64,000 bases of DNA from Squalus acanthias. Taxonomy: Eukaryota. The position numbers and the translations under genes are program-made. Each line of letters begins with the position of its first letter. The first letter of the stretch is position 1. The stretch lies in contig CM059449.1 in the NCBI GenBank assembly GCA_030390025.1, positions 33,728,001 through 33,792,000 on the forward strand. Reading direction: 5' to 3'. Of the stretch, positions 1-64,000 are shown piece after piece. The notes beneath the pieces are model-generated. The model was not told where the DNA came from and searched no databases. It saw only the letters and a list, made by a program, of their open reading frames with translations.

Positions 1-124
1 AGGCATCCGCCCGCGGGGAACCTGCGATCGCAAATTTTGGGACAATATTATAACACCAGCAGCAGGAGTAGTGATACAGCAAAACACTGCTAAAGGTGAA
101 TATTAACTGAATATAAGAGGGTTG

Positions 125-182
125 CTCTGAATACCAACGGTAGTATGTGATTTCTATCTGTATGATTATTACCGGCTGTCAT
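125..182 (-). pseudogene. Degenerate copy of GPR139-like exon 1
   Basis: M(fs)QPVIIIQIEITYY(deletion)VGIQ within a block (50-340) homologous to 27010-27310. The donor is lost. Confidence 0.75.
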
Positions 183-499
183 ATTTTTCGAGCGAAGCGA
201 AACTGTCTGTCAGTGTTACGGAAATACAGATATTCTGCTTTCAAAATTAGGTCCTACTAAGCTCTGAGAGAAAGCTCAAGCGATAAAAGAGCATTGTACA
301 ATTGGCATCAGTTAAAGTCTTTTGAACAAACAGATTAAGCCGAGCCGTATTTCCTCCTACTGATCATGGATCAGGGCATTTCACATTCAAAGAAAAGGTC
401 AAGCATATTACATTGATCATATTTTAAAATATAATAGTTTTAAATCTGCACTCGTAACTTAAAAGTACAGACACTTGAAGCTGAGTGCATTACATTATC

Positions 500-2616
500 T
501 TTTTTTAAGATCGTTTTATGGGATGTGGGCGTCGCCGGCAAGGCCAGCATTTGTTGCCCTTGAGAATGTGGTGGTGAGCCTTCTTCTTGAACCGCTGCAG
601 TCCGTGTGGTGAAGGTACTCCCACAGTGCTGTTAGGTAGGGGATTCCAGGATTTTGATCCAGTGACGATGAAGGATCGGCGATAGACTTCTAAGTCAGGA
701 TGGTGTGTGACTTGGAGGGGAACTTGGAGGTAGTGATGTTCCCATGCTCCTGATGCCCTTGTCCTTCTAGAAGGAAGAGGTCGCGGGTTTGCGAGGAGCT
801 GCCAAAGAAGCCTTGGCGACCTGCTGCAGTAGATGGTACATACTGCAGCCACGGTACGCCGTTGGTGGAGGGAGTGAATGTTTAAGGTGGTAGCTGGGGT
901 GCGAATCAAGCGGGCTGCTTTGTCCTGGATGGTGTCGAACTTCTTGAGTGTTGTTGGAGCTGCACTCATCCAGGCAAGTGGAGACTATTCAATCACACTC
1001 CTTACTTGTGCCTTGTAGATGGTGGAAAGGTTTTGGGGAGTCAGGAGGTGAGACAGTCGCCGCAGAATACATAGCCTCTGACCTGCTCTTGTTGCCACAG
1101 TATTTATGTGGCCGGTCCAGTTAAGTTTCTGGTTAATGGTGACCCGCAGGATGTTGATGATGGGGGATTCGGCGATGGTAATGCAGTTGAATGTCAAGGG
1201 GCGGTGGTTAGACTCTCGCTTGTTGGACGTAGTCATTGGCTGGCACTTGTGTGGCGCGAATGTTACCTAACACTTCTCAGCCCAAGCCTGAACGTCGTTC
1301 AGGTCTTCTTGCATGCGGACATGGACCACTTCATTATCTGAGAAGTTGTGAATGGCGTTGAACACTGTGCAGTCATCAGCGAACATCCCCATTCCTGACC
1401 TTATGTTGGAGTGAAGCAGTTGATGAAGCAGCTGAAGATGATTGGGCCTAGGACACTGCCCTGGGGAACTCCTGCAGCGATGTCTTGGGGCTGTGATGAT
1501 TGACCTTCAACCACCACAACCAACTTCCTTTGTGCTAGGTATGACTCCAGCCAGTTGCAGCCCCCCCCCACCCCCCCCCGTCGATTCTAATTGACTTCAG
1601 TTTTTCTCGGGTTCCTTGATGCCACACTCGGTCAAAAGATGCCTTGATATCTAAGGCAGTCACTCTCACCTCACCTCACCGGTGGAATTCAGCTCGATTG
1701 TCCATGTTTGGACCAAGGCTGTAATGAATTTGGGAGCCGTGTGGTCTTGGCGGAACTCAAACTGGGCACCAGTGAGCAGGTGAGTAAGTGCCGCTTGATA
1801 GCACTGTCGATGACACCTTCCATTACTTTGCTGATGATTGAGAGTAGACTGATGGGGCGGTAATTGGCCGGGTTGGATTTGTCCTGCTTTTTGAGGACAG
1901 GACATATCTGGGCAGTTTTTCACATTGTCGGATAGATGCCAGTGTTGTAGCTGTATTGGAACAGCTTGGCTAGAGGCGCGGCTAGTTCTGGAGCACAAGT
2001 CTTCAGCACGATAGCCGGGATGTTGTCGGGGCCCGTAGCCTTTACTGTATCCAGTGCGCTCAGCCCCTTCTTGATATCACGTGTAGTGAATCGAATTGGC
2101 TGAAGACTGGCTGCTGTGAAGCTGGGGATCTGAGGAGGAGGGCGATATGGATCATCCACTCGGCACTTCTGGCTGAAGATGGTTGCAAACGCTTCAGCCT
2201 TGTCTTTTGCACTAATGTGCTGGGCTGTGCCGTCATTGTAGATGCGGATATTTCTGGAGCCTCCTCCTCCCATTAGTTGTTTAATGGTCCGCTGCCATTC
2301 ACGACGGGATGTGGCAGCACTGCAGAGCTTTGATCTGTTGTTTTGATTGTGTGATCGCTCAGCCCTCTCTATAGCATGCTGCTTCCACTTTTTAGCATGC
2401 ATGTAATCCTGTGTTGCAACTTCCCCAGGTTGGCGCCTCTTTTTTAGGTATGCCTGGTGCTGCTCCTAGCATGCTCTTCTACACTCCTCATTGAACCAGT
2501 GTTGGCCCGCTGCCTTGATGGTAATGGTAGAGAGAGGGATATGCCGGGCCATGAGGTTACAGATTGTGGTGGGATACAATTCTGCTGCTGCTGATGGCCC
2601 ACAGCCCCTCATGGAT
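500..2616 (-). mobile_element. 5'-truncated LINE (CR1/L2-group family A), RT and C-terminal remnant
   Basis: KATGPDNIPAIVLKTCAPELAAPLAKLFQ and KLDTIQDKAARLI motifs, with an A-rich tail at about 500. Confidence 0.9.
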
Positions 2617-4609
2617 TATAGCCATTTGTTGAAATAACTGTGCATATTAGCGGTAGATAAGCACCACCTTACGTTTTAGGTGCATCATAAATAGTCTTTG
2701 TTAATTGATATTCAATATAATATCAATATAAGGAAGCTCCATGGTGCACGTTAGATTGAAGAGCGTTCACAGATACTCACAGAAAGTGATATAGTCAGTT
2801 GTATACAGCTGAGTAGCCACGCGGATATGCTGAGATGTTGGATTTCAGAATCAACAGAGGTTGGGAGGAGGGTCTGATCTGATACATACCGGATGTGGGA
2901 AAGATAAATGTGGATAACCATCTCAGGAGCCGTTCAGAAGTGCTCTGGGAGTTAAAGACCATCAAATTCTAAGGAGTTGGAGGTCAAAAATGAGACTTTT
3001 CGCCGGCTGTGTAGACGGAATTTGGAGCGGGACCCGGTTATACCCCTCGGTTCAATGGCAAGTAGCCCTGCCTGAACCGGAGTTATTTTAGAAATATAGC
3101 ACATTCCCCTCAAGCCCGTCACATTTTTGAATATTTTGCCATTTGTTCAACGATGAATTTTGGCGTGATGTACATTAAAATGATGATGTACATTCAGTTT
3201 GTTCCCATTCGTGATGACGATTCTCACAGCAGCAGGTCCTGGGATTGGGTTGGGAGGAGGTGTTGGGCGGGTGGCGGGAAGAGCTGCCAGTTTTGAATAT
3301 GAAAGTTAGATTGTCCACTTTATGCTACTTGAATGCTACTTTCATAAACTTTCCAAACGTCCTGTCCAAACTTGTTTCGAAAGTTGCATTCCCAGTTGGG
3401 ACTGAGGCCGCTGATCCCAGTCATGGCAGTGATTTCAGCCATTACAATTCGTCTCAGATCACTTCGATTATTTTGGGAAATGGTCTCTGCTTCCCTCTCC
3501 GAATTGATATTAGCGATCTCTCCTAAAGTGTGCATGTTGCGAAAGTTTGATGGGATTTGTTTACTGTGATTCTGTAAGAAAATGAGATTTTTTTGTGTTT
3601 TAAGTTGCATGATTTGAAATATGAAGGGTAATATGACTTATACATAGATTGAGCAAACTGCATCATTATGAGAATTCCATTGATGACATGCCAGTGATGA
3701 CGTTAGCTGTGCAGATCTGTCAGTCTGAGCTAAAAGAAACAGCGAATCTGATGGGATTTCTTTTCTTTGTGCCTTTCTTTCGAAATAAATTAAAGGGAAA
3801 GTGATGTTTCGTGAAGAAAACAGCCTCGTCGTAAAGCGAATGCATATGAACTGAGAACCAATGCAGTTGGCGGTTTTAAAGTCTATAATTGTGGATCAGT
3901 TGAGGCAACTTTTAGTGGAAGGAGCCAATACATGTAACATTGCCTCACTAGCTAGGGGTCAGTTTACCTCCCGTGTTGTTGAGTTCAAGGCAATTTTTGT
4001 AGCTGGATTAATTTTCACTGTTACAACACGTCTCAGTTTCGCCTTTTCTTTAATGTTGACTGGAGAACTGAACTCCGGGTTTACATAGAATTACATAGAA
4101 TACGCAGCACAGAATTAGGCTATTCGGTCCGACCAGTACATGCCTGCATTAATGCTCCACTCGCGCCTCCTATCATCCTTCCTCATCTAAGTCTATCAGC
4201 ATCACCCTCCATGTGGATCTGAAAAATTCTTATTCGTTTTTTCAGATCCGACATTGCCTGTCTTAAACTATGGGCAAAATTTATTAATACCCAAAGCATC
4301 TTTGATCTCCTACAATATGACGCTTAATATGGGGAACAGATGGCCGCTTCCATTTCCTTTAGTGATTCCTGTTTGTAGGTGTCAATTGAATAATTTCTGC
4401 TCGCTTCCGATAGATGTAGTTGCATTTTAGTTCGGTGGATCACTTAACTTGTTCGATTAAATTAGTAATCAGAGCCAGGGGACTTGCTTCCACATTAAAA
4501 ATGATTTCTCAGGTGACTGATGCGTCCAATGCGGGACCTCCAGTCTCTGTCACAGGTGGGGCAGACGGTGGTTGAAGGGGCGGGTGGGTGGGGTGCTTGG
4601 GTTGACGAA

Positions 4610-5460
4610 TATAGGTGGGAAGAGTATAAGAATGGGAGAAAAATAGAGTCGAGATAGGAAGACATCAGTTCCGTGGGTCAAGACCAGGATGAAAAGATGG
4701 ATCTACCAGGGCAATCTTGTTTGTGGCTCTTGGGAAGGAGGTAGAAGCGGGCTGTGCGAGCTTGGGGGTCTATGAGGTTGACAGCTGTGGAGGGAATATC
4801 TCCAGATGAGATGATGTCATATGTCAGTCTTGGAAAGAATGGCTTGATGTTCGGTAGTGGGGTCATGGTGGGGAGGCAGGAGGAAGTGTCAGTAAGTTGG
4901 CCTTCAGCCTCCGCAAGGTAGAGGGTGGTTCAACAAACAACAATAGCATCACCCTTGTCAGATGGTTCAATGAATATTTTGGTGTTGGATCTGAGAGAAG
5001 GAGTTCTGCAAGTTCAGAGAAATGTAGGTGGAAGTGAGTGAGGGGACCAGAGTAATTTAGACGTCCGATGTTACGTTGGCAGTTCGCAATGAAAAGATCT
5101 AGAGAAGGCAAGAGGTCAGAGGAAAGGGTCCAGCTAGAACGAGAATTCTGAAAGCGGGAGGAAGGGTCTGCTGTGCGGGGGGAAGAATCCTGGCCAAAGA
5201 CGGGGGCACGGAGACGAAGGCGATGGAAAAAGAGAGTGGCGTCATGCCGAGCTTGAAGGTCGGGGCGTCCGGAGATGAAGCTTAGGCATTTGCTGTGGAC
5301 TGACCATTCGGGGTCTGAGAGGGGAAGGTCAGAGGGGATAGTGAAAACACCGCAGTGGGTGAGATTGGAAGAAGGGATGGGGCCAGAGGAAGATGAAGGG
5401 GTACAAGGGTAATTTTCACCTTCACCACATGGATGATACTATGAAGAACGGGCGACATGC
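4610..5460 (-). mobile_element. Penelope-like retroelement RT remnant
   Basis: PQARTARFYLLPKSHKQDCPGR and LDLFIANCQRNIGRLN motifs of the PLE RT N-terminal region. Confidence 0.8.
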
Positions 5461-6194
5461 CCATTGTAAACCCCGCCCGACTTTTAGTCCATTGTTGAAG
5501 GTGGAAATGATCCCTGCATCAGGGGTGTAGTGTCTGCAGCAACACTATTGAATACAATTACTGGGAGGGGTCTACAGATCTCCTATGGTAAATTCAATAC
5601 TTTACACCGTTTCTCCCGGATTACAAAGATCTTTTAGCGAAGCTGTTGTTTGATATTGGGATAAGACCAGTGGAAATTCTATTGGAGTCACTCTACTTCT
5701 ACCATGCATAAGAAACTTAGATAGATTGTAGTCTTTGTCGCCTGGGCATTAAACATCGGCCGACTCTGTTTGTGGGGCAGAAATTAGTGTTGGGCAGTGG
5801 CGCTGAACAGGAGGTAGCGCCTATGCCGCCTTTTATACGCCTCGCTTGATATTGAGTTCTATTGTCGTCAATGGAAATGAACATCAGACGGGGAGTGAGA
5901 GGCAGACCCGATAGCGCCGTTGCACCCCTGTTTGTAGAAAGGAAAATCTGGCAGCTATGACCGTAGATGTTACCGGAACCCGCCCGAATTTCTTCCATTG
6001 ATGGTAATGGAGGACAATCCGCTGCTTTTAGGGAAGCCCGTGTTCCGCGGAGGATTTGGCTTTTTGTGCTTGGCCGAGGTGAAGCAGAACAGCCCGGATG
6101 TAAAGACTAAACTCTATCCCATGCTAACCGGAGAAATCACCACTTGGGTTTAGAATTACAACAGAGCAGCAGTAGTTAGACGTGCTTTAGGAGC

Positions 6195-6328
6195 ACAAAA
6201 GAAAATTACTGCGGATGCAGGAAATCTGGAATAAAAACAGAAAATGCTGGAAATACTAAGCAGGTCAGGTAGAATCTTTGAAGCGAGAAACAGAGTTAAC
6301 GTTTCAGGTCGATGTCTTTAATCAGAAA
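6195..6328 (-). mobile_element. Penelope-like 3' terminus fragment
   Basis: Minus strand ttctgattaaagacatcgacctgaaacgttaactctg...gacctgct...ccagcattttctg, a degenerate CTGANGA...GAAAC PLE terminal motif. Confidence 0.65.
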
Positions 6329-6821
6329 GGTCTGACGGAGCTGCTCCCAGGTGAGAAGCGCGGGGAATCAGTCAGCGCCGATTCTCATCTGGCAGTTGGT
6401 TCGATCTGCAGATGGGATGCATTCCCAGGGAGGCTACAATACGCCAACATTGCGCCAGAGTGTTTTTGTGGGCGCTGGAGGAACGTTTCTATTTCTCCTG
6501 TATTCACGAAAAAAAATAGAAAATTCCTTTGCCTTTTCTTGAGCAGCCTCCGGGAATCCCTTTCAGAATTGCTGGTTTGGCCAATCGCTCCGATACTAAT
6601 ACTTGGGCCAGGCACAAAACTACAAGACTGTCTATCAAAGCCGAGACAATCCCACTAAATTGCTGAATTTTAATAGTCAGAGTGATTTGTGGTTCCTCGA
6701 GTTGTTACATTCACAATATGACAGAAACTTGGAGCCATTTTGAGTTATTACTTTGATGTCGCTAATTATTGTTTGCAAATAAACCACATCAAAACAAACA
6801 GGTAATATCATTACACCGATC

Positions 6822-7108
6822 TGGTGAAATGAGTTCAAAACCCACCATGGCAGCAGGGTAATTTAAATTCATTTAAATAAATCTGGAATAAAAAGCTAGT
6901 ATCAGTAGTGATCATGAAACTACGGGATTCTCGTAAAAACCCAATTGGTCCAATCGGGAAGGATTTCTGACGTCCTTATCCGGTCTGGCCTATATGTGAC
7001 TCCAGACCCACAGCAATGTGGTTCACTCTTAACTGCCCTCTGAAATGGGCTATCAAGTCAATCAGCTGTACTTAAATGGGGCAATAAATGCTGGACTTGT
7101 CGGCGACA
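6822..7108 (+). mobile_element. tRNA-type SINE sharing its 3' tail with LINE family A
   Basis: B-box-like GAGTTCAAAACCC and tail GGGCAATAAATGCTGG matching the family A 3' end. A second copy lies at 41870-42195. Confidence 0.65.
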
Positions 7109-7117
7109 AAATCTCTC

Positions 7118-9775
7118 GCTGATTACCACCTACCGCCTAGCCTCAGCTGATGAATCAGTACACCTCCATGTTTAAGACCACTTGGAAGAAGCACTGAGGG
7201 TAGCAAGGGTACTTTGTACACTGGGTGGGGAACTTCAATGTCCTTCACCAAGAGTGTCTGTGTAGCATCATTACTGACCTAGTTGGCCGAGTCCTGTAGG
7301 ACATAACTGCCAGACTGGGACTGCAGCAGGTGGTGAGAAAACCATCACAAGTGAAAAACCTACTTGACCTCCTCCTCACCAATCTACCTTTCGCAGATGC
7401 ATCTGCCCATTGCAGTATTGGTAGGGGCGACGACTTCAAAGTCCTATGGAGATGAAGTCCCATCTTCACACTGAGGGCACCCTCCATCGTGTTGTGTGGC
7501 ACTACCACCGTGCCAAATGAGATAGATTCAGAACAGATCTAGTTCTCAAAACTGGGCATCCACGAGGCGCTGTGGGCCAGAAGCAGAATTGTATTGCATC
7601 ACAATCAAGCCCGGCATATCCGTCACTCTACCATTATCATCAGACCAGGTGACCATCGGAGTGTAGAAGAGAATGCCAAGAGAAGCACAAGGCGTACATA
7701 AAAATGAGGTGCCAAACTGGGGAAGCTGCAACACAGAACTACATGCATGCTATAGACAGAGCTAAGCGATCCCACCACCAACGGATTAGGTCAAAGCTCT
7801 GCAATCCTGTCACATTCAGTTTTGAATGTTGGAGGAGGAGGAGGATCCATGAACACCCCCATCCTCAATGATGATGTGGTGATGCCTGTGTAGGACTGGG
7901 GTGGACAAATGTGAGAAGTCGCACAACACCAGGTTATAATCCAACAGCTTTATTTGAAATCACAAGCTTTCGGAGCGCTGCTCCTTCGTCACCTGACGAA
8001 GGAGCAGCGCTCCAAAAGCTTGTGATTTCAAATAAAGCTGTTGGACTATAACCTGGTGTTGTGCGAATCCTCAATGATGGCGGAGCCAAGACCGCGAGTG
8101 CAAAGGACAAGGCTGCAGCGTTTGCAATCATATTCAGCCAGAAGTGCCGAGTGGATGATTCAACTTGACGTCGTCCTGAGGTCCGCACAATCACACAAGA
8201 CAGTCTTCAGCTAATTCGCCTCACTCCACGTGATATCAAGAAACGGCTGAGTGCATTGGATGAGCCCCAACAACATCCCGCTATCGTACAGATGACTTCT
8301 GCTCCAGAACCAGACGTATCCCTAGCCAATCAGTTCCAGTGCAGCTACAATACTGGCATCTACCCAATAATGTGGAAACTGCCCAGGTGTATCCTGTCAA
8401 CAAAAATCAGGACAAAACCAATCTGGCCAATTACCGTCCGATCAATGTACTCTCAATCTTCAGCAAAATGATGGAAGGTATCGTAGAAAGTGCTATCAAG
8501 AAGCACTTACTCACCTGCAACCTGCTCACCCATGCTCAGTTTGCGTTCCGCCCGGACCATTCAGCTCCAGACCTCATTACAGCTTTGTTCCAAACGTGGA
8601 CAAATAGCTAAATTCCAGAGGTGAGGTGAGAGTGAATGCCCTTGACATCAAGGTAGCATTTGACCGAGTGTGGCATCAAGGAGCCTTAGTAAAATTGAAC
8701 TTAGTGGGAATCAGGGAGCAAACACTTCACTAGCTGGAGTCATACCTAATACAAAGGATGGTTGAGTTTGTTGGAAGCCAATCATTTCAGCCCCAGGACA
8801 TCGCTGCAGGAGTTCCTCAGGGCAGTGCCGTAGGCCCAACCATCTTCAGCTGCTTCATCAATGTCCTTCCCTCCATCATAACGTCAGAAGTGGGGATGTT
8901 TGCTGATGATTGCACAGTATTCAGTGCCATTCGCAACTTCTCAGATACCGAAGCAATCCATGCCCGCATGCAGCCAGACTTGGATGACATCCAGGTTTGG
9001 GTTGATAAGTGGCAGATAACAGTCGCGCGAGACAACTGCCAAGCATAACTATCTCCAACATGAGAGAGTCTAAGCACCAACCCTTTATATTCAGCGGCAT
9101 TACCATCGCCGAATCTCTACCATAAATATCCTGGGGGGGTCACCATAAACTTTACTGGACAAGCCACATATAAATTTGGCTACAGGAGCAGGTCAGAGGC
9201 TGGGTATTCTGTGGCGAGTGACTCACCTCCTGACTCCCGAAAGACATTCAACCATCTACAAGGCAAAAGTTAGGAGTGTTGTGCAATAATCTCCACTTGC
9301 CTGGATGAGTGTAGCTCCAACAGCACTCAAGAAGCTCGACACCATCCAAGACAAAGCAGCCCGCTTGATCTGCACCCCATCCACCACCTTAAACATTCTT
9401 CTCTCCACCACCGGTGTACGGTGTCTGCAGTGTGTACCATCTACAAGAAGCACTGTAGCAACTCGCCAAGGCTTCTTCAGTAGCACCTCCCAAACCCGCG
9501 ACCTCCACCACCTTGAAGGACAAGGGCAGCAGGCGCATGGAAACACCACCAACTCCAAGTTCCCCTTCGAGTCACACACCATCCTGACTTCGAAATATAG
9601 AGTTGTTCATTCATCGTCGCTGCGTCAAAATCCTGGAACTCCCTCCCTAGCTCACTGTGGACTGCAGCGGTTCAGGAAGGCGAATCATCACCACCTTGTC
9701 AACGGCTATTAGGGATGGACAATAAATGCTGGCATTGCCCGCGATGCCCACATCCCAGGAACGAAAACAAATAAC
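7118..9775 (+). mobile_element. LINE family A, endonuclease end through RT to 3' tail, decayed
   Basis: GVPQGSAVGPTIFSCFIN and FADD motifs, tail gggatggacaataaatgctggc. Interrupted by a palindromic insertion at 7874-8066. Confidence 0.9.
7874..8066. mobile_element. Palindromic Penelope-derived insertion with 13-bp TSD
   Basis: Inverted repeat 7919-8066 (73-bp arms, 2 mismatches, 2-nt loop). TSD ATCCTCAATGATG at 7861-7873 and 8067-8079. Confidence 0.85.
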
Positions 9776-10974
9776 GACCTGGAATGATTAGCCTGCCGCC
9801 TGCTGATTTCAGGACCTAAACGGCCTTGAATGCGATGCAATCTGCTGCCAGCCCGTTAAAATCGATGGCAGGAGGGTGCAGCCTGGGACCTTCAAGGAAC
9901 CGGCTCCTGGCACAAGGTAAGTGGATGGATGAAGAACGTGGTCAGAGAAGGGGGAAGACCGGACAGAGGAATCCCAACGCTTCCTTGTACGACTCAAAGT
10001 GAGTTATTTCTCCTACTGATGCACAGGTATGTGTAACGTTGAGGTGTCAGGATAGCCTGCGGTACAGGGCATCAAGAATCTCCGATAACACAGAGATTTA
10101 TCTGCATATAACATAAGGCTGAAATAACTCCAATGAGGTCATGGATGATGCCCGAAGAAATGAGGATCAGTAGGCTGATGACAGATAGCCAGAGTACAAG
10201 TAGGATCCTGGTAAACAAGCCTGGGGGCCCGGTCATGCACTGAGACGACAGCATCTCATTAGGAACAACTTTAGCTGAATAATGTCCAAACTCTAAGCAT
10301 TAACAATCCTAACATTATAATGTACTCCATGACACTAAGTTTTTTCTCAGTCACTTTCTCACTGGTAACTTTGTAGCATAACACCATGTCGGAAACCCAT
10401 GTTATTTCTCCTTGACATTGGATCACTCTTACTAATCAGTCGCAACACATTATTTCAGTGATAACAATACTTTTGTAAAACAAATGCAATTGTCTTACTA
10501 CCTCCATGCCCAACTTTGTCGACTGCGCTCTTCATTCTTTAATGTCCATCATCTTACTCTTCTGTGTAGTTCTCTCAGTGGCAGTAGGTTCAGAAGTGGA
10601 TAGCTGGCACCTTGCAGCAAGAGTCCCCTGGAACTGAAGTGGAATTAGACTCATGACAGCTATGAACCATGAGAGATCAGCAGGAGGCTGTATCTTCAAT
10701 TCCAAAGCACGGTCAACCTGCCCTTGGCTAATGATTCCCACACATGGCGGTCTCTGAGGCAGTTGAAGTGAGGTTGACTGGCTGCACTGTCCTGAGAGAC
10801 CGCATCATCCTGCATGTTTGCACCTTTCTGGCCACAAATTCTGGGCCGTGGATCTGCTTCCACCCCCAGGAAAAGTGGACGAAACAGTAGCATTTAGTAG
10901 CTGCCCTGAGAGTACATCCTCTCTGCTCTGCTTCCTCTGGCTTCTAAGCCTGAGGTCCTAGTCTCCGTTAAAAA

Positions 10975-11320
10975 GGGCATTAATGACAAGGGACGGCCTC
11001 CCATCATCTACCCTCCATAAACTTGAACTCATCCAGAACTTTGCTGCCCATATGCTAACTCGCACCAAGTCACGTTCACCCTTCACCTCTGTGCTTGCTG
11101 ACCTACATTGTTTCCCGGCCAGGCAACGCCTCAATTTCAGAACTCTCATCCTTGTTTTCAAAGCACTCCATGGTATCCCTCCCTACCTCTGTAAACTCCT
11201 CCATTCCCCAATTCTGGCCTCTTGCTCATCCCCGATTTTCTTTACTCAACTACTGACGGTTATCTTGCAACTGCCTAGACCCTAATTTCTTGAATTCTAT
11301 CCTAAACATCTCCACCCCTC
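10975..11320 (+). mobile_element. L2-clade LINE 3' fragment
   Basis: LHKLELIQNFAAHMLTRTKSRSPFTSVLADLHCFPARQRLNFR, an L2 ORF2 C-terminal motif. Confidence 0.8.
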
Positions 11321-13690
11321 TAATATTCCCTCTTTGATCTAATACCAACTTTAACTTCTCTTATTAGCCATGGTTGGACCACTTTTTCTGGGAAGTTTTT
11401 GTGCCTGAAATTAATGTATATTTGCTCTAAATTATGTATTGATTCTTTAAATGCTAGCCATTGCTTCTCTACCGTCATAACTTTGAATGTAGTTTCCCAC
11501 TCTACCTTAGCCAACTCGCCGCTCACACCTACGTGGTTTGCTTTGTTTAGATTTAAGAGCCTAGTTTCGGATTTAACTAAATCACTTTCAAAATCAATGT
11601 AAAATTCTATCATATTATGGTCACTTGTTCCTAAAGGCCTCTTTACTATAAGGTTCTTAATTAACCCTTTCTCATTGCTCAATACTAGATCAAAATAGCC
11701 TGTTCCCTAGTGGGTTCCTCAACATACTGATCTAGAAAACTGCCTTGCATGCATTCCGTGAATACGTCCTCCACACTATTAACGCAAATTTGTTTTGCAC
11801 AGTCTATATGTAGATTAAAGTCCCCATGATAACTGTATTACCCTTGCTACATGCGCCTCTAATTTCCTGATTGATACTCTCCCCTAAATTACAACTGCTG
11901 TTTGGGGCCTATAAAAAGTTCCAACCAATGTTTTCTGCCCCTTGCTATTTCTTAACTCCACCCAAACTGATTCTACTTCTTGATATTCGGAGCTAGGATC
12001 CTTTCTCCCTACTGTCTTTATCCCATCCTTTATTATCTGAGCTACCCCGCCTCCTTTTCCATTTTGCCCATCTCTTCTAAAAGTAAAGTGTCCTGGAATA
12101 TTTAGTTCCCAACCTTGGCCACTTTGCTACCACGTCTCCGTTATGGCTCTTAGATCAAACCTGTTAATTTCTATCTGCACTATTAATTCATCTACTTTTT
12201 TGCGAATGCTTCGCACAATCAGATATAGTGCCTTTAGCTTTGACATATTTCAATTTTTCTCTGATGCTAACTTAGTCACTGATGCCTTTTTACATTTGTT
12301 ACTCTCTCTGTCCCTTCCTGACCAAATCTGCTTAGTTTTACCCAAAAAACTACTCTGCTCTAGAGTCTTGACATTTCTCTCGCTGCTTTTAAATTTAGGC
12401 TTTCTTAAATCCCCCCCACCCCCCATCATTAGTTTAAAGCCCTGTCTACTGCCCTAGTTATTCGGTTCGCCAGGATACTGGTCTCAGCCCGGATTAAGTG
12501 GAGACCATCCCAACGGAACAGCTCTCTCTTTCCCCAGTACTGGTGCCAGTGCCCCATGAACTGAAGCCACTTCCTCCCACACCACTCTTTGAACCACGCA
12601 TTTAAACCTCTAATCTGTTTGCCCCATGCCAATCTCGCGTGGCTCAGGTAGCAATCCAGAGATTATTACCTTTGAGGTTCTTCTTCTTATTTTGTATCCT
12701 AGGTCCTCAAACTCACTCAGCAGCACCTCATTCCTAGTTCTACCTATGTCGGTGGTTCCTACGTGGACCACGACAACAGCATCCTCCCCCTCCCAGTCCA
12801 AGTTCTTCTCCAGCCGCGAGGAGATGTCTTTAACCCTGGCACTGGTCAGGCAACACAACCTTCAGAACTCTCGGTCGCAGCTGCAGAGAACAGTATCTTA
12901 TCCCCCTGACTATACTGTCCCCTACCACAACTACATTCCCTTTCACTACACTCACTTGAATGGCCTCCTGCACCATGATGCAATGGTCAGCTTTCTCATC
13001 CATCCTGCAGGTTCTTCCCTCATCCACACAGGCATCAAGAACCTCATACCTGTTGGACAAGGGCGAAGACTGAGGCTCCTCCAGCACGGCACCTGGGGTC
13101 CCCTTACATGCTTGAGTTGCAGTCGCACCCTCCTGTCCCTGACCACTAACCAGACCTGTACCACTATCTAACCTAAGGGATATGACTGCCTTCTGGATCA
13201 ACGTTTCCAGGTTACTCTCCCCATCCCTGATGCCCCATAATATCTGCATCTCAGACTCCAGCTCAAAAACTCAGAGAAGAAGTTCCTCAAGATGCAGGCA
13301 CTTACTGCAAACGCGGTTATCCTGGATCACAAACTCCCACATGCTGCAGTTGCGGCATACCACCTGCACTGCCATCCCTATATGACCTTATTTCATTTAA
13401 TTAAATTTACTTAAATTTGTAGTTAGGCAACTTAGTTTAGAGTGTAGTTTCTTGACTACTTACGTGATCTAGATTAAGTTAAGGTACTGAAGTTAAAAAT
13501 CTAACTGTAAAACAAAACAGTGCAAGTAGTGTAGGTAAACAGCAACAACTCCTTCCCCCTCTTCTACGAATTCTCACTCTTTCCAAATTCCCAACTAAAA
13601 CACTCTGTTGAAGTCCACTCCGTTTAATCCCGCTCTGTGCAGACCGCTCGGCCATGTCTCTATTTCTGTATGTCTGTTGCTCTGTCTGTT
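11320..13690 (-). mobile_element. CR1 LINE 5' half (ORF1 SGNH esterase and APE endonuclease)
   Basis: VVVGDSIVRG, VHVGTTDIG, DGLHL and LGTSDHNMIEF motifs. Confidence 0.9.
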
Positions 13691-14051
13691 TCAATTTTTC
13701 TCTGTCACAGAGTTCCTCGTTCTCTCTATCTCTTCTTCTCTGTTACTCATCTGATAGTTTGTGAGTGATGTTTAGTTTGCGTCTGATTGGTCAGTTTCGG
13801 GTTGATGTTCAGTTTTGAATGATGGGTCAGTTTGTGTATGATGTGTCAGTTGCTTGGTGATGGGGCTCTTTGGGGTAATATGTCAGTTTGGGAGCGATGG
13901 ATAAGTTATGGGTGATGGGTCAGTTTGGAGTAATTGGTCAGTCTCGTGGTGATGGGTTAGTTTGGTGGTGTTGGGTTAGATTGTGGTTGATGGATTAGAT
14001 TGGGGTGAGAGGTCAGTTTGGGGTGATGAGTCAGTTTGGGGTGATGGGCTA

Positions 14052-15410
14052 TTTTTTTTATATAGTTGTTCATGGGATGGGGCGTCGCTGGCAAGACCAG
14101 CATTTATTGCCCAGCCCTAATTGCCCTTGAGAAGGAGGCAGTGAGCTGCATCCTTGAACCGCTGCAGTCCGTGTGGTGAAGGTACTCCCACAGTGTTGTT
14201 GGGGAGGGAGTGCCAGGACTTGGACCCAGTGACGATGGAGGAACGGCGATATACTTTTAAGTCAGGATGGTGTGTGACTTGAAGGGGAAATTGGAGCTGG
14301 TGGTGTTCCCATGCGTCTGCTGCCCTTGTCCTTCTAGGTGGAAGAGGTCGTGGTTTTGGATGTGGTGCCGAAGAAGCCTCAGCGAGTTAAAGCAGTGCAT
14401 CCAGAAGATGCTACACCCTGCTACCACGGTACGCTGGTGGTGGGGGGAGTGAATGTTTAAGGTGCTGGAATGTCTGCCAATCAAGCGGGCTGCTTTGTGA
14501 TGGATGGTGTCGAGCTTCTTGAGAGTTGTTGGAGCTACACTCATCCAGGCAAGTGGATAGTTTTCCATCACACTCCTTACTTGTGGCTTGTAGATGGTGC
14601 ACAGGATTTGGGGTGTCAGGAGGTGAGACATTCGCTGCGGAATACCTAGCTTCTGACCTGCTCTTGTTGCCACAGTATATATATGGCTGGTCCAGATAAG
14701 TTTCTGGTCAATGGTGACCCCAGGATGTTGATGGTGGGGGATTGGCGATGGTAATGCCGTTGAATGTAAACGCGTGGTGGTTAGACTCTGGCTTTTTGGA
14801 GATAGTCTTTGCCTGGCATTTGTGTGGGGAAATATAACCTGCCAATTATCAGCCCAAGCCTGAAGGTCGTCCATGTCTTGTTGCATGCGGGCATGGACTG
14901 CTTCATTATCTGAGGAGTTGTGAATGGCTCTGATCACTGTGCAGTCATCATCGAACATCCCCATTTCTGACCTTATGTTGGAGGGAAGGTCATTGATGAA
15001 GCAGCAGAAGATGGTACGACCTTGGGCACTACCCTCAGGAACTCCTGCAGCGATATCCTGGGGCTGTGATGATTGGCCTCCAACCACCAGAACCATCTTC
15101 CTTTCTGCTAGGTATGACTCCAGCCAGTGGAGCGTTTTTCCCCCGATTCCCATTGACTTCAGTTTCACTATTGCTTCTTGATGCCACACTCGGTCAAATG
15201 CTGCCGTGATGTCAAGAGTATTCACTCTCACCTCATTTCTGGAATTCAGCTCCTTTGTCCATTTTTGGAGCAAGGCTGTAATGAGGTCGGAACCCGAGTG
15301 GTCTTGTTGGAATCAAAACTGGGCATCAGCGAGCAGGTTATTGGTGAGAAAGTGCTGCTTGAATGCACTATCGAGTACATCTTCCACCACTTCACTGATG
15401 ATTGAGGGCA
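14052..15410 (-). mobile_element. LINE family A 3' fragment (338-aa RT ORF)
   Basis: ORF 14257-15273 with DITAAFDRVWH, GVPEGS and FDDD; poly(A) at 14052. Confidence 0.92.
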
Positions 15411-16196
15411 AAGGATCAGAATAGGGTGAGAGGTCAGTTTGGGGTAATGGGACAGTTTGGGGTGATGTGTTAGTTTGGGGTAATGGTCTGTTTGGGGTGA
15501 TGGGGTTAGTTTGTGGGTGATTGGTCAGCTTAGGGTGATGAACGAGTTTGGGGTGAAGGATCAGTTTGAGATGAGTCGTCAGTTTGGGGTGATGGATCAG
15601 TTTGGAATGATGGGCCAGTATTGGGGTGGTGCGTCCGTTTGGAGTGACTGGCCAATTGACGGTGATAGCCCAGTTTGGGAGAGATGTGCCAGTTTGGGAG
15701 TGATGGTTCAGTTAGGGGTGATGGGTCAGTTTGGGGTGATGGGTAAGTTTGGGGTGAATGTTCTGTTTGAGGTGAGGCGTGAGATTGGGATGATGGATCA
15801 GTTTGTGGGTGAAGAGACAGTTTGAGGTGAGGGGTCAGTTTGGTATGAGTTGTCGGTTTGAGTGAGTTGATCAGTTTGAGTTGATCAGTTAGATTCGGGT
15901 TGAAGGGTCAGCTTTGGATAAGGGTTAAGTGCTGTGAAACTTTGGTGGCGATGGCTCAGTTTGCTGGTGATGGCTCAGTTTTGGGGTTATGGGTCAGTTT
16001 GAGGGTGACGGGTTAGTTTGTGCTTGATGGGTCAGTTTCGGGGAGCGGTCAGTTTGCGGTGATGGATCCGTTTGGGGTTCATGGGGCAGTTTCGGGGTGA
16101 TGCGCAATTTGGGTTTAATAGGTCAGCTTGGGTTGAGGGGTCAGTTTAGTGTGATGGTCAGTATGGGGTTGATGGGTTAGTTTGGGGTGAAGGCTA

Positions 16197-17610
16197 ATTT
16201 TTCTTATTCGTTTATGCGATCAGGGCGTCGTTGGCAATGCCAGCATTTATTGCCCATCCCTAGTTGCTCTTGAGAAGGAGGTGGTGAGCCACCTTCCTGA
16301 ACCGCTGCAGTCCGTGTGGTGATGGTACTGCCACAGTGTTGTTAGGTAGGGAGTTCCAGGATTTTGACACAGCGAGGATGAGGGATCGGCGATATACTTC
16401 TAAGTCAGGATGATGTGTGACTTGGAGGGGAACTTGGAGGTGGTGGTGTTCCCACGCGCCTGCTGCCCTTGTCCTTCTAGGTGGAAGAGGTCGCGGGTTT
16501 GGGAGGTGCTGCCGAAGAAGCCTTGGCGAATTGCTGCAGAACATCTTGTAGCTGGTACACACTGCAGCCACGGCGATGGAAATCCCATTTAATGTCAAGG
16601 GGAGGTGGTTAGACTCTCGCTTGTTGGAGACAGTCATTGCCTGGCACTTCTGTGCTGCAAATGTTACCTGCCACATATCAGCCCAAGCCTGAACGTCGTC
16701 CAGGTTTTGTTGCATGCGGGCATGGACTGCTTTATTAACTGTGGATTTGCGAATGGCGCTGAACACTGTACAATCTTCAGAGAACATCCCCATTTCTGAA
16801 CTTATGTTGGAAAGAAGGTCATTCATGAAGCAGCTGAAGATGGTTGGGCCTAGGACACTGCGCCGAGGAACTCCTGCAGCGATGTCCTGAGGCTGTGATA
16901 ATTGACCTTCAACCACCACAACTATCTCCCTTTTGTGCAAGGTATGGCTCAAGCCAGTGGAGAGTTCTCCCCCTGATTCCCATTGACTTCAGTTTTACTA
17001 GGGCTGCTTGATGCCAGACTCGGTCAAATGCTGCCTTGATGTCAAGGGCAGTCACTCTCACCTCACCTCTGGAATTCAGCTCCTTTGTCCATGTTTGGAC
17101 CAAGGCTGTAATGAGGTCGGGAGCCGAGTGGTCTTGTCGGAAAACAAACTGGGCATCAGTGAGCAGGTTATTGGTGAGTAAGTGCCGCTTGATAGCACTG
17201 TCGATGACACCTTCCATCACTTTGCTAATGATTGAGGGTAGACTGATGGGGTAGTAATTGGGCGGTTTGGATTTGTTCTGCTTTTTGTGGACAGGGCATA
17301 CCTGGACAGTTTTCCACATTGTCGTACAGATGCCAGTGTTGTAGCAGTACTGAAACAGCTTGGCTAGAGGCGTGGCTTGTTCTGGAGCACAAAACTTCAG
17401 CACGATAGCCGGGATGGTGTCGGGGCCCACAGCCTTTGCTGTATCCAGTGCGCTCAGCCGTTTCTTGATATCACGTGGAGTGAAGCGAATTGGCGAAGAA
17501 TGGCTTCTGTGTTGGTGGGGACCTCGGGAGTAGGCCGATTTGGATCATCCACTCGGCACTTCTGGCTGAAGTTGTTTGCAAAAGCCTTGTCTTTTGCACT
17601 CACGTGCTGG
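16197..17610 (-). mobile_element. LINE family A 3' fragment with internal deletion
   Basis: ORFs 16909-17430 and 16260-16952 carry RT motifs, with a deletion near 16575. Confidence 0.92.
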
Positions 17611-18234
17611 GGAGGTGGTCAGTTTGGGGTGATGGTCAGTTGGGGTTCATAGGCCAGTTTGGGGTGAGGGCTCAGTTGGGCTGGTCAGTTTGGTGACTGC
17701 TCAGTATGAGGTGCTGGTCCGTTTGGGGTGATGGTCAGTTGGGTGTCATCAGTTTGGGGTGAAGGCTCAGTTTGCGGTGATGGTCAGTTTAGGGTGCGTG
17801 ATCAGTTTGGGGCTGATAGGTCAGTTTGGGGGTGAGGGCTCAGTTTGTGATGATGGTCAGTTTGTGGGTGATGGGTCAGTTTGGATGATGGGTAAGCCTG
17901 GGAGTTATGGGAAAGTTTGAGAGTGCTGGTCAGTTTTGATATGACATATCAGGTTGGGAGTGATGGGTCATTTTGAAGTACCTCTGTTATATTTGGAGGG
18001 ATGCAATTGGGAGCAATTTTAACTTGGGGCGATTTTGAAAATTGTCGATACCGAATTTGACCGGCTTTATAAAGCACGCCTGATTCTCTTGCCCATTTAA
18101 TTCAATGGAAGGTAAAATTGGGGAGGCGGGGTGGGGGTTGGGGGGAGGGGGGTGCATTTTGGTCGTGTAATTTGATGCCGCCTCTTTTTCAGTATTTCCC
18201 AAAATTAAATCCCCATTTTCTAACATGGTGCAGC

Positions 18235-18930
18235 TATTTAACTTAATTACATGATGCGTTATTGGAGTCAGGGGACGCTTTTTCATATTTTTCAACTCAT
18301 CTCTGAATTTACTCTGGAAACTCTATCAATAAAAGTGTTTGTGCAGCAACTCAAAGTCCAATGAATATATCCAGCTAGTTTTATGACGGGGAATGAGTCG
18401 CTATAATTTGCTGCTAAAAATGGAGAATCTGTAAATTGGACACATACATAAGATTCGAATTTTACCATCGATAAAAGGTATTTATGTCTGATATGGTGAG
18501 AAATAAAAACATACATTTTCTTCGATTCTCCATCACTGGATCATTGTGATTCTCACTCTTCTCGTTTCCTCGGAGACCGTTTCTCATTCTGGTTGCAAGT
18601 GCAATGTGTCTGATTAGCAGAGCATTCAGCAGTAAAATCAAAACCAATGGATCTAATGGGGTTAAAATAGATTCCTACCACAAAATTCTACCCATATAGT
18701 TAAGCTATAGAAGCTTTATATTACATAGCAAGAGCATGTTGCTTTCTCCATTGTTTCACGAAGTTCATATACAAAGTAAATTGTAATACTTCATGAAACG
18801 CTCATGGAACGCATCGCCGCTTTAACCACAGCCCCAGCGTCTTCAGTGCAGTATATTGTTGGCAACTTTTGGCAACAAATGGCCCAACCCGATCAAAGAT
18901 GAAACTGACAGTTAACCAGACAGAACCACC
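18235..18930 (-). pseudogene. GPR139-like GPCR exon 2 remnant (TM3-TM7 and C-tail)
   Basis: SVWLTVSFIFDR, AICCQKLPTIYCTE, ILTPLDPLVLILLLNALLIRHI, NDPVMENRRK, LSCCTNTFI and SKFRDELK, with several stops and frameshifts. The 5' part of the exon is replaced by a CR1 insertion at 18937. Confidence 0.88.
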
Positions 18931-18936
18931 GACATG

Positions 18937-21900
18937 AGGATTACATAGGGATACATAGGATATACGGAAGAGAAACAGGCTATTCGGCCGAACCAGTCCA
19001 TGCTGGCATTTATGCTCCACTCGAGCCACCTCCTGTCTTTCCTCATCTAAATCTCTCAGCATAACCCTCTATTCCATTCTCCCTCATATGCTTGTCTAGC
19101 CCCCCTCTTAAATGCATCTATACTTTGCGAATCAACCACTCCCTGTGGTAGCGAGTTCCACATTCTCTCCACTCTTTGGGTAAAGAAGTTTCTTTTGAAT
19201 TCCGTATTGGATTTCTTGGTGACTATCTTATTTTGATGGGCTCTAGTTATGATATTTCCCACAAGTGGAAACATTATCTCTGTATCCACTCTATCAAAAC
19301 TTTTCATAATTTAAAGACCTCTATTAGGTCACCCCTCAGCCTTATTTTTTCAAGTGTAAGGAGACCCAACCTGTTCATCCTTTCCTGATAGGTATACCAT
19401 CGCATGCTGGTATCGTCCTTGTAAATCTTCTCTTTACCCTCTCCAGTGCCTCTATATCTTTTTATAATATGGCGACCAGAACTGTATGCAGTACTCTAAG
19501 TGTGGTCTAACCGAGGTTCGATACAGGTTTAGCATAACTTTCCTACTTTTCAATTCTATCCCTCTAGAAATATACCCAAGTGCTTGGTTTGCTACTTTAT
19601 GGCCTTGCTAACCTATGGCGCAACTTTTAATGATTTGTGTATTTGTTCTCCGAGAACCTTTGTTACTCTACTCCACCGAGACTCGCACCCTCCAAGTAAG
19701 AAGTGACTTCCCTACTCTTCCTAACACAATCTAATACCTTACATTTAACTGTGTTGCACTTCATTTGCCAATTATATTCCGATTCTGCAAGTTTATAAAT
19801 GTCCTCCGGTAATTTGTTGCAGTCCTCCTCAGTATTCACTATACTTCCCCCCTCCCTCAATTTGGTGTCATCCGCAAAGTTATAAAATGTGTTTTTGAAT
19901 CCAAAGTCTAAATCGTTAATATGTATTGTGACAAATGGTGGTTCCAACACTGATCCTTGTGGTACACCACAACCCACCTTCTGTCATTGTGAATAGCTAC
20001 CTTTTACCCTGCTCTCTGCTTTCTGTCTTGAAGCCAGCTAGCTATCCATTATGCTACTTTTCCCCTGACTCCGCATTCTCTGACTTTGTTCATCAGTCAA
20101 TCACGGGGTAACCTATCGAAGGCCTTTCGAAAATCTAGATAAATTACATCTGCTGCATTACCATTGTCTACTGTCTCTGTTACCTGTTCTAAAAAATTCA
20201 ATGAAGTTGGTCAGGCAAGACTTTCCCTTTTGAAATCCATGCTGACTATTGATTACTATGTTTTTGGTTTCTATATGTTCATCTATTTTCCCCTTTAGTA
20301 GGGATATCATTAATTTTTCTACCACCGATGTTAAGTTGACTGGTCTATAATTCCCTGGACATGTTCTATCCCCCTTCTTAAATATTGGTATTACGTTCGC
20401 TATCCGCCAGTCCTCTGGCACTACACCTTGTTTTAACGAATTATTAAATATGTGTAGTAATGCCTCTGTTATCTCTTCCCTAGATTCTTTAAAAAAATGT
20501 GTGGATGCAATCCATCCAGACCGGGGGTTTTATCCTCTTTGAGTTTGTTCAGCTTATACAATATATCCCCTCTATTTATTCTAACTGCACTTATCTCATT
20601 ACTAATCTCATCATCCAACGTCATGTTAATCTGTTCTATCTCCCATGTAAAAACTGCAGCAAAATAATTATTTAATATTTCTGCCAGCTCTCTATCGTTA
20701 CAGGTGCTATTAACCTGTCTATCCCTTCATGGCTCTATTAACATTGCAAGATTCTTTTTTATTCACGAGCATATAAAATATTTTACTATTTTGTTTTATG
20801 TTCCTTGATAATTTAGTTTCATAGTTCCTCTTTGCCTTCCTATTTTTTTTACTTCTTTCCTAATCTCTTCATGTCCTCCCTTATCGTGCACTCCCCTGCT
20901 GTCTATGTACTTATTTTATGCCTCTTTCCTTACCCTCAATTGTTCCCTTCAGGCTTTATTCATCCATTAAATCGCAATAGTGTTTCGCTTGTTCTTTTCT
21001 TTTAGCAGAACATATTGTTCCTGCACTCTGTTGAACACCATTTTAAATGTTTCCCATTGCTGTTCTACATCGTTGTTTTCCAATATTGTTGCACATTTTA
21101 TTTTCCCAAGTTCTATTCTCTGCCCCTCAAAATCAGCTTTACTCCAATCTATTACCTTGGTTTTTCATCATACTTATATCCTTCTCAATTATCATCTTAA
21201 AGCGAATTATATTATGGTCACTATTACAAAGGTTTTCCCCAATTTTTACTTCTCTTGTATGCTCTGGTTCATTCCCCATTACTAGATCCAATAACAAATC
21301 CTCCCTTTTGGGCTTTTTGCATATTGGGTTCGAAAGGAGTGCTGTACACATTGTAGGAACTCCATTTCATCATCCCCTTTACCTACCAATTCAGTACAAT
21401 TAATATGGGGTAATTGAAATCTCCCATGATTATTATTCTATGTTTTTTAATCATTTCCCTAATTTGTCCGCATATTTCTTCCTCCACCTCCCTTCCACTA
21501 TTTGCTGGTCTGTAGATTACATCTATTAGTGTGATTGATCCTTTATTATCTTTTTTCTCCATCCATATGGATTCTAATTTGTCTTTCTGATAGCTGCGTC
21601 ACTTTTTTTCTACTGACATTATGTTATCCCTAATAAGTACAGCTACTCCATCTCCCTTTTTTCGCTCTCTATCTTTTCTAAATATGTTATACCCTGCAAT
21701 TTTTAATTCCCAGTCCTAATTTTTCTGTAGGCATGTCTCAGTAATCCCTACTATGTCTGGTTCTTCGCAACGCATGATTGCCTCCAGCTCCCACATTTTA
21801 TTACGGACACTGTGCGCATCGCTGTACAGACTATTTAACTCCTTTTTAATAGGATTTCCTTTATGTTCAACGATCTTTTTAGGCTCCTGATCTATAAGTC

Positions 21901-22880
21901 TATTTATTCCCTTGCCGCCAAAGTCCTCCCTTACTTTATTCTTTCCTATGCTCTCTTTTCCTGCTTTGTTTACAATTAGGCTGGTTACGTTTCTTGGAGA
22001 TCTCTCCCCCATATTGCTAGTTTAAAGCCTTTTCTACCTTACTATTTACACTTTCTGCTAGGACACAGGTTCCATCCCAGTTCAGGTGGAGCCTGTCCCA
22101 TCGATACAGCTCCTTCCTGTCCCAGAACTGGTGCCAGTATCCCATGAAAAGGAACCGCTCTTTCCCACACCAGCCTTTAGGCACGTGTTATTTCTCCTGA
22201 TCTATCTGCTTCTATGCCAATTTGCATGTGGCTCGGGCAATAATCCAGAGATTATTGCCCTTCTGGTCCTGCTTTTTAATTTAGAGCCCAGCTCCTTATA
22301 CTCTTTCAGCAGGACCTCCGCCCTGTTCGTACCTACGCCGTTTGTTCCAACATGGATCACGACAAATGGATTTAACCCATCCCTTTCCAAGTTCCTCTCC
22401 AGACGCCATGAGATATCCCTTACCCTGGCAACATACCCTTCGTGATTCTCGTTCTTGGCTGCAGAGGGCGCTATCTATCCCCCTAATTATAGAGTCCCTA
22501 TCACTACCACATTTCTATTTTGTTCTTCCTCCCCTTGGACAGCTTTCGGAGCCACGGTGCCTTGGTCTGCATTGTAGCTTTCCTCCCTGCAGTCTTTCTC
22601 CTTGTCCTCACAGGTAGTGAGTGCTTCGTACCTGTTGGACAGGACCAGTTACTTTGGGACCACCTTGTAAAACACTCCAACTCCCCGCTACCCAGCTCCC
22701 GAGCAGTCACACCCTTCCCTTGATGAACCTATGCTTTCCTCTGGATTGTGACTGCATTCTGTATAAAACTGTCCAGAAATTCCTCCCTCTCCCTCATGTG
22801 TCGGAGTTTCTTCAACTCGCACTCCAGCTCAATGACTCTGAGGCGGAGAGATTTTAGAAGGAGATATCTCCTGCAGAGGA
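18937..22880 (-). mobile_element. Near full-length decayed CR1 LINE
   Basis: ORF1 (IHVGTNGVG), endonuclease (GITETC, SDHNIIRF) and RT (PEDWRIANVIPIFKKG, GVPQGSVL, FADD), with a short tandem-repeat 3' tail at about 18940. Confidence 0.92.
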
Positions 22881-22940
22881 TTCCCGAAAGTTGCAAACTG
22901 AGGTCGATGATCCCATTCAGGGCGACGATTTCAGGTATTG

Positions 22941-24672
22941 AGTGCAAAAGACAAGGCTGAAGCTTTTGCAACCTCTTCATCCAGATGTGCCGAGAGGGTG
23001 ATCCTTATCGGGCAACTCCTGCGGTCCCCACCATCACAGAACCCAGTTTTCAATCAATTCGATTCACTCCATGTGATATCAAGAAACTGCTGAGTGCACT
23101 GTTTACAGCAGAGGGTATGGGCCCTGAGAACATCCTGGCTATCGTGCTGAAGACTTGTGCTCCAGAACTAGCTGCGCCTCTAGCCAAGCTGTTCCAGTAC
23201 AGCTACAACACTCGCATCTATCCGACAATATGGAAAACTGCCCAGGCTTGTCCTGTCCACAAAAAGCAGGACAAATCCAATCAGACCAATTACTGCCCCA
23301 TCAGTCTACTCTCAATCATCAGCAAAGTGATGGAAGGTGTCATCGACAGTGCTATCAAGCGGCACTGACTCACCAATAACGTGCTCACTGATGGTCACTT
23401 TGGGTTCCGCCAAGACCACTCGGCTGCCGACCTCATTACAGCTTTGGTCCAAACATGGACAAAGGAGCTGAATTCCAGAGATGATGTGCGAGTGACTGCC
23501 CTTCACATCAAGGCAGCATTTAACCAAGTGTGGCATGAAGAAACCCTAGTAAAACTGAAGTCAATGGGAATCGGGAGTAAAACACAACACTGGCTGGAGT
23601 CATACCTAGCTCAAAGTAAGATGGTTGTGGTGATTGAATGTCAATCATCGCAGCCCCAGGACATCGCTGCAGGTGTTCCTCAGGGCAGTGTCATAGGCTC
23701 AACCATCTTCAGCTGCTTCATCAACGAACATCCCTCCAACATCAGGTCAGAAATGGGGATGTTTGCATATGATTACACAGTGTTCAGTGCCATTCAGAAC
23801 TCCTCAGATAATAATGCAGTCCATGCCCGCATGCAACGAGACCTGGACGACGTTCAGGCTTGGGATGATAAGTGGCAGGTAACATTCGCGCCACAGAAGT
23901 GCCAGGCAATGACTATCTCAAACACGCGAGAGTCTAAACACCGCCCCTTGACATTCAATGTCATTACCATCGCCAATCCCCCATCATCAACAACCTGGAA
24001 GTCAACATTGACCAGAAACTTAACTGGACCAGCCACATAAATACTGTGGCAACAAGAGCAGGTCAGAGGCTGGGTATTCTGCTGCGACTGTCTCACCTCC
24101 TGACTCCCCAAAGGCTTTCTACCATCTACAAGGCTTAACTAAGGACTGTGATGGAATACTCACCACTTGCCCGAATGAGTGCAGCTCCAACATCACTCAA
24201 GAAGCTCTACACCATCCAGGACAAAGCAGCCCGCTTGATTGGCACCCCATCCACCACTTTAAAGATCCACTCCCTCCACTACCGGCGAACCGTGGCTGCA
24301 GTGTGTACCATCTACAAGATGCACTGCAGCAACTCGCCAAGGCTTCTTCGGCAGCACCTCCCAAACCCCCGACCTCTTCCACCTCGAAGAACAAGGGCAG
24401 CAGACGCATGGGAACACCAGCACCTCCAAGTTCCCCTCCAAGTCACACATCATCCTGACTTAGAAGTAAACCGCCGATCCTTCATCGTTGCTCGGTCAAA
24501 ATCCTGGAGCACCCTCCCTATCAGCACTGTGGGAGCGTCTTCACCAGAAGGACTGCAGCGATTGAATAAGGCGGCTCACCAGTTCCTTCTCAAGGGCAAT
24601 TAGGGATGGGCAATTAATGCTGGCTTTGCCAGCGCCGCCCACATCCCGTAAAAACGAATAAAAAAAAGAAAA
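22941..24672 (+). mobile_element. LINE family A, 5'-truncated, with poly(A) tail
   Basis: RT ORFs 22985-24603. Inserted into duplicated flank sequence that continues on both sides. Confidence 0.92.
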
Positions 24673-25319
24673 ATTACAATCCGTCTCAGCTCCCTTCGAT
24701 TATTTTAGGAAATTGTCTCCGCTTCCCTCTCCGAATTGATATTAGTGGCCCCTCATAAAGTGTATATGTTGGGAAAGTTTGATGGGATTTGTTATCTGTG
24801 ATTCTGTAACAAAATGATTTTTTTTTTCGTTTTAAGTTGCATGATTTGAAATAGGAAGGGTAATATGACTTATACATAGATTGAGCAAACAGCATCATTA
24901 TGAAAATTCCATTGATGACATGCCAGTGATGACATTAACTTTGCAGATCTGTCAGTCTGAGCGAAATGAAACATCGCATCTGATGGGATTTCTTTTCTTT
25001 ACTTTCTTTTGCCTTGGTTTGGAAACAAATTAAGGGAAAAATTACGTTTAGTGAAGAGAACGGCATAGTTGTAAAGCCAATGCATATGGACTGAGAACCA
25101 GTGTAGTTGGCGGACTTAAGCTCTCTAATTGTGGATCAATTCAGGCAACTTTTTGTGGAAGGAGCCAATACATTTAACATTGCCTCACTAGCTAGGGGTC
25201 AGTTGACCTCCCGTTTTGTTGACTTCAAGGCAATTTCTTTAGCTGGATTAATTTCACTGTAACAGCACTGTGAGGTTTGCCTTGTCTTTAATGCTGACTG
25301 GAGATCTAAACTTTGGGTT

Positions 25320-25735
25320 TACATAGAATTACATAGAATACACAGCACAGAAATAGGCTATTCGGTCGGACCAGTACATGCCGGCATTAAAGCTCCACTC
25401 GCGCCTCCTCTCACCCTTCTTCATCTCAGTCTATCAGCATAACCCTCTATAACCTTCTCCCTCATATGCTTATCTCGCTGTCCCTGAAATGCAGCTATAC
25501 TATTCGCCTCAACTACTCCCTGTGACAACGAGTTCCGTATTATTACCACTCTCTGGGTAAAGAAGATTCTTCTGAATTACCTATTTGATTTCTTAGTGAC
25601 TATCTTATGATGACGGCCTTTAATTTTGCTCTTCCCCACAGTGGAAACACACACTCTCTCTCTCTGTCCACTCTATCAAAACGTTTCATAATTTCAAAGA
25701 CCTCTGTTATGTAATCACTCAGCCTTCTCTTTACA
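25320..25735 (-). mobile_element. CR1 3' fragment
   Basis: acatagaattacatagaata tail and CR1 3' UTR. A shorter homolog lies at 4080-4210. Confidence 0.8.
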
Positions 25736-27081
25736 ATTTACGGGGCTAAATAAGGTAATTTTTACCTTATAAATGAGTGATTTTTTTTTTACTTTTTTGA
25801 ACTGTTATGCTGGTAAAAGCAGGCATTACGCCTGGTTTTACCAGGAGTAAGATTTTTAACGGTTTTCAGCGGGTGGAAGTTCTGCAGAAAGCGGAACTCT
25901 CGAACTGCAGGGGCCCTTCGCCCGGACAGGCGGAGGACCTGTCAAGAGGATTCCTGACAGAACGGAAGTGTCGGTTTTCAGCGCATGCGCTTGGCATGCC
26001 TGAAACCGGCACTTTCGAGGTCCCTACGGGTGTGTACAAAACCCGTACGCACCCGTCGGCATCGGAAAATACGGGCCAATAAAGCGCACAGTTTCAGAAT
26101 AAAGCACATCAGGTTTCTCAATAAGCTCCATTACTATTTAGTTGCCTGAGATCAATGACCTCGCCTGGCACCAACATATACGCCCACAACTCATTGATCC
26201 AGTCCCACCTCGGAATATTAGTGTCAATGGGGCGTGAAATTGGTCTTAGGCAGTGGCGTAAACCTGGCGATAGCGAATTTGCAGCCAATGTAACCAAATT
26301 ACATTTCCATTGTCTCCCCCGCACCACTCTGCGCTCCACCAAGATGAGGCAAAACGACCAGGTGGTAAAGACCAACATCTACACTATAGTCTATAGATAT
26401 GGTATAAATATACGGAAAAGTTAGAGTTGCGCCAAAAATGAATTCTACACACAAGAAAAGCCAGATGAGGTTCGGCTTTCAGCCTTGTTTACACGCTGCT
26501 GGTCAGATGCATGCGCCAGAAGGGCGCCCGGAGCAGCTCCCGGTTGGAAAGTGCAAGGAATCAGTCGGCTCCGATGCTAATCTGACAGCTAGTTAGGTCT
26601 GCAGGCGGGATACAATCCCAGGGAGGCTACAATACGTCAGCAGTGCACCAGCATGTTTTTGTTGGCGCTGGAGGCTCTCTTCTGTTTCTCCTGGGTTCAC
26701 AAAAATATAACAAAAAATTTCCTTTGCCTTTGCTGAAGTAGCCTCCGGGAATCTCTTTAAGAATTGTTGGTTTGGCTACTCGATCCGATATTGGCACTTG
26801 GAGCAGGCACAGAACTAAAAGAAAATCTATCAAGGCCGATACATCCCCAATAAATTGCTGAAATTAAATAGTCAGAGTAAACGGTGATTCCTCTCAGGTT
26901 GTTACATTAACAAAATGACAGAAACTTGGAGCCTTTTGAGTTATTTCTTTGATGCCGGTAATCAGTCTCTGCAAATCAAACACATCAAAGCAAACAGATA
27001 ATATCTTTACACCGACAGCAGGAACAGTGACACAGTGACGCACTGTTAAAGATGAGAATTAGCTAATTATAAGCGGCTTAC

Positions 27082-27151
27082 CAGGAACACCGACTATTGC
27101 AAGGATAGGATAGTAAATGTTCTCTATCTGTATGATCACCGGCTGTCCCAT
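27082..27151 (-). pseudogene. GPR139-like GPCR exon 1 (MGQPVIIQIENIYYPILAIVGVP), intact exon of a disrupted gene
   Basis: ATG at 27151, 23 codons plus G|gtaagc donor. The YYPILAxVGVP-intron motif is typical of GPR139/142-type first exons. TATA-like TATAAGTA at 27221-27228 on minus. Confidence 0.85.
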
Positions 27152-27685
27152 ATTCGGAGAGAAGCGACGTTGCCTGTAACTGTTATGGACAGGCAGATCT
27201 TTGCTTTCAAATTAAGGTCTTACTTATACCTGAGAGAAACCTCAAGTGACACATGAGCATTACACAATAATTCCCATTAGTTACAATCATTTGAACAAAC
27301 ACTGATCAGAGATATTTTGCAATGACTTTGCCCGTTAAAAGACTGAGGACTCTAGAATATTATTGTCATCATACGTTTCAAACAAAATATTTCAACATCT
27401 CCATTACTGCTGTCATGGTACAAGACTCCTGAAGATGAAGATATATATTATAGACACATGCAAGGCATTTGATGGAATAAATGCGCATATTTTGATGGAT
27501 TGGCATTCTCTAGACCTTAGTTACATCAAGAATGTTCTCTATCTTCTTTAATTTATGCTATATATATAATTCGTATTAAGTGGGCTCAATGCTTCAGGTG
27601 AGATTGAAGAACATTCAGATACACACAGAACGTGATATAATCGGTTGTATACAGCTGAGCAGCTCCACAGTTATGCAGCAATGTT

Positions 27686-28290
27686 GGGCCAAAAATTCGG
27701 ATCTTCACGGGTGAGTATGCGTTGTGTACTTAGGGAACTTCGGTTTTTTTTCAGGTTTCTCCGTGAGGGTAAGTACTGAGAAGCTGTGCAGGAAAAAAAG
27801 GAGGCGCAAGGCCTGCTTTTAACAAGGTAAGTGGTGAATTAAGTACAATTTACACATTTTTTCAACAGGTTTATCTTTTTTACACACTTTAAAGAAAGGT
27901 AAGTTTATTTTTAGCACCGTTAAAAACTGTAATAAATTTTTCCAAAATTTACATTTTTGTTTAAAGTTGTTTATGTAATTTATAGTTATTTTAAAAATGT
28001 GATGTTTTTTTTTATTTATTTGAAGTTTTAGTGAGGTTTTTGGGCCGATCTCTATTCAGAGATTTGACAGGTCTTCCTGTCAAAATCTATGAATGAAGAT
28101 TCCCTGCTGCGATTGGCTCTCCATGGCCCACGTGATACAAGGGGACGCTTCGAACTAACTGCGCCCCTGGGATACGCAAGCACTGCGCGCCAGCAGCTGC
28201 AGGAGGCCCAGGAGCCGAATTTCTGACCCGTTAGTTTTCTGGAAGTATTAACAGACCTTGCGCAGAGGTAAAAGAGGGATTAACGGTTAA
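27686..28290. mobile_element. Non-autonomous DNA transposon (Harbinger-like MITE), related to 37260-37853
   Basis: GGGCC-AAAATT terminus, and an AT-rich core (aggtaagtttattttt...ctgggatacgcaag) shared with 37430-37740. Confidence 0.55.
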
Positions 28291-29779
28291 TTGGGCAGTT
28301 TGACCATTCGAATGTCATGTGAGTAAACACTCTAAAACACTTAGCTGTACAAGATCGTGAAATTTCATTAACAGATTTCCATTGTTCTCATGGCAGTGAT
28401 GACGTTAACTGTGCAGACCTCTCAGTCTGTGGAAAAAAAAAACAACATATAATTTTTATGGGGTTTTATTGGTCTTTGTCCACGACCTTATTTGGAAATT
28501 CACGAAGCAGAAACGTAACTAGTTGTGTTTTGAAGAGGACTGTCTCTTTAGAATGTTAATAGACATGGATTAACAATCGGTGGATTTAATGTCTCTGTTT
28601 GGAGAGCAATTAAACTATCTTTTATTGGAAGGAGCCAATATATATATAGATATTAAAACAATGCATCACAAACTGTGAAGTCTGTCGACCTCCCTCTTTG
28701 TTGAATTGAAGTGATTCATTGAACACATCACGTCTAAGGATTTCATGTCTTTAGTTCTGACTGTAGATCTGAAGTGCTGGACACAAACGACAGAGCGATT
28801 AATGATTGGTCCAGAGCAGAAGCGGAAATTATATCTGTTCTGACCTTTATTTTAACTGTAGGGCGGGAGAGTGAGTGGCCCGCGTGTTTGGGAGAATCAG
28901 TGCGCAGGCTCCGCCGATTTTAACGGCCGGTAATAATTAGTCCGCCGCCTGCTATGTTTCCTCCCGAAAACTGCCGGGAAGTCGGTGGCAAGCTGCTGCC
29001 AGGCCGGTAAAACCAACGTGGCAGAAGGGTGCAGCTTGGGATCTTTGAGGAACCGCATCCTAGACAAGGTAAGTGGATGGACGGAAAACGTGGTCAGGGA
29101 AGGGAGGAGCCCAAGGGAGGGGATTCCAAGGATTCCTTGTGCGATTCAGAGGTGAATTCCTGCTCCTGCTGATCCACAGGTAACAGTAACTTTCAGATGG
29201 CTGCATAGCCTGCGGTACCGATTATAACAATCTCCTACAGCAAAGAGACCTGTTGCATGGTACACAATGATGCAAACACCCCAGTGATTCCGAAGAGGTC
29301 CTAGAGGATGCCCCAAGAAATCAGGGTGTGCAGACTGATGTCACATAGCCAGAATAGAAGTAGGAGTTTGGTGAACAAGCCTGGGAGCCTGGTCATGCAA
29401 AGAGGCGACAACAGCTGATTAGGAACAACTGCACCTGGATAATTTCCAAACCCTAAGCATTGGGGATTAGGGTGGATAGCTCTTTGTCGGCCAGCACGGT
29501 AAAGTTGGGCCGAATTGCCTCCTTCTGAGCTGTAAATTTTATGATACTATGCTTCAATGATGATTAACAGTCCTAGAACTATAGTGACACCCGTGACAAA
29601 CGTTTGATCTGAATTACATTCTCACTGGTGACTCTGTGGCACCAGCACCATGTCAAAAGCCCATGTTATTTCTCCCTGACAAGACCAATCTTACTAATCA
29701 GTCACAACAAATCATTGCAGTGGTAAACGTTAGCATTCAACTTCCGTCCTTCTATGGTTCACAACAACAAATTTCGCAT

Positions 29780-30542
29780 AGCCAAGAGACAGTTAATGGT
29801 AGAATATACGGAACAGATTTTATTGAGATACAGCACAGCGATTGGCCTATCTGTATACAGAGAGAGCAGCTTTTCGGTTTCTGTATCTTTCGAGCTCTCC
29901 GAAGAACTACTGAAGATCGTGCTCCTTTATACACCATATTTTTCCTGTGTCACGTGTGTATGTCATAGATAAGACCTCATGCTCTTTCTATTCTCAAATG
30001 CTTTAAAGATAGTCTATTCATTTAAACATTTCTAGTTGCTTGTTCACAAGCTATTTCCCTCAAACAAGGCTTCCTGACGTAACTGTTCTTAATCTTGCTG
30101 AAGAACAGGCTTTATTAACTGTTATTTTTCTAAACTAGAGCTAATGGATACCTCTGCCTATATTTATTACCGTAGCCCCTAAAGTGACGCTTTAATCGCT
30201 CATGCCTAACGTCATTACTGTCACTTATTTCCTAACACAAACACTTCACGTCACAGAAGAGAAACTCTGCATTCCTCACACGATACTTCAAAGCCATCCT
30301 GTTTATCTCGGAAGAACTGTTGCTCCAAGATACAAAGAAGTTCGACTAATAACCCTTAACTCCCCAAGATATCCAACATGTAACTCTCCAGGATTTCCAA
30401 CGTTTCCAACACTTATTATTTCTGATAATGCATGCTCATATAGTGAGGTTGACTGTATAATGCTGGTTCACGGTGCTGTACTTAGTTTTAAACTGTCACA
30501 CACGATTCATGATTTCCAAAGGTAGATGTTCCATTTTCAACA
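29780..30542 (-). mobile_element. Possible solo LTR
   Basis: Minus strand starts TGTTGA and has TATAAA (about 29930) then AATAAA (about 29820) in LTR order. No TSD found. Confidence 0.3.
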
Positions 30543-30557
30543 CCGGAATTACATAAT

Positions 30558-33500
30558 TTCATACAGAAACATAGAAACATAAAAGATAGGAGCAGGAGTA
30601 GGCCATTCGGCCCCTCGAGCCTGCTCCGCCATTCAATGCGATCATGGCTGATCATCCAAATTCAGTACACTGTCCCTGCTTTCTCCCCATATTCCTTGAT
30701 CACCTTAGCCTTAAGAAATATATCTAACTCCTCTTGAATATATTTAATGAATTGGACTCAACTGTCTTCTGTGGAAGAGAATTCCACACGTTCACCACTC
30801 TCTGGGTGAAGACATTCCTCCTCATCGCAGTCCAACATGGCTTAGCCCTTATCCTTAGGCTGTGACCCCTGTTTCTGGACTCCCCCACCATCGGGAACAT
30901 CCTTCCTGCATCTAGTCTGTCTAGTCCTGGTAGAATTGTATAAGTTTCAATGAGATCCCCTCTCATTCTTCTAAACTCTAGCGAATATAAGCCTAATCGA
31001 CCCAATCTCTCTTCATACTTCATTCCTGCCATCCCAGGTATCAGTCTGGTGAATCTTCGCTGCACTCTCTCCATGGCAAAAACATCCTTCCTCAGATTAG
31101 GCGACCAAAACTGCACACAATACTCAAGGTGTGATCTTAGCAAGGCCCTGTAGAACTGTAGCAAGACATCCTTGCTCTTGTACTCGAATCCTCTCGCTAT
31201 GAAGGCCAACATACCATTTGCCATCTTAACCGCCTGCTGCACCTGCATGATTACCTTCAGCGAATGGTGCACAAGGACACCCAGGTCTCGTTGCACTTCC
31301 CCTTTTCCCAATCTATTGCCGTTCAGATAATAATCTGCCTTCCTGTTTTTGGCACCAATGTGGATAACCTCGCATTTATCCACATTATACTGCATCTGCC
31401 ATGCATCTGCCCAATCACCCAACCTATCCAAATCATACTGGAGTTTATCTGCATCCTCCTCACAGCACACACGCCCACCTAGCTTTGTGTCATCTGCAAA
31501 CTTGGAGATAATACATCAAGTTCCCTCGTCTAGATCCTTAATATATATTGTGAATAACTGGGGTCCTAGCACCGATCCCTGCGATACCCCACTAGTCACT
31601 GCCTGCCAGTCGGAAAAAGACCCGTTTATTCCAACTCTTTGCTTCCTGTCTGCCAACCAGTTCTCTATCCAAGACAATACCTTACCCCCAATCCCGTGTG
31701 CTTTAACTTTGCACGCTTTTCTCTTATGCGGGACGTTATCAAAAGCCTTCTGAAATTCCAAATACACCACATCCACTGGTTCTCCCTTATCTATTCTACC
31801 AGTTACATCCTCAAAAAATTCCAGCAGATTAGTCAAGCATGATTTACCTTTTGTACATCCATGTTGACTTTGTCCGATCCTGTCACTGTTTTCCAAGTGC
31901 TCTGCTATTACATCTTTTATAATGGACTCTAGCATTTTCCGCACTGCCGATGTCCGGCTTACCGGTCTATAAATCCCGATTTCCTCACTAACACCTTTTT
32001 TAAATAGTGGGGTTACATTAGCTACCCTCCAATCCATGGGAACTGTTCCAAAGTCTATAGAATTTTGGAAGATGACCAGCAATGCATCTACTATTTCAAG
32101 GCCCATTCCTTAAGTACCCTAGGATGTAGATTATCAGGCCCTGGGGATTTACCGGCCTTCAATCCCGTCAATTTCCCTAACACAATTTCCCTACAAACAC
32201 TGATTTCATTCAATTCCTCACTGTCATTCGCCCCTATGTTCCCGGACATCTCAGGGAGGTTATTTGTGTCCTCCTTTGTGAAGACAGAACGAAAGTATGT
32301 ATTTAATTGGTCAGCCATTTCTTTGTTCCCCATTATAAATTCCCCTGATTCTGACTGCAAGGGACGTACGCTTGACTTCACAAATCTTTTTCTCTTCACA
32401 TATCTATAGAAGCTTTTACAGTCAGTTTTTATATTCCCTTAAAGCTTACTCTCATACTCTATTTCCCCCCTCTTAATTAATCCCGTTGTTCTCCTTTGCT
32501 GAATCCTAAACTGCTCCCAATCCCCAGGTTTGCTGATTTTTCTGGCCAATTGAGATGCCCTCTCCTTGGATCTTATGCTATCCCTAATTTCCCTTGTTAG
32601 CCACGGTTGATTCACCCTTTTTGTTTTATTTTTATGCCAAACAGTGATGAACAAATTATATAGTTCTTCCATGCAATCTTTAAATGTTTGTCATTGCCTA
32701 TCCACCGTCAACGCTTTAAGTAACGTTCCCCAATCCATCCTAACCAACTCACGCCTCATAACATCGCAGTTTCCTTTATTTAAATTCAGGACCCTCGTCT
32801 AGGAGTCAACTACTTTAATCTCCATCTTAATGAAGAATTCTATCATATTATGATTGTTCCTCCCCAAGGGGCCTCGAACAACAAGATTGCTAATTAATCC
32901 TTTCTCATTACATAATACCCAGTCTAAGATGGCCTGATCTCTAGTTGGTTCCTCGACATATTGGTCCAAGAAACCAGCCCGTATACACTCTAGGAATTCC
33001 TCCTCCACAGTATTGTTACTAATTTGGTTAGCCCAATCTATATGTAGATTAAAGTCACCTAAGATAACTGCTGTGCCCTTACTGCACGCATCTCTAATTT
33101 CCCGTTTAATGCCATCCCCAACCTCAGCATTACTGTTTGGGGGTCTGTATACAAATCCCACTAACGTTTTCTGCCCCTTGGAATTTCTCAGCTCTACCCA
33201 TACAGATTCCACATCATCAGAGCTAATATCCTTCCTTACTATTGTGTTAATCTCCTCTTTAACCAGCAGTGCTACCCCACCTCCTTTTCCTTTTTGTCTG
33301 TCCTTCCTGAATATTGAATGCCCCTGGATGTTGAATTCCCAGCCTAGGTCATCCTGGAGCCATGTCTCCGTAATCCCAATTATATCATATCCGTTTACAT
33401 CTATTTGCGCAGCTAATTCATCCACCTTATTACGAATGCTCCTCGCATTAAGACACAAAGCTTTCAGGCTTGTTTTTTTAAAACTTTTATTCCTTTTAGA

Positions 33501-34045
33501 ATTATTATTTACTGTGGCCCTGTTTGATTTACACCCTTGATTTCTCTGCCTTCCACTTTTGCTTTTCTCCTTCCTGTCTTTTGCTTCTATCCTTGCTTCC
33601 CTTTCCTCTGTTTCCCTGCACAGTTTCCCAAACCCCTGCCATTTTAGTTTAAACCCGCCCCAACACCACTAGCAAACGCTCCCCCTAGGACATCGGTCCC
33701 GGTCCTGCCCAGGTGCAAACCGTCCAGTTTGTACTGGTCCCGCCTCCCCCAGAACCGGTTCCAATGCCACAGGAATTTGAATCGCTCCCCCTTTCACCAT
33801 TCCTCTAGCCACATATTCATCTGAAATATCCTTCTATTGCTACTCTGACTAGCACGTGGCACCGGTAGCAATCCTGAGATTACCACCTTTGAGGTCCTAT
33901 TTTTTAATTTACCTCCTAACTCCCTATATTCAGCTTTTAGGACCTCATCCCGTTTTGTAGCTATATCGTTGGTACCTATATGCACCTCGACAACTGGTTG
34001 TTCACCCTCCCCCTCCAGAATGCCCTGCAGCCGCTCTGAGATCTG
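30558..34045 (-). mobile_element. CR1 LINE, ORF1 end plus most of ORF2, moderately young
   Basis: Long ORF segments 32799-33458 (APE), 31516-32106 and 30724-31470 (RT and C-term), with a (TTTCTATG)-like tail. Confidence 0.95.
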
Positions 34046-34049
34046 ACCA

Positions 34050-35792
34050 AGTGCCATAATAACATAATTAATTGCCTGTCTGAAAGAGGCAAGAAAGTCA
34101 ACTTTCTTCCCATGAAGTGTACACATCTCTTACCTCAACCCTTCAACCTGTTGCATCTGAGCATCTATGTCATTCCGTTGCGTTGAACGTCTTGCTGCTT
34201 CTCCCACCTGCTTTGCTGTATCAGGTTGGTGTCTGGCTGTCGAACAACAGTCATCTGTGCTTGGCACAGAGCTATAGCGGCCAGGAGATGGAAAGGTGCT
34301 CTGCAGCCACCCAGGGTACATACCCTACCCTTCCACTAGCTGACGCAGCACAAATTCCTTCTCCTCCACCACCTCATTTACTGCCCCCACTGCATCTGTA
34401 ACCCGTTCTCCAATGCCCTCTGCATCCGCAGACTCAACGCACTGTTCATCCCGTGTGTGAGAAGGAAGCTGTCCACCTGTGGGAAGGAAACAATAAACAT
34501 TTACAAAGGTGAAGCACGATCTGCCACATCACAGAAGCTGATATTCAACACACACCAGCAGTTTTAAACATACAGTCGGACAGACCAGCTCACCTTTCCT
34601 TACCCCAATGTCTGATTGGGCACCAGGCACTGAACTGCCACGACTGATTCCAAGCAATTGCATGATCATTTCCTCTTGCTCCTATAACTCCCTCAGAGTG
34701 ACAACACCATTGCGTGTCAGGGCACGCCCTCTGGCGTTGTTAACAATTTTACTCTAAAATGTAAACAGAATAAAATGGAAACTTCAGTTTTTCCTGCACC
34801 GACCACCCACTTGCCTTTGAGACAGGACCACATGCTGCTTTGGAGACAGGGATTTTTTCACTATTTGAAATTTCAGAACTCAAAACTGTAGAGTAAAGAA
34901 TGAATGACCAGGAGCTAACCCCAAATCCATAAAATGTTATGACAAGCTCAGATGCCTGGATAATGAAGTCACTTTAGAACACCCGTGCATATAAGATATT
35001 TTTTCAAAATAGTTCAGTTAAATTTAAACAAGTATTGCAATTGACATTTCTAATAACTCTACAAACCTTGGCAGATCGCATCAAATCATTATTTTTTTTG
35101 CTGCATTCTTCCGCTGTCCGTGGAATGGACAGCCTGACAGCCGCTGACAGCCTGGGCAACTTCTGTCCAAGCTGTCATCTGTCCTTTGCACGGCGCTCTG
35201 GAGTTCTCATTCCGAATGTTTCGCCTCAACCTCATTGAGGAGTGTGCTGAATTCATCATCAGTGATATTCTGAGCTCTCTTGATCCTGCGAATTGTGCTT
35301 GGTCCTTCCATTTCAATTTCCTGATTAATTAAAATTAAAGAAAATGTTTTCAGGGCATTTCAAACTCTTTAAATTGCTTGAATTCTGTTTAAAACTATTT
35401 AAAACTATATAAGATTCTTCAAATCCATGTAAAAGTCTTTAAAAGTTTTTAAAGTTTACAAAAGTTTTTGAAAAACTATAAAGAAAGAACTTACCATTGA
35501 GATTCACAGCTGCTTTCAGTGTTGATCGCCTCTGAAGAGTTAAAGAATTCGGGGGCGTGGCCTATGTAAATATAAATATGGATAACTCTTGTGGGCGGGT
35601 CTCCCCTCCGATCGAAACCCGAGGCTGCGCGCACGCTGCGCTCCTGGGCAGCGTGACGTCATACGCTGCCCAGGATTCCTCCTCCAGAAAGCGAAAATCT
35701 CCGTGGGCGCAGTGACTTCAGGTCGGTGCGAATCTATTTTGCTGATCGGGGGTTTCCGTCCGCGGGAAGCCTCCGAGCGGAAAATACGGACC
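34050..35792 (-). mobile_element. PIF/Harbinger transposon relic with spliced Myb/SANT-like gene remnants
   Basis: MEGPSTIRRIKRAQNITDDEFSTLLNEVEAK...AWTEVAQAVS...ECSKKNNDLMRSAK|gt (35312-35070). Next exon SKIVNNARGRALTRNG...EEMIMQLLG (about 34753-34594). Terminus near 35792. Confidence 0.75.
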
Positions 35793-36174
35793 AGACTGTA
35801 CAAACACTCGCACCCGCTGCACAAGGGTGCTTCCGCCCCAGGACCCGCAGTGACCCCACCATGAACTGTCTCCATAAATCCATTTGCTCTTTGCTCTCCA
35901 ACCCCGAGGAGCAAAGAACAGCTAGAGGTGCGTGTCAGGACAGCAGTAATATCAGCAACACGAGCTTTACACATTGTAGAGCATTTTCTGCAATATTAAA
36001 ATGCATTGCATTTTTATAAATCTCGGACGTACTGTTCCTCAACAATCTGTATAAACCTAATTATAAATTAGTGGCAGATTTCCTCTCTGCATTGTGCACA
36101 ATGATATCCCAATCCACTCTTAAGTGCGGCTTTACCATTTCATTAGGGTGAATTTTCCTCTCAGTTGGTCAATT

Positions 36175-36810
36175 ATCTATTTCAATACAGATAAAAATGA
36201 GGTGATACATTTTGGTAGGAGGAATAAGGAGGGCACATACTCCTTGGAAAATAAGTGTCTAACTGGGGTAGAGCAGCAAAGTGATCTAGGAATACACGCA
36301 CACAAATTATTAAATGCAGCAACACTGTTTAATAAGACCATAAAATGCAAACAAAGCACTGGGGTTAATTTCTAGATAAATACCATTCAACTGCAGGGAA
36401 GTTATGTTAAACTTTTATTGAACCTTGCTTAGACCACATTTAGAGTATTGTGCACAATTCTGGTCGGCATATTATAAAAAAATGATATAGATGCTTTGGA
36501 GAAAAAACTGTTTACAAGGATGTCACTTGACTGAGAGGTTATAACTATCAGGAAAAAATGAACAGGCTGGGGGTCTATTCTCTAGAAATCTTTCAGATTA
36601 TGAAGGAGTTCGATAGAGTAGACTTAGAGAAGATGTTTCTACTTGTGGGGAGTCCAAATCTAGGCTGCACAAGAGAAAGGAATAGAAGGATATGTTGATA
36701 GGGTGAGATGAAGCAAATAGAGTGGGAGGAGGCTGGTGTGGAGCATAAACACTGGCAGGGGCCAGATGGGCCGAATGGCCTGTTTCTGTGCTGTAAACAC
36801 GATGTAATGC
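36175..36810 (+). mobile_element. CR1 3' fragment
   Basis: EVIHFGRRN and LRPHLEYC motifs, with a gggccgaatggcct tail. Confidence 0.85.
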
Positions 36811-36974
36811 ACCACGTGAAATAAAGTGTTCGGTGTTGTAGTTCGTGACGGGCCCAAAGCGTACTTTATATAATCCAAGAAACCTAACTATCAGCTAATT
36901 TTTCATTTTCATGAATTTATTTTCTTATTGCTAACCAGAATGATTTCAAATAAACAACAACTTTATATCTCCAG

Positions 36975-37259
36975 GTCTGTTTCTCACTATCACCGATTTG
37001 AAATGTACGGTTTCGAGAATGTTTCTATTGTTTTGGGGTGGGGATGAACTATTTGTTCTCTCCTATACCGGAGGCAGTGACTCACGGTGGAGTGCACAGG
37101 AACTAACTGACATCGGACAGAACACCTTTCAGTCTGAGTTTCATGGGGGAGCCCAGACACTGAGTCTTGGTTTGCTGGTAAAGTTCCTCTCCCGCACAGG
37201 GGTCGCACTGGCCATTTATGATGCGACTGGAAGGACTCTTCATACTTGTATTGAACAAG
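36975..37259 (+). pseudogene. Possible highly divergent MHC alpha2-like exon relic
   Basis: Acceptor tctccag| followed by 95 stop-free codons in phase 1: GLFLTITDLKC...FWGGDELFVL...RWSA...KFLSRTGVALAIYDATGRTL. Spacing resembles G91..C101, YDGxDF, WTA and [21 protein letters not shown]. No GT donor is present; a repeat starts there. Confidence 0.3.
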
Positions 37260-37853
37260 GAATTCCGTCCTTACTTCCTGGCCTCGCACGGTGCCCAGAC
37301 CGGCAAGTTTAAGGATTAAAACACAGGCGGGGGCGGGAGTAGGGGGAAACGTGTTAGATATACCTGTGGATCTTTGAGTTTTCCCGCGAATGAAGTACCC
37401 CTTTAAATAATTATATCTTTTTTATAGACTTTAAAGACAGGTAAGTTTATTTTTATAACTTTTTAAAAGATTTTAAATTTTTTCAAAAATTTAATTTTTT
37501 ATTTAAAATGGTTAATTTAATTAACTATACTTATTTTATTAATGTGATGGGGTTTTTTTTAATTTAATTGAGGTTTAGCTGTTATTTTGGGGGGGTGTAA
37601 GATTCATAAGTCTCTCAGCCATGCTGTGAGACTTATGAATGGAAGATGGTGTGCTGCCATTGGCTCTAACTGAGTCACGTGATCCCACAGCTCGCACGAA
37701 TTAACTACGCCGCTGGGATACGCAAGCCCAGCACAGCTGATGTCTGGAACATCAATTTCGTGCGAGCTGGATCAGAAAAAGCATAAGCGAGGTGAGACAT
37801 CGCGGGAAAGGCTTACCCCCGCGGGAACAGAGCGAGATCAATTTCTGGGCCAA
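37260..37853. mobile_element. Non-autonomous DNA transposon (Harbinger-like MITE)
   Basis: Ends AATTTCTGGGCC; core homologous to 27890-28200. Confidence 0.55.
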
Positions 37854-37974
37854 TATTAAATCCACCTTCCGTAATTGGTACAACGCAGCCAAGTTAACAA
37901 CAAACTTTAATAATGACAAATTTCCCATAAAATCGGCGTTCAAACATTGATATAAGTCAGGGGTTATATAAACC

Positions 37975-39235
37975 GAACAAAATTATTAGAGTTTTTTGAG
38001 GATGTAACTAGCAGGGTAGATAAAGGGGAACCAGTGGATGTAGTATATTTGAATTTCCAGAAGGCATTCGATAAGGTGCCACATAAAAGATTATTACACC
38101 AGATTAGGGCTCATGGGGTTGGGGGTAATATAGTAACATGGATAGAGGATTGGTTAACAGACAGAGAACAGAGAATAGAGATAAACAGATCTTTTTTCAA
38201 GTTGGCAGGCTGGAACTAGTGGGGTGCCGCAGGGATCAGTGTTGGGGCCTCAGCTATTTACAATCTATATTAATGACGTAGATGAACAGACTGAGTGTAA
38301 TGTATCCAAGTTTGCTGATGGTACAAAGCTAGGTGGGACAGTAAGCTATGAGGAGAATACAAAGTGTCTGCAAAGGCACATAGATAGACTAAGTGAGTGG
38401 GCAGTAAGGTGGCAGATGGAGTATAATGTACGGAAATGTGAGGTAGGAAGAATAGAAAAACAGAATACTTTTTAAATGGTGAGAAACTTTCATATATTGA
38501 TGTTCAGAGAGATTTGGGTGTTCTCGTGCAAGAAACACAGAAAGCTATCATGTAGGTACAGCAAGCAATAAGGAAGGCAAATGGCATGTTGTACTTTATT
38601 GCAAGGGGGTTGGAGTTTAAGAGTAAGGAAGTCTTGCTACAATTGTACAGGGCATGGTGAGACCACACCTCGAGTACTATGCACAGTTTTGGTCTCCTTA
38701 TCTAAGGAAGGATATACTTGCCTTGGAGGCGGTGCAACGAATGTTCACTAGATTGATTCCTGGATTGAGAGGGCTGTCCTATGACGAGAGATTTTTTCGA
38801 ATGGGCCTATACTCTCGGTAGTTTAGAAGAGTGAGAGGTCATCTCATTGGAACATTCAAGATTCTGAATGGGATTGACAGGGTAGATTGAGAGGTTGTTT
38901 CCCTGGCTGGAGTGTCTAGAACTAGGGGGCATAGTCTCAGGATAAGGGGTCGGCCATTTAAGACTGAGATGAGGAAGAATTTCTTCACTCAGAGGGTTGT
39001 GAATCTTTGGAATTCTTTGCCCCAGAGGGATGTGGATGCTGAGTCTTTGAGTCTATTCAAGGCTGAGCTAGATAGATCTTTTGGGCTTTAGGTGAATCAA
39101 GGGATATGGAGATCGGCCGGAAAGTGGAGCTGAGGTCGGTGATCAGCCATGTACTTAGTGAACGGTGGAGCAGGCTCGGGGCGGGGGGGGGGGAGGGGGG
39201 ATATGTCCTACTTCTGCTCTTATGTTATTATGTTT
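37975..39235 (+). mobile_element. CR1 RT and 3' fragment
   Basis: [27 protein letters not shown] and FADG motifs. Confidence 0.92.
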
Positions 39236-41435
39236 TTAAAATATCGCATCTGTTGAGTACCGTTATCGGGTCCCAGAAACTTTTCAAACAGTGCCTTTTT
39301 TAATGTACATAGCTGCGCTCCTACAATTCTGGCCTGTTGTGCATTCCCGATACAGGAATGGCGGATCCGAATAACTTCCCAATGCAACGTTCCAATTTAC
39401 TGGATCCGCTGTAGTTTCCAAGTATTCTATTTTAACAAATCTGAGTCTGAAAATACCGAAAGAAAGCGGACGAAAGTGAATTCACCATTTAGAATACCAT
39501 TGTCATTTCCTAGTTGGAGCTAAAGTCCCTCTGTATACACAATAGATGTAATGAGAGCTGGGCACGGAATGGTCGATGCCGTGATCCGACTGTGTAAGAT
39601 GTTGTGGATGCATTAAGCAATGTGCTCTGTGCTACATTTGTTGTCGCTTGCGGTTTATGTGCAGTGACTTTCTGCTAACACTGTTAGACTCTGACTGACA
39701 AAAAACGAAACTTTGCGGCTTTAGCATCTGCCGAACTGGACAGACACCCACGTCCCTTCAACAAAGCTGTTTCCGTTACGTGCTGCACAGTTCCGCATGT
39801 TCAGTGTTCCAACCGTGAGAAGACAGCTAGAGATCCTTGAAACCTTTGCAATTTGCTCCATAACAGCAAAACAAACCATGAACAAACAAACTGCAGCGAA
39901 TATGTAATGTCCAATATTCCATATCCCAGGACTTGTGCTGAAAACAAGGCACATTTCCCGTCTGCCTTCATTCCGCGGATCCACACCATGACTAGACCCC
40001 GCCAGTGTAGTAACTGCTATGGAGAACCTCTGCTATACAAGTTAAAGGGCACAGTTCCATGTACCAGTATTATTCATTTAACAGTATTCGCATTCAATAA
40101 TCAGCACCGAAACCTTACCAGGTACGAAAATTCTAGGTCCAGTACAAGTGCTCCAACTTTACCAGTGCAGAGACAACTAGGCTACTTCTGGCGGTGGACA
40201 TTGAAGTCCCCACTCAGCGTACATTCTGTGTCCGTGTTTCCCTGAGCCTTTCCTCCAACCTGCCTTCAATATGGAGCAGTACTAAATCCTCAGTTAAGGG
40301 AGAGTGGGCTGTTTTGGTAGCTGGGCTCCAGCAGGAACTTTCCTTTTTCTTGCTTGACCGAAAGCCATGAGATATTTGTGATAGAGTCTTTGTGCGTGAG
40401 GAATGGCGTGGTCTGGTTGAGAAAGATTGGAAACTCTCACTGGGGGACACAGGTTCAACACAAAACTGGAAGAATGTGCGATTTCATATCAGTGTGTTAT
40501 GGGGTCACACCGCCCCACAGGGTGATTTCAGATCAGTGTGTTACGGCCACTTTCAAGAGTGCAGAATAGCAGTTTAAAGTAAGTCAGAAGACACAGATCC
40601 AGGTTAATGGCTTGGGAGTTGAAAACTAATATTAGGAGCAACTTTTCTCAATGATGATGAAAGCTACGATAAATTCCTCAGTAGGAAAGCACGAATGGTA
40701 ATAATTGGCGGTGTTCTGAATGCAGTTCGTATCTACTCGGATAGTCCTGTCCACGGAGGGATGAGTTGCAATGTGCCCAATGGCTTTTTCTTGTACAGTA
40801 AATGTCACCCTATATTTTACCACAATAAAAATTTGGCACTGGTCCTCCAGGTTTCTTCAATATTAGTTTAGGAAACATCATTGAGGAAAAACCTGGTAAA
40901 ATATAAAGAAAAATAATCCCCGCTCACTGAACGCTACAGGTGCATGCTGGGATATTTGGCCTAGTTAACAATCTCAGATTGAACCGTCACCATTCAACTC
41001 AAAGACCAAGCTTCTGAAAGAGGATGAGGCCTTCAGGTAGACAGTTTGAGGAAGGCATTAAAAGATGCAAAAGACAATTTATGGGATAGAATTAATGATT
41101 CTATTGTAAAATATAATAGCTGACGTTTTAAAATGTAATCTCTTATTGTGGACAATAGAATGTTCAGACAACCGCGATTGAAAAAAAATACAAAATATGT
41201 TTGAGTGATTGGTGGGATGTGGTTAAAAAGATCAATCCTGGATGGATGGATGGAGGGGCTGACGGGCGGACGTCCATATTTTAGGTGTCATTTTATCTTC
41301 TCAGGAAAGATGTATTAATTTTAACTAAATAAATATTTCTGCTGTCAGAATATAAGTTTAGACTATTGCGTAAATTGCTCAGTGAACTGGTGTTTGTAAC
41401 ACTTGATGTTATTTCAATATGTTATGGTGTTCTAG

Positions 41436-41695
41436 ATTCTCACTCTTTGATGAATCACTACACACTGGACCATGGGATTTCTGATCTTCCGGACTATAGT
41501 ATAATGGAGGTTGTGGATGGCTGTGAGATAAACTATTGTGACAGCAATATGTACCTAACGGTTCCAAGGAAGCAGTGGATGGTGAATTCCTATGAAACCA
41601 GTTACTGTGAGGAACTCATAATTACTGCAGCCAGTTTCCACGGAATCAGAAAGGGCAAGTTTCCAGAACGTTACAGCAGATGAACCTCAGTTCAA
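41436..41695 (+). pseudogene. Orphan MHC class I alpha1 exon paralog with a 1-nt deletion
   Basis: ttctag|AT TCT CAC...TCA A|gtaagt, 260 nt versus 261 nt for the intact exon. DSHSLMNHYTLDHGISDLPDYSIMEVVDGCEINYCD...VPRKQWM... with a frameshift at AAG GG-CAA. The corrected frame ends QVSRTLQQMNLSS. I found no matching leader, alpha2 or alpha3 exon for it. Confidence 0.9.
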
Positions 41696-41869
41696 GTAAG
41701 TTGATAAGTAAAAAAAATCCCCCTGGATCCACCTGCTGAAGCGCAGAGCACGAGAGCACGCATTCCTAGTTGAATTCTATTATTTACTGTTGCCTATTCA
41801 TTCAGCTGTACCAGAGAACTATGAAAGCAGTATTCTGTAAATATATTAGCAATGTTCCAGAACAAGTGA

Positions 41870-42195
41870 GGGGGAGAATGCAGTAGCCTGGTGACGATAG
41901 TACTGGATGTGTATCCCAAAGGTGTTGAGTCCAAATTCCAACATGGGAAGTTGCAAAATTAAAATAATTGAATCTGATAATTTGTGCGCTACCAACAAGA
42001 AAAATGACCATGGAAGCTGGTGGATTATAATAAAACCGAACTGATTCACTAATGTCTTACAGAGACGGAAACCTGACACTCTGTTGCTGGTCTGGCTTAC
42101 AAGTGATTCTATCCCACCCAACATAGTTGGCTCTTATTGCAGTCAAGGCAAGAAGGGATGGGCAATAAATGCTGGCTTGCCAGAGTCGCTCACTA
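41870..42195 (+). mobile_element. tRNA-type SINE, older copy of the 6822-7108 family
   Basis: Degenerate tRNA-like head and GGGATGGGCAATAAATGCTGGC tail. Confidence 0.6.
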
Positions 42196-42279
42196 ACGCC
42201 ACTTAAATTAAATGTTTTCCAGTCACTTCACCATCAACGGTTTTGCGCTGGGCCCGAGACAAATTTCCCCCTGGAAAAT

Positions 42280-43530
42280 ATAATATAAAATAGTCAGCAT
42301 GGATTTGTAAAAGGAAGGCCATGTTTAAACAACCTTATTGAATAAGTTGAAGAATTAATTGAAAGAATACACAAGGGCAATGCAGTAGGTGTGATCTACA
42401 TGGACATTCAAAAGGCCTTCCATAAGGTGCTCGATAAGAAGCTCATGGCAAGGGTCAGAGCCTGTGGAGTCAGAGGTCAGATATCAGAATGAAAAGAAAG
42501 ATGGTTAGAATACAGAACATGGGGGTGGGTGATAAGGAAAGTTTCCCAGACTGACGTCAAGTGGGAAGTGCTGTCTCGCAGGTATCTGTGCAGGGACCAC
42601 TGTTGTCCACCAGAAACATCAATGATTTGGACTCAGAGTATCGATGTATGGGGGATGATTTTGAATTTGGTGATCAGCTATCCGTTATACATTTCTTGGG
42701 AGGTGTTTTCCTCCCTGGTGTGGAAATTTGCACATGATACCAATTGGGTTGTCCAGCCAATAATGTGGAGGACTGCAATAAAATACAAGAAGACACAAAC
42801 AGGCTTGCAGAGTGGGCAAATACATGACAAATGAAATGCAATATAGCGAAGTGTGAGGTGGATCATTTTGGTAGGAGGAATAAGGTGGCCACTTATTCCT
42901 TGGAAGGTAAGAAACTAAATGTGGTAGAGGAGCAAACAGATCTGGAAACACAGATGCACAAATCCTTAGAAGTAGCAACGGAAGCTGATAACATCACAAG
43001 TGCAAACAAAGTATTGGGGTTCATTTTTAGCAGAACAGAACATAAAACTGTGAGGTAATGTTACATTTATACAGAGCCTTGGTTAGACCAGAATTGGAGT
43101 ACTGTGGGTTGTTCTGGTCTCCATGCTACAAAAAGGATATTGAAGCACTGGGGTACATACAGAATATACTTGCAAGGAAGTTATCAGAATTAAGAGGACA
43201 CAACTATCAGGACAGTTTGGACTGGGCTGGATCTGGGTTCTTGTAGACACTTACAGATTAAGTAAATAATTTCGGAGTCATTTCCTGATACACAGAGTAC
43301 TGAGAATGTGGAACTCGCTGCCACGTGGAATGGTTGAAGCAGAGAGCATTGCTATTTTTAAGAATGGGCTTGATGCATACCTGAGGGAGGAGGGAATATA
43401 GGGATATATAGGGGCAGGTTTTGAAGCAGTAATTAGATTAGGATAACTCCCCTGTGGAGTATAAACACCAGCTAGACCAGTGAGGCGAATGGCCTGTTCC
43501 TGTGTTGAAGATTCTAACATGTAATTCCAT
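42280..43530 (+). mobile_element. Old CR1 RT and 3' fragment
   Basis: KCEVDHFGRRN and LYRALVRPELEYC motifs. Confidence 0.85.
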
Positions 43531-45133
43531 GTAATCGGTTGAGACAACACGGATGCAGAAGCTTGGTGGAGTCACGGCAGAGCACTAGGTATCGGAGGAG
43601 TAATTGGATTCACTTTGATCTAAAATTTTGTTGTATACGAATATACAATAACAGAAAAATAAAGAAATAATTTCACAGTTTAAAGTGATCATGAAATTAT
43701 TGTTGTGTTCTCAGGGAACTGGGACGTTCCACAGAATCTTGAATTGAGGAAGTTCTACAAATGGAATGCTAATTCTTTCAGAGGAAGTGAAGCTACAAGA
43801 GGAAGAGCCTCCAGGCGTGACTCATTCTAGGAGCCCGCAGTAACATATGTGTCACAAAAGCCAGGGCTCGGGATTTAAAAATGATATTGTAAAATGCTGA
43901 TGTCTTAATGTACAGACTAGTAAATTGATTAAATGGCAATTTCACCCACGGGACCATGAGAGTCTTTGGGAAAGTGGAAACGTGGGAAAGTTAGATAAGT
44001 TAGTGGGACAGTCTAATTTAAAAAGACTTAAACAGTTGCTAGGAGAAATGTAATTCTACGTCTTTCCCTGGTTTGGTTTTTACACTTTCTCTCTGAAAAT
44101 CCCCTCTCATTCTGTGACCTCGCCCTCCTCTAGGGGAGGTGGTACCTGATGCTGAGACAGAGTTCTGCGGGTGCCTGCGACCTCTCCCATTTCTCTGATG
44201 TGACAACTTTTCAGGTGCGAGCCCATAGAATGAGAGTAAGCAGGACATTCCACTATGAGGGGCAGTGCATCGCAGCACAGAGCGATGCAACTTAGGTGCA
44301 CAAGGATGTTCCAGCGGGTGGTCACTCAATATCGAACAACAATGTGTACCTGGGATCTGTCAGCCCATAACACGGGGGCTAATTCTAATCCCACATCCCA
44401 TCAGGTCGCAGCCTTGGATGAAATAACAACCTCAACACACATCAGAGGGACACATCTAAACTTTGTTGGAGACGAAACATACCAACAAAGCAACATTTTG
44501 TAATTTCCCACCTTGAAAGAATACGGTGTGTATTCACAACAACATGTTACAACGTGTTGCACTAACCACCCATCAAGGGTAGAGATCTGTTCCCAAACCA
44601 TGAAAATGCAACCAAGAAACCAGTGCTACTGATATCACTGTTGACCTTGCCTGGCATTACACAAGGCGATTAACAAGGGGCAGATTGCCGTCTTTACCGC
44701 CTGGATATTAAGCCTCGCCTGGGCGGAGCACAGAGTAATACCAGATGGAAAGGCTCCCACACCATTTGCAGAACCCGCCTGATTTCCCTTCTATTGAACA
44801 TCTAGCACTGAGTGTTTTATTCCAGGTGGGTTCGAGGCTTGGGGAAGACTGGACCAAGGCGCACAGACATCATTCATCGCCATCTATCTTTAATTCATGC
44901 ATTCTCTCCTTACTGATAGAAACCTTTGGTTTTATATAATTCACAGCTATATAAGAAGATTTAGGGTAATTTAGGAATTGGACAACTTGAGATGGTTGGA
45001 GCATTGGGTGTTTTTCCTAGAATAATTCAATCCGCATTTGAAAGTCACTACATTCGGTCCTTATTTTAACTCAGTACTTTGACTTTATATTTTACAGTTT
45101 GGTTTTACATCGAGGAAGCACAAAATAAAGTCA

Positions 45134-45329
45134 AAAATGAGAAGTCGCACAACACCAGGTTATAGTCCAACAGATTTATTTAAAGTTACAAGCTTTCGCA
45201 GCTGTTGCCCCTTCGAAGGGGCAACAGCTCCGAAAGCTTGTAACTTTAAATAAATCTGTTGGACTATAACCTGGTGTTGTGCGACTTCTCATTTTTGTCC
45301 ACCCCAGTCCAACACCGGCATCTCCGCAT
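45134..45329. mobile_element. Palindromic Penelope-derived insertion with 13-bp TSD
   Basis: Palindrome 45132-45297 (83-bp arms, 1 mismatch, no loop, centre TTCGAA). TSD CAAAATAAAGTCA at 45121-45133 and 45330-45342. Same family as 7874-8066. Confidence 0.88.
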
Positions 45330-45421
45330 CAAAATAAAGTCAGTTCAAGTGTAAAGTATGCTGGAATGTTTTTAATTAAACATTAGCCCACACGCCGCTG
45401 CTGTAAAGACAGCCGCAGTTT

Positions 45422-45607
45422 GGGGCAATTTTATCCTAAGTGGCTGGGCGGGATCCCACGGGGCGGGTGGAACATTCCTTTCCCGCTCCCGCGCAATATT
45501 ACTCTCCACTGACTTCAATGGAGAGTAAAATTGGGCGCGGGGTAAAACCAGCGTTGCCCCCGATGCCGTTAGTTGTTCGGCCGGGCGGGTTAGGTTAAAA
45601 TTGCCCC
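45422..45607. mobile_element. Hairpin MITE (about 186 bp)
   Basis: TIRs GGGGCAATTTTA.CCTAA and TTAGGTTAAAATTGCCCC, with central TTACTCTCCA-TGACTTCAA-TGGAGAGTAA. Similar elements at 50675-50853, 50875-51048, 52347-52533, 54204-54423, 55053-55194, 56478-56614, 59572-59723 and 60526-60710. Confidence 0.75.
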
Positions 45608-45849
45608 ACGGGTTCAGAAAGGGTTTAATTGTCGTGATATGAACTTCAGTGATTCGCTGTATTGAGGTTCAAGAAGCTGACTAGTTTATGACGCGACTTT
45701 CTGTGGCAACGAGGGCGTTTCCCGCTAGATTCAGGCAATATATTCATTGTTATCAATTATACGACATAACCCCCGGAGCGCTGTTTTAAACATATTTCTA
45801 ACCGCCCGCCGTGTATTGTCCATGACCACATGGCGCAGGCCTTGGACTG

Positions 45850-45925
45850 TGAGTCAGTTTCGGTGCTGCTCACGGTTCAGGGACAGCCCTGAACAACCAG
45901 TGACGTATCTTTACTGCGATTGGAC
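45850..45925 (+). promoter_or_regulatory. MHC-type proximal promoter: AP-1, ISRE-like, X1/X2 (CRE) and Y (inverted CCAAT) boxes
   Basis: TGAGTCA 45850-45856, AGTTTCGGTG 45856-45865, CCCTGAACAACCAG-TGACGTA 45887-45907 and ATTGG 45919-45923, in canonical order upstream of the leader ATG. Confidence 0.65.
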
Positions 45926-46039
45926 GGTGAGCTCCCGGACTGCCCACTTGTGAGTGAAGCTGGGCTCGGATTCATTCAAGGCGCTCAGTCTTGTTCTGTC
46001 ACTGGGAGATACGGCAGGTTGGCGGGCGGACGGTACGGC

Positions 46040-46091
46040 ATGTTTCTGTCACTTGTACTGAGTTTCTCCCGCCTACAAGCGGCCCTGTCTG
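46040..46091 (+). CDS. MHC class I-like exon 1, signal peptide MFLSLVLSFSRLQAALS
   Basis: ATG in a CpG-rich stretch about 115 nt after a CCAAT (ATTGG) box. 17 hydrophobic codons plus 1 nt, then G|gtgagt, a phase-1 donor matching the alpha1 exon. Confidence 0.85.
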
Positions 46092-49000
46092 GTGAGTAGC
46101 CGGTTCCCGCACAATCATTGAATGTCTCCAGGCTCACCCTCCGATCTTCGACTGTAACCGGCAGGCTTGTCGGTCACATCAGGTGTGTAACACAGAGAAA
46201 CTGGACAGTGTGTGCGCAAGTGAAGCGATGAAGCGGGATTGGAATCTCCATCCTGCTTCTCAGGCTCGCTTCTCCCTCTGCTTGGATTAGATGATGTCCA
46301 TTACTGTCCGGACAGCCTGACATTACCGCTCAGTTACTGTGACAGCTTGTATGTTCGCTCTGATAAGCAGGAGGGAGACGGACAGTTTGTTCCCGCTAAG
46401 CGGCTTGCGGGTACGGAATTGTCAGTATAACTGCGAGCCCAGTCCCGACCTGACCCCCGAGTGACCCAGAGCCCAGCGGCGACTCTCCTGCAGGAAAGCG
46501 GTTCAGTCGGTTCGGGTTCACACCTGTTTCAGTGTAACTCCAGCCGGCGGGAAGCTGCATTTTAAAAGCTTCATTCTACCTCCTGGGAACTTGGAAAACC
46601 TTTTAAACCTCCCAATAAACCGGACAAATCATTAAAAATACAGAGGGAGGGGTTCACTTTTATCAAAGGGGGAAACAGGCTCCCGCGACCCGGGAACCTC
46701 TTTTACACTTTCCGACTCGCTTTAGAATGAAGCTTTGAGGCGATCCGTGCAGGTTCGGGTGAAGACTGAGCTCCCAGAGTTAACCTCTCTGTCTCTTTCA
46801 CACTGACCTGCTGCATATTTGCAACATTTGCTGTTTGTAGCGGATTCCCACCATGTGCGGTTCCATTCGGGCTCATGTTGACTCTGTGTGATGGTGTAAA
46901 GAGGGCGAGAGCGAGTCTGAAGCCCTTTTTCCATCTTTCTCCCCGTTTCCTCCTTCTATTGAGTTCAATGGCAGTAAAAATCTGGAGAGCTTTAACAGGA
47001 GCTGGCGACTGGCTATCGCCCGTTTTACTATCGCACAAAGTCAAGATCGAGCCCACTGACTGTTGGAATTGATCGGCGCCTGCTGCTCACAGCCTGGAGC
47101 TGTTCGGGGTAAACACCAGAGGCAGCTTTCGGCACCTGTTACAGCTGCTGTGGAAGAAAGAGAGAAAGAAAGACTTGCCTTTCTACAGCGCCTTTCACCA
47201 GCTCAGGACATCAGGTGGAAGCCGATTTAACAGTAACTTTGAAGAAGGAATCGGACAAATACTTAAAGGGAAAACAAAAGTACAGGGCTATGGAGAAAGA
47301 ACAGGTAGTGGGAATCATTGGCTTGTTCTACCAAAGAGCCGACACAGGCACAATGGGCCGAATGGGCTCCTTCTGTGCTGTCTCATTCCATGATTGGATG
47401 GAGTTAAAATACAGATCAGCCATGACTTAATTGAATGGCAGTAAAAGGCTCGAGGGGCTGAATGGCCTCCTCCTGTTCCTAAATTAATGTTGGTGATATT
47501 GGAGGTGAAATGCTTACCATATTGGTGTAACATTGCTTTGCCTGTTAACTTAATGGTGCAGCCTGTTTAAAACAAGTGGGATATTCGCTGTGTTACAACA
47601 GTGGACAATAACATGTCTTACTAATATTGCCAACAGTAATTTTAGGCAGAACATGTACAGCGGTACAGCGAGTAATAAGAGTCAATGAACAAGTGTATTT
47701 GTTGCTTGGTATGAAATTCCTCTTTTCACTATTTTAGCAGAGCCTCAATCTGTTCACAGCAGATAGATTTACACCACCTCTGAAAGGGAGGAGGTTTGAA
47801 TTTTCAGATTGTACAGCTTGTAAACTTTCTATCACCCAGCAGAAACATTGAAAGTGACCAGCCTGTGATTGGCCTTTCCTTGACCTTAACAAGGCGAGGC
47901 TGTATTTGTCAGTGAGGTTTGCACCTCTTCTGAGAAGGTGCAAACACAGGATTGGAGATTGCTACTGCTTTTAACAGCCAGCTCTATAATCGCTACCGAT
48001 CAGGTTCAGTGGGAAATATTCTCGCCGGTGCTTTCAATTTGTGTCCCAGTCTTCCTCCAGTTTCAAGTCTTTGCCATTCACCAGTGTGGTCTTTTCTAAT
48101 CCAATTCCGCCCGCAGTTCCTAATGCTGGGAGTAGAGCCAGAGATTCCCTCCCCAGTGACGGGAGGTGATTTATTTCCCATTGGATAGAATGAGTTTCAC
48201 TGAACTAGATAAGCAGAATAATGTGGGAGGGGTTCGGACAACGACAAAACCTTCCCGTTTCGCTGTGCAGGATTTTAACTGAGCGACTCCCTGAAACATG
48301 TTCCTCTTTGCTTTACTAAGCCTTTACTTTTCTCAAAGGGTGGTTCCTGGTAAGTCAAATGACAGGAATTGTGCGGCTATATTCTTTATTGCACGACATG
48401 ACCGCCATCGAGAACAACGTATTTGACCCCGGTTTTGTCCGGGTAAAACTGACTGCCCCGTGTTTCGTCTGGGAGACAATGACTGCCCCGGTGTTTAGTC
48501 CGGGATACACCGACTGTCTCGGACATTGCGGATGCCCTGGGGGAGCTCCTGTGTTAGTTGAAACGGTGAGGTGACGATAGGGCCTCGTGTGGCGTTGGAC
48601 GCTTAAGAAAGGTGCCGGAGAGTTACTGCAGGACTGAAGTAATGTCCCCCAATCATAGATGGGGATTTGTGCGGTGATTCAGACCGACGTGTTGGCAACG
48701 TTGGTTGGACTCATTCCAGGAGCTTTCATCACATGACCTCCAGCCCAGTCAACCCGTATTTTGTCCCCAGCTCCAATAATATTATAATTGTGATTGTTGT
48801 GTTATTGTTATCTTTCTCTCTAGTTTCTTGCAGCGGTGTCCAGGAGATTAATATTTAATTCCTGGAGACTGCGGGATAGTTCTGGAGTGTTGGTAAACCT
48901 ATGCACCGCCCGTCAGATAGATTAAGTTGGTGGAGACAGTATAATTTTCGTGATCCGGCTTCATTTACATGAAATGAGCGCCAAGACCTTTTGATTTAAA

Positions 49001-52000
49001 GGCAGCCTGCAGTCCCTTAAATGGCCGCTGCACTTTTCAAGGGTGGTTAATGGAGAGCGACTTACTGGAGCAGCAGGTTTCGTGACATGATCAGGTGTCC
49101 TCCGATTCTCTGGGCAACGGTGGAAGCGCTTGTAGGGCAAGTTAGCACCGGTATTGAGGATCTCGTCTCCTCTAATAGGTAACGATAGGCCCGGCAAAAT
49201 AGTCAGCTGTAATGGCGAGAGGTGGATGAGCAAGCCAATGGCAGCAACATTGGGTATAAGGTGCATGGTACCCGAAAGCGGCTGATGGAGATCGACAGCC
49301 TGTTTTGGTCTATCGCCCAATTTTATTTTCCAATGAATTCAATCGAATAGAAATTCAGGCAGCGGGCAAAGCTGCCTGCTGATTCGCAATCGCCCATTCC
49401 GCGCTGCCGCCCAAGACAAATTTATATTCCATTTTCCCAAGGATCTGTCTGCATTGCAGGAAGAAACGTAATGACCTCACCAGGACTGACAAGGTTAGAC
49501 TCGGCTTCACATCTCTCTTACTGTCTGCACAGCCTCGCACCGCCTGAAGTTTGCCGCTGCACTTCTAATCCTTTCCTCCCCATTCCCATGGCTCTCCTCC
49601 AATCACAACTGACCCTTCACTACATTCCAGAGTGAAATTACAAGAAGCCCATTAACAGTTCAAAATGTTCAGCAGCCAGTACCAGCATTTTAAATGGATT
49701 AAGTAGTGAAATTCCACAAAATAATAGAAGAAAAATATCTCCCAAATATTCCAAAATTTTATTTGAGACCAACTGAGGATTCCTTTAATATCTGCCTCCC
49801 GATTGGTTCCACTTTGTGGGCAGAATCAGGAACTAGTGGGAACAATGTGGGCAGAGAGGGAAATATAACTGAGGGCCCTGAAAACGTCCTTAAACCCCAA
49901 TTTGCATATATTCAAGCTGCTTTTTCCCCTCTTTTGCTCAGTAAATCTGAGGACAATTTTAATGTCGCTACAAGCAGCGGGCTGGGAGCAGATCACTGCG
50001 CACACACCAGGGATGGATTCTGCACGGCTTAGTACCATAATTCTGGGTGCACTTCCTCACTAATTCACCAAAGAATCCCCAGGTCAGACGTGGGACTAAA
50101 ATCTTAAAGTTACGATTTACAAATGAGCTGAGCTGATGTAAATTATTTCAACCATCACATTTTTCATTTATTTCGAAAATGGGAATATTCTTGTAATTGG
50201 ATAAGATTTAATATTAAGGCTCATTTTGCCTTCTCTGCAATGGTTTAACACGGGAGCGATGGCAAAATATCCAGTGTTCTCGCATTTTTCTGAATAAATT
50301 ATTTTGTCCCTATTTGTTTAGCAAACTGACATTTCTGATATTTGTATGGAAATGATTTTTTTTTATTATGTCCTAGAGTCTCACTCTCTGTTATATTACT
50401 ACACCCTGAACCATGGGAGTGCTGATCTGCCGGAGTACAGTGTTATGGGGCTTTTGGATGGCTGTGAGATAGACTATTACGACAAAAATATGAAAATAAC
50501 TGTTCCAAGACAGCAATGGATGGCAGAAGCATTTGAGAAGAGTTACTGGGACGAATACACAATAACTCAAGCTGGATTCCACGGACTCATCAAGGGACAG
50601 GTTGATAGATGGATGCAGCAGAACAACCAAACATCAAGTGAGTGTATTCGTTTGAATGAATGCAGTGAACGACAGGGGTCATTTAAACTTGGGGGATTGT
50701 GTAACATGAGTAATATCAAACCGCCTGATATACACCCGCCTGATCTTCCCTTCCATTGACTTCAACAGAAAGGAACATTAGGCGAGGTGTATAATGGGCA
50801 ACTAATTGAATATCACCCATTTTACACCCTCTCTGGAATGTAACATTAACCCCAATGAATGATGTTGGTGATAAGGGGGTGAAATTCAGTGTTGGTGGGT
50901 GTAAAATGGGCAGTAGCAGCGAGGCCACCCTTTATACATGCTGCCTGATTTTCCTTTACATTCACATCACAGTAAAATGGGCCTTGGTCTATAACAGGCG
51001 GCTTTTCCGCTGCCACCCGTTCAGCAACCCTGCTGAAGTTGAATTTCACTTGCAGCCAGATAAAATCCGGGCGCCTGTGATTCAGCTTTTGTTTTACACC
51101 TCGATCGCAAAAGAAAATGAGATGTGGTGGAAAACGGGCGAAATATGGGCGCCTGTGAATCAGCTGTCGTTTTACACCTTAATCGATTTTCTGAAAATCG
51201 GACATGATGTACTCTTTTGGTGCACACTATGAACAAATAAAGTGTAACTTAAAAAAACCATTAAAGGAAACCAAACAACTTAAATTTATATGTTGTTACT
51301 GGTGGTGAAGATGCACGCCAGTCCCTGTGGTGCCCACCGGTCGTGGAAAATCACGAACGTGCTGGCGGACACCGTGGGCTGCATCTCCAGGGCCACCCGG
51401 GCGCGAACGTGGCCGCGGAAGAAAGGCAGGAAGTCGGGCCGAACGAGCCCCTCGACCGCCCGCCGCCTTGACCAGTTGATGGCCACTATGGCCAGGTCCA
51501 GGAGCAGTCCTACGAGGAGGTCCCCAGATCTGCCCGCTCCCCTCCGCACCGGGTGACCAAAGATCAGGAGCGTGGGACTGAAGTGCAGCCTAAAATCGAG
51601 GAGCAGCTTCTTCAGATAATGGAAGAAGGGCCGCAACCTCTCACATTCGATATATACATGGAACACGGACTCCTCCAGGCTCGGAGATGGTGTAAAGTGG
51701 GCGGCCGATTCAGCATTGGTCATATTTCACCTGGTGATAACAGTTAAAAATCCGCCCCTCCCCACCACCACTAGTGTTTATTGAATGACATTTGTATTAT
51801 TACATTTAATTTATGATATTTGTAATATTATATTTATTTAATTATTTTGCTGGTATTTTACATGTAACTAATCATATTATGTTTATTGGAGTAATTTTTT
51901 ACTCTTCAGCCAAAAAGAAAAATGGCCAATATTGGACCGACCGCCCTTTCTAAACCTCGCTCAGATTCCCTTTCAATTGGGCGAGGTTTATAATAGGCCA

Positions 52001-55000
52001 CTGACCCGATATTGTTCGCTTTACACTATGACCACAATTTAAAATTAACCTCCCATTCATGGTAATATTACTTTTAATGAATGATATTAGTAACACATTT
52101 ATTGAATGACATTGGAAATAACACATTTATTGAATCACCTTGGCAATATTGTGTTTATTGAATTATACTGGCAATATTGAATTGAAGGATTATTATTCAT
52201 ATCATTGCATTTGCTCAGTGATATTGGTAAGCACATATTTGATATTTAATGTAGATGTGTAAGTTTGAGGTTCTAATGCTGTCTTATATCCCGCAGGTGG
52301 CTTATCAGAAAAGCATAATGCACTGGCCGCAGTTTTCTATTCATTAGGAGTAAATTTTATAGTTGGGCAATAGTGTAAAATGAGCGATATGGAAATGACT
52401 AGCCAATATACTCCCTGTCTGATTTTCCCTTCTGTTGACATCTATGGATATGAAAATCAGGCGGGGTGCAAAATGGGCGGACGATCAAATATCGCCCATT
52501 TTACACTCTCAGCCAAAGTCAAAATTACCCCCATAGAGTCAAGTCCATTGTAACAAGGTTGGAGGACAGGGAATGTCAGCCGATGCTGTGCAAACATAAC
52601 TCAGTCCCCAATTTAAAGTCATATATTCTGGCATGTATTGTGACAGCATTGGCAAATATTCTGGTATGTTATTTATAGTTAAGTAACAACATTGCTGGAA
52701 AATTGTGAAGGTGAGAAGTAGAGTTGGTTTATACACGGGAGTTTTCCAGAAGTATAGGCTGAAGAGTTGGGCAACAAAAAACTGAGGCAAAACAGCGCCA
52801 CCACTGGAGCGAGGGTGCAATTGCAACATGCTGACTTTACATCGGCAACTCCCATTTCAAATGTTGACATATAGAATCATAAAATAATACAGCACAGAAA
52901 GAGGCCATTCAGCCCATCGTGCCTGTGCCGGGTCTTTGAAAGCTATCCAATTAGCTCCACTCCTCTGCCCTTTCCCCAAAGCCCTGCAACGTTTCCCCTG
53001 CAAGTATTGATATCCAATTCCCTTTTGAAAGTCACTATTGAATCTGCTTCCAACACGCTCTCAGGTAATGCATTCCAGATCACAACAACTCACGCATACA
53101 AGAAATCCTCATATCACCTCTGGTACTTTTTCCAATTGCCTTAAAGCTGTGTCCTCTGGTTACCGACCTCACCCCATATTCACTCTATCCAACTCCTTCA
53201 TGATTTTGAACATGAATTCAGAGGAATTGATAATGGGAAAAGGTTGATAAAAATGTGACAAAAGGAAGTAAGAACATAAGAACTTAAGAACATCAGAAAG
53301 AGGAGCAGGAGCAGTCCATTCGGCCCCTCGAGCCTGCTCTGCCATTTAATGAGATCATGGCTGATCCGATTTTGGCCTCAACTCCACTTTCCTACCCGCT
53401 CCCTATAACCCTTGACTCCCCAGTTGCTCAAAAATTTGTCTATCTCAGCCTTGAATATATTCAATGACTCAGCTTCCACAGCTCTCTGAGGTAAAGATTT
53501 TCAAAGATTCACGACCCTATGAGAGAAGAAATTCCTCCTCATCTCCGTCTTAAATCGGCGACCCCTTATTCTGACACTGTGCCCCCTCCTTCTAGACTCC
53601 CCCACGAGGGGAAACATCCTCTCAGCATCAACCCTGTCCAACCCCCTGAAAATCTTTTATGTTACAATAAGAGCACCTGATATTTTTTTAAACTCCAATG
53701 AATACAGGCCGAACTGGCTCAACCTTTCCTCATAAGACAACCCTTCCATCCCAGGAATCAACCTAGCGAACCTTCTCTGAACTGCCTCCAATGGAAGTCT
53801 ATCCCTCCTGAAAGAAGGGGACCAAAACTATATGCAGTAGGTTGTGTGGTCAGGTAGTACATAACATTTCTAATATAATATAGCTAGATTTATAGTTAAA
53901 TACCAACATTTATTCAATTTGGGAAGCAGAGAAGTAGAATTGGTTGGAGCACCGCAGTTTCTCTGGGAAATGCAAAGCTAAGTCCGACAGTGCCACCACC
54001 GGTGGGAGGGTGTAATTACAGCATGACCAGCCGACGGTGGCAGCTTCCTTATAAAGGTGGACATAGGAATTTATAAAGGGAATTCTTAACACAAATGTAA
54101 TTGAAATATGACAACAGGAAGTATGCTTTTGTGGACAGGAATTACACACAGATGTAAGAGTTTTAAATTTTCTACTCATTTTCCTGTTGTGTTGCATATG
54201 TGAGGTGTAATTCTAACTTTTGGTGACAGTGTAAAATGAGTGATATTGGATCGGCCACCCATTACACACTCCACCCAATCATCCCTTCCATTGGGGCCAT
54301 GGTGAATTGACAGGCCATTTTACATCTTTGAAAGTTAATAGAAGAACAATGGGTGGAGTGTAAAACAGATGCTGATTCGCTATGAGTTCATTTCGCACTA
54401 CTGGCAAAGACCAATTTCACCTCGTCTGTATTTTGCTCAATGGTCATTGAGTATAACATCAGGGACTTGATGTTGACTTCCAGAAGACATTGGTTAGGAC
54501 ATTGTTGGGGGTTTTCATGCAGTTCTAAGCACCTAATATAGCAGGAATATTACAGCAGACAGCTGCCGTTTAACTTTGGTGTCAATTATTCTCTTTCTGT
54601 GCTGTAAATTCTATGTCCCTGTGTGATGAACCTTGTTTTAGATACTAAACGCCATTTTTATCTGGAAAGAGTGACTAAAAAATAACTGAAATTCTCAGAT
54701 TTGGTGTGAATAGATGAGATAATTATGTAGCTGTTGATCGATTCAATTTCTGTTCTAGGTACTCACTACCTTCAAGGACTGTTTGGCTGTGAGCTGAATG
54801 ATGCCAATCCTAGTGTAGGGATTTTGAAGTTTGCTTATGATGGAAGATACGCATTTAGTTTTGATAAAGACAAATTGGTTTGGACTGTACATGATCCAGT
54901 AGCTCAGACCTTCAAAGTGAAATGGGATAAGGAAACAAAGATGAACCTTTATTTCAAGAGCTTGTTAGAAAAGGACTGTGTGGATTTATGGAGGACATAC

Positions 55001-58000
55001 TATTCACTTGGAAACGCATCACTAACCAGAAAAGGTAAGTTCAGAACAACTTGGGGGTAAATTTAAAGTTTGGCGATAGTGTAGAACTGGCGATATTGGA
55101 TCAGCTTCCGTTACACACTCTCCCCATTCTCCTTTAACAGGCGGCTGATCCGATATCACTTGTTTTACATTAGTGGCAAAAGTTAAGATGACTTCATTCA
55201 TTCTATTGTGAAATGTGCGACTTTTATTGAAGTTGAAAATAACTGTCGTTCTATCATGTAGTTTCCCCTGAGGTCTCAGTTATTGCCAGGGCTGCTGATC
55301 GTTGGTTTCTCCACTGCATTGTGACTGGATTTTACCCGCAGTCCATCAGCGTTACCTGGTTGAAGAATGGAGAACATGCCCCCGAGACCAAATCTACTGG
55401 GTTATTACCCAATGAAGATGGGACGTATCAACTGACGACAACCCTTGAATTTGATCCGTATGATGGGAAACAATACTCCTGTCATATTGAGCACAGCAGC
55501 TTGCCGGGTGGGAAAACAGTCTCCTGGGGTAAGGACATGAGCAGCGATACTGAACAATCCATCAATAATAGCAACAATCACCCACACCTGTCTTGCTCTT
55601 TCTCTCTTTTTCTTTACACATCAGACAACACTTTGGTTATCTCTGTACTTCAGGTTGTCTGTGACTGTTCCTCATTCGTTCTCTCTCTTTTAGTCCATTT
55701 CTGTTATCTTCTGACTCTTCCATAAACTGCACCCACCCCTCCTTGTGTGCTTCTCGCACACTTGCTTTCTCTCTATATCTTTCCCATTGCTTCTTGCTGT
55801 CTATCTCCACTCTGTACCCACACCCCACACACACCGCACGGTCTCAGAGTTAGATAACAAATGAATCTCTGTACACAGTCTATCTGGGTTAGAGAATGGA
55901 TTAATCTGCATTCACCACCCACTCTCAGACATCAGACTCTTTATTTGCCCGACTTGCTGTTGCTTCACTCTTTGTTTCTGCTTTCTCATTGTTGTTCCCT
56001 TTCACTGTGGTGATGGATCTGCTCGGTTTCTGAGCTGGAACTTTTGCTCTGTGCTGAGCTATTTCACTCTCAGCCTCAGTGTGTTTTTGCTTCTCTTGTG
56101 TCTTTGTTGAGGTGGGGAATGAGGTGACGGGTCACTTTGGGATATGAGAGGAGGAGTGGGGAAGTGTTGTGAGGAAAGGTCATTAAAATGTAGTGCAGTG
56201 GGGGGAGGGGTGATAAAATAATGCGGCCTGGCGGCAAGGGTGGGTCTGAGGCTGGGCTCCTGAGGCGGTGATGGGCCGAAGTCCACTGGGAGCTGCAGGC
56301 AGGGAAGGTGGGGGCGGTGGGCTTTGCCCAGAAAGCAAGAATCTGCAGCAAGAATGAAGGTTGGGACAGGCGGGGCGGGTGGTGGACCCCAGGAATCAGC
56401 CTAGAAGTTGCTGTTGGTGATTACCAGGGTCACCAAATGTCTCCAGGGGAACCTCCTACTATTGGTTTAGACACAGCGGGGTAGATTTCCAACCTGCCAC
56501 CCGGGTGTAAAACCGGAGTTGCCTCCAATGGGAATGAAAAGCGGGCAGTTTGTGTGACAGGCGGCTGATCCACAGCAGAAGGCTCACACCAGATCGGCAC
56601 GGTGAAAATCTACCACAAATTGTTTAATAGATAACGGTGCTGCTCATTCAGGTCTCTCCATGGAAAGGTGCCTCCCTCAGGGGAACAGGTAGGATGATCC
56701 TTATGATCTGGAAATGTATTTCTGGTCGGTTACTGCGCTGATCCTCTGCTGAGGGCAATTTCCAGATGCTGTGGCCTAACCTGTGCAGGTCGCAGTTGTT
56801 CTTAACAATCCCTTGAATTAGAAAATCGGTTCATTAAAGTCAGTTTTATAAGCTGCATATACACAGCTTCATATAATCAGATCTGTNNNNNNNNNNNNNN
56901 NNNNNNNNNNNNNNNNNNNNNNNNNNNNNNNNNNNNNNNNNNNNNNNNNNNNNNNNNNNNNNNNNNNNNNNNNNNNNNNNNNNNNNNNNNNNNNNNNNNN
57001 NNNNNNNNNNNNNNNNNNNNNNNNNNNNNNNNNNNNNNNNNNNNNNNNNNNNNNNNNNNNNNNNNNNNNNNNNNNNNNNNNNNNNNNNNNNNNNNNNNNN
57101 NNNNNNNNNNNNNNNNNNNNNNNNNNNNNNNNNNNNNNNNNNNNNNNNNNNNNNNNNNNNNNNNNNNNNNNNNNNNNNNNNNNNCGCTCTCTAGCTCTCT
57201 TTCTCTCTGTCTCTGTGTGTGTGTCTCTCTCTCTGTATCTCTCTCGCTCTGTCTCTCTTTCTCTCTGTCTCTCCCTCCCTCCCTCTCTCTTTCTCTCTAT
57301 CTCTCTATCTCCCTATCTGTGTTTCTATCTCTCTATATATTTCTCTCTCGATTTCGATCTGAATATTTTGAAAATGTTGAGTGTGGTCAAGTTTCCAAAG
57401 CTGCTGCTCCAATCCAACAACATTAGGTGACAGATTGAAAATGATAGGGTTCCGCCTATTGTTGAACGATACCAGAAAGCTGCCTTTGCAGTATATTGAG
57501 AGCTCGAATTAAAGAAACGGAGTCTGTATGCAGTGTCACTGTGGAGCATTCAGGGTTTTGGAGACAGCAGTCATGTTGCTATCGTTAAGTAAAAGAAGGT
57601 AAACATTTAACTATCTGAATTAAATGTAAACTTTTATGTAGATAATTTGCTTATTTACAATTCTCATGAGCGGAAGTCTTGCACCTTGAGCTCCCTCTCA
57701 TCACACGGAGCTGTGGGGACGGTCAGAAGCTCGATCCCCCAGCCCTGGGAGCTGGCACAGTGGCATCATCTATTCAACTGCCATTACTTACCCCTCATAT
57801 TGCCCCTTTCACCAGTCCCGCAGACACAGGCCTCTGCTAGTTTCCTACATGGCTCCCCTTACACAGCGATCCATGGGGGGTTGCAGGAGAGGGGACAGCT
57901 GGTTTTCCCTCTGCCTCGCTGGGCACCACGACCACAACCCTTTTCCATTGTCCTCCCCGCTGCACATTCCTATCGCTGGCCCAGCCCCGATCAGTCTAGA

Positions 58001-59958
58001 AACCATGCTTCACTCTTCACAGCCATTGCTCCTCCCCCCACCTACGCTGACACCTTTACAGCCTGACCACCTCTCGTTGACTAGAACCTGTGTTTATTCA
58101 CAAAAAGTGAACTTTGTGGTTTTAAAGAAACCTGGCTCCACCTTAGTGAAATAATACATTGTGCATTATATGGTGTGAGGATACTGTCCATAGAAAACAG
58201 CGCATCATACTACTTACCATGAGCAGGGCCATAGGTTTCCACTGATTATATATAAAACTGTCAATCCGCACATATAATTATACAAACCTTGCTAATATTT
58301 TTCAGATGGAAAAGTAGAGAAAGACAAGCATGTGGGGCTGATTGTCGTGTGTGTGCTGGTGTCGCTGGCTTTCGTTATAGTTTTAATCTGTATTTGGAGG
58401 AGAAAACGGAGAGGTAAATCGAGAGAATATGCTGCAGGCTTGTTTGTAAAAGTATGACACAGCGGCTTTACAGAAAATCTTTTGGCCGGCCCCAGGATTA
58501 TATTTTGAATTTTAAATATCTGTTATAAAAAAAAAAACTTGCATTTATATCGCGCGCCTTTCACGACCTCAGGACGTCCCAAAGCGCTTTACAACCAATG
58601 AAGTGCTTTCATTATAAGTGTAGTCACTGTTGTAATGTAAGAAACGCGGCAGCGAAGTTGCGCACAGGGATCTTTTACATCCACCTGAGAGGGCAGATTG
58701 GGTCTCGGTTTAACGTCCCATCTAAAGATGGCACCACCGACAGTGCAGCTGTCCCTCAGCACTGCACTGGTGTGTCAATCTAGATTTTACTGCTCAAGTC
58801 TCTGGAGTGGGATTAAATTGGTTAATTTGTTAACTTCTGGAAGAACAACTGGAATTTTATCGAGGGAAAGTTACTAATGGAATTCTAAGTTTAAACACAC
58901 GAGGTACAGAACGTAACTGCCAAGAAGTAAATATGAGCCTCTATAAAACCTTAAGACCGGAGTTAGAACACTGTGTGCAGTATAGAATTTCACGCGATAG
59001 GCGGGATATTGAGCTTTAGAGAAGCTACAAGGTGGATTCACTAGGATGCTGCCCGATAGAAGGAAACACAAATACAAGGAAAAACTTAGAAAATGCGCAT
59101 TTTTATTAGAAAAATGCATATTACGGGTGATATAATAGAAGTGTTTAAAATGATGGAAGGATGGCTCAGGATAGATAGAAGCATACTGTTTCCAGTAGTT
59201 GAGGGTCAAGAATGAAGGGTTATAGATACCAGGTTAAATGTTAGAGATTTAGAACAGAGGGTAGGAGACGATTCTTTTCACAGAGCGTTGTGAGGCTGTG
59301 GAATCCACTTCTAGTGATAGAGGTTGAGGCAGAAACTATGGCAACATTTAAGATTAGATTGAGAAGTTGGACAAAGGGAAAACGGGTTTAAGGGATATGA
59401 GAACAGGGTGGGTAAATGTGATTAGTAATATTTACTGGTGTGGAGAGTAAATGCCGATACGCACTGGTTCGGACAAAGGATCTCTTTCCATGTTGTAACT
59501 TCTACTTTATTCGATATGCACTTGTCCCAAGTGTAGTGAAATTAAAATCCAATTCTTTATTAACAAATTTAGGGGGTGAAATTGGGCGATAACACAAAAT
59601 AGCCACTAGTGAATCGGCTGCCATTTCATTGAAGTCAATAGAAAAGCCCATGGGGTAGGTGTGAAACTGGCTGGTGATTCGCTATCGCCATTTGGCGCTA
59701 CGGCCTGAGCCCAATTTCACCCCATTAAGTTTTGTAACAGGTGGCCCACACATGAAAACTTTCCCCATGGTAACACCATCAGCATCAACATGAATTTATG
59801 TTTGATTGATATGTTAAGACGGAAGCATACGTGCTAATAACCTTTATTACCAATACCATCGTATTATTACAAGCGTTCTCTCTGAACATGTTTCTTTTCA
59901 GAACAAGGCAGACATTTCAAATACTTCCTTAAGCAGCACCACCAACTCATGCAATTAA
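46040..59958 (+). CDS. Non-classical MHC class I-like heavy chain, 7 coding exons (46040-46091, 50377-50637, 54759-55034, 55262-55528, 58306-58413, 59741-59769, 59902-59958), about 349 aa
   Basis: All exons have AG/GT boundaries and compatible phases (1,1,1,1,1,0). They sum to 1050 nt with no internal stop. Domain order is leader, alpha1, alpha2, alpha3 (C1-set), TM, cytoplasmic. The lineage (UBA/UCA/UDA/UEA/UFA etc.) cannot be assigned without a tree. Confidence 0.9.
50377..50637 (+). CDS. MHC class I-like exon 2, alpha1 domain
   Basis: cctag|AG TCT CAC...TCA A|gtgagt, 261 nt. ESHSLLYYYTLNHGSADLPEYSVMGLLDGCEIDYYD...PRQQWM...YWDEYT...NNQTS, with Y7, Y59 and the N86 glycan site (NQT). Confidence 0.95.
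51233..51680 (-). mobile_element. L1/Tx1-clade LINE ORF2 C-terminal fragment
   Basis: EESVFHVYIECERL zinc-knuckle end, ...RARVALE...FHDRWAP; a GC-rich island within AT-rich intron. Confidence 0.75.
52870..53840 (-). mobile_element. Two CR1 3' fragments (52870-53215, 53268-53840)
   Basis: CR1 3' UTR ggccattcggcccctcgagcctgct and (AAGAACAT)n tail. Confidence 0.85.
54759..55034 (+). CDS. MHC class I-like exon 3, alpha2 domain
   Basis: ttctag|GT ACT CAC...AAA G|gtaagt, 276 nt. THYLQGLFGCEL...FAYDGRY...WTVHDPVAQTFKVKWD...LEKDCVDLWRTYY..GNASLTRK, with the C101/C164 pair. Confidence 0.96.
55262..55528 (+). CDS. MHC class I-like exon 4, alpha3 Ig C1-set domain
   Basis: catgtag|TT TCC CCT GAG...TGG G|gtaagg, 267 nt. 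Motifs LHCIVTGFYPQSISVTWLKNG, LPNEDGTYQ and YSCHIEHSSL. Confidence 0.96.
56887..57184. other. Assembly gap (298 N)
   Basis: Run of N in MHC intron 4. Confidence 1.
57185..57350. repeat. (CT)n-rich microsatellite
   Basis: Degenerate CT/GT/AT dinucleotide tract abutting the gap. Confidence 0.95.
58306..58413 (+). CDS. MHC class I-like exon 5, connecting peptide and transmembrane segment
   Basis: tttcag|AT GGA...AGA G|gtaaat. DGKVEKDKHVGLIVVCVLVSLAFVIVLICIWRRKRR: a hydrophobic run of about 22 aa followed by a basic stop-transfer. Linkage to exon 4 crosses an N gap. Confidence 0.85.
58525..58815 (-). mobile_element. DeuSINE-family (SacSINE1/AmnSINE1-like) SINE fragment
   Basis: Minus strand AGTGCAGTGCTGAGGGACAGCTGCACTGTCGGTGGTGCCATCTTTAGATGGGACGTTAAACCGAG resembles the Deu domain; L2-type tail ATAAATGCAAGT. 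Confidence 0.7.
58850..59510 (+). mobile_element. Old CR1 3' fragment
   Basis: Degenerate RPELEHCVQ and FFSQSVVRLWN coding sequence followed by CR1 3' UTR. Confidence 0.75.
59741..59769 (+). CDS. MHC class I-like exon 6, cytoplasmic micro-exon (G)GPHMKTFPM
   Basis: ttttgtaacag|GT...ATG|gtaaca, 29 nt. Enters in phase 1 and exits in phase 0, which puts the next exon in its Ser/Thr-rich frame. Confidence 0.55.
59902..59958 (+). CDS. MHC class I-like exon 7, cytoplasmic tail NKADISNTSLSSTTNSCN*
   Basis: Strong acceptor tttcttttcag at 59901 and a Ser/Thr-rich tail typical of class I C-termini. If exon 6 is skipped, the frame reads EQGRHFKYFLKQHHQLMQLKKTQV* (stop 59973-59975). Confidence 0.6.
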   Translation, partial: NKADISNTSLSSTTNSCN

Positions 59959-60762
59959 AAAAAACCCAGGTTTAAGAAAGGAGGTCAGCATCACAGTCCA
60001 TGGAAAGGGTAATTTCCTCTGGAACGTTTTAAAGGCGAACCTGAACTCCTAGTGGTGAATGAAAGGGGGCTGACAGGACACAGATCCACACTAATTGTCT
60101 CAGTGACAATGCAAGTTTAATAACCTTCCTGATTCAGTATTGTAGCGAGTACTTTATCTTCCCACAGGCCACATTCACACTGCAGCCTGAGGATCCCTGA
60201 GGGATGGTTTGGCTTAACGCCAGATGTTTTAGTGTAAATCCAGACTCAGGACCCCACCTGGCTACCAGGTGAAGTAGAGGGAGACTGCCTCCTCCAGAAT
60301 ATCCCTTCGCACCAAATCTAATGTTGTTATGTAAATGGTTTCCGAGTGGCATTAAGATAAAAGGTGGAAATATAATCAGAAGATCACAAAGCAGACTGGA
60401 ACTCCCAGGTGTTAAACACCTTCCGTCAGATTTCATTTCCCGGAGTGCCCCATTAAGGCAAATATTGTCCGTCCCTACTGTGGTCATTGCACCTTCATAG
60501 GGGCAGGACAGGGTGGAGAGTCATTGGGTGTCATTTTCAGATTAGGAGATAGTGTAAAACAGGCGTCATCGGATCAGCGACCCGTTACACAACTCTCCCA
60601 ACTTTCCTTCCCATTGATCTCAAGGAAAGGACAATCGGGAGAGGTGTATAACAGATACCCGACCCGATATCGTCCATTTTACATTAACGCCAACAATTAA
60701 AATGACCTCCATTGGGGTATAAATTTGTCTTGCGCAGTAGTTCAAATCGGGAGGGAGTGCCC

Positions 60763-60899
60763 TGGCAGCAAAATGGGAGAGAGCCACTTGGTAGCAAATT
60801 GAGCGATAGCGACTTGGCAGCAAAACGGGAGAGAGCGACTTGGCAACTAAATGGGAGAGAGCAACTTGGAGGCAAATTGGGCGACAGCGACTTGGCAGC
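60763..60899. repeat. 26-bp tandem repeat, about 5 units (GGCAGCAAAATGGGAGAGAGCGACTT)
   Basis: Direct tandem copies inside a MITE-like segment starting GGGGTATAAATT at about 60714. Confidence 0.8.
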
Positions 60900-61274
60900 C
60901 GGGCAGTCCGGAGGGCAAACAGGTCTCTCCGGTTTCATCGCCTGTGGAACTGACTGGACCCTGCACAACATTAACGGAACGATAAGGCTACCGGCCTCCA
61001 GGCGAAGGTAGTGTGAATCGACCGCTCTTTAGGCCCGCTACTCCTGTGCACTAAACTAACTGCCTCTGAGCTACCTGTAAGGGGAAGAACCATGAAAAGA
61101 GAATGAACAAGTCACTTCATTCTCTGTACTGTGCTCTGCACCTTCATCTCGGGATTGTCTAACATATGGATTTCACTCCCTAGATTACAACGGTGTTTAA
61201 TCAGAACCTGAGAGGGTCAAACGCGAGTCTTGCATTGGATCCAAGAACACACTGAAATAATCATCGTGAATCCT

Positions 61275-62236
61275 AGGAACATATGAACATAGGAATTGGA
61301 GGAGGCCATTTAGCCCCTGGAGCCTGCTCCGCCATTCAATGAGTTCCTGGCTGATCTGTGACCTAACTCCATATACCCACCTTTGACCCATATCTCTTAA
61401 TACCTGTGGTTAACAGAAAGCTATCAAGCTACGATTTAATATTAACAATTACTCTTGCATCAATTGCCGTTTGCGGCACAGTGTTCCAAACTTCTACCAG
61501 CCTTTGTGTGTATAAGTGTTTACTAATTTCACTGCTGAAAGATCTGGCTCTATTTTTTAGATTATGCCCCCTAGTCCTAGAATTCCTAACCAGTGGAAAT
61601 AGTTTTTCTCTATATACCCTATCTGTATCACTTAATACCTTGAAAACTTCGATCAGATCATCTCTTAACCTTCTAAATTCTAGGGAATACAAACCTAATT
61701 TGTGTAATCTCTCCTCGTAACTTAACCCTTGAAGTCCGGGTATCATTCTGGTAAACCTATACTGCACTCCCTGCAAGGCCAATAAGTGGTTCCTAAGGTG
61801 TGTGGCCCAGAACGGCTCACAGTACTCCAGGTGTGGTCTCACTAGGGTTTTGTATAGCTGCAGCATAACTTCTACCCCTTGTATTTTAGCCCTCTAGGTA
61901 TAAAGGCCAGCAGCCCATTAGCCTTTTAGATTATTGTCTGTAACTGTTGATGACATTTTAATGATCTACGTACCTGGACGCCAAAGTCTCTTTTGGACCT
62001 CCACTGTTTGTAGCATTCACTATTTAGAAAGTACCCTGATCTACCCTTTTTAGGTCAAAAGTGAATGACCTCACATTTACCTACAATAAAATCCATTTGC
62101 CACAGTTTTGCCCGTTCACTTAATCTGTCGATATCCCTTTGTAATTTTATGCTTCCATCTACAATGCATACAATTTCACCTATTTTTGTGTCGTCGGCAA
62201 ATTTGGATATATGTCTTTCTATGTATTCATCTAAGT
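61275..62236 (-). mobile_element. CR1 RT and 3' fragment
   Basis: KFADDTKIG and LYKTLVRPHLEYC motifs. Confidence 0.92.
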
Positions 62237-63169
62237 GCAATTGCTTTATTACTGAAACAACTCAATTTGCGTAAGCATTTCACCCCTGACTTATATTTCA
62301 GTCACTTTATCAAAATATTACTAACTTGTTTAACATTGAAGGAACATTGTCAAATCTCATCTACAATTGCGCAAACTGGCGCTTTAGACATTACATAAAG
62401 GCGGCACGGAATAAAGGCACACCATGGATTTAAAAACATGTTTTGTTATTATTTATACCTTCCTAATTAGTACAATTGACTCCAACATTGGCCTCAGGTA
62501 GACACATCTCCACTTGTGAGTAGAAACAGTGCCTGCAAACACTGTTCAATTACTGGAAACACAGCCGAGACCCATCCTGTCCACACACTCACATTTCACC
62601 AGCAGCATCGCCAACAAAGTGGTCCGGAGCAAATCCCGAGGCCACTTCTCCCTCTGTAACTGAAGGGAGCGAAGCCAGTGTAATACTCTGCTGCTAACCC
62701 TGTGGTTACAATGGGAATGAGAATAAGACGGTTTCTATCACCGGTGGACAATCTGCAACATCGGTTTCAGGCCCCATGGCAAGATGAAAATCTTCGCCAG
62801 AGTCAAGTTGAAAGTTACAATATCACACAACTAAAAAGGGATTTAGGAAACCTTTTGCAGGGAACTCTCTACTTAGGCGTGGAGCAAAATGGGGAGAATT
62901 GGATCGCCTGTTGTCTATAAACGCCATTGACCTCGCTCCCGCCAGAGGTGAAAATTCTATCGACCGGGGGTGAAATTCACCTTCAGCAGCGGCGCAAAAC
63001 AGGCGGCAGCAGGTCGGCCGCTCATTACACACCCTCCCGACTTTCCTCTCCATTAAACTATACCGAAAATAACATCGTGTTGGGCGAATAACAGGCGGCT
63101 GATCGGCTGCTGCCCGTGTTGAATAATTAAGATGGAAGCGAGTTTGAATTCTTTGTATTCAGATCTGGT

Positions 63170-64000
63170 GGGCTGGATTTTGATTCAGGGGCGGGCTGGT
63201 GCCGTGTAATCCGCATTTCGTGTTAGCCAACCGAATCTCAATCGATGTGGGATGTTGATGCGATTTTAACATAATAGGCCAATTGAGTTCCAACGTGTGG
63301 GATCCCATGGCCAGTGAGTTTTTCCAGTCTGAAAGTCGCTTGCGATGACGTCTTCATTGCTGCAGCATGTAACGTCTGCAACAAGCCTTGCTTCCTCTGC
63401 AGACTGCCAAGCTTCTGCCTTTGCATGTTAGAGGCACTTGCAGGATGAATGGCCAGCCAGAGACGTAGGTCTGCACCTCGATTTGATGACGTCGCCCTGC
63501 AAGCTTTAATTGAGGGAGCCAGAGCTAATAAGGAGGTGCTGTCCCCTTCTTCAGGGAGGAAGAAGCCTTCCCATCAAACAAGGCTGTGTGGATCCAGGTG
63601 GCAGAGGAGGTCAGCTCATTGTCCATAACCCGCAGAACCTGGCTTCAGTGCAGGAAGAGGTTTCATGACCTGCTGCGCACTGGAAAAGTGAGTCTGAATT
63701 TCCCATCACCCTCATTCTGATCCCCATTGCCTCTCCTCACCAGCACTGAGCTTTGACAAACTCTTCCTCCACATCCCACTTGACACTGACATCACTGCAC
63801 CCTTACCCATTCCCTCTCTCTGTATGGTCACATTCACCTAACTATTCGACTATGCAGCCCTCACACTCCCTATCGCTGTGTTGCGATGAAAACAACTTAC
63901 AACACACAGGGAGGGCCCATGATCTTGCCACCTCACTCCGAATTTGTCTCCTTCTAACCATCAATGATATTATCACTCAAACTCCACTTGTCTCCCTCAT
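63170..64000 (+). mobile_element. PIF/Harbinger transposon left part with Myb/SANT-like exon (63449-63687), running out of the window
   Basis: GGGCTGGATTTT terminus. MASQRRRSAPRFDDVALQALIEG...(fs)AVWIQVAEEVSSLSITRRTWLQCRKRFHDLLRTGK|gtgagt. Confidence 0.8.

Follow-up and report, generated by a model that had tools for sequence, protein, structure and literature searches.

A UGA-type MHC class I gene of Squalus acanthias with a remodelled groove and a YxxPhi cytoplasmic tail

UGA and UFA, two distinct lineages of elasmobranch MHC class I, provide the closest described systems for the gene analyzed here. UGA is a named class Ib lineage for which a crystal structure exists in the PDB as entry 9CH4, “Crystal structure of shark nonclassical MHC CLASS I, UGA” (release 2026-03-18), and the sequence Gcirratum_UGA in the supplement of PMC10751288 matches 9CH4 in the alpha1, alpha2 and alpha3 stretches compared. 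In the same supplement Gcirratum_UFA, from a lineage distinct from UGA, matches PDB entry 8GM8 over 62 residues of alpha1. That 2023 genomic study used UGA as a search query, and orthology to tetrapod CD1 is there called “challenging” even for UFA. With respect to ligands, a single sentence in section 2.1 of a 2025 review (PMC12562908), given as a personal communication, names CD1d-like lipids, identified by mass spectrometry, as ligands of both UFA and UGA. A literature search whose coverage excluded subscription papers and bioRxiv supplements did not find a primary UGA/UFA paper, yielding on this subject just the 2023 study and the 2025 review. In CD1 a YxxPhi tail acts as a sorting motif, which routes CD1b, CD1c and CD1d through endosomes. 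The UGA lineage is of interest for dating the origin of lipid antigen presentation, a CD1-like function, and work with the nurse-shark protein is already addressing this question.

We analyzed a 64-kb stretch of Squalus acanthias DNA (the window, taken at its full length of 64,000 nucleotides). It is of vertebrate type, contains many LINE fragments and carries a class I gene that is almost certainly the orthologue of UGA. As a discovery this is little new, the gene being an extra intact orthologue of a named and crystallised lineage; what we add, besides that orthologue, is a revised gene model whose tail has a conserved YxxPhi motif, together with the indication of a sister clade in rays.

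Gene model, last exon and surroundings

The gene is a six-exon MHC class I heavy-chain gene on the + strand with a coding sequence of 981 nt and no internal stops, and all its introns are of the GT..AG type in phase 1. It consists of the following parts:

46040..46091, + strand, exon 1, signal peptide; ATG at 46040, GT donor, phase 1
50377..50637, + strand, exon 2, alpha1 domain; 64/87 residues identical to 9CH4, E 6.5e-44
54759..55034, + strand, exon 3, alpha2 domain; 69/91 identical to 9CH4, E 1.1e-44; Pfam MHC_I
55262..55528, + strand, exon 4, alpha3 Ig-C1 domain; 65/88 identical to 9CH4, E 1.8e-42; Pfam C1-set
58306..58413, + strand, exon 5, connecting peptide, transmembrane helix and basic stop-transfer; AG/GT, phase 1
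61184..61200, + strand, exon 6, short cytoplasmic tail, YNGV-stop (YxxPhi motif); pyrimidine-rich, good acceptor

A preceding sequence-only reading had described the gene as intact, and this is borne out by a frame that stays open through all six exons (326 aa). Exon 1 is 88% identical over 17 aa to the Pristiophorus orthologues, and no further in-frame ATG occurs upstream of 46040 as far as the stop at 45890. Exon 5 was matched by all 14 relatives queried (tblastn). Both cysteine pairs (alpha2 and alpha3) and the N86 sequon are present in the protein. An assembly gap of N at 56887-57184 falls in intron 4, and since the orthologues are continuous between alpha3 and the transmembrane segment it hides no residues. 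At HLA position 31 the alpha1 domain carries a cysteine (motif DGCE), apparently unpaired, which is kept in 12/14 sequences, and the orthologues of several species also have a cysteine at position 63. Some 120-140 nt 5' of the ATG, at 45901-45923, a CRE-like TGACGT is followed by an inverted CCAAT box (by eye); these elements bear some resemblance to the X2-Y module of MHC promoters, with a spacing that is seemingly shorter than canonical.

The sequence-only reading had ended the gene at 59958, which has to be corrected, as the conserved last exon at 61184-61200 lies beyond that position. The pattern TAY-AAY-NNN-Val/Ile-stop occurs once in the window, at 61186, and one Pristiophorus gene model matches the DNA of exon 6. 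Orthologue tails end in YNAV, YNVI, YNVV, YNTV, YQTI or YENI. YxxV/I stands at the equivalent place in 9/17 annotated orthologue tails; the motif is absent from the other 8/17, whose predicted ends differ, and this counts against the mechanism proposed below. With YNGV-stop the gene has the short tail with a tyrosine-based YxxPhi motif that is looked for in CD1. In the literature examined we met no description of a conserved YxxPhi tail in UGA, and the corrected gene model is contributed here. As the main form of the last exon we rejected 59902-59975, which was matched by none of 14 relatives (tblastn, E<=0.01), a conserved exon existing at 61184. This segment, which includes position 59958, has 24 in-frame codons without a stop behind a good splice acceptor, and it may be an alternative last exon specific to this species, whose use would remove the tyrosine motif.

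A pseudo-exon and a broken gene lie upstream of the class I gene:

41436..41697, + strand, orphan frameshifted alpha1 pseudo-exon, ~4.3 kb upstream of the gene
27151-27082 and 18987-18266, - strand, broken rhodopsin-family 7TM GPCR gene, head-to-head with and upstream of the class I gene

The pseudo-exon is the remnant of a local duplication, with 57% amino acid identity to exon 2 over 75 residues and 74% at the nucleotide level; it has suffered a 1-nt deletion near 41660 and a W60 to C change, and keeps its AG and GT. Second copies of exons 1, 3, 4, 5 or 6 were not found in the 64-kb window by blastn, and no further class I gene was detected there. The GPCR gene has an apparently intact first exon (over 29 aa, 79% to the skate protein). 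Its 3' part is interrupted by stops and frameshifts, and for the large exon, which adjoins a LINE at ~19000-20700, no start was found. In skate the matching GPCR is joined to UGA exons in the gene models P0009 and P0010; the neighbour is thus shared there, which supports orthology.

Assignment to the UGA lineage

The assignment rests on comparison with the crystallised protein. Each of the three domains found 9CH4 as its top PDB sequence match, with 198/266 residues identical in total (74%, counted by eye), while the runner-up matches were far weaker (E ~2e-12 for alpha1 and 1.3e-14 for alpha2). For alpha1 the score was 151 bits against 9CH4, compared with 50 against 8GM8 (UFA, residues 2-63) and also 50 against 6LUP, the shark classical class I molecule. 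6LUP was not among the best 60 matches listed for alpha2, and 8GM8 was not among the best 60 listed for either alpha2 or alpha3. The skate model P0009 equals Lerinacea_UGA of the PMC10751288 supplement in alpha1 save for one residue.

Among relatives, a search with alpha2 gave 14 proteins out of 55 candidates, all from sharks and rays and 70-87% identical, and of 8000 proteins scored in a profile search 41 were returned, 18 of them UGA-type and from 13 species. A profile search of representative proteins (best 150 of 4374 matches at E<=0.001) added nothing to the identification, and no protein returned by the homologue searches is identical to that of the window. A domain-wise phylogeny had been proposed with the sequence-only reading, and for alpha1+alpha2 it went as expected for UGA: in a FastTree tree of 37 sequences, which held no labelled UAA, UBA, UDA, UFA, CD1 or MR1, the window protein grouped with 17 UGA-type proteins including skate UGA (support 0.895). 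This tree comprised the window protein and 36 of the 41 profile-search proteins, the omitted ones (P0010, P0178, P0183, P0184 and P0186) being isoforms, partial or unnamed. Identity over alpha1+alpha2 is 55-86% within the UGA-type group and 23-42% outside it. In the alpha3 tree the UGA group is not a clade, two teleost sequences attaching inside it on a long branch; the alpha3 domain of the window is 62-94% identical to those of its orthologues. The closest relatives belong to sawshark (86% in alpha1+alpha2 and 94% in alpha3) and to the horn and sevengill sharks.

These results support the proposal that the gene is non-classical, chondrichthyan and not UAA; it keeps 5/9 classical anchor residues (see below) and is 74% identical to UGA. 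The further proposal of an undescribed lineage does not hold, the gene being UGA, which the sequence-only reading had itself named for comparison and for which there is a crystal structure. That the lineage is poorly characterised is true insofar as no primary UGA paper was found, and untrue insofar as it has been named and crystallised. We regard two readings as extremely unlikely, that of a chondrichthyan class I lineage not yet described and that of an allele of classical UAA. The former could draw on a public annotation of generic names only and on the missing primary paper, against which stands the 74% identity to a named, crystallised molecule. The latter is opposed by the alpha1 scores (50 bits for 6LUP versus 151), by the 36% identity of 6LUP to the modelled orthologue and by the small number of anchors kept.

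A single UGA locus was seen in 11/13 species, and three sequences each in the other two (P0001, P0003 and P0005 in Pristiophorus; P0012, P0163 and P0165 in Pristis), so UGA appears to be low-copy and not strictly single-copy. In these searches UGA also has a sister clade made up of rays only, namely P0026 (Leucoraja), P0166 (Pristis) and P0167 (Mobula), which joins the UGA group with a support of 0.999, is 35-42% identical to the window protein in alpha1+alpha2, keeps 2/9 anchors and has a long tail. By eye it matches none of the labelled lineages viewed in the supplement of PMC10751288, and it may be an unnamed or a separately named lineage.

The groove, the predicted fold and the ligand

For the groove, HLA-A2 numbering was transferred by eye from the UGA/HLA-A2 alignment published in the supplement of PMC10751288, and in this numbering all the groove residues that had been listed for the gene were recovered. 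Y7, Y59, K146, W147 and Y171 are retained; Q84, F143, L159, L167, A123 and Y122 are altered; and Y9, Y63, F70, L73, I74, W81, F99, F116 and F156 are bulky or hydrophobic. Thus 5/9 of the classical anchors (Y7, Y59, Y/R84, Y/F123, T143, K146, W147, Y159 and Y171) are kept, compared with 8/9 in zebrafish UBA and 9/9 in a loach class I control, and the peptide-terminus set of classical class Ia (UAA) is incomplete. The groove is indeed remodelled, in that the peptide-end positions T143, Y159 and Y123, and in the window also Y/R84 and W167, are replaced. T143 and Y159 are lost in 18/18 UGA-type sequences, and K146, W147 and Y59 are invariant in 14/14 species-level sequences. W81, F143 and W147 may fill the F pocket. 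The Schiff-base lysine of MR1, K43, which we take to be equivalent to HLA position 45, is absent, this position being T, A or I in 14/14 sequences.

Some of the arguments built on these residues need qualification. Y63 is present in the window gene, but the position is not conserved (Y, F, C, N, A, D or V among the orthologues). The hydrophobic character of the groove is likewise correct residue by residue, but a plain count does not set the protein apart: at 37 groove positions, defined on HLA-A2, the window protein has 27 bulky-hydrophobic residues, zebrafish UBA 28 and the loach protein 22. As the count equals that of zebrafish UBA it is not diagnostic alone, while the identity of the changed positions is, and we dropped it as a test for a lipid groove, given its lack of discrimination (27 versus 28). 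The short alpha3 CD8 loop fails as a mark of the lineage, being equally short in nurse-shark UAA, a classical molecule, and in UBA and UDA in the PMC10751288 alignment. Across 14 species-level sequences from sharks and rays 18/37 groove positions are invariant, including G97, F99, L114, I74, Q77, M152, Y155, F156, L159 and D163, and the UGA groove does not show the variability typical of classical loci. Conservation in the groove was 0.815 against 0.760 in the rest of alpha1/alpha2, which is not significant (permutation p=0.10).

The fold was examined with AlphaFold models of the orthologues P0002 and P0003, and not of the window's own spliced protein. The model of the 85%-identical sawshark orthologue P0003, built on a 31-sequence alignment, reached a pLDDT of 87.5. 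An earlier model from an 11-sequence alignment had a pLDDT of 61 and a misfolded alpha1 domain; from its fold searches we took nothing but the title of 9CH4. The P0003 model fits 9CH4 with Z 30.5 and an rmsd of 2.2 over 268 residues, the next entries having Z <=26.9, and as shown for this orthologue model the UGA heavy chain is predicted to adopt the class I fold. Behind 9CH4 came chicken BF2, YF1, and duck and shark classical class I molecules, tied at Z ~26-27, with the YF1 structures (Z 26.6, rmsd 2.6) indistinguishable from BF2 in the ranking. Neither CD1 entries nor 8GM8 were among the best 50 PDB entries listed for the P0003 model, and a CD1-like pocket is still compatible with it.

We consider it likely that the gene encodes a conserved class Ib molecule of low copy number that presents lipids, is built on a classical-type scaffold and carries a tail for endosomal sorting. 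It had been proposed that the molecule may bind a non-peptide or specialised ligand; a non-peptide ligand is probable and agrees with the second-hand lipid report for UFA and UGA (PMC12562908). In such a molecule the heavy chain on its class I scaffold would presumably be paired with beta2-microglobulin. The peptide-end network is broken by T143F, Y84Q and Y123A at the C-terminal end and by Y159L and W167L at the N-terminal end. Judged by the geometry of HLA-A2, the invariant G97, F99, L114, I74, Y9, Y22, M152, Y155, F156 and L159 would line a fixed apolar cavity, and by the same template Q77, K146 and D163 would be the few invariant polar residues near the groove rim. A lipid would most likely be loaded with its acyl chain buried and its head group exposed, as reported second-hand for UGA; the 4-residue YxxPhi tail could direct the molecule to endosomes for ligand exchange, as in CD1b, CD1c and CD1d, and the loaded molecule may then be recognised by an NK-type receptor or an innate-like T cell. 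Against the lipid count the title of 9CH4, which mentions no ligand; the retained Y7, Y59, Y171, K146 and W147, which fit a peptide-like end; the nearest folds after 9CH4, which are classical class I and YF1; the hydrophobic count and the groove conservation given above; and the fact that PMC10751288 calls only UFA CD1-like.

Two other readings were weighed. UGA could present N-acylated short peptides or hybrid ligands in the manner of chicken YF1*7.1, with an acyl chain in the apolar cavity and a few residues held by Y7/Y59/Y171 or by K146/W147; this fits the 5/9 anchors kept, the invariance of K146, W147 and Y59 and the position of YF1, tied with classical class I as the next-nearest fold, and YF1 itself is described as having a hydrophobic groove on a classical scaffold (PMC2998441) and as binding N-myristoylated peptides (PMC12212280). 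We nevertheless find it unlikely, as YF1 is just 31% identical, the fold ranking cannot separate it from BF2, and the ligands reported for UGA by mass spectrometry are CD1d-like lipids (PMC12562908). Quite unlikely, too, is a groove restricted to a narrow set of hydrophobic peptides (HLA-E/Qa-1 type), or closed altogether as in a receptor ligand or transporter of the HFE, FcRn or ZAG type. Bulky invariant aromatics could shut the groove, a restricted peptide could be held by the residues kept for its termini, and ZAG and MR1 rank high for alpha2 in the PDB sequence search. A YxxPhi tail also suits a recycling receptor. Opposed to this are the invariant G97, which makes room instead of filling the floor, the loss in every UGA-type sequence of T143 and Y159, which are needed for both peptide ends, and again the reported lipid binding (PMC12562908).

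Beyond lipid presentation as the preferred reading, we tentatively raise the possibility that in UGA a structural stage between CD1 and peptide-presenting class I survives to this day. It would combine half of the peptide-end network on a classical-type backbone with a fixed apolar cavity and with a YxxPhi tail like that of CD1, and it would present acylated peptides or lipids loaded in endosomes, the rays having in addition a second, unnamed sister clade (P0026, P0166 and P0167) in which further anchors are lost. If this were true, lipid presentation together with endosomal sorting would either predate the split between sharks and bony fish or have arisen twice.

Comparison with known systems

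Nurse shark UGA (9CH4) has the same domain lengths as the window protein, the same F143, L159, L167, Y122 and G97, and the same Y9, F70, I74, W81, F99, F116 and F156. The two differ at Y63, Q84, Y118, A123 and W168 of the window, which are C, K, L, I and L in 9CH4; positions 63, 84, 118 and 123 vary across the UGA lineage, and 168 is W in 14/14 sequences. UFA is a low-copy, MHC-linked class Ib molecule reported to bind lipid (PMC10751288 and PMC12562908, the latter in its one sentence), in which the window gene probably resembles it, and 8GM8 is the second-best alpha1 match (50 bits, residues 2-63). In contrast to the window gene, which keeps them, UFA lacks D119-G120, W133, K146 and W147 and has a shorter end of the alpha1 helix, according to the alignment in PMC10751288.

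With CD1 the gene shares the loss of peptide-end anchors, the apparent low copy number, the short YxxPhi tail and the CD1d-like lipid cargo as reported for UGA, whereas it keeps Y7, Y59, K146, W147, Y171 and W133, residues that are for the most part missing from human and chicken CD1 in the PMC10751288 alignment. Chicken YF1*7.1, as described in PMC2998441 and PMC12212280, is similar in its classical-type scaffold and hydrophobic groove and probably in a non-peptide or lipopeptide cargo; it is 31% identical and comes from a polymorphic multigene family of birds, in contrast to UGA with its few copies and its conservation across sharks and rays. Finally, classical shark UAA (6LUP) is like the window gene in its fold (Z 26.4, rmsd 3.0), exon structure, five anchors and short alpha3 loop, and differs from it in the low identity to the modelled orthologue (36%) and in that T143, Y159, W167, R84 and F123 of UAA are replaced.
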